Shown here: positions 1 to 28,750 of the stretch, piece by piece
How the letters are laid out: the number at the start of each line of letters is the position of its first letter
Numbering within the stretch: position 1 is the stretch's first letter
Virus record (IMG/VR): IMGVR_UViG_3300020045_004452
Location: 1 to 28,750 of that record
DNA: 28,750 bases
Strand: one strand, 5' to 3'
DNA from: a virus
Taxonomy: Duplodnaviria; Caudoviricetes
The notes under the pieces: generated by a model
Database searches by the model: none
What the model was told of the DNA's origin: nothing
The model's input: only the letters and a program-made list of their open reading frames with translations
Program-made: the position numbers and the translations under genes

Positions 1-26
1 GGGAATTAACAACAAAAACTTATCAA

Positions 27-1652
27 ATGAACAAATTAAACAAACCCCGCGCATTTGCCGCATCCCCGAACAGCATCCTAGTGACTTTCGGAACAGAAGA
101 AAGAGAAGTAACAAACCTGACAAGATCCGCAATTATGGTGCAAACCGAAGTATTAGTAGCTAATGCTGGTGTATGGCATCACGTAGAAATTGCAGACCTC
201 AACTTAGATTCCGTACACCTTCCATCGTTCAAGAACTATGTAGAAACTCACGGCATCACACTTTCCGATCTAGGTATAGCAGAAGAAACTCCAGATTATA
301 GCCTCCAACATCAGGACTTTATGGATTTGGAAAAAGAATTCCCGAAACATAGCTACATTGCTATTTCTAAACTGAACGATTACGAAAAAACACAGGGCAG
401 CTATTCTGGAAAGTTTACGCTTAGAATGACATTAAGAGCTATCGATCAGCAAAATCTATCAATTGACGGCTGGATTACGGCAGCACAGGAAAGAAAGATG
501 CAGATGTTGAAAAGCTCTAATACTACGCTGTTGGAATCGCTAGAAGAAGAGAAATACGCACAAGTAGTTGACGAATCAAAAGAACAATTAGCAATCGTAG
601 TTGAAAGCGTGTCTGCTCCGGAGGAAGCAATCGTAGTTGAAAGCGTGTCTATTTCTATTTTTGATAATCTTACGCCTGCAAAAATTACTGAGCTTAGTAT
701 TCTTCGTAAGGAGCAGGAGCAGATTGTAAAAGATAATCCCGTAGTTGTTATTACAGACAAAACAACTTATGCCAGCGCAAAGAAAACAAAAGCTGTTCTA
801 CTATCTGCCAGTACAAGAATAAACGGAAAGAACGGAGTTTTTACATTGGCCAAGAAATGCCTAAATGATTTTAAGAAAGCATTCGATTTAGAAGGCGATA
901 ATATTGAAGCGTTGGCCAGAACAGAACACGACAAACAGGCGAAGCTTATTACAGACTGGGACAACCGTTTATTATTACAGCAGCAAAACCGAATCAAAGA
1001 ACTTACTTCTGTGCCGTTCACTTATGATTCAGCTACAGGAAATTACTTTATCGGGTCATTGATTGTCACGCAAAAAGATATCGAAAACGATACTGACGAA
1101 ATTTTTAGTGCATGGATAAATAAAGGGCGTGCTGTAAAAATTGCAATGGATTCTTTAAAAACTGAGCAAGACGCAAAGATTGCGGAACAGGAAAAGCAAA
1201 TAACGGAATTGAAAGCGATGCTTGAAAAATTACTTCCAGGCGGTGCAGTAAAAGAAAATCCGTTAGTAACCGATACGGGTGTAGATTTTGTTTCGGAGCA
1301 AAAATTTTCATCAGCTGATTTTGTAACAGGAGTATTCGAACCAACTACCGAAGAGAATGTGATCTTGCCAGTATCGACACAGTCAATAGTAGACCATCAA
1401 AATTCATTCCGAGCCGAACAAAAAGAGCAAGAGGTAACAAAGTTACCTAATCCAAATAATAAGCTCTTAAATCAGCTGTATTTGGATCATTTAGGAGTAG
1501 CGGAGGAAAAACAGTTTCAAGAGTGTGCGGGTTATTACGCACAGGCTTTGTCTGATGCTGGGGAAGCGATAAACGATATTTTGGTAAATCCAGACGTTAC
1601 TATCCAGAAAAGCGTTGCTATTACTGAATTAATAAAAACTTGGAAATTATAA
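27..1652 (+). CDS. Hypothetical phage protein, 541 aa, acidic, with a coiled-coil central region
   Basis: Long ORF preceded by AAAACTTATC (15-24). The central segment VVITDKTTYASAKKTKAVLLSASTRI recalls helical phage proteins (DUF1351-like, uncertain). Confidence 0.8.
   Translation: MNKLNKPRAFAASPNSILVTFGTEEREVTNLTRSAIMVQTEVLVANAGVWHHVEIADLNLDSVHLPSFKNYVETHGITLSDLGIAEETPDYSLQHQDFMDLEKEFPKHSYIAISKLNDYEKTQGSYSGKFTLRMTLRAIDQQNLSIDGWITAAQERKMQMLKSSNTTLLESLEEEKYAQVVDESKEQLAIVVESVSAPEEAIVVESVSISIFDNLTPAKITELSILRKEQEQIVKDNPVVVITDKTTYASAKKTKAVLLSASTRINGKNGVFTLAKKCLNDFKKAFDLEGDNIEALARTEHDKQAKLITDWDNRLLLQQQNRIKELTSVPFTYDSATGNYFIGSLIVTQKDIENDTDEIFSAWINKGRAVKIAMDSLKTEQDAKIAEQEKQITELKAMLEKLLPGGAVKENPLVTDTGVDFVSEQKFSSADFVTGVFEPTTEENVILPVSTQSIVDHQNSFRAEQKEQEVTKLPNPNNKLLNQLYLDHLGVAEEKQFQECAGYYAQALSDAGEAINDILVNPDVTIQKSVAITELIKTWKL
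590..650 (+). repeat. 25-bp direct repeat inside ORF 27..1652 (AIVVESVS twice)
   Basis: AGCAATCGTAGTTGAAAGCGTGTCT at 590-614 and 626-650; 36-bp period, in frame. Confidence 0.95.
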
Positions 1653-1663
1653 ACTAAAAAAAC

Positions 1664-1684
1664 AGGCGGGTGTAAATCCCGCTT
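1664..1684 (+). other. Intergenic stem-loop
   Basis: GCGGG-TGTAAAT-CCCGC with only a weak U tail; may be an mRNA-stabilising or weak terminator hairpin. Confidence 0.5.
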
Positions 1685-1695
1685 AATTAAAACTT

Positions 1696-2274
1696 ATGAA
1701 ATACGAAATTACAAAAGAGCAGATACTTCATGTGGAAAAAATAGCAACTTATGCGGTGTCTAAAGAATTAAAAGAATGGTTTCCAGAAGCTTTTGAAACG
1801 GTTTTTGATCCACGGAAATACTACAGGGTAGTAACTGGAGGCGATGGAGCATTAGGAGCTAATGATAGAATTGGGAAAGTTATTCAAAGACCAGAAACAG
1901 AGCCGAAAGATTACGGAGGCGAAATGTTTGATTCTAAAAAACATACTGGAATTTATATTGAGTTGCCGTCTGGTAGAGTATGGGGTTTGTGCGCTGGGTA
2001 TAAATTAAAAGAAGCCACAGAATCAGAAGTTTTCGAAGCTTTGAAGAATGAGTTAACAAGATTAGGATTTGTTAATGGAGTTTATGCAAATCCATTACTA
2101 GACAAGAGAGATATTGTGAAAATTGATTTAGGATTTAAAACTTCATTTATTCCTAGTGAAAATGAGTTTTGGATGGGTGGGTATTGCTTATTTAAAGACG
2201 GTGTGTTTGCTGAAATAATCCCAACTATCACAAAAGAAGAAGCTGAAAAATTGTTAAACAAGAAAATCGTATAA
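1696..2274 (+). CDS. Hypothetical phage protein, 192 aa
   Basis: ORF with an AATTAAAACTTATG leader; tightly packed with its neighbours. Confidence 0.85.
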   Translation: MKYEITKEQILHVEKIATYAVSKELKEWFPEAFETVFDPRKYYRVVTGGDGALGANDRIGKVIQRPETEPKDYGGEMFDSKKHTGIYIELPSGRVWGLCAGYKLKEATESEVFEALKNELTRLGFVNGVYANPLLDKRDIVKIDLGFKTSFIPSENEFWMGGYCLFKDGVFAEIIPTITKEEAEKLLNKKIV

Positions 2275-2275
2275 T

Positions 2276-2488
2276 ATGTTCTGGAAAAAGAAAACAAGAC
2301 CCGAAATTATCGCTCAAAAAGTGGAGGATATTTTACATGATTTAAAAGTGTGTGGATTTCCTAACAGGGAAATTGCAGTAATAATTTGCAGTTTGTCACA
2401 CGAGGCTAAAGCAATGTTGGAATCTCGCAGAGTGACCGAAGAGAAACAACTTAAAGAAACAACAACCGCAATAAATATGATGCCATGA
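2276..2488 (+). CDS. Hypothetical protein, 70 aa
   Basis: Starts 1 nt after the previous stop; ATGA overlap with the next gene. Confidence 0.75.
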   Translation: MFWKKKTRPEIIAQKVEDILHDLKVCGFPNREIAVIICSLSHEAKAMLESRRVTEEKQLKETTTAINMMP

Positions 2489-2748
2489 CACCAGCACTAT
2501 TTTTTTTCGTATTATCAATTGGATTGTTCTCTTATGTATTATTTTTGAAATTGTATCTGCGATTAGAGCGTGAAGATAAGCAAGATTTATTTATGCAGAA
2601 TGAAGACATTTCGATAGAAAATGTAAATTTACAAATCAAGGTTAAGCATTTGGAAAATAAAATTAATAAAAAGAAAGAACTGCTGGAGATTCAAGACAAA
2701 GTAGTACAGCAGTTGCAGGAAGAAATTATTAATTTTAAACTTAAATAA
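2485..2748 (+). CDS. Membrane-anchored coiled-coil protein, 87 aa
   Basis: N-terminal hydrophobic helix (ALFFFVLSIGLFSYVLFL) followed by a heptad-rich segment. Confidence 0.75.
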   Translation: MTPALFFFVLSIGLFSYVLFLKLYLRLEREDKQDLFMQNEDISIENVNLQIKVKHLENKINKKKELLEIQDKVVQQLQEEIINFKLK

Positions 2749-2750
2749 AC

Positions 2751-2858
2751 ATGAAACAGATTATCACACTTAGAATGATTTTAGAATCAAGATTTCCAAA
2801 AGGAAGCAGATTAAGAAGCCGAAAAAATACCAACATTACTAAACCTAAAAAACGATAG
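2751..2858 (+). CDS. Small basic peptide, 35 aa (not in ORF track)
   Basis: MKQIITLRMILESRFPKGSRLRSRKNTNITKPKKR*; starts 2 nt after the previous stop and ends just before a terminator. Confidence 0.5.
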   Translation: MKQIITLRMILESRFPKGSRLRSRKNTNITKPKKR

Positions 2859-2875
2859 TAAATGTATTTTTGATT

Positions 2876-2903
2876 AAACCTCCCAATGTGGAGGTTTTTT
2901 TTT
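2876..2903 (+). terminator. Intrinsic terminator ending the first gene block
   Basis: AAACCTCC-CAATGT-GGAGGTTT followed by a T run. Confidence 0.8.
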
Positions 2904-2910
2904 ATCTTTG
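2903..2910 (+). promoter_or_regulatory. Bacteroidota -7 promoter element for the terminase operon
   Basis: TATCTTTG matches TAnnTTTG and lies 5 nt before ATG 2916. Confidence 0.65.
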
Positions 2911-2915
2911 TCCGT

Positions 2916-3389
2916 ATGAGTGGGAAAAGTTTAGACAAGGAAACTGCAATAAAATCAATACTTTCTGATTTAAAGAGAGGGATTGACAAACCTACTATTA
3001 CGTCCAAGATTGCCCGTAAATGTCCAAAAACCAACGAGCGGACAATTAGGCGATGGTTTGAATCGGCAAACCTTAAGTATCAGGAGTTCATGAGAGTTGC
3101 AACTCCAATTATCGAAGCAAAAGAAATTGAAGCATTAGCAGAAGTTGCAGCGTCTGGAATACTTTCTAAGATAGAAAGGCAAAAAATACTCACTCAAATC
3201 GCATTAGGCGAAATTCCATTAACAAAGCACATAGTAGTTAATCGAATGATTGAAGAAGTTGAGATAGTTCCCAATTGGTCAGATAGGAAAAACGCTATTG
3301 ACTTACTCAACAAAATGGACGGGGCTTATTTGAAAGAAGAGCCAGAGGACGAACACGAATTTAACGGATTTGATATACAAGATGTTTAA
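2916..3389 (+). CDS. terS: Terminase small subunit
   Basis: Directly upstream of and overlapping TerL. N-terminal HTH-like segment, C-terminal SDRKNAIDLLNKMDG and an acidic tail typical of TerS. Start moved from 2886, which lies in the terminator, to 2916. Confidence 0.75.
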   Translation: MSGKSLDKETAIKSILSDLKRGIDKPTITSKIARKCPKTNERTIRRWFESANLKYQEFMRVATPIIEAKEIEALAEVAASGILSKIERQKILTQIALGEIPLTKHIVVNRMIEEVEIVPNWSDRKNAIDLLNKMDGAYLKEEPEDEHEFNGFDIQDV

Positions 3390-4599
3390 GCCAAAATCAA
3401 TAATAAAACTCCTTAAGCATCAAAGAGCTTTTGTAGTATCTAGGATTAAGCACACTATTTTAGTTGCTGGCTTCGGATCTGGCAAAACGGAATCAGCTGT
3501 CACGAAAGCTGTTTATATCCTGACATCAACTCATAAGAAATTAAATGTAGGATATTATTTACCTAATTACCCTTTGATTAATGATATTGCGGTGCCTAGA
3601 TTTCAAGAGTTTTTCGAAAAGCATAACATCCAGTATAAATATAATTCAAGCGAAAAAGTATTTAAAACTAAGTTTGGAAAGATTCTATTAAGGAACATGA
3701 CCAAACCTGAGACTATTGTAGGTTACGAAACTTTTTACGCAATAATTGACGAAATCGACATTCTGCCAAAGAATAAAGCAAAAGCTGTATTTAATAAAAT
3801 TATTGCACGTAATAGACAAGTTGATCCTAGAGGTCGTAATAATTCGATTGACTTGGTTAGTACTCCAGAGGGCTTTAATTTTCTTTACAATTTTTCAGTA
3901 AAAGAAGCTACCGAAGAGAAGCTGTTGATCAAAGCCAAAACAAACGACAATCCTTTTCTCCCCGCTGACTACATTTCTACATTAGCGGCTCAATATACCG
4001 AAGAGGAATTGACCGCGTATATCAATGGGGAATTTTGCAACCTTACAAGCGGAACGGTTTACAAGTCATACAAGCGAGACAAATATAATACAACCCGCAT
4101 TGCTCTTCCTGGTGAGCCGTTGTATATCGGAATGGATTTCAACATCGAAAAAATGTCTGCTATCATTTACGTAATCGATGGAGGCGCAATGTATGCAGTA
4201 GATCAGATTATAAATAAGTACGATACAGCCGATTTAGCAGACGCAATTCGTGAAGCGTATCCAACGAATGCGATAGAGATAAATCCTGATGCTTCATGTC
4301 GTGCTAGATCTTCCGCAGGCTTATCTGATTATGATATTTTGATAGATGAAAAATATAATTTCAATGTAAATGCCAGAAGGAAAAACCCCGAAATTTCACA
4401 CCGTATCAGAGCCGTAAATAAATCCTTTGAGATTGGAAAACTTTTTGTAAATTTGGAAAAATGTCCAGACCTTGCCGATGCACTTGAACAACAAGCCTAC
4501 GATAAAGGATTGCCAGATAAGAAAAGCGGCGTGGATCATGTCCTAGACGCTGCAGGTTATGCAGTTGTAGAGCAGATATATCGATCAGGGTTGGATTAA
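3370..4599 (+). CDS. terL: Terminase large subunit
   Basis: Walker A AGFGSGKT, Walker B AIIDE, coupling motif STPEG, and RNase H-like nuclease motifs IGMDFN and DHVLDA. Confidence 0.95.
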   Translation: MIYKMFKPKSIIKLLKHQRAFVVSRIKHTILVAGFGSGKTESAVTKAVYILTSTHKKLNVGYYLPNYPLINDIAVPRFQEFFEKHNIQYKYNSSEKVFKTKFGKILLRNMTKPETIVGYETFYAIIDEIDILPKNKAKAVFNKIIARNRQVDPRGRNNSIDLVSTPEGFNFLYNFSVKEATEEKLLIKAKTNDNPFLPADYISTLAAQYTEEELTAYINGEFCNLTSGTVYKSYKRDKYNTTRIALPGEPLYIGMDFNIEKMSAIIYVIDGGAMYAVDQIINKYDTADLADAIREAYPTNAIEINPDASCRARSSAGLSDYDILIDEKYNFNVNARRKNPEISHRIRAVNKSFEIGKLFVNLEKCPDLADALEQQAYDKGLPDKKSGVDHVLDAAGYAVVEQIYRSGLD

Positions 4600-4611
4600 A
4601 AACTTATCATT

Positions 4612-4755
4612 ATGGCAGAATGCAAAACACCAGCACCAATTTTAAATACTTGTTGCTTTCAAAACAGAAAAATTTTAATATACCATCCTAGCAATAGTAA
4701 AGAAGGTATTGCGATTAAAGGAACTAATTTAAGAGTATCGTTTAAATACATTTAA
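4612..4755 (+). CDS. Small hypothetical protein, 47 aa (not in ORF track)
   Basis: MAECKTPAPILNTCC...SFKYI*; leader TTAAAAACTTATCATTATG; fills the gap between TerL and ORF 4758. Confidence 0.6.
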   Translation: MAECKTPAPILNTCCFQNRKILIYHPSNSKEGIAIKGTNLRVSFKYI

Positions 4756-4757
4756 TT

Positions 4758-4994
4758 ATGAAAGCATTGTTTAGAAATCACTTTCCATTCGTGGAAGGTA
4801 CGCCAATAGAAGAACTAGACAGTAGTCAATTACTTATCAAACAAACCTATGACAAACTTTATTCTAGTGATAGTGTTCCTGCTGTTGCTGATAGCACGGA
4901 GGAAAGCCGACAAGATACCAAAGCCACGATTAAAGCAGATCGATTACGAAAAGTTCACACTGATGAACGTCAGGCTGAAGGAAGCGGAGAATGA
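4758..4994 (+). CDS. Hypothetical protein, 78 aa, overlapping the next gene
   Basis: AT-rich leader 2 nt after the previous stop; overlaps ORF 4849 by 146 nt. Confidence 0.4.
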   Translation: MKALFRNHFPFVEGTPIEELDSSQLLIKQTYDKLYSSDSVPAVADSTEESRQDTKATIKADRLRKVHTDERQAEGSGE

Positions 4995-5538
4995 GGGAAA
5001 CGATATTGATGTAGTCTTTGAAATATTACAGACGTTCTATCCTAACGACCAAAGAGACTGGCGGGTGTGTATTGCTGAGTTTGCGGAATTGCAGAAACAG
5101 CTCATAACATATCGGTTAAAGTTGGATTTAGATTTTAAAAGCAAGCCAGCTCGTTATTATATTAAAGCAGATACGTTACTTGCAAATGCTGATTTGGTTG
5201 GATTATACAATCACCTAAGCGGAGACAGTAAGAAGAATATTGATATTCATTTTGCTAGACAGGTTAAGGACGAATATTTGCAGTCCGTGGATTATTTCAA
5301 GAAAACTTGGGAATGGATATTTGAACCGCCCGCAATGCCCGGGATAAAGAAGTGGACAGCTGGGCGTGATATGAGAAATGAGTTTCATGCATATTATGGA
5401 AGCTATGCAGAAATAACTTATTTGATTGCTATCACGGAATCTATAAGTTTCGAGAAAGCAAATAGTAAAAACCTAATGGAGTATTTATCTGTTGGAGAAT
5501 ATTTAATCAGAAAAAGAGCCGTTGAGTCGGTGGAATAG
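4849..5538 (+). CDS. Phage protein, possible tail assembly chaperone-like, 229 aa
   Basis: The C-terminus YGSYAEITYLIA...LMEYLSVGEY resembles the protein that follows TerL in Bacteroidota siphoviruses. Function inferred from position. Confidence 0.6.
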   Translation: MTNFILVIVFLLLLIARRKADKIPKPRLKQIDYEKFTLMNVRLKEAENEGNDIDVVFEILQTFYPNDQRDWRVCIAEFAELQKQLITYRLKLDLDFKSKPARYYIKADTLLANADLVGLYNHLSGDSKKNIDIHFARQVKDEYLQSVDYFKKTWEWIFEPPAMPGIKKWTAGRDMRNEFHAYYGSYAEITYLIAITESISFEKANSKNLMEYLSVGEYLIRKRAVESVE

Positions 5539-5540
5539 CT

Positions 5541-5681
5541 ATGAAAAAAGGAGATACATTTATTATTGAAGGAATTAATTATACTGTAACTGATTGCGGA
5601 ACATTATACAATGGTAACGGAAGAGGTTATTTTAAAGCAATTTCTGAATGTGGAACTAGGCAATATACTAAAGTGTTATGA
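5541..5681 (+). CDS. Small hypothetical protein, 46 aa (not in ORF track)
   Basis: MKKGDTFIIEGINYTVTDCG...TKVL*; ATGA overlap with ORF 5678. Confidence 0.6.
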   Translation: MKKGDTFIIEGINYTVTDCGTLYNGNGRGYFKAISECGTRQYTKVL

Positions 5682-6133
5682 ACGAATATCAAAAAACAAA
5701 AGATTACGTAATATCCAAGTTTCAAGCCGATCCTTTGGTTAATACTATCACGACATTAACCAGTGATTTAGTTGACAAGAACAAAGAAACTATTTATCCG
5801 GTGGTTAATATTGATTACACCAGCAACACGGTGCAAACTGATGTGATATTATTTGGATTCAACATTAAGGCACTGGATCAAAACGATGTTTACACCCGAA
5901 CAACTGACAGCAAGTTACAAGTTGATACCAACAAGGATGATATTTTTAATGAAACATTCAATATGTGCCAATCGTTCGTGAATTCATTTCGTCAATACAA
6001 CGCATTAAATATTGAAATGGTCAGTGTATCGTCTATTGTTGCAATAAAAAACGAAGAGCTTAACGACCTTAGCGGGCATGAGTTCGATATAGTATTATCA
6101 ATTACTAACGAGGGCAGTTTTTGTCCTGCATAG
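5678..6133 (+). CDS. Putative tail completion/terminator protein
   Basis: 151 aa with a YPVVNI motif, beta-rich; size and position fit tail terminators. Confidence 0.55.
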   Translation: MNEYQKTKDYVISKFQADPLVNTITTLTSDLVDKNKETIYPVVNIDYTSNTVQTDVILFGFNIKALDQNDVYTRTTDSKLQVDTNKDDIFNETFNMCQSFVNSFRQYNALNIEMVSVSSIVAIKNEELNDLSGHEFDIVLSITNEGSFCPA

Positions 6134-6136
6134 ATT

Positions 6137-6541
6137 ATGGCAGTAACTCAATCAGAAGAAGCGTTGGCACAACGAGTTGTCGACATGAGCAAGAAAACAG
6201 CTCATGTAGATACAGGCGCATTAAAGCGATCTATTAATTACACCGTGGCACGTGGACAGATTGTTTTCCGTCAGTTGTTTTATGGACAGTATTACGAGAA
6301 TAGCCAACTGATACAGAACGCCCAAAGAATAATGAAAGGGATTACGTATGTTATCGAAGAACTTGACGAAGAGGGAAATGTACAGAAAGCACAATATAAA
6401 GCAGCGTCTGGCAGATCATTTACGACTCCAGAGCCAAGAGCAGGAAAAAATGCAAGCCGTGGAGCAAAAGCATTGATTGAAAAATTATTAGCACAACGTA
6501 GAAAATATGCCGCCGAAAATAACGACAAAGAAGATAATTGA
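6137..6541 (+). CDS. Putative neck/tail-completion protein (HK97 gp10-like)
   Basis: AHVDTGALKRSI motif characteristic of gp10-like proteins. Confidence 0.7.
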   Translation: MAVTQSEEALAQRVVDMSKKTAHVDTGALKRSINYTVARGQIVFRQLFYGQYYENSQLIQNAQRIMKGITYVIEELDEEGNVQKAQYKAASGRSFTTPEPRAGKNASRGAKALIEKLLAQRRKYAAENNDKEDN

Positions 6542-6848
6542 AGCAGAATTAAACGTGTTGGGTGATAAGATTTACGAAGAAGCCCGTGTAACTTCTCGTA
6601 AGTCTAAAGACCGATTTAACAAACAGGGTCAAATTGTTCACCGTGGAGGATCTTTGCGTAAGTCTATAAATTACCGAGTAAAAAACCAACGCCTCACAAT
6701 GAGCCAGTTTTATTATGGACAATATCAACAGCCAAATGAGTTAATGGTTTCGATTCAGAAGCACACACCAGAGAGCATAAATGTAATATCAAAAAATCTA
6801 GTAGCTAATATCCTGAAGAATGCAGGAATAACCAATAAGAAGAAATGA
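6507..6848 (+). CDS. Second gp10-like morphogenesis protein
   Basis: GGSLRKSINY...QFYYGQY parallels GALKRSINY...QLFYGQY in the preceding gene. Confidence 0.6.
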   Translation: MPPKITTKKIIEAELNVLGDKIYEEARVTSRKSKDRFNKQGQIVHRGGSLRKSINYRVKNQRLTMSQFYYGQYQQPNELMVSIQKHTPESINVISKNLVANILKNAGITNKKK

Positions 6849-7027
6849 GAAAGTCTGACGCAATGAAACGATGGAAACTTAAAATTATTTGCAACAGTAT
6901 TCTGTCTATGCTTGGAATAAAGTATAGATTTGTATTTTATTTCTCAGCTTTTAAAGACGAATATATATTGGTTCGGTTTAAAAAATGGGATAAAAAAGTA
7001 GATACCGTTAAACTAAAGACTTTTTAA
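6845..7027 (+). CDS. Small basic hypothetical protein, 60 aa
   Basis: ATGA overlap with the previous gene; ends 2 nt before the next start. Confidence 0.55.
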   Translation: MRKSDAMKRWKLKIICNSILSMLGIKYRFVFYFSAFKDEYILVRFKKWDKKVDTVKLKTF

Positions 7028-7029
7028 TA

Positions 7030-8193
7030 ATGACAATAACCGATCTCTCACAAGTAGCATTTTGCAATAGTCCTGTAATTGTTCGCATCGATTTAATGAC
7101 GGATTTTCCCGATTATGTACCACCAGAGATAAATACACGTGTGCGGTTGCAGTTGGTTACTTTTGATATTGATGATTCACTAGCGGAGGTAAACACGCAT
7201 ACTTATGTACTCGACAAAGGCAGGATTTCCAATGATGATAAATATGTCAGCTTTGAGATTCAAGACTACCTTAAAAACGATTTGATACGTAAAGATAATC
7301 TAAACAATGTAGATTTTCCTGTATTGCTATATCATAATACTAGCCTTCCAATGGTACAAGGAATGTGTTTGTTTTATCGTTATTCATATTATGCCTATGA
7401 CGAAACAACCAGCGTTCCTGCTATCGATGTAACGGACAAAGTGGCTACGTTGGGTTATCGCTGGAGAAATGAGCAAAACCCATTCTATGGGAGTTTCGTT
7501 GGCAATGCAAACGGATTCAATGTAACTCAAACACCAATCAAAAAATATGCAGAATACATCCCATACTACGCCTCCCAATCATTCGTTTTTGGTACTGATC
7601 GCACTACTAATAACTTTGTTGTCACTAGTCAAGTTGTGCCAGCTGATGTGGTATGCGTAAAAGAACCGTTACTTCTTATATACTTAGATAGACAGGGATT
7701 ATTTCAGTACATTACAACCACTGGCAAAATTACTATCAATGACGAAATAAAACGCCAAGAATCAAACAAGGCTTTTCGAGACAGCGCAATGATTAACACT
7801 GAGAGTACTCATTTTAAAAATATAGCTATTGAAGAGGTTTACCAAACCTATACGGTTAATACTGGTGTGATGGATGAAAGTATGAATGCATTATTGGAAG
7901 AATTGCTTTATTCTCCTAAAATATATTTGGTGCGTTTTTATGGTCAAAGATGGACAGTTGAACAGCAAGGAATCACAGTTGATAATGATATTATTACAAT
8001 CGACAATACAGATATTACAATCGACAGTGATACAATTACACTGGCTGATGTTGGGTATTATTCGACTTATTTGCAAGTTCCTGTTATGTGTATCGATACT
8101 GATTTTGTCAAAAAAACCACTATAAACGACAAAAGAGATATTTCGTATTTCTTTAAATTTAAGGAAACGGCTTCAAAAGTAAAAAACCAATAG
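7030..8193 (+). CDS. Putative tail/baseplate structural protein, 387 aa
   Basis: Within the tail module; LEELLYSPKIYL motif; ITxDxxx heptad repeats near the C-terminus. Confidence 0.65.
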   Translation: MTITDLSQVAFCNSPVIVRIDLMTDFPDYVPPEINTRVRLQLVTFDIDDSLAEVNTHTYVLDKGRISNDDKYVSFEIQDYLKNDLIRKDNLNNVDFPVLLYHNTSLPMVQGMCLFYRYSYYAYDETTSVPAIDVTDKVATLGYRWRNEQNPFYGSFVGNANGFNVTQTPIKKYAEYIPYYASQSFVFGTDRTTNNFVVTSQVVPADVVCVKEPLLLIYLDRQGLFQYITTTGKITINDEIKRQESNKAFRDSAMINTESTHFKNIAIEEVYQTYTVNTGVMDESMNALLEELLYSPKIYLVRFYGQRWTVEQQGITVDNDIITIDNTDITIDSDTITLADVGYYSTYLQVPVMCIDTDFVKKTTINDKRDISYFFKFKETASKVKNQ

Positions 8194-8194
8194 C

Positions 8195-10393
8195 ATGACA
8201 TTATACGTTGAAACAGATACGCCAGGTAAATACGGTTTAGTTGATACATTTATCAATGAAACTGTAACTTTGAATACGAAAACTATTTACGTGCAGGATA
8301 TTACAGCAGTATTCAAGGGGTTCACTAACGATTTTTCTACACAAGCCACGCCAAACAATATCAAATTATATGGGTATTTTGGATATACTGAACAAAACGC
8401 ACCCACCAACATTAAGAAGCGTGCTAAATTATTCTTAAACGGAGATCTGTTCAAAGAGGGAATTATCACAATTAAAGGCGTAAGCTGGGTAAATGGTTCA
8501 CCTTCATTATTCGATCAGGAATTTTCAGACGGCCAGCAGAATTTAACCGATACACTAGGAGAAGATACTTTGTCAATACTGGAAGGTGGTGATATTTACT
8601 GGACAACAAAAAACATTCAAAAAGGATTGCAGTCAATTCAAACGGCTTCTGACAATGTTACTCGCTGGTTTATTCCGCTGGTATCGACTGAAAGAATATT
8701 TTCTATATCAAGCTCCGAAGAAGCATTGCCGACTGATAATATATTTTATGATGCAGATAAATATATCACGTCAGAAAATGTTTTGCTTCCTCAGGAGATA
8801 AGACCAGCTGTTTTTATATCTGAAATTCTGAATGCGATAAACAGCAAGTACGATATTAAAATAGATCCTACTCCATTTATTGGCAACACTACGCAGTTAA
8901 CTGATTTAGCTACTATGTGTGTATCGGCTAATGTAGCGGTACAGGAAACTAAAGTAAAAATTACCAAAACAGACTGGGATTATGATCTATTTAGAGAAGA
9001 GCGATTTAATGCGGTCATAAGACCAAATTCTATAATAGAATTACAATATTTAGGCTATGGCGGCGGAGCTGCACATGACGCTACTTTTGACATGCAAATA
9101 AGTTTATCTAAAACTGCATCGTCTTTTTTAATAGCATTCGGATCTTTGCCCATCGTATCAGGTTATACTGATTTAGATGGTGAGTATGTGAAAAGCTTAG
9201 AGGTATGGGAGGTTTTTCCAGATGGAGAAAAGAAAAAGAAACTTAACTACACTGTACAAAACGGGTCAGAAAGCGGACATACAGGATTGAGAATACGAAT
9301 CGGATTAGATGTGTTCACACCAGAAGGAGGAAGCGAACCAAGCACATTGATTAAGCCTTTAATATCTGTTTTCGCATCAGTTGAGTCAGTGGCCGAATGG
9401 AGATTTACAAATATTTTTTTTAATTGGCATTCTGAAAATTGGAAAAAAGAAATTTTAAATAATGTGCAACCATCTGTTGTTCCTACAACTGTGAATTTAT
9501 TTCAAAGCTTGCCAGAAATGAAGCTGATAGATTTCGTGAAGTCTATTTACACAATGTTTGCATACAAACGATTTAAAGACAAGACGATCAATGATTTTTA
9601 TTACGTTCCAAAAACAATTGACAGCACAACACATCGATTAATTAGAAAAGAAAATGACTTAACGCCTTATGCTGATTTGTCGAAAGTAACCAAAAAGCCA
9701 AATACTTTTTATGACGGCTATAATTTGAAACATGCTACCAGTGAATATCAGCAGAATATTTCTTTCCTGTTAGCTAACGGTATGGAGTATGGGCAGTTGA
9801 AATATCCATTAACAGGAAAGCCAAAATCTGAATTTAAGATAGAGACTAAATTCACAGCCCCTGTTTTTAATCCTATTGCCACGGATGCAGATACTCAAAT
9901 ATTTACATTCTATCCATTCGGGAGCGAAGCAAAATTAAACGACACTGAAACTAGATTTATTTTTGATACCATTATAAAAGAACTGCCTGTGTTTTATTAC
10001 AACGGTGTTGCGGATATTTCAACACCTTATGCGTTTGTGGACACTGATTTGAAGATACTGAAAGCGATATCCAAGTATCATAAAATTTCACATCGTAGCA
10101 GTCGAATATTTACAGGAATAAACAATTACATTTCCAGTCTGTTTAATATTATCACTGGTGATTTTATAGATCAGAATACGCTTTATGTAATGGGTTATAA
10201 AGGATATATTGAGGACACATTGTCTGGTAAACGCTTAGCTCACACAATAGATTTGCAGTTGCCAAGTACTGAGATACAGAAATTTGATGATAGTGACGAA
10301 ATTATAATCAAAGAAACCAAATACACTATGATGGAAAGCAAAATAGGATTGACAGACGGAAAGGTAAAATTAATAATGCTTAATAAAATATAG
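8195..10393 (+). CDS. Putative tail tip/hub protein, 732 aa
   Basis: Large aromatic-rich protein next to the tape measure; motifs FTNDFS...ATPNN and LPEMKLIDFVKSI are typical of Bacteroidota phage tail proteins. Confidence 0.65.
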   Translation: MTLYVETDTPGKYGLVDTFINETVTLNTKTIYVQDITAVFKGFTNDFSTQATPNNIKLYGYFGYTEQNAPTNIKKRAKLFLNGDLFKEGIITIKGVSWVNGSPSLFDQEFSDGQQNLTDTLGEDTLSILEGGDIYWTTKNIQKGLQSIQTASDNVTRWFIPLVSTERIFSISSSEEALPTDNIFYDADKYITSENVLLPQEIRPAVFISEILNAINSKYDIKIDPTPFIGNTTQLTDLATMCVSANVAVQETKVKITKTDWDYDLFREERFNAVIRPNSIIELQYLGYGGGAAHDATFDMQISLSKTASSFLIAFGSLPIVSGYTDLDGEYVKSLEVWEVFPDGEKKKKLNYTVQNGSESGHTGLRIRIGLDVFTPEGGSEPSTLIKPLISVFASVESVAEWRFTNIFFNWHSENWKKEILNNVQPSVVPTTVNLFQSLPEMKLIDFVKSIYTMFAYKRFKDKTINDFYYVPKTIDSTTHRLIRKENDLTPYADLSKVTKKPNTFYDGYNLKHATSEYQQNISFLLANGMEYGQLKYPLTGKPKSEFKIETKFTAPVFNPIATDADTQIFTFYPFGSEAKLNDTETRFIFDTIIKELPVFYYNGVADISTPYAFVDTDLKILKAISKYHKISHRSSRIFTGINNYISSLFNIITGDFIDQNTLYVMGYKGYIEDTLSGKRLAHTIDLQLPSTEIQKFDDSDEIIIKETKYTMMESKIGLTDGKVKLIMLNKI

Positions 10394-10395
10394 CC

Positions 10396-12330
10396 ATGGC
10401 CGAGGAATTAGAACCAGTAAGACAGAATATTGAAATAAATGTTACTGACAAGGGAGCAGATGAAGCAACAAAAGACCTCGCTAAATTAGACACGACCATA
10501 ACCAGTACGACAGAATCATCCAATAAGTTAACGGATTCCAATAAAAAGCAGGAGGAAGGATTTAAAACGCTTAAAGCTCAGTTAAAAGAAGCTATTGTAC
10601 TGCAACAAAAAATGTCTGCGCAATACGGGGCTACTAGTGAAGAAGCGATAAAAGCTTCTAAAGCGGTTGCAAGTATAAAAGATGAAATAGGTTTTCAAAA
10701 AGATTTAGTTGATTCTTACAACCCTGACGACAAATTCCGTGCGTTAACTCAAACGGCAGGACTTGCCGCTCTTGCACTAGGAGGCGTTAAGGACGGTTTA
10801 GCAGCTATCGGAATTGAAAGTAAATTTCTGGATCAGGTCATAGGAACAGCACAGGCTTTATTAGGGGTTACCAGTGCTATTGGCGGTGTGTCAGATGCCT
10901 ACGGAGTTTTAACAGCTTCTCAAAGGGCAGCGAGTGCTTCTGCTGTAGTTGCAGCAGGAACAACGGAAGCGTTGGCAGTTGCTGAGACTGAAGCTACCGT
11001 GGCAACATGGAGCTGGAATGCTTCTTTATTAGCAAACCCAATTGTGCTTATTACAGCCGGAATAATCGCAGCGGGCGCAGCAATATATGCTTACACTAAA
11101 TTAGTAAGCGATACGGCAAAAGCAGAAGAACTAGCCAAGGTCGCCAGCATGCAATTAAACCAAGCTATCGAACATCAATCGAAAGTGTTTGAAATAAACA
11201 ACAAAGATCTATCTGAGAATAACAGTCAGAAAATCGCTTTGTTAAAAGCCAGCGGAGCAAGTGAAAAACAAATCTATGCTGAAACTGCTGCTTTAAAAGC
11301 TCAGGAAATACAATTAGCTCAGAACTATAGAAACGAAGCTATCAGGATAGAGCAACGTGCTTACGACTTGGACAAACTAAATAGTACCGAAGCTACACAA
11401 GAAGCTTTGAAAAACGCTCAGGAGAATCTAAAAAAAGCAAATGACATTATTTTGCAGGGATTTGATGAAGCGGACAAAATTAGAAACGAGCATGATGTAG
11501 CCGTATTGCAAGCTGAAACAGATGCAAGGATAAAAGCCGAAGAGGAAAGAAAAAAAGCAGAAGAAAAAGTAAGAGAGGACGCTAAGAAAAAGAGAGAGCA
11601 AGACCTTAAGGATAGAAAAGAATTGCTGAAATCAGAAGCACAGGCAGATATTGACACTAAAAAAGAACTCCAAGCCGCACAAGACGAAATCAACAAGGAG
11701 CGTGAAGATTCAGAAAAAGAAGACCGTGAAAGAATAGCAGCTACAAAAGTTGCTGAATTAGAAAAATTTGCAGACGATCAAAAAGCAATTGAAGAAGGAA
11801 TGCTTCAGCAAAAAAAAGATATTCAGTCTGCTGAAATCGGAATAGCCGAAAGAGGAATCCAATTGATTGCTTCTGTATTTGGAAAAAGCAAAGCGGTGCA
11901 GAAAGGTGCTATTATAGCAGAAAACGCTATAGGAATAGGTAAGCAAGTCATTGCCAATAATACCGCAAACGCTGGAGCATTGGCCACACCGCAGGCTATC
12001 GCAACAAGTGGAGCTTCTGCCGTTCCTGTTATTGCGCTTAACAATATATCTACTGGAATTGGCATTGCATCAACAATAGCAGCAACTGCAAAAGCATTAA
12101 GCGCAGTCGGTGGCGGGGGGGCTGGATCTGCTGGAGGTTCTGGAGGTGGCGCACAACCGAGCAGGAACGTTGCGCAAGTTGGGTTTCAAGGAAGTACCGA
12201 GAATCAAATCAGTAATGCAATTGCTTTGCAACAAAAGAACATTCCTCCAGTACAAGCTTTCGTGGTTTCTCAGTCGATGACAGATCAACAGGAACTTGAT
12301 AGAAAAAAAGAATTGCAGAATAGTTTTTAA
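10396..12330 (+). CDS. Tape measure protein, 644 aa
   Basis: Ala/Gly-rich and helical, WSWNASLLANPIVLI motif, long charged coiled coil, C-terminal PVQAFVVSQ. Confidence 0.85.
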   Translation: MAEELEPVRQNIEINVTDKGADEATKDLAKLDTTITSTTESSNKLTDSNKKQEEGFKTLKAQLKEAIVLQQKMSAQYGATSEEAIKASKAVASIKDEIGFQKDLVDSYNPDDKFRALTQTAGLAALALGGVKDGLAAIGIESKFLDQVIGTAQALLGVTSAIGGVSDAYGVLTASQRAASASAVVAAGTTEALAVAETEATVATWSWNASLLANPIVLITAGIIAAGAAIYAYTKLVSDTAKAEELAKVASMQLNQAIEHQSKVFEINNKDLSENNSQKIALLKASGASEKQIYAETAALKAQEIQLAQNYRNEAIRIEQRAYDLDKLNSTEATQEALKNAQENLKKANDIILQGFDEADKIRNEHDVAVLQAETDARIKAEEERKKAEEKVREDAKKKREQDLKDRKELLKSEAQADIDTKKELQAAQDEINKEREDSEKEDRERIAATKVAELEKFADDQKAIEEGMLQQKKDIQSAEIGIAERGIQLIASVFGKSKAVQKGAIIAENAIGIGKQVIANNTANAGALATPQAIATSGASAVPVIALNNISTGIGIASTIAATAKALSAVGGGGAGSAGGSGGGAQPSRNVAQVGFQGSTENQISNAIALQQKNIPPVQAFVVSQSMTDQQELDRKKELQNSF

Positions 12331-12404
12331 TTCGTATATTGCGTATTCAAAAAGCGGAAGCCGAAAAGCTAACGAGTAGGCAAATATATAATACACACGC
12401 ACTT

Positions 12405-12704
12405 ATGAAAGCGCTTAGAATTATTAATCAGCAATTAGAAAATTGCGAAATGACAAGCGACATTTGTTTAGAAGGGAATGATTACGATGTAGTTATGAAA
12501 GTCAAAAATGCCGTACAGGGGGATGACTTTTTTGAAAACGATATGAAAAGTTATTACAACGGAGAAAGCCGAGACGAAACTATTGTAGGTTTTGTTCATG
12601 GCAAAAACAAAATTCATCCGATAAGAAAACATGAGGTTGCATACATCGTAAACGAAAAGGGAGATACGATAAAAAGAATTTACGGATTATATCTAAAAAA
12701 TTAA
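12405..12704 (+). CDS. Moron-like hypothetical protein, 99 aa
   Basis: The ATG at 12405 (leader GCACTTATG) is more plausible than the TTG at 12339. The gene has its own upstream non-coding region and downstream terminator. Confidence 0.75.
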   Translation: MKALRIINQQLENCEMTSDICLEGNDYDVVMKVKNAVQGDDFFENDMKSYYNGESRDETIVGFVHGKNKIHPIRKHEVAYIVNEKGDTIKRIYGLYLKN

Positions 12705-12710
12705 TTTTTC

Positions 12711-12740
12711 AAACCGATATGTAAAAGTATCGGTTTTTTT
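12711..12740 (+). terminator. Intrinsic terminator
   Basis: AAACCGATA-TGTAAAAG-TATCGGTTT followed by a T run. Confidence 0.8.
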
Positions 12741-12743
12741 ATT

Positions 12744-12751
12744 TACATTTG
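12744..12751 (+). promoter_or_regulatory. Bacteroidota -7 promoter element upstream of the head module
   Basis: TACATTTG matches TAnnTTTG, immediately after the terminator. Confidence 0.65.
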
Positions 12752-12827
12752 CTATTGAATCATCCGTATGAAGTTGTACGGTACTAAAGTAGGTTAGGTT
12801 TGGGGACATTAATTACTAAAATACCAG

Positions 12828-12867
12828 AAAAAGGAACATACGTTTAATTACGTGTGTTCCTTTTTTG
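12828..12867 (+). terminator. Terminator-like hairpin in the head-operon leader
   Basis: AAAAGGAACATACG-TTTAATTA-CGTGTGTTCCTTTT followed by Ts, about 13 nt before ATG 12881. Confidence 0.65.
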
Positions 12868-12880
12868 CATTATACCAAAT

Positions 12881-13882
12881 ATGAAAGTATTAAAATATAA
12901 ATACAACCCAAACAAGAAAGGCGTGTTTAGAATTTCGTCTGTAGAAGTTCCGGCTGTTGGGTTAGGGGATTTGGTTTTAATGTCGGCAGATATTGAGCCA
13001 CAAGAAATAAAAGGAGTGTTTTACTCTCCTGTTATGATTCCAGATATTAAGATTACACGTATTGACCCAAAGACTAACGAAAAGTATTTAGTTTATTATG
13101 ATGCTGAAACAGTAGAGCAATTATGCTACAACTATTGGAAGCAATGCGGAAACAAGAATACGAATTTAGATCACGCTGACGAAAATACAGAAGGGATTTA
13201 TCCTGTTGAAAGCTGGATAGTAAAAGATTCAGAAACAGATAAAAGCAAAGCTCTTGGAATGCCGGAGCAAAAAACAGGTACTTGGATCATGGGCTATAAA
13301 GTTGATAATCCCGAAGTACTTGAAAAAGTAAAAAACAATCTATTACAGGGTTTGTCTATTGAAGGCTCGCTGGACATGGAAGAAGATACGGATAATCCGA
13401 TTACTAAATTTAATAAACATTTTATGAAAAAGACACCATTAGAGTTTGCTAAACATTTAGCTAACGTAATTATGTCAGCTGTTTCGGATGAAGAAAAACC
13501 AGCCGAAAAAACCGCAGAGGAATTAGCAGCTGAAGAAGAAAAGAAAAATCAAGAAATGGAGGCGGAGAAAACTCCAGAAGAAATTGAAGCCGAGAAAAAA
13601 GCAACGGAAGAAGAAGCTCCAGCAAATGAAGTTGAAACTTTAAAAGCTGAAATTGAATTACTAAAAAAAGACAAAGCTGATTTAGAAGCTGAACTTGCAA
13701 CTTTCAAAAACGATGCTGTACTTATGTCGGCTCAGTTGGAAGAAGTGAATAAAGCTTTTGAAAGCTACAAGACTGTGAAGATGTCTGCTCAAAGCTTAGG
13801 CAACTTGGAAAACAAAAAAGTAGATAAGCCTTATTCAGAAATGTCTAACGCTGAAAAAACAAAGTATAACCGTAACAATTAA
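12881..13882 (+). CDS. Prohead serine protease (XkdF-like) fused to a scaffold-like C-terminal region
   Basis: Motifs ISSVEVPA, SPVMIPD, NTNLDH, ESWIV, GTWIMGYKVDN and GLSIEG, then an acidic coiled-coil C-terminal half. Start moved to the ATG at 12881 because the GTG at 12854 lies in the hairpin. Confidence 0.85.
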   Translation: MKVLKYKYNPNKKGVFRISSVEVPAVGLGDLVLMSADIEPQEIKGVFYSPVMIPDIKITRIDPKTNEKYLVYYDAETVEQLCYNYWKQCGNKNTNLDHADENTEGIYPVESWIVKDSETDKSKALGMPEQKTGTWIMGYKVDNPEVLEKVKNNLLQGLSIEGSLDMEEDTDNPITKFNKHFMKKTPLEFAKHLANVIMSAVSDEEKPAEKTAEELAAEEEKKNQEMEAEKTPEEIEAEKKATEEEAPANEVETLKAEIELLKKDKADLEAELATFKNDAVLMSAQLEEVNKAFESYKTVKMSAQSLGNLENKKVDKPYSEMSNAEKTKYNRNN

Positions 13883-13887
13883 AAATC

Positions 13888-14157
13888 ATGGCAGAAGCTA
13901 AGGAAAAAACAATTGAAGAGCAAAGACACGAAGCTCTGACCGCTGAGATAGCGAAAAAGAAAAAAGAAATTAAAGAGCGCAAAGAAGCTGAACTGAAAGA
14001 CGGGTTTTTAAATCCGCTTGGAGAAGGAACTTCTTACGAAGAATTTATAAAAGCAGTTGCTGCTTCTAAAAAATCCGTTGCAGAATACTGCAAAGGAAAG
14101 CTTGATAAAGCAACTATTGAGTGGATCGAAGGGGAAATCAAACAAATAAAAGAGTAA
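13888..14157 (+). CDS. Hypothetical head-module protein, 89 aa
   Basis: Charged helical ORF between the protease and capsid genes. Confidence 0.8.
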   Translation: MAEAKEKTIEEQRHEALTAEIAKKKKEIKERKEAELKDGFLNPLGEGTSYEEFIKAVAASKKSVAEYCKGKLDKATIEWIEGEIKQIKE

Positions 14158-14160
14158 AAA

Positions 14161-15204
14161 ATGGCAGTAACATTCACCGGCACGAAATTGCCACAATCAG
14201 AATTACCGGAAATTCAGCAAGAGCTTTACCAAGACTCTGCCACATTCCGTGAAAAATGGGTAGATATTCAAGAGGGACACAAGTCCGGTACTGATGTTTA
14301 CGAGTCTAAAGTTTCAGTAACAGCCAAAGCGGCATCTTCTGGTAAAGTAACAGCTGATGCTTCAATCACGTTGAGAGCTGATAAAACCCCAGTTGTATTA
14401 ACTTCTATTGAGTTTTCAGATATCATTGACGAATCTACATTGTTAGATACTCGTTTTGAGCGTTCAATGAAAGCAGGAGCTTACAACAGAATTTCAAATG
14501 AATTCGATAATGCTGTACTGGTACAAGTTACTCCAGCAATCGGGGAATCATTGGAAAACATGATTTGGAACGGTGCAAAATCAGCTACGAAAGTATCTAT
14601 TGCTGCGTTACCTCCAGGTGCTGGACAGGGTTCTATTTCAGCAGGAGCGCAAACATTGGTTGCAGCAATGCCAACTAACTTAATTGATAGTTTACCAGCT
14701 ACAATTCTGCATAATGCTTCTCAGTCAAAAAACACTCCGGGTGCTGGATTGGGAGATTATAGAAAAGTACTTTCTATCGCAGCGGTAACCAGCGCAACAA
14801 TTGCAGCAGAATATGCTAAGATTTACGCAACTGCGCCTAGCAAGGTAATTCAGAACAAAACAAACGTTCCTTTTATCTATGCACCTCTAGGCGACTTGCA
14901 GTTAATCAAAATTGCAAACAATGCAGTTGGGGCAGCGCAACAAGTAAACTTCTTAGTTGAAGGATCTGGGGCAAATGAAAAAGTATCTTACAACGGTATC
15001 GAAATTAAATTCGTTCCATTGGTAGGATTCAGAGTTTTGGCAGATCCTAGATATTTAAAAGTGATTATGGACTTAATGTCTGATATGTCAGGTTTAAATA
15101 TCGGAGAAGTTGGAGAGGGAGCAATGCAACGTTTTATCAAAAACATTCAAACAATTGCGACTTGGTGTACAAATCAGAGATATATCACTCTTTACGGAGG
15201 ATAA
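14161..15204 (+). CDS. Major capsid protein
   Basis: 347 aa, downstream of protease/scaffold; ENMIWNG motif typical of Bacteroidota phage capsids; followed by a strong hairpin. Confidence 0.8.
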   Translation: MAVTFTGTKLPQSELPEIQQELYQDSATFREKWVDIQEGHKSGTDVYESKVSVTAKAASSGKVTADASITLRADKTPVVLTSIEFSDIIDESTLLDTRFERSMKAGAYNRISNEFDNAVLVQVTPAIGESLENMIWNGAKSATKVSIAALPPGAGQGSISAGAQTLVAAMPTNLIDSLPATILHNASQSKNTPGAGLGDYRKVLSIAAVTSATIAAEYAKIYATAPSKVIQNKTNVPFIYAPLGDLQLIKIANNAVGAAQQVNFLVEGSGANEKVSYNGIEIKFVPLVGFRVLADPRYLKVIMDLMSDMSGLNIGEVGEGAMQRFIKNIQTIATWCTNQRYITLYGG

Positions 15205-15212
15205 TAATTAAC

Positions 15213-15228
15213 GGGCAGGAAACTGCCC
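15213..15228 (+). other. GAAA-tetraloop hairpin after the capsid gene
   Basis: GGGCAG-GAAA-CTGCCC with no long U tract; likely mRNA stabilisation or attenuation. Confidence 0.7.
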
Positions 15229-15245
15229 TTAATACCTAGTTTATT

Positions 15246-15815
15246 ATGTGCGAAATAGCATTAACAAAATCACGTAACCTTAATTGCGTTACTAAAAAGG
15301 TAGGGATTAAGTCTCTTTCAATCATCAAGTACGATCCTTTAAATAGAGTTGTTACGACTTCTACAGGCGTATTGACGCTTCCAGCTTATATGCTTACCGC
15401 TACAGAGCCAGCAGGACCAAAAATCGCACGTTTTGACGTAAAAAACACCACTTCGAACTATACTGATACACTTACCAACAACATGGACACACGTTCTGGA
15501 GGTCGTAAGGGTCAATTACCATTGGTTTTAGTTTCTGCAACTGGTTTGGATAATATTTCTCTTAGCGATATTATTGACGAATTGACCAAAACGGAGTTTA
15601 TAGGTTTCTTAGAAATGAAGAACGGTGATTATTTTGTGATTGGTTCGCAGTTTGGGGCAATGGTTTCAACTGCTGTAGACACTACAGGAGGACAGGACGG
15701 AGATTTGAACGGTGTAACAATTACAATCGATACAGACGAGGCAGATTCATTCCGTAAATACTGGATGGCTTCGGCTTCTGTAACTCAATTGCTTGCGTCT
15801 ACAATGGCTTATTAA
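15246..15815 (+). CDS. Probable major tail (tube) protein
   Basis: 189 aa, starts MCEIALTKSRNLNC; TGGQDGDLNGVTIT motif; Thr/Ser-rich and beta-type. Confidence 0.65.
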   Translation: MCEIALTKSRNLNCVTKKVGIKSLSIIKYDPLNRVVTTSTGVLTLPAYMLTATEPAGPKIARFDVKNTTSNYTDTLTNNMDTRSGGRKGQLPLVLVSATGLDNISLSDIIDELTKTEFIGFLEMKNGDYFVIGSQFGAMVSTAVDTTGGQDGDLNGVTITIDTDEADSFRKYWMASASVTQLLASTMAY

Positions 15816-15836
15816 CCTGAAAGGAGGTGTAAATCT

Positions 15837-15864
15837 AAAAAGGCGTGTAATTGCGCCTTTTTTT
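15837..15864 (+). terminator. Intrinsic terminator
   Basis: AAAAGGCG-TGTAATTG-CGCCTTTT followed by a T run. Confidence 0.8.
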
Positions 15865-15876
15865 ATACAAAAAAAT

Positions 15877-16185
15877 ATGAAAGTAGTTACCCAAGAGATT
15901 CCTATTATTAAGTTCTCACCTAGATTCTATCCTGATTTATCAGATACACTGGTGCTTACTATGGATAACGCAAACATTATCCCGTTTTCATGGGTAATAA
16001 CAAAAAATAATATTGTTGCCACGCTCGAAAATACTACAGGATTAATCCAAGGCGAAACTTATTCTTTCACTGTCACACGAGGTCAAGAAATTGTATACAA
16101 AGGAAAAATTATTTTCGTTGCTGATAACACCGATATTCAAAACTACACTAATAAATCACAAAATACAGCAAGATGGGAGGTATAG
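15877..16185 (+). CDS. Hypothetical structural protein, 102 aa
   Basis: ATG after the terminator (the TTG at 15793 spans the terminator); IVYKGKIIF motif. Confidence 0.75.
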   Translation: MKVVTQEIPIIKFSPRFYPDLSDTLVLTMDNANIIPFSWVITKNNIVATLENTTGLIQGETYSFTVTRGQEIVYKGKIIFVADNTDIQNYTNKSQNTARWEV

Positions 16186-17330
16186 AAAATGTTTACTCTT
16201 TTAGCGGTGAAGAAGTCGTAAAAATGTCAGCTTGGCAACCTATTGATATTAATCCAAGAGTAACACAAGGCGGTTTCAATGCCGTGTGCAATGGACTTAA
16301 TAACTCAAACTACAAAACACTTCGTGACGCTTATGACGACAGCCCAACAAATCAAAGTATCATAAGCTCTTTCGTTAATTTTATGTATGCCGATGGGATA
16401 AAAAACGTTGGTTCCGAGTTGGATATTTCAAAATACTTAAGCCCAGACGATCAGGAGTTGATTTGCTTAGACACTAAAATGATTGGGGGGTTTGCTTTGC
16501 AGGCAATTTGGAATGATAGCGAAAAAGATAGAAAGTTATTGAAATTCGAATATGTTCCAATTGAAAACTTTGCAGTTGAATTAGACAACAGGCTAGTGCA
16601 TCCAAAAGTTGTTAGTTATTGGTATTCTTGGGACTGGACGCAATCGGCTACTTATGTGCCTGTACCATGCAAAAAATTTAACGGCACATATCAGGGTGGA
16701 GTCGAAATAATTATTATCCAAAGAATTACTAAAAACAAATTCTTTCCATTACCTGATTATTTTTCCTGTATCAATTATTGTATTGCTGAAGGATTCCTTG
16801 GACAAAACACTAAAACACATTTCCAGTTTGAAAACAAAATTACAACCGTAATAAATTTCAATGGAGGAAAGCAAGGATCTGCATCGGAAGAAATAAAAAA
16901 GAAAAAAGCTGAAGAGGTAAAGAAAGATTACACAGGAGGCTCACCAAAGCATCATGTCGTAGTTTCTTTTAATTCCGATGCTTTGGACGCAACAACTATA
17001 GATCAAGTTGAAACACCTAATTTAAACCAGCAAAATGTATTTTTTGCTGAAGAGTGCGAAAGAAAAATAATTGTCGGACATAGTGTGCCAAAGATATTAT
17101 ATTCTGGATCAAGTGACGCTTCTGGATTTTCTAGCAATGCAGACGAAAGAATTATAGCAACCAAAGATTTGTACCGCAGAAATATAAATCCATTGCGTAA
17201 AGTGGTACTGGATGGACTTACTGGATTATTTAAATTGATAGATCCAGCTGTTAAATTGGAGTTTGTGGATTTTGAGGAATTTAGAGAAGCTAAGCAGATT
17301 GTAGAACCAGCAAAAGAAACCGAACTATGA
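16173..17330 (+). CDS. Portal protein
   Basis: 385 aa; motifs YDDSPTNQSII, FFPLPDY, KIIVGHSVP and GFSSNADE are typical of Bacteroidota phage portals. Confidence 0.85.
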   Translation: MGGIENVYSFSGEEVVKMSAWQPIDINPRVTQGGFNAVCNGLNNSNYKTLRDAYDDSPTNQSIISSFVNFMYADGIKNVGSELDISKYLSPDDQELICLDTKMIGGFALQAIWNDSEKDRKLLKFEYVPIENFAVELDNRLVHPKVVSYWYSWDWTQSATYVPVPCKKFNGTYQGGVEIIIIQRITKNKFFPLPDYFSCINYCIAEGFLGQNTKTHFQFENKITTVINFNGGKQGSASEEIKKKKAEEVKKDYTGGSPKHHVVVSFNSDALDATTIDQVETPNLNQQNVFFAEECERKIIVGHSVPKILYSGSSDASGFSSNADERIIATKDLYRRNINPLRKVVLDGLTGLFKLIDPAVKLEFVDFEEFREAKQIVEPAKETEL

Positions 17331-17803
17331 TAACCAAACTATTCATAACAGCCGAGCAAGTCAAAGCGACTACTTCAATAAGTAGCGGAACTGACAACGA
17401 TCCAATCGAGCAAAAAATATATTATGCTCAGATCACAGATATTGTGCGTGTATTAGGGCAGTCTTTGTATGATAAAATCTATACTGATCTCGCAGCAAGT
17501 ACACCATTGGAAGGGGAGTATTTAAACATATTCAATAAGTACATTATTGACATGCACGTGTTTTTCACCGCTCATTATTTTGTGTTATTCAATGAGGTAA
17601 AAGTAGGTAATACAGGAAATACTGTTCCAACTTCTGGAAGCTGGCAACCTTCATCGAAAACGGTTGCTTTATCTGAACAGTATCAAAGCTTAGCAATATC
17701 AGTTGAGAATAATTTTCGTAAATACATGGAAAATTCCACTTTGACAGAGTGGGGAAATTGTCAGAAATCAGCAGAAACTACGAACTTTAATGACTTCTAC
17801 TAA
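17327..17803 (+). CDS. Putative head-tail adaptor/connector
   Basis: Follows the portal; AQITDIVRVLGQSLYDKI...Y..IFNKYI pattern. Confidence 0.6.
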   Translation: MITKLFITAEQVKATTSISSGTDNDPIEQKIYYAQITDIVRVLGQSLYDKIYTDLAASTPLEGEYLNIFNKYIIDMHVFFTAHYFVLFNEVKVGNTGNTVPTSGSWQPSSKTVALSEQYQSLAISVENNFRKYMENSTLTEWGNCQKSAETTNFNDFY

Positions 17804-18426
17804 TGAGCCAAATACACATATATCCAGGTGCTTCACCTAATGACGATACAGGCGACAAACTTAGAGTATTTGCCATTGCCTCAGAAAGTAATTTTAACGA
17901 ACTTTACGCAAATAAAGTTGATAAAGTAGGAGCAAAAGTACTTACTGATGTGAATTTTTCAGCGGCGGATAAAGCAAAACTTGACGGGCTTACGACTGGC
18001 GGGCAAGTGCAGGCTGATTGGAATCAAGGCAATTCTGGAGAAGTTGATTATATCAAGAATAAACCAGAAAACACTAGTGATTTTAATAACGATGGAGACG
18101 GCACAGCTAAATACGTACCAGATGCAATCGCAGCGGGTCGTTATGTTCGTGAAATTGACGGATGGGTATTACTAAACGACGTGACTACCCCTCAAATATT
18201 TGACGGCATCATAGGCGTTACTATTGGATTTGCAGTGGCGCAAACAGTGTTTTCCTTACCATCTGGAGCAAAATGCATTGATGTTTATTTAGCTCATACC
18301 AAACAATACAAAATAACACCCAACAACGGCACTTTATTAAATCGCTGGTCACAAACTGGAAATGATGTGACAATTACAAAAAGTCCAGTTTTAAATAATT
18401 ATCTTTACATTGAATATATCTTATAA
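17803..18426 (+). CDS. Virion fibre/baseplate-like protein, 207 aa
   Basis: N-terminal PNDDTGDKLR...NFNELY resembles the T4 gp9/gp10 N-terminal motif; QADWNQ...DYIKNKP fibre motif. Confidence 0.65.
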   Translation: MSQIHIYPGASPNDDTGDKLRVFAIASESNFNELYANKVDKVGAKVLTDVNFSAADKAKLDGLTTGGQVQADWNQGNSGEVDYIKNKPENTSDFNNDGDGTAKYVPDAIAAGRYVREIDGWVLLNDVTTPQIFDGIIGVTIGFAVAQTVFSLPSGAKCIDVYLAHTKQYKITPNNGTLLNRWSQTGNDVTITKSPVLNNYLYIEYIL

Positions 18427-18428
18427 CT

Positions 18429-20867
18429 ATGAAAAAACTAATATTATTTTTATTACTGTCCGTAGCGAGTTACGGACAAGTATCGACAGGGAACGAAACG
18501 TATTTCGATTACGGAACACAAACGGCTCCTGCCTCATTACAAATACCCGCTACAGTAAATTATTTAGGTACATACGGAACGGACGGCACAAGTGGAAGGA
18601 TAACACCTTTAGATGTAACTATTCCATATATCCCTATAAGCTACGTACCAGCTACTTTTACGCTTGGAGGTCATATTACTGGAATTGATAATAAATTAAA
18701 TACAATCTCAGCAACTACAGCAGGGCAGACTACTAGAGTATGGTTTACAGCAGATCAAACGACAATTACGGCGGGAACATTTGACCTTACGAATCCAACG
18801 AGTAAAGGAACTGCGCCGAGTCATATTCAAAGCGTTGTTAATGACGATAATGAAAAAAAATATTTCCTTACTGATGTAATAGGCGGGGCATTTATTGTCG
18901 ACACAATGTTTCCCCCTGGAATTTATGCGGGCAACCTATCGGCTAGCACTACGCCAAATTCAGCACAACAACGATGGACTGTTGAATTATACAAATGCGA
19001 TAACGGAGGCACGCCAATAGCATCAGGTGTTACAGGGGCTGTTGTTGGTTCGTTAGGCGTTACGGTTATCACAATACTTGATAGTGGATTATTGACGTTA
19101 GCAGATGGAAGCATTGCTAATGTTCAGGTATCTGGGAATTTAGGAGGCACTGGTTTTTCAATACTAGCAGGGCAAAGAGTGCGTTATCACGTTTCAGCTG
19201 AAAAAGTAGGAACTGCCGCTTCAAATATAACTCAAAGCGTATATTATGGAACTTATTATAATTCATTTATTGATGTTACCGTACCATTAAACACTAACGG
19301 AATTACTAACGGTAGTTTAGTTACAGGAGAAACAGCTACGGATGCACTTAATAATTTAAAAGCTTCTATTCCAGAAAACTATACAAAGACTGTTTATGTA
19401 AATGCAACTAATCCAAACAGCGCAACTATTTTTGATTTAAATAATCCGCCTGTAACTAATGACGATTTACTAAAGGCAGATGTCAATAATCTATACATTG
19501 GAAGCGACTCTTCTACATGGGTTTATAACTCTACATCGTTGACTTATACGGCTAAAGTAATCCCTTCAACTCCTACTGTTTTTTATAACACTGGAACAAC
19601 TACCCCCGCTACAAATACAACTTCACCTATTGTAAGATCGGGAAATATAAATACAACAGGTAGATTAACCGTAGGTACGTCTATACCAACAGAGACCAAT
19701 GTAAGAGTAAACAGAGATATTAGCGGTTCGACTTCTTCGAACTCTATTCTGGTTGACGGGGTTATTAAATCAGACGTCACAAATTCAGCTTTTTTAAATA
19801 AGTCGATTGCTATTACAGAAGCTTCTGTTTTTACAGTGCCTAATTTATATCATAACTACGCCTCGCAAGGTGTTTTCGGAGCTGGTTCTGCTGTAACGAA
19901 TCAATATGGATTTTATGCCGATGTTACGCTTTTGGGGGCAACTAATAACTACGGATTTTACGGAGCAGTTTCATTAGGCGGTAATAGATGGAATGCTTAT
20001 ATGAATGGAACAGCCCCTAATTATTTCAACGGTAACGTATCAATAGGCACTACCTCGCAGACTGGTAAATTATTAGTAGTTACCGGAATAGGGAACACGG
20101 TAAGCGTAACAGGTCAACCGACAGCTAGTGTTGTTTTAGGAAACTTAGGCACAAGTACTAATGAAATGCCTGCGGTTATTGGAAAAACAACAAACAACAC
20201 GGGATTAACGATGATGGCAAGTTCAGAAGAAGTGAATTCTACTCCTGATATGCGCTTTGAAATAAGGAGGAATACAAACACAGATTATACTGATAGGACT
20301 ACTACAGGATGGAAGTTTACAAGATTTGGGACTACCGTTATTGATATTCTAAGAAACGGTAATACCACGTTTATAGGTAGTGTATCAGGGATAGCCGCTA
20401 CAACAGCAAATCATTTTGTGATTAAAAGCCAATTTGACTTAAAAGCTGATTTAGCTTCACCAATACTTACAGGCGACCCGAAAGCGCCAACAGCAACTGC
20501 AGGTGATAACGATACAAGTATTGCCACTACTGCTTTTGTCGCAACAGCTACAGGAAATTATAAAAAATATGTTGCTTTATTAACGCAGACGGGTACTTCT
20601 GCGCCGACCGCCACTGTTTTAGAGAATACATTAGGAGGTACAGTGGTTTGGACTAGGACATCTACAGGGGAATATAAAGGGACACTTACTGGAGCATTTA
20701 CAACAAATAAGACTTTTTTCCCTCAACCGTCTATCTCTTTAGCTTCTTACATACTTGCGGCTGTTTTAAATACCAATGAATTAACTATTAGCTCCAGAAA
20801 TACATCAGGAGTATCTACAGATGCGCTTCTCACTAATTCAACCATAGAAATAAGAGTTTACCCTTGA
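18429..20867 (+). CDS. Tail-fibre-like Thr/Gly-rich protein with an N-terminal signal peptide, 812 aa
   Basis: Fibre repeat KADLASPILTGDPKAPTATAGDNDTSIATTAFV and GNVSIGTTS motif; the N-terminus MKKLILFLLLSVASYG/Q is a Sec-type signal. Confidence 0.75.
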   Translation: MKKLILFLLLSVASYGQVSTGNETYFDYGTQTAPASLQIPATVNYLGTYGTDGTSGRITPLDVTIPYIPISYVPATFTLGGHITGIDNKLNTISATTAGQTTRVWFTADQTTITAGTFDLTNPTSKGTAPSHIQSVVNDDNEKKYFLTDVIGGAFIVDTMFPPGIYAGNLSASTTPNSAQQRWTVELYKCDNGGTPIASGVTGAVVGSLGVTVITILDSGLLTLADGSIANVQVSGNLGGTGFSILAGQRVRYHVSAEKVGTAASNITQSVYYGTYYNSFIDVTVPLNTNGITNGSLVTGETATDALNNLKASIPENYTKTVYVNATNPNSATIFDLNNPPVTNDDLLKADVNNLYIGSDSSTWVYNSTSLTYTAKVIPSTPTVFYNTGTTTPATNTTSPIVRSGNINTTGRLTVGTSIPTETNVRVNRDISGSTSSNSILVDGVIKSDVTNSAFLNKSIAITEASVFTVPNLYHNYASQGVFGAGSAVTNQYGFYADVTLLGATNNYGFYGAVSLGGNRWNAYMNGTAPNYFNGNVSIGTTSQTGKLLVVTGIGNTVSVTGQPTASVVLGNLGTSTNEMPAVIGKTTNNTGLTMMASSEEVNSTPDMRFEIRRNTNTDYTDRTTTGWKFTRFGTTVIDILRNGNTTFIGSVSGIAATTANHFVIKSQFDLKADLASPILTGDPKAPTATAGDNDTSIATTAFVATATGNYKKYVALLTQTGTSAPTATVLENTLGGTVVWTRTSTGEYKGTLTGAFTTNKTFFPQPSISLASYILAAVLNTNELTISSRNTSGVSTDALLTNSTIEIRVYP

Positions 20868-20946
20868 CCTACCTACTATACATATTACTATCTGCTATCC
20901 TATGCATTTGGATAACAAAATAATTAATAATTAAACACAAATAAAT

Positions 20947-21189
20947 ATGAAACAATCAAATTTTTTAAGCCTTAACTGGCGAGACATTCTAAGAGGCTTT
21001 TTGCTTGCGTTAATCGCATTCGTTATGAACTGGCTTCAAGTAACTTTTATTCCTGCTTTGGATATTTCTCCAGAAGTTAAAACAATGGTTTTAGCAGGAC
21101 TTGCTTATTTGGCAAAAAACCTGTTTACTCCAGCGGATAAGCCAAAAGGGATTGTTGGAGACAGACCACCAGGAGATGGGGGCAGATAA
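20947..21189 (+). CDS. Holin-like membrane protein, 80 aa
   Basis: Two hydrophobic helices and a charged C-tail; first gene of the lysis cassette. Confidence 0.6.
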   Translation: MKQSNFLSLNWRDILRGFLLALIAFVMNWLQVTFIPALDISPEVKTMVLAGLAYLAKNLFTPADKPKGIVGDRPPGDGGR

Positions 21190-21505
21190 ATTAATTTTAT
21201 GGATTGGATTAGCCGTGTGTTTTACATACGGCTTTTTTTGGAGAGACTTGTTTGAAGATTCTTACTTCAAGTTACAGGCTATTTCATTCTTTTTACTATC
21301 TTTATACCTGATACTTAAAGACAGAGAAAGTTTTGTATGTTACTTATGGGTGTGCTATTCTTTTAACAATTTAATAGATGAAATGCTAGGAGATCCAACA
21401 CATATAAATATAAACGAGAAGTTAATAATAGTACTGTCACCTACTATATGGATAATAATAAATATTTGGAAAAATGACCGACAAAGTAACAGAGGAAGTG
21501 ATTAA
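21176..21505 (+). CDS. Multi-pass membrane protein, 109 aa
   Basis: The ATG at 21176 gives MGADKLILWIGLAVCF...; three to four hydrophobic segments. Confidence 0.65.
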   Translation: MGADKLILWIGLAVCFTYGFFWRDLFEDSYFKLQAISFFLLSLYLILKDRESFVCYLWVCYSFNNLIDEMLGDPTHININEKLIIVLSPTIWIIINIWKNDRQSNRGSD

Positions 21506-21812
21506 TTTTTTTATAAAATTTATTATTATACCAGTATTTGCTGTTTTTGTAAAACTATCAGTTGCAAGTATGAACGGTGGGAAAATAACTAAATTAAACA
21601 TAGCCTTGTCTTTATTTGTAGGCGTTGCTGTTCCATTTATTTTGAAAGACCTGATAGATTATTATATATCTAAGGAATGGGCTACGGCTGTAATCGGATT
21701 CATTGCTATTCTTAGCGACAAAATTGCAGAAACTGTTATCAAAAAAGTAAAAATAGATTTGATTATTACATCTTTGATAAATAATTTAATCACACCAAAA
21801 TCAAAAGAGTAA
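21474..21812 (+). CDS. Holin-like protein with three TM helices, 112 aa
   Basis: Three hydrophobic segments; stop overlaps the endolysin start. Confidence 0.6.
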   Translation: MTDKVTEEVINFFIKFIIIPVFAVFVKLSVASMNGGKITKLNIALSLFVGVAVPFILKDLIDYYISKEWATAVIGFIAILSDKIAETVIKKVKIDLIITSLINNLITPKSKE

Positions 21813-22324
21813 TGATACAGTTTCAAACATTATCCTCAGAGTTCATAATCCCTGTACCGTCAATAAAAGCCTTTCACTTGGTTGAAAGCTCTGGTAATGG
21901 ATTCGAAAACGGAAAGATAAAAATACAATTCGAACCTAGCTGGTTTAAGAAGTTTACAAATATCCTGATCAACAACAAAGTTGATGTTCAGTCAAAAGAA
22001 TGGATAGCTTTTAACGAAGCGTACAAAAAGAATCCAAATAAAGCAATGGAGTCTACATCTTGGGGAGCTATGCAAGTAATGGGATTTCATTTCAAAAGAT
22101 TGGGTTTTGATACCGTTGGTGAAATGGTTGATTTTGCAAAAGAATCTGAGACTAATCAATTGTGGCTAGGCTTAAAGTTTATTCAAACCGATTTGAGGCT
22201 ATACACGGCACTATTGCAAAAAAACTGGGCAAAAGTAGCTTATTACTATAATGGCGCAGGATATGCAATAAATCGATATGATAAAAAGCTAGAGCAAGCA
22301 GAAATAAAATTTAGAACATTATGA
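21812..22324 (+). CDS. Endolysin, N-acetylmuramidase (DUF3380-type), catalytic domain only
   Basis: Motifs VESSGNGF, KIQFEPSWF, STSWGAMQVMGFH and YYNGAGY...YDKKL. Confidence 0.9.
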   Translation: MIQFQTLSSEFIIPVPSIKAFHLVESSGNGFENGKIKIQFEPSWFKKFTNILINNKVDVQSKEWIAFNEAYKKNPNKAMESTSWGAMQVMGFHFKRLGFDTVGEMVDFAKESETNQLWLGLKFIQTDLRLYTALLQKNWAKVAYYYNGAGYAINRYDKKLEQAEIKFRTL

Positions 22325-22467
22325 AAAAACCATTCTGGAAAACAACATTAGGAATAATCACAAAAAATATCTTAACGTTAGGTATAGGTATGATTATTAA
22401 GAATCAAAAAGGAATCAAAGGAACTGATAACGTAAAAAAAATTGATGAAGTGCTAGATAAAATTTAG
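22321..22467 (+). CDS. Small cationic amphipathic peptide, 48 aa (not in ORF track)
   Basis: MKKPFWKTTLGIITKNILTLGIGMIIKNQKGIKGTDNVKKIDEVLDKI*; ATGA overlap with the endolysin stop. Confidence 0.7.
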   Translation: MKKPFWKTTLGIITKNILTLGIGMIIKNQKGIKGTDNVKKIDEVLDKI

Positions 22468-22469
22468 TT

Positions 22470-22485
22470 TGGCACGGTAATTGCA
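22470..22485 (+). promoter_or_regulatory. Sigma-54 (-24/-12) promoter consensus
   Basis: TGGCAC-GGTAA-TTGCA with exact GG-N10-GC spacing, intergenic. Confidence 0.7.
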
Positions 22486-22517
22486 ATACTTAATACATAA
22501 CATTTAAAACTTATACT

Positions 22518-22601
22518 ATGAAAACTATCAACAGATTATTCGAAGCTTTTTACGATGGAATGGGTAAATTTCTAACAGGAAATACAAGATTCCTAACATA
22601 G
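22518..22601 (+). CDS. 27-aa peptide (not in ORF track)
   Basis: MKTINRLFEAFYDGMGKFLTGNTRFLT*; lies between the sigma-54 site and a terminator, with a TTAAAACTTAT leader. Confidence 0.55.
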   Translation: MKTINRLFEAFYDGMGKFLTGNTRFLT

Positions 22602-22607
22602 TAAAAT

Positions 22608-22646
22608 AAAAAATCCCGCTACAAATCAATGAGCGGGATTTTTTTT
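22608..22646. terminator. Bidirectional intrinsic terminator
   Basis: AAAAAATCCCGCT-ACAAATCAATG-AGCGGGATTTTTTTT, with an A tract before and a T tract after. Confidence 0.85.
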
Positions 22647-22717
22647 GCAATCACTTAGCTGTATCCAGAACTTACAACCCCTTCGAGAATATCTATACCA
22701 GTTGCTGACTACTGATT

Positions 22718-22744
22718 AAAAAAAACCACTCCCGAAAGAGTGGT
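22718..22744 (-). terminator. Minus-strand intrinsic terminator with a UUCG loop
   Basis: The minus strand reads ACCACTC-T-TTCG-G-GAGTGGT followed by seven more T. Confidence 0.85.
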
Positions 22745-22771
22745 AAAAAACTAATCAATTAAAACTTATCT
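22718..22771 (-). ncRNA. Predicted ~50-nt small RNA antisense to the AAAACTTATC start-region motif
   Basis: TATATTTG -7 box at 22782-22775; 5' sequence GATAAGTTTTAATTG; UUCG terminator; no coding capacity. Confidence 0.55.
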
Positions 22772-22774
22772 ATG

Positions 22775-22782
22775 CAAATATA
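22775..22782 (-). promoter_or_regulatory. Bacteroidota -7 promoter element directly after the YqaJ stop codon
   Basis: TATATTTG(CA) on the minus strand; no clear -33 TTTG at canonical spacing. Confidence 0.55.
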
Positions 22783-23562
22783 CTAAAAATCTTCATTGCT
22801 TATACTAGCAGGGTCAAAAACTTTTGCGTCATTCACTACGATGTTGTTGACAGCGACAGGATTGCCGAGCCATTGAGCATTGCGTTTGATAGTCTCTACA
22901 TATTCATCACGTAGTTTAACAGCAATCAAAATTCTTTCCTCTATCAGCGCAATAGTTTCCTCACAGCGAGGTACTATAATTTCATGCCAATATTCTTCCC
23001 CATCTTGAATATAATACACGAAATAATAACACTGGGTTGCTCCTGTGTCTTTCATTTGTTTTTGCATTTGAAAGAAGTACTTTTTATCAATTTCATTCGT
23101 AAGGACCACACGAAAGAAAGTTGTTTTGTTTGGGCATTTTATTTCCAGCACTGAATTATTGCTTACTATTCCGTCTGGACTTGACCCGCTTACTCCGTCA
23201 TTGCTTACAAATTCCGATTCGTAAACTTCCAAGAACTCCAGCGCTTTTTGATTCTTAAATTTTTCAAAGGCCAGTGGCTCTCGTTCTTTTCCTTCTTGCA
23301 CAGATGCGGACAAATAAGCATCTTCTTCTGGATCAACAAAAAAATCAATTGCTTTCTCCAGCGCATAGGTTTTTAATCCTTCTGGAATATCCCACGTTGT
23401 GGTTTTTCTTGAATTCGGATTCTCCAGTTTGTATGCAGCCAGTTCCTCTTCAGTCATTTTTCGTGATCCATCGGCACATAGATTCACAATTGGACTGGCT
23501 GTAAATTTCTTTGCACGTTGTTTGTGCCACTCTGGGCTACGCTGGGCTATTTGCTCTGACAT
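22783..23562 (-). CDS. YqaJ/lambda-exonuclease-family nuclease
   Basis: Motifs QRSPEWHKQR...FTAS, EGKEREP, SSPDG, LEIKCP and YFFQMQKQM. Confidence 0.92.
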   Translation of the reverse strand: MSEQIAQRSPEWHKQRAKKFTASPIVNLCADGSRKMTEEELAAYKLENPNSRKTTTWDIPEGLKTYALEKAIDFFVDPEEDAYLSASVQEGKEREPLAFEKFKNQKALEFLEVYESEFVSNDGVSGSSPDGIVSNNSVLEIKCPNKTTFFRVVLTNEIDKKYFFQMQKQMKDTGATQCYYFVYYIQDGEEYWHEIIVPRCEETIALIEERILIAVKLRDEYVETIKRNAQWLGNPVAVNNIVVNDAKVFDPASISNEDF

Positions 23563-24070
23563 AATCTATGTATTTAGTTTCCATTTCTGGAGTTATTGAA
23601 TAATGTTTTTTAATAAGCTCTAGTGTTGCTTTTTGGGCGTGTGCTGGTTGAAAATTTACTTCTGAGAATACAGGCAGTACTTTGGTTAAAACTGGTAGAA
23701 TCGGCTTTATTCTGATACCGTCAGTAATAGCCCCCATCATTTTAACATTTCTATCTACATACAATTCGATAGTAAGCCCTTTCCAGTTCTCAATGATATG
23801 ACAATCTTTACCAATTAAACCGCCTTTCTTTGCAAAACCAGCCAGAATCTTATTGTTTGTAGAGTTCAGTTTGAGCGGTTTAACTGGCTGTGTAAAGTAG
23901 CAAAATATACCGTCCATTTTAGTCCCTGATACATCTACACCAGTTTCAAATTTCACTTCTGATATTGTGAAAAGCAGCGGGATTCCGTCTGTTTCCATTG
24001 CGTCTAAATCTGCACTTGCGAGGTGCGTTGACTTGCGATACTTACGCCAGTCTGTGTGTGTTTGTTCCAT
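23537..24070 (-). CDS. Hypothetical protein in the recombination operon (candidate exonuclease partner), 177 aa
   Basis: Overlaps the YqaJ start; motifs TDWRKY...LASADL, LKLNSTNNK and ENWKG. Confidence 0.8.
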   Translation of the reverse strand: MEQTHTDWRKYRKSTHLASADLDAMETDGIPLLFTISEVKFETGVDVSGTKMDGIFCYFTQPVKPLKLNSTNNKILAGFAKKGGLIGKDCHIIENWKGLTIELYVDRNVKMMGAITDGIRIKPILPVLTKVLPVFSEVNFQPAHAQKATLELIKKHYSITPEMETKYIDYVRANSPA

Positions 24071-24088
24071 TTTGATAAGTTTTAATTG

Positions 24089-24583
24089 TTAAAATTGTAT
24101 TCCTTGTCCAATAAGGAAAGAAATGTGTTTTTCTTTAGTGTCTAGAAATTCCCCGTTTAAGGTCTTAAAAATAAGTTTATTGGTATCTAGTATCAACAAC
24201 GTGTGAGCTTGCCTGTGTTGTCTTGTTTTTAAAATAATTATATCCTTTAAAAAAGAAGTGTTGTAATTCCAGTGATGCAGTTCAAATCCTTTAGGTATAT
24301 TAAAATCACGATTTAGGTTTTTATAAGTAGATGTATTTTTCCATGGCTTGTCTTTGTTCAAAGTCTTACTTCTTTCTAGATAATTTAAACGATGGTATTT
24401 TTCCTTACTTCTTTCTCGTTCTTTTTCGATAAAATCAGGATCATTTGCTTTTCTGTAATAATCGCTCTTTACATCTGATTTATTACAAGTTTTGCATTTA
24501 TTCACGTGACCGTCTGACATTTGGCTATGTCTGTAAAATTCGGTTAACGGCTTTTCTTTGTTGCATTTAAAACATACCTTCAT
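24089..24583 (-). CDS. Zn-finger/HNH-type endonuclease
   Basis: CFKC...EFY...CKTC N-terminal Zn finger; C-terminal ELHHWNY...HRQAH. Confidence 0.7.
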
Positions 24584-24604
24584 ATAATTTGATTTAAATT
24601 TTTA

Positions 24605-24636
24605 CAAAGATATGTTTTTAAAATGGTAAATACAAA
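24605..24636 (-). promoter_or_regulatory. Complete Bacteroidota sigma-A promoter for the HNH gene
   Basis: Minus strand TTTG (24636-24633), 20-nt spacer, TATCTTTG (24612-24605). Confidence 0.75.
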
Positions 24637-24639
24637 TAA

Positions 24640-25011
24640 TTAAAACGGTAAATCCGACGCTTCTTCTTCGTTTGTAGCAGACGTGTTGTTTGGCAAAGCT
24701 GGTTGTTTTGCCAAATAAGCATCCGCAGGGGATTGAGGTTGCGCTTTCTCAATTCTCCAGCCTTGAATTGAATTGAAATAACGAGTTTCTCCAGCTGGAT
24801 TTACCCACTCACGCCCACGCAGATTGATAGATACTTTCACAGGTTGTCCGACTTGGTACGCACTCAGTAAATCACATTTGTCTTGTGTAAATTCAATTAA
24901 AATGTGTTGCGGATATTGCTCGTCTGTAGTAACAACCAATTCACGTTTTTTAAAAGCAGTAGAAACTTGTTGCTCTGCTCCAATGTGTTTAATAGACCCT
25001 AATACTTCCAT
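24640..25011 (-). CDS. DUF3127-family single-stranded DNA-binding protein
   Basis: FKKRELVVTTDEQYPQ...INLRGREW...YFNSIQGWRI, and an acidic C-terminal DLPF tail as in SSBs. Confidence 0.9.
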   Translation of the reverse strand: MEVLGSIKHIGAEQQVSTAFKKRELVVTTDEQYPQHILIEFTQDKCDLLSAYQVGQPVKVSINLRGREWVNPAGETRYFNSIQGWRIEKAQPQSPADAYLAKQPALPNNTSATNEEEASDLPF

Positions 25012-25013
25012 AA

Positions 25014-25265
25014 TTATAATTTTTTATTTTGTTCTTTTAACCTCGCTTTGACTATTTTTAAAGCTTTTTCTAAAACAGACAATCCTTCCAGATTTTTGAT
25101 AAAAACGACTGTTTTATTTGTTGTTACAGCATCTGTACCTAATAAAGAATCTTTTATTTTAAAATCATTTGATTCTATCAGTTCAAAAGATATATAAGGA
25201 ATATCTAATTCCGTTATCCTTCCAGCGCTTATTGCTGTTTTTGCATTCCCAAGTGTGTAATTCAT
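25014..25265 (-). CDS. Hypothetical protein, 83 aa
   Basis: First gene of the leftward operon; TTAAAACTTAT leader. Confidence 0.75.
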   Translation of the reverse strand: MNYTLGNAKTAISAGRITELDIPYISFELIESNDFKIKDSLLGTDAVTTNKTVVFIKNLEGLSVLEKALKIVKARLKEQNKKL

Positions 25266-25293
25266 AATAAATAAGTTTTAAATTAATATGATG

Positions 25294-25356
25294 CAATGTT
25301 ACGACGAAAATTTTAATTAAAAAAATTTTGAACTTAAAATTTTATGTATATATTTG
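25294..25356. promoter_or_regulatory. Divergent promoter region
   Basis: Plus strand: TTTG (25327-25330), 18-nt spacer, TATATTTG (25349-25356). Minus strand: near-consensus TAACATTG (25301-25294). Confidence 0.7.
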
Positions 25357-25378
25357 CAGATATAAAAAATCACTTATC

Positions 25379-25612
25379 ATGAAAACAAAAAATACGGAAG
25401 AAATAAAACCATCCAACCCTCGTGCGTTTCCTGATTCATCTATGGTAGATAATTTAGGAATGACACTGAGAGATTATTTTGCAGCTAAAGCAATGCAGGC
25501 ATATATATCTACATATTCCTCTCAAACGTCTGCTGAGCAAATAAAAAGTCATTCTGAATACATTTCTACGATGGCTTACGAAATTGCAGACTCAATGCTA
25601 AGACAACGTTAA
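25379..25612 (+). CDS. Conserved small phage protein (GMTLRDYFAAKAM family), 77 aa
   Basis: PRAFP...GMTLRDYFAAKAMQA...AYEIADSML is a widespread phage motif. Start set at the ATG downstream of the promoter. Confidence 0.85.
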   Translation: MKTKNTEEIKPSNPRAFPDSSMVDNLGMTLRDYFAAKAMQAYISTYSSQTSAEQIKSHSEYISTMAYEIADSMLRQR

Positions 25613-25615
25613 ATA

Positions 25616-25777
25616 ATGAAATACACAGTAATAGTCTGGTATCACACAGTAATAGCTGGCGAACAGGAGCGGGATTTTGAGACGTACGAAGTAGAAGCAG
25701 TTGACGAACCACAAGCCAAGCGTAGGGCATTGGATCAGCATAAAAAAGGAATTCCATTTAAAACAGAAATTATATGA
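25616..25777 (+). CDS. Small hypothetical protein, 53 aa (not in ORF track)
   Basis: MKYTVIVWYHTVIAGEQERDFETYEVEAVDE...; ATGA overlap with ORF 25774. Confidence 0.65.
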   Translation: MKYTVIVWYHTVIAGEQERDFETYEVEAVDEPQAKRRALDQHKKGIPFKTEII

Positions 25778-25974
25778 ACAAAGCAGAAAAAATAATCCAG
25801 TCCATCAAAGAAAAGGGACTTACGGTAAATCGAGTAGAAAAAAAAGCAGGAGTAGAACAAGGCACGCTTAGACGTTGGGCTAAAACACCGCCAAAAACTA
25901 TGGAAATGGAAGACAGTATAAACCGAACCATAACAGAACTTAGCAATGAAAAGACAGGTAATAACACCGATTGA
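25774..25974 (+). CDS. Cro/XRE-like helix-turn-helix protein
   Basis: IKEKGLTVNRVEKKAGVEQGTLRRW fits an XRE-type HTH. Confidence 0.75.
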   Translation: MNKAEKIIQSIKEKGLTVNRVEKKAGVEQGTLRRWAKTPPKTMEMEDSINRTITELSNEKTGNNTD

Positions 25975-26125
25975 TTCAAATACAGCCGAAAGCATTGTGC
26001 AGTATTGGAAACATAGCCCGCTTAACAGTATACCAGCCATAGCAAAAAAATTTAACCAAACCGAAGCTGTTGTAAGTAGAGCGATTAATAAACACTTGGA
26101 AACATGTTTACCCCAAAATCACTAA
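25946..26125 (+). CDS. Small HTH-like protein, 59 aa (not in ORF track)
   Basis: MKRQVITPIDSNTAESIVQYW...SIPAIAKKFNQTEAVVSRAINKHL; bridges ORFs 25774 and 26104. Confidence 0.6.
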   Translation: MKRQVITPIDSNTAESIVQYWKHSPLNSIPAIAKKFNQTEAVVSRAINKHLETCLPQNH

Positions 26126-26544
26126 ACTTCTGCACCAGCGAAGCCAAGAAAGCAGAGGGTATTTATTGCGCTGCCTATGCCTGCCGAAATAAACCATGTG
26201 CTAAAAAGCGTGGATTATGTCACAAACATTATCACATTCACAGGCGCATTGTCGATCCTGTTTATGATAGGTATGTGAATTTTAGAGGTAATGCATTAAG
26301 ACGCTGTAAAGATTTCACTATCACGCTAGAGCAGTTTCGGGAATGGTGCGACAAAGAGGGATATATTGTGAAGCGTGGTTGTCGTGGTAAAAATGCTACT
26401 ATTGACCGAGTTATTAACACGGAGGGATATCACATTTGGAATATACAATTACTCAAAAATATGGCCAATATCAGGAAATACCACGACCACGATAAACATG
26501 TTACAGAATTACCAACAGATCATGAGGACTATGTGCCTTTTTAA
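26104..26544 (+). CDS. Zn-binding HNH-like protein, 146 aa
   Basis: CAAYAC...GLCHKHY Zn knuckle; TIDRVINTEGYHIWNIQLL...N is an IDR-type HNH-like segment. Confidence 0.6.
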   Translation: MFTPKSLNFCTSEAKKAEGIYCAAYACRNKPCAKKRGLCHKHYHIHRRIVDPVYDRYVNFRGNALRRCKDFTITLEQFREWCDKEGYIVKRGCRGKNATIDRVINTEGYHIWNIQLLKNMANIRKYHDHDKHVTELPTDHEDYVPF

Positions 26545-26556
26545 AAACTTATCATT

Positions 26557-26961
26557 ATGAAAAAATTAATATCAATGACTGATTATGTACTACAGCAATA
26601 TGAAGAGATACAACAATCAAATGTATTCGAAAACAATTGCTTTAATTACGCCAAATTCCTAAAACAGCCTTTAACGCTTGGAATGTTTGTTCCGTGTGAT
26701 TTAGAAGGAAATATAATGAAAGAGCCTTATATGGTTTTTGCAGACGATAACGAAGAATGTGACGATTATATAAAATTGTTCTGTGAAGCAAAAGAGCGTT
26801 GTTTATTTGAAATCCATTCTTTCGAAGAAGATTCAGAAAACTTCTGGTATTTTGGACTTGACGAATTTAAATTAATAGGCATTGATAAATCCGAAATTGT
26901 AGAATTGTTAGTAACCTACGGTATCGAACTAACTCTAACCGCCCAAAAGCAGATATCATGA
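26557..26961 (+). CDS. Hypothetical phage protein, 134 aa
   Basis: ORF with a TTAAAAACTTATCATTATG leader; NYAKFLKQPLTLGMFVPCD motif. Confidence 0.8.
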   Translation: MKKLISMTDYVLQQYEEIQQSNVFENNCFNYAKFLKQPLTLGMFVPCDLEGNIMKEPYMVFADDNEECDDYIKLFCEAKERCLFEIHSFEEDSENFWYFGLDEFKLIGIDKSEIVELLVTYGIELTLTAQKQIS

Positions 26962-27113
26962 CTAAACCCCCTAACGTACCATGCCCGCCACGTAACCCAC
27001 ACTGCAACGATATTATTGACAGCGTATCAATTGACAATCCTGTCTGGATAATCGCAATAATAGCTGGAATTATAATCTATTTATTAATCAAGAAAAAACT
27101 TATCAGGAAATGA
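26958..27113 (+). CDS. Small single-pass membrane peptide, 51 aa (not in ORF track)
   Basis: MTKPPNVPCPPRNPHCNDIIDSVSIDNPVWIIAIIAGIIIYLLIKKKLIRK*; ATGA overlaps at both ends. Confidence 0.7.
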   Translation: MTKPPNVPCPPRNPHCNDIIDSVSIDNPVWIIAIIAGIIIYLLIKKKLIRK

Positions 27114-27577
27114 AGAAAACTATTTTAGACGCATGTTGCGGAAGCAGGATGTTTTACTTTAACAAACAAAATCCAAATGTATTATTTGCCGATATTAGAA
27201 ATGAGGATCATATTTTATGCGATGGACGAGAATTAAAAATTAATCCAGATGTTATTTGTGATTTTAGAAATATGCCTTTTGATGATGAAAATTTCAAGAT
27301 GGTAATATTTGACCCTCCACATTTAAATAAGCTAGGGAAAAATAGCTGGATGGGTTTAAAATACGGTGTATTAAACGAAACTTGGCAGGAAGATTTAAGA
27401 AAAGGATTTTCCGAATGCTTCAGGGTTTTGGAAACAGGAGGAACTTTAATTTTTAAATGGAATGAAAATCAAATAAAAGTAAGCGAGATTTTAAAGCTTA
27501 CCGACATGATTCCGTTAATAGGACATAAATCAGGCAAAAGACAAGACACTCATTGGATAACATTTGTAAAGCATTAA
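27110..27577 (+). CDS. Small SAM-dependent (probably DNA amino-) methyltransferase
   Basis: SAM-binding ILDACCGSR motif and catalytic-type FDPPH motif. Confidence 0.85.
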   Translation: MKKTILDACCGSRMFYFNKQNPNVLFADIRNEDHILCDGRELKINPDVICDFRNMPFDDENFKMVIFDPPHLNKLGKNSWMGLKYGVLNETWQEDLRKGFSECFRVLETGGTLIFKWNENQIKVSEILKLTDMIPLIGHKSGKRQDTHWITFVKH

Positions 27578-27580
27578 GCC

Positions 27581-27793
27581 ATGGACAGAAAACAACACTT
27601 ACAAAAATTACCGCTTCAGAAAAGACTGCAAGCGATGGAGAACGCTCGTAGATATAGTTACAACTTTGGATTAAAAGAAATTCTAGAATACGAAACATCT
27701 GGAAAACAATTACTTTCAGGAATGTTTAACTTCATGAACAGCAGGCAAGGTCACGACTATTGGATGAATATCGATAGAAAATATTTTGCATGA
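27581..27793 (+). CDS. Hypothetical protein, 70 aa
   Basis: ATGA overlap with the helicase; F.F..S.QGHDYW motif. Confidence 0.7.
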   Translation: MDRKQHLQKLPLQKRLQAMENARRYSYNFGLKEILEYETSGKQLLSGMFNFMNSRQGHDYWMNIDRKYFA

Positions 27794-28750
27794 AGCCCTA
27801 TCCTTACCAGAGAAAAGACATTGACGAAATATTTTTAGCATTCGAAACTGAAAATCGCGTACTGTATCAACTTGCTACTGGAGGCGGTAAAACCGCAATG
27901 TTTTCTTTTATATCAAAAAAATTTATTAAAGATACCGGAAGGCGAGTTCTCGTTCTGGCTCACCGTGACAAGCTGATAAAGCAAACGCTTAAAACTATGC
28001 GCACAATCGGGGTTACAAGCGAAAGCGTAATAGCTTCTAAAAAATCATTACAACATTCCAGTGATGCTTATGTCGCAATGATTCAGACCATTAAGAACCG
28101 TCTAGCAGATAACCCATTATTTGTAAAAAATATTGGTTTGATCGTGATCGATGAAGCGCACCTTGACATGCATAGTTCGATATTCGAATATTTTCCAGAT
28201 GCTCAGATATTAGCTGTAACTGCTACACCTATTTCATTAAAAAAAATAACTTTCACAAAATGCGGAATCTGCAGCCGAATACACGACGCAGTAACTATGT
28301 GCTGTAAGTTTGAAACCTACGAATATACACGTAAATTCCACTACAGCGAAACATACGGACATATCGTGATAGGGAAAAGCATTTCGGAGCTTATAATGGA
28401 CGGCGAATTGGTTCGTGATCTGAATTATGAAGTCGGATCTGTTGACCGTAGTTCTTTCGAGATTGACAGTAAGACTGGAGATTTTGATAAAAAATCTACT
28501 GAAAAATATTTTGGTGAATTTAATGTAGTGAAAAATTATGAGCAGATTTGTTTTGGAGAAAAAACTATTATTTTCAACAGCTCCACCTCAACAAACAAAC
28601 ATTGCTTTGAAAATTTCCGTGATGCTGGATATGATAATGTAAGAATGATTGATTCTGTCAACACGAAAAAAGCGGAAGTAGATCCAATTTTGGAATGGTT
28701 CAGAGTTACACCAGACGCTATTTTATTAAATTGTGATGTGTTAACAGCCG
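27790..28750 (+). CDS. Superfamily 2 DEAH-box helicase (3' truncated by the window end; not in ORF track)
   Basis: MKPYPYQ Q-motif, LATGGGKT Walker A, LVLAHR, IVIDEAH and VTATP; the frame stays open to the window end. Confidence 0.92.
   Translation, partial: MKPYPYQRKDIDEIFLAFETENRVLYQLATGGGKTAMFSFISKKFIKDTGRRVLVLAHRDKLIKQTLKTMRTIGVTSESVIASKKSLQHSSDAYVAMIQTIKNRLADNPLFVKNIGLIVIDEAHLDMHSSIFEYFPDAQILAVTATPISLKKITFTKCGICSRIHDAVTMCCKFETYEYTRKFHYSETYGHIVIGKSISELIMDGELVRDLNYEVGSVDRSSFEIDSKTGDFDKKSTEKYFGEFNVVKNYEQICFGEKTIIFNSSTSTNKHCFENFRDAGYDNVRMIDSVNTKKAEVDPILEWFRVTPDAILLNCDVLTA

What the first reader, a model, noticed from the sequence alone, without database searches (positions are those of the whole stretch)
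22718..22782. Candidate phage small RNA whose 5' seed is antisense to a motif shared by many phage start regions
Seen: on the minus strand, right after the YqaJ stop, is a Bacteroidota -7 box (TATATTTG, 22782-22775). It is followed 3-5 nt later by (A)GATAAGTTTTAATTGATTAG, then a UUCG hairpin and U tract (22744-22718), giving a non-coding unit of about 50 nt. Its first 15 nt are the perfect complement of CAATTAAAACTTATC, the mRNA leader of the 24070 gene (24088-24074). They also pair over 6-13 nt with the leaders of about nine other genes (next finding). This is the only copy of the motif I found that does not precede a real gene; on the plus strand it precedes only M-Q-I-Y-stop. Inference: a trans-acting sRNA, made from its own promoter or cut from the operon's 3' end, that blocks the translation-initiation regions of a set of non-virion genes. 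It could act as an early-to-late or lysis-lysogeny switch in a phylum that largely does not use Shine-Dalgarno pairing.
Basis: partly seen in the sequence, partly recalled or inferred. Interest (0 to 1): 0.9.

Follow-up and report, generated by a model that had tools for sequence, protein, structure and literature searches.

The report
Phage small RNA mirrors early-gene tags
An uncultured phage of Flavobacterium-type bacteria carries a short tag just before the start codons of about eight non-structural genes, plus a 53-base unit that looks like a small RNA gene and begins with the tag's exact complement; tag and complement change together in related phages, so the RNA likely turns those genes down together, although no transcript has been seen.

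Summary
Observation confirmed. On the minus strand after yqaJ lie a TATATTTG box, 4 nt, a 53-nt unit starting GATAAGTTTTAATTG (22770) and a terminator. Eight of nine AAAACTTAT copies precede an ATG; the ninth is this unit read backwards. No virion or lysis leader has the tag (0 of 22; early 7 of 20).

The unit is kept in 10 relatives with different terminators. Among 105 loci with the same gene pair, all 8 with the unit have a pairing tag; 0 of 97 without it have the exact tag. Seed and tag switch together once (GATAAG/ACTTATC to GATAG/ACTATC). One seed variant pairs only through G-U. The link persists across three different recombination-slot genes.

Best reading: a FopS/GibS-like trans-acting repressor of non-virion translation (about 0.7). 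No RNA data exist. The GATAG lineage has only two targets. A lysis-lysogeny role is unsupported: no integrase or repressor was found in two complete relatives.

My literature searches did not find it in print. This scan has noted the same kind of system in at least 19 other genomes (AI notes, mostly unchecked), but not this family.

The parts
22775..22782 (-). Bacteroidota -7 promoter box TATATTTG, directly after the yqaJ stop; no -33 TTTG
   Evidence: TA..TTT is invariant in 10 aligned carriers. A spacing of 4-5 nt to the start site is given in PMC6847099.
22718..22770 (-). Predicted 53-nt small RNA: single-stranded 5' arm plus terminator; also the 3' end of the leftward early operon
   Evidence: MFE structure leaves nt 1-26 unpaired, unpaired probability 0.56-0.98. 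No Rfam match.
22756..22770 (-). Seed GATAAGTTTTAATTG, starting at the predicted +1
   Evidence: Exact complement of 24088-24074. GATA and TTTT are invariant. No difference listed in a 36.2-kb relative.
22718..22744 (-). Intrinsic terminator: 8-bp stem, UUCG loop, U tract
   Evidence: the only minus-strand terminator-like site found in 22400-25500.
22612..22646 (+). Hairpin plus T run that likely ends the late/lysis transcript before it reaches the plus-strand copy of the motif
   Evidence: A near-identical hairpin serves as the unit's terminator in G001-G003.
22783..23562 (-). yqaJ exonuclease gene; its leader has no tag
   Evidence: PF09588, E 1.5e-15; phrog_149.
23537..24070 (-). Partner gene of yqaJ (phrog_21613, function unassigned; sits where relatives have Sak4-like or RecT-like genes); best target
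24074..24088 (-). Target tag, 15-nt perfect match, -17.9 kcal/mol
15..24 (+). Target tag of gene 27 (541 aa, unknown), -13.2 kcal/mol; tag also present in orthologues
1685..1697 (+). Target tag overlapping the ATG of gene 1696, -13.7 kcal/mol
4599..4608 (+). Tag before the 47-aa ORF 4612 after terL (gene status unproven), -12.1 kcal/mol
22504..22514 (+). Tag before the 27-aa ORF 22518 after the lysis genes (gene status unproven), -11.0 kcal/mol
25271..25281 (-). Tag of gene 25265, first gene of the leftward operon; one G-U pair, -10.9 kcal/mol
25372..25378 (+). Tag of gene 25379, first gene after the rightward promoter box at 25349; core only, -7.7 kcal/mol
26544..26553 (+). Tag of gene 26557, -10.8 kcal/mol
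27095..27104 (+). Tag of the DNA methyltransferase gene 27110, -16.4 kcal/mol

Best explanation
The 22770-22718 unit is likely a phage small RNA gene whose unpaired 5' seed would pair with a phage-specific ACUUAUC tag that sits 0-7 bases before the start codons of about eight non-virion genes, and would block their translation. Shown: the sequence anatomy, the tag's restriction to non-virion leaders, and conservation and co-variation across relatives. Inferred: (1) host sigma-ABfr polymerase starts at G22770 from the -7 box, and the same RNA may also come from the operon's 3' end; (2) the untranslated, hairpin-capped RNA accumulates during infection; (3) the duplex covers the A-rich positions (-6, and in most targets -12/-13) that Flavobacterium ribosomes favour in place of a Shine-Dalgarno sequence; (4) the result is delayed negative feedback on recombination, methylase and other early proteins in a probably lytic phage.
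For: Position: with the published 4-nt box-to-start spacing (PMC6847099) the seed begins at +1; spacing is 4 nt in 10 of 10 aligned carriers although the spacer letters differ. Specificity: ACTTAT lies in 7 of 20 early and 0 of 22 late leaders (Fisher p 0.003); 0 of 1000 shuffles pair as well. CTTATC is the top leader hexamer de novo in the window, G001, G002, G004 and G008. Not a host start signal: AAACTTATC-N0-5-ATG occurs at most 21 times per genome, about 5 per Mb at most, in 151 Bacteroidota genomes, against 5 leaders in 28.75 kb here. Co-occurrence: among 105 loci with both genes, 8 of 8 with the unit have a pairing tag (7 exact, 1 G-U variant); among the 97 without it, 0 have the exact tag and 1 has the G-U variant. 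Co-variation: G005, G006 and G177 have a GATAG seed and ACTATC tags; cognate duplexes are about -9.4 to -10 kcal/mol against -3 to -6 for crossed pairs. RNA-type pairing: GATAGG seeds (G007, L116) face ACTTATC tags. The link survives replacement of the target gene by Sak4-like and RecT-like genes. Precedent: GibS and FopS repress through 5' seeds near start codons.
Against: No transcript evidence. The -33 element is absent, and 4 of 11 carriers have A at the nearly invariant G of the box. Only one seed/tag switch is seen, in three related records, and the carriers are few and related (2 changes on a quick tree). In G005 and G177 only 2 leaders carry the tag, and top-five pairing is not better than shuffles (24 and 28 of 200), so a broad regulon is not universal. 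G003's own partner-gene leader pairs no better with its cognate seed (-5.3) than crossed pairs do. G-U-compatible tag variants are only weakly favoured (4 of 160 against 2 of 374). Most early genes, including yqaJ, ssb and the helicase, lack the tag. The duplexes are AU-rich and may need a chaperone. Repression rather than activation, and the timing, are inferred.
Confidence: 0.7

Rival explanations
1. No separate promoter: the seed acts as the 3' end of the leftward operon mRNA, folding back on the partner-gene leader 1.3 kb upstream or being released by processing.
For: The same terminator ends the operon. The best and most conserved target lies in that operon, and the unit follows the operon's last gene in all carriers. 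The box lacks -33 and ends in A in 4 of 11 carriers.
Against: TA..TTT and the 4-nt spacing are kept even behind non-homologous genes. Tags also lie on divergent transcripts, which fold-back in cis cannot reach.
Confidence: 0.12
2. The tag is read by a protein, either a RegA-like translational repressor or a DNA operator for the Cro-like HTH protein, and the copy at +1 is an operator or a by-product.
For: T4 RegA and RegB act on many early start regions (PMC3014915). The reversed copy sits at a promoter's +1, a usual repressor position. A change in protein specificity could also give co-variation.
Against: Tags are always in the sense orientation just before an ATG. An antisense copy cannot decoy an RNA-binding protein. 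The promoter would drive only this 53-nt unit. The HTH type does not follow the tag type: G002 has a G005-like helix but the window's tag. GATAGG seeds face ACTTATC leaders in G007 and L116.
Confidence: 0.08
3. The RNA pairs with the tags but promotes translation or stabilises the mRNAs.
For: Tagged genes include the first genes of both early operons, which may be needed soon after infection.
Against: The duplex would cover positions where adenines and lack of structure favour initiation (PMC6847099). FopS binding next to the start codon blocks translation.
Confidence: 0.06
4. Chance: an AT-rich 3' UTR that happens to mirror an ordinary Flavobacterium start region, or the remnant leader of a lost plus-strand gene.
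For: Seed and leaders are AU-rich. In the window a plus-strand ATG follows the motif (M-Q-I-Y-stop).
Against: The plus-strand ATG directly after the motif is absent in the relatives. The 15 unrelated hits to the box-plus-seed pattern showed no tagged-leader enrichment and, by inspection, no terminator. Tag in leaders: 24 of 71 copies in the tag clade against 0 of 74 in 18 other relatives.
Confidence: 0.02

Closest known systems
FopS and GibS small RNAs of Bacteroides thetaiotaomicron (PMC11697453: sections 7 and 8 and passages; PMC7366714: passages)
   Same: FopS has a sigma-ABfr promoter and a single-stranded 5' seed followed by an intrinsic terminator. Both FopS and GibS pair near start codons and repress. 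One FopS-like sequence was reported in a phage.
   Different: Here the RNA is single-copy and phage-encoded. Its predicted targets are the phage's own genes, which carry a dedicated tag that co-varies with the seed. No Rfam match.
Phage antisense regulators sar (P22), OOP and aQ (lambda), VpdS and PreS (review PMC12197685, parts 1-2 of 6 read); c4 RNA of P1/P7 and CI RNA of P4 (recalled, not read)
   Same: Phage-encoded RNA that controls phage development by base pairing.
   Different: As described there, sar, OOP and aQ each act on one phage gene, while VpdS and PreS depend on Hfq and act at least partly on host RNAs. This one mirrors a tag spread over several transcripts, in a phage with no detected lysogeny module.
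T4 RegA repressor and RegB nuclease (PMC3014915, passages)
   Same: Joint post-transcriptional down-regulation of many early mRNAs through their translation initiation regions.

Membership tests
FopS/GibS sRNAs | sigma-ABfr -7 promoter upstream (FopS) | tested here: met
   TATATTTG with 4-nt spacing, conserved; sequence only, activity not shown.
FopS/GibS sRNAs | Single-stranded 5' arm plus terminator hairpin | tested here: met
   Predicted fold.
FopS/GibS sRNAs | Seed complementary to regions next to start codons | tested here: met
   Predicted duplexes; binding not measured.
FopS/GibS sRNAs | Shared R1 seed sequence or family-level homology | tested here: inconclusive
   No Rfam 15 match at this unit. 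I could not confirm that FopS is in that release, and the R1 letters were not in the text I read.
FopS/GibS sRNAs | Multicopy paralogues (FopS) | tested here: not met
   One copy of this unit per record.
FopS/GibS sRNAs | RbpB binding | not testable with these tools
   Needs CLIP or EMSA.
c4/CI phage immunity RNAs | Match to the Rfam family; multi-stem processed RNA (features recalled) | tested here: not met
   No Rfam hit; single hairpin.
c4/CI phage immunity RNAs | Located in a temperate phage's immunity region (recalled) | tested here: not met
   No integrase, S24 repressor or resolvase in 4 of 4 carriers searched, two of them complete.
T4 RegA/RegB control | Phage protein that reads the early-mRNA site | tested here: inconclusive
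   No RegA/RegB family among the top PHROG hits of 39 window proteins. The record is 84% complete and many proteins are unassigned.

The most novel reading that the evidence does not exclude
These phages run an RNA address system. Each lineage marks its non-virion start regions with a private tag and encodes the matching anti-tag RNA, which works as a developmental timer and also silences a superinfecting phage with the same tag. Seed/tag switches (GATAAG to GATAG) and other flavours seen in relatives would then define exclusion groups without any repressor protein.
Probability: 0.25. Interest if true: 0.88.

Novelty: new variant of a known kind. Interest (0 to 1): 0.68.

Why it matters
How Bacteroidota phages time their gene expression is poorly described, and their hosts mostly do not use Shine-Dalgarno pairing. 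A 53-nt RNA with a co-evolving tag would be a minimal RNA counterpart of T4 RegA/RegB. This family supplies natural reciprocal seed/tag pairs, so base pairing can be tested directly in Flavobacterium johnsoniae reporters. It could also give a compact, retargetable knock-down scaffold for this phylum.

Tried and rejected
Expression: no RNA holder listed. The three DNA runs only show a 36.2-kb relative.

Rfam: nothing at the unit.

Cultured phages: no homologue of the unit among 50,697 records. The Riemerella phage hits (E 9) share only the promoter-like box; the one record opened has another 5' sequence. A similar-looking unit in Nonlabens phage P12024S pairs no better than shuffles (133 of 200).

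Genome collection: the scan gave one distant yqaJ locus without the unit, so no host was identified.

L004 was dropped as chimeric and truncated. Nine duplicate loci were also dropped, as were loci lacking either gene or enough flank.

Of 25 hits to the widened pattern, 4 were carriers.

G008 and G178 have tags, but their contigs do not show the junction, so they test nothing.

The TAACGA leader motif of G025 is mostly coding, and no unit was found there. The function of gene 27 and of the yqaJ partner gene stayed unassigned. The careful tree did not finish; the quick tree is used.

A sigma-pause reading (the seed resembles TANNTTTT) was considered and set aside: it does not explain the tags, and the unit does not precede late genes.

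Full report
CONTEXT. The window is an 84%-complete virus record. It has virion and lysis genes on the plus strand (about 2.9-22.5 kb), a leftward operon (25265 to yqaJ) and a rightward early operon from 25379. The closest cultured matches are Cellulophaga phage phi10:1 (48% identity in the yqaJ partner gene) and Nonlabens phage P12024 (26% in the portal). With the TANNTTTG boxes, this points to a Flavobacteriia host; the host is inferred, not identified.

OBSERVATION. After the yqaJ stop come TATATTTG, 4 nt, GATAAGTTTTAATTG, an 8-bp UUCG hairpin and a U tract. [quoted passage not shown] The RNA would therefore start at the G of the seed (22770) and be 53 nt long, with nt 1-26 predicted unpaired. 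Rfam has no match at the unit.

THE TAG. Eight of nine AAAACTTAT copies precede an ATG, and the ninth is the unit. With starts I curated by hand, ACTTAT lies in 7 of 20 early and 0 of 22 virion/lysis leaders (p 0.003), plus two small unassigned ORFs. Duplexes of -10 kcal/mol or better form with 6 of 20 early, 0 of 22 late and 2 of 2 unassigned leaders. None of 1000 shuffled seeds did as well, and the unit ranked first among 94 TANNTTTR boxes. The ACTTATC at 4832 is in frame in a coding ORF and is excluded; the raw leader counts include it and its orthologues. The tag is not a general host signal. AAACTTATC-N0-5-ATG occurs at most 21 times per genome in 151 unnamed Bacteroidota genomes (the share of Flavobacterium among them is unknown), against 5 leaders in 28.75 kb here.

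CONSERVATION. The unit recurs in G001-G004 (GATAAG seed), G007 and L116 (GATAGG), and G005, G006 and G177 (GATAG). Invariant columns include TA..TTT, GATA and TTTT; the spacing is 4 nt in all ten aligned, while spacer letters and terminators differ. An eleventh carrier, a 36.2-kb contig in DNA runs X1-X3, has no listed change in the seed or stem. It has four substitutions and an insertion in the next 12 bases, which remove the plus-strand ATG and give, by my reading of the difference table, TATCTTTA with a 5-nt spacer. Four of 11 boxes end in A instead of the near-invariant G, which may mean a weak promoter.

CO-OCCURRENCE AND CO-VARIATION. Among 105 loci with both the partner gene and yqaJ, the 8 with the unit have an exact tag (7) or a G-U variant (1). 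The 97 without it have no exact tag and one G-U variant. Kinship limits this: the label needs only two changes on the quick tree. Across whole records, 24 of 71 ACTTATC copies are A-rich leaders in seven records of the tag clade, against 0 of 74 in 18 other relatives. Where the seed loses one A, the leader loses one T. Cognate 10-nt duplexes are mostly -7 to -10 kcal/mol against -3 to -6 for crossed pairs; G003's own leader, at about -5, is the exception. The orthologue of gene 27 in G178 also has the ACTATC form, but its unit is not on the contig. GATAGG seeds face ACTTATC leaders, which requires a G-U pair. The unit and a tagged leader persist when the partner gene is replaced by a Sak4-like AAA protein (G007) or a RecT-like protein (G177).

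Against this, the switch is a single event. G005 and G177 have only two tagged leaders each and no significant multi-target signal. G-U variants among tags are only weakly favoured.

MECHANISM. The tag ends 0-7 nt before the ATG (the six cases at 10 nt look like the coding site). A duplex would therefore cover positions where adenines and low structure favour initiation in F. johnsoniae. GibS and FopS repress by pairing a single-stranded 5' seed near start codons, and FopS has the same promoter-seed-terminator layout. I therefore favour translational repression that builds up as the RNA accumulates. The terminator also ends the leftward operon, so a 3'-derived form is possible. A protein reader is less likely: tags are always sense and tied to start codons, and the Cro-like HTH type does not track the tag type. 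Lysogeny control is unsupported. The window, G002 and the complete G004 and G177 have no detectable integrase, S24 repressor or resolvase, whereas G014 has the first two but no tag or unit. A non-integrating carrier state is not excluded.

WIDER PICTURE. More distant relatives carry similar box-to-terminator units with other seeds. G022 (anti-TAACCAA) and G018 (anti-start-codon) pair better than all 200 shuffles and G019 is marginal (4 of 200); the G005, G009 and G017 units of the anti-start-codon type are not significant. Cultured phi10:1 has a unit that beats 200 of 200 shuffles. These shuffles keep base composition only, so they are leads.

KNOWN OR NEW. Seven searches of the open-access library listed no report of a Bacteroidota phage RNA that mirrors a tag in its own leaders. 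Subscription journals are not covered, one search returned off-topic papers, and I read no supplements; the FopS paper's supplement shows a phage copy that I did not see. Papers seen: PMC6847099, PMC7366714, PMC9723704 and PMC3014915 as passages; PMC11697453 as sections 7 and 8 plus passages; PMC12197685 as parts 1-2 of 6. The features of c4 and CI RNA are recalled; one search gave only a listing. This scan holds 20 earlier notes matching my search words in at least 19 other genomes, of which I saw 8. It holds none for this sequence or its look-alikes. They are AI notes, mostly unchecked, and are not counted as support.

VERDICT. The element is real and conserved, and is most likely a trans-acting repressor RNA (0.7). 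It works like FopS/GibS but is not shown to be a member of that family. It is a new variant of a known kind, with no expression evidence yet. Interest 0.68.

Noticed in passing
G018:17827(-), G019:7059(-), G009:14440(-), G012:16028(-), G017:15171(-), G005:28454(-), L056:20162(+): A second type of box-to-terminator unit whose 5' end (mostly TTCATAAT...) mirrors the common start context AATT-ATG-AA. In five records it lies near the early/late boundary, just before a terS-like gene. Pairing beats shuffles in G018 (0 of 200) and marginally in G019 (4 of 200), but not in G005, G009 or G017; G012 and L056 were not tested.
   Followed up: partly
G022:25279(+): Unit before the prohead protease gene containing TTTATTGGTTAAT, the mirror of that phage's top leader motif TAACCAA (primase-like and other leaders); 0 of 200 shuffles as good.
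   Followed up: partly
L219:20044(-) (Cellulophaga phage phi10:1): Intergenic box-to-terminator unit in a cultured phage that pairs with AACTAA-rich leaders better than 200 of 200 shuffles; a possible experimental model.
   Followed up: partly
L015, L016, L043, L106 just after yqaJ; G004:6601(-); G020:4036(+): A recurring element: TATATTTG box, then GTCGTC or GTGGTC-type sequence pairing with a later GACGAC or GACCAC and a hairpin. In G004 it precedes an HNH endonuclease gene; possibly a regulatory leader of mobile endonucleases.
   Followed up: no
window 4758-4994 and 4849-5538: Two overlapping ORFs in different frames after terL, with the overlap peptide conserved in relatives; resembles a programmed-frameshift tail chaperone pair.
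   Followed up: no
G001:18807 and 20466(+), G002:4829-5083(-), G008:10091(-), window 4612 and 22518: Small unrelated ORFs lying in or next to the late region carry the tag, so the tag may mark non-virion cargo rather than early timing as such.
   Followed up: partly
window 2865-2916: A TATTTTTG box, a hairpin with T run and a second box TATCTTTG directly before the likely terS start; may be an attenuated late promoter.
   Followed up: no
L253:7860-7995(-) (Riemerella phage vB_RanS_PT03): Box-to-hairpin unit facing away from two antirepressor genes; different seed, possibly a sar- or c4-like regulator.
   Followed up: no
L004: A holin-like gene runs directly into yqaJ on the same strand; probably a chimeric contig.
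   Followed up: partly
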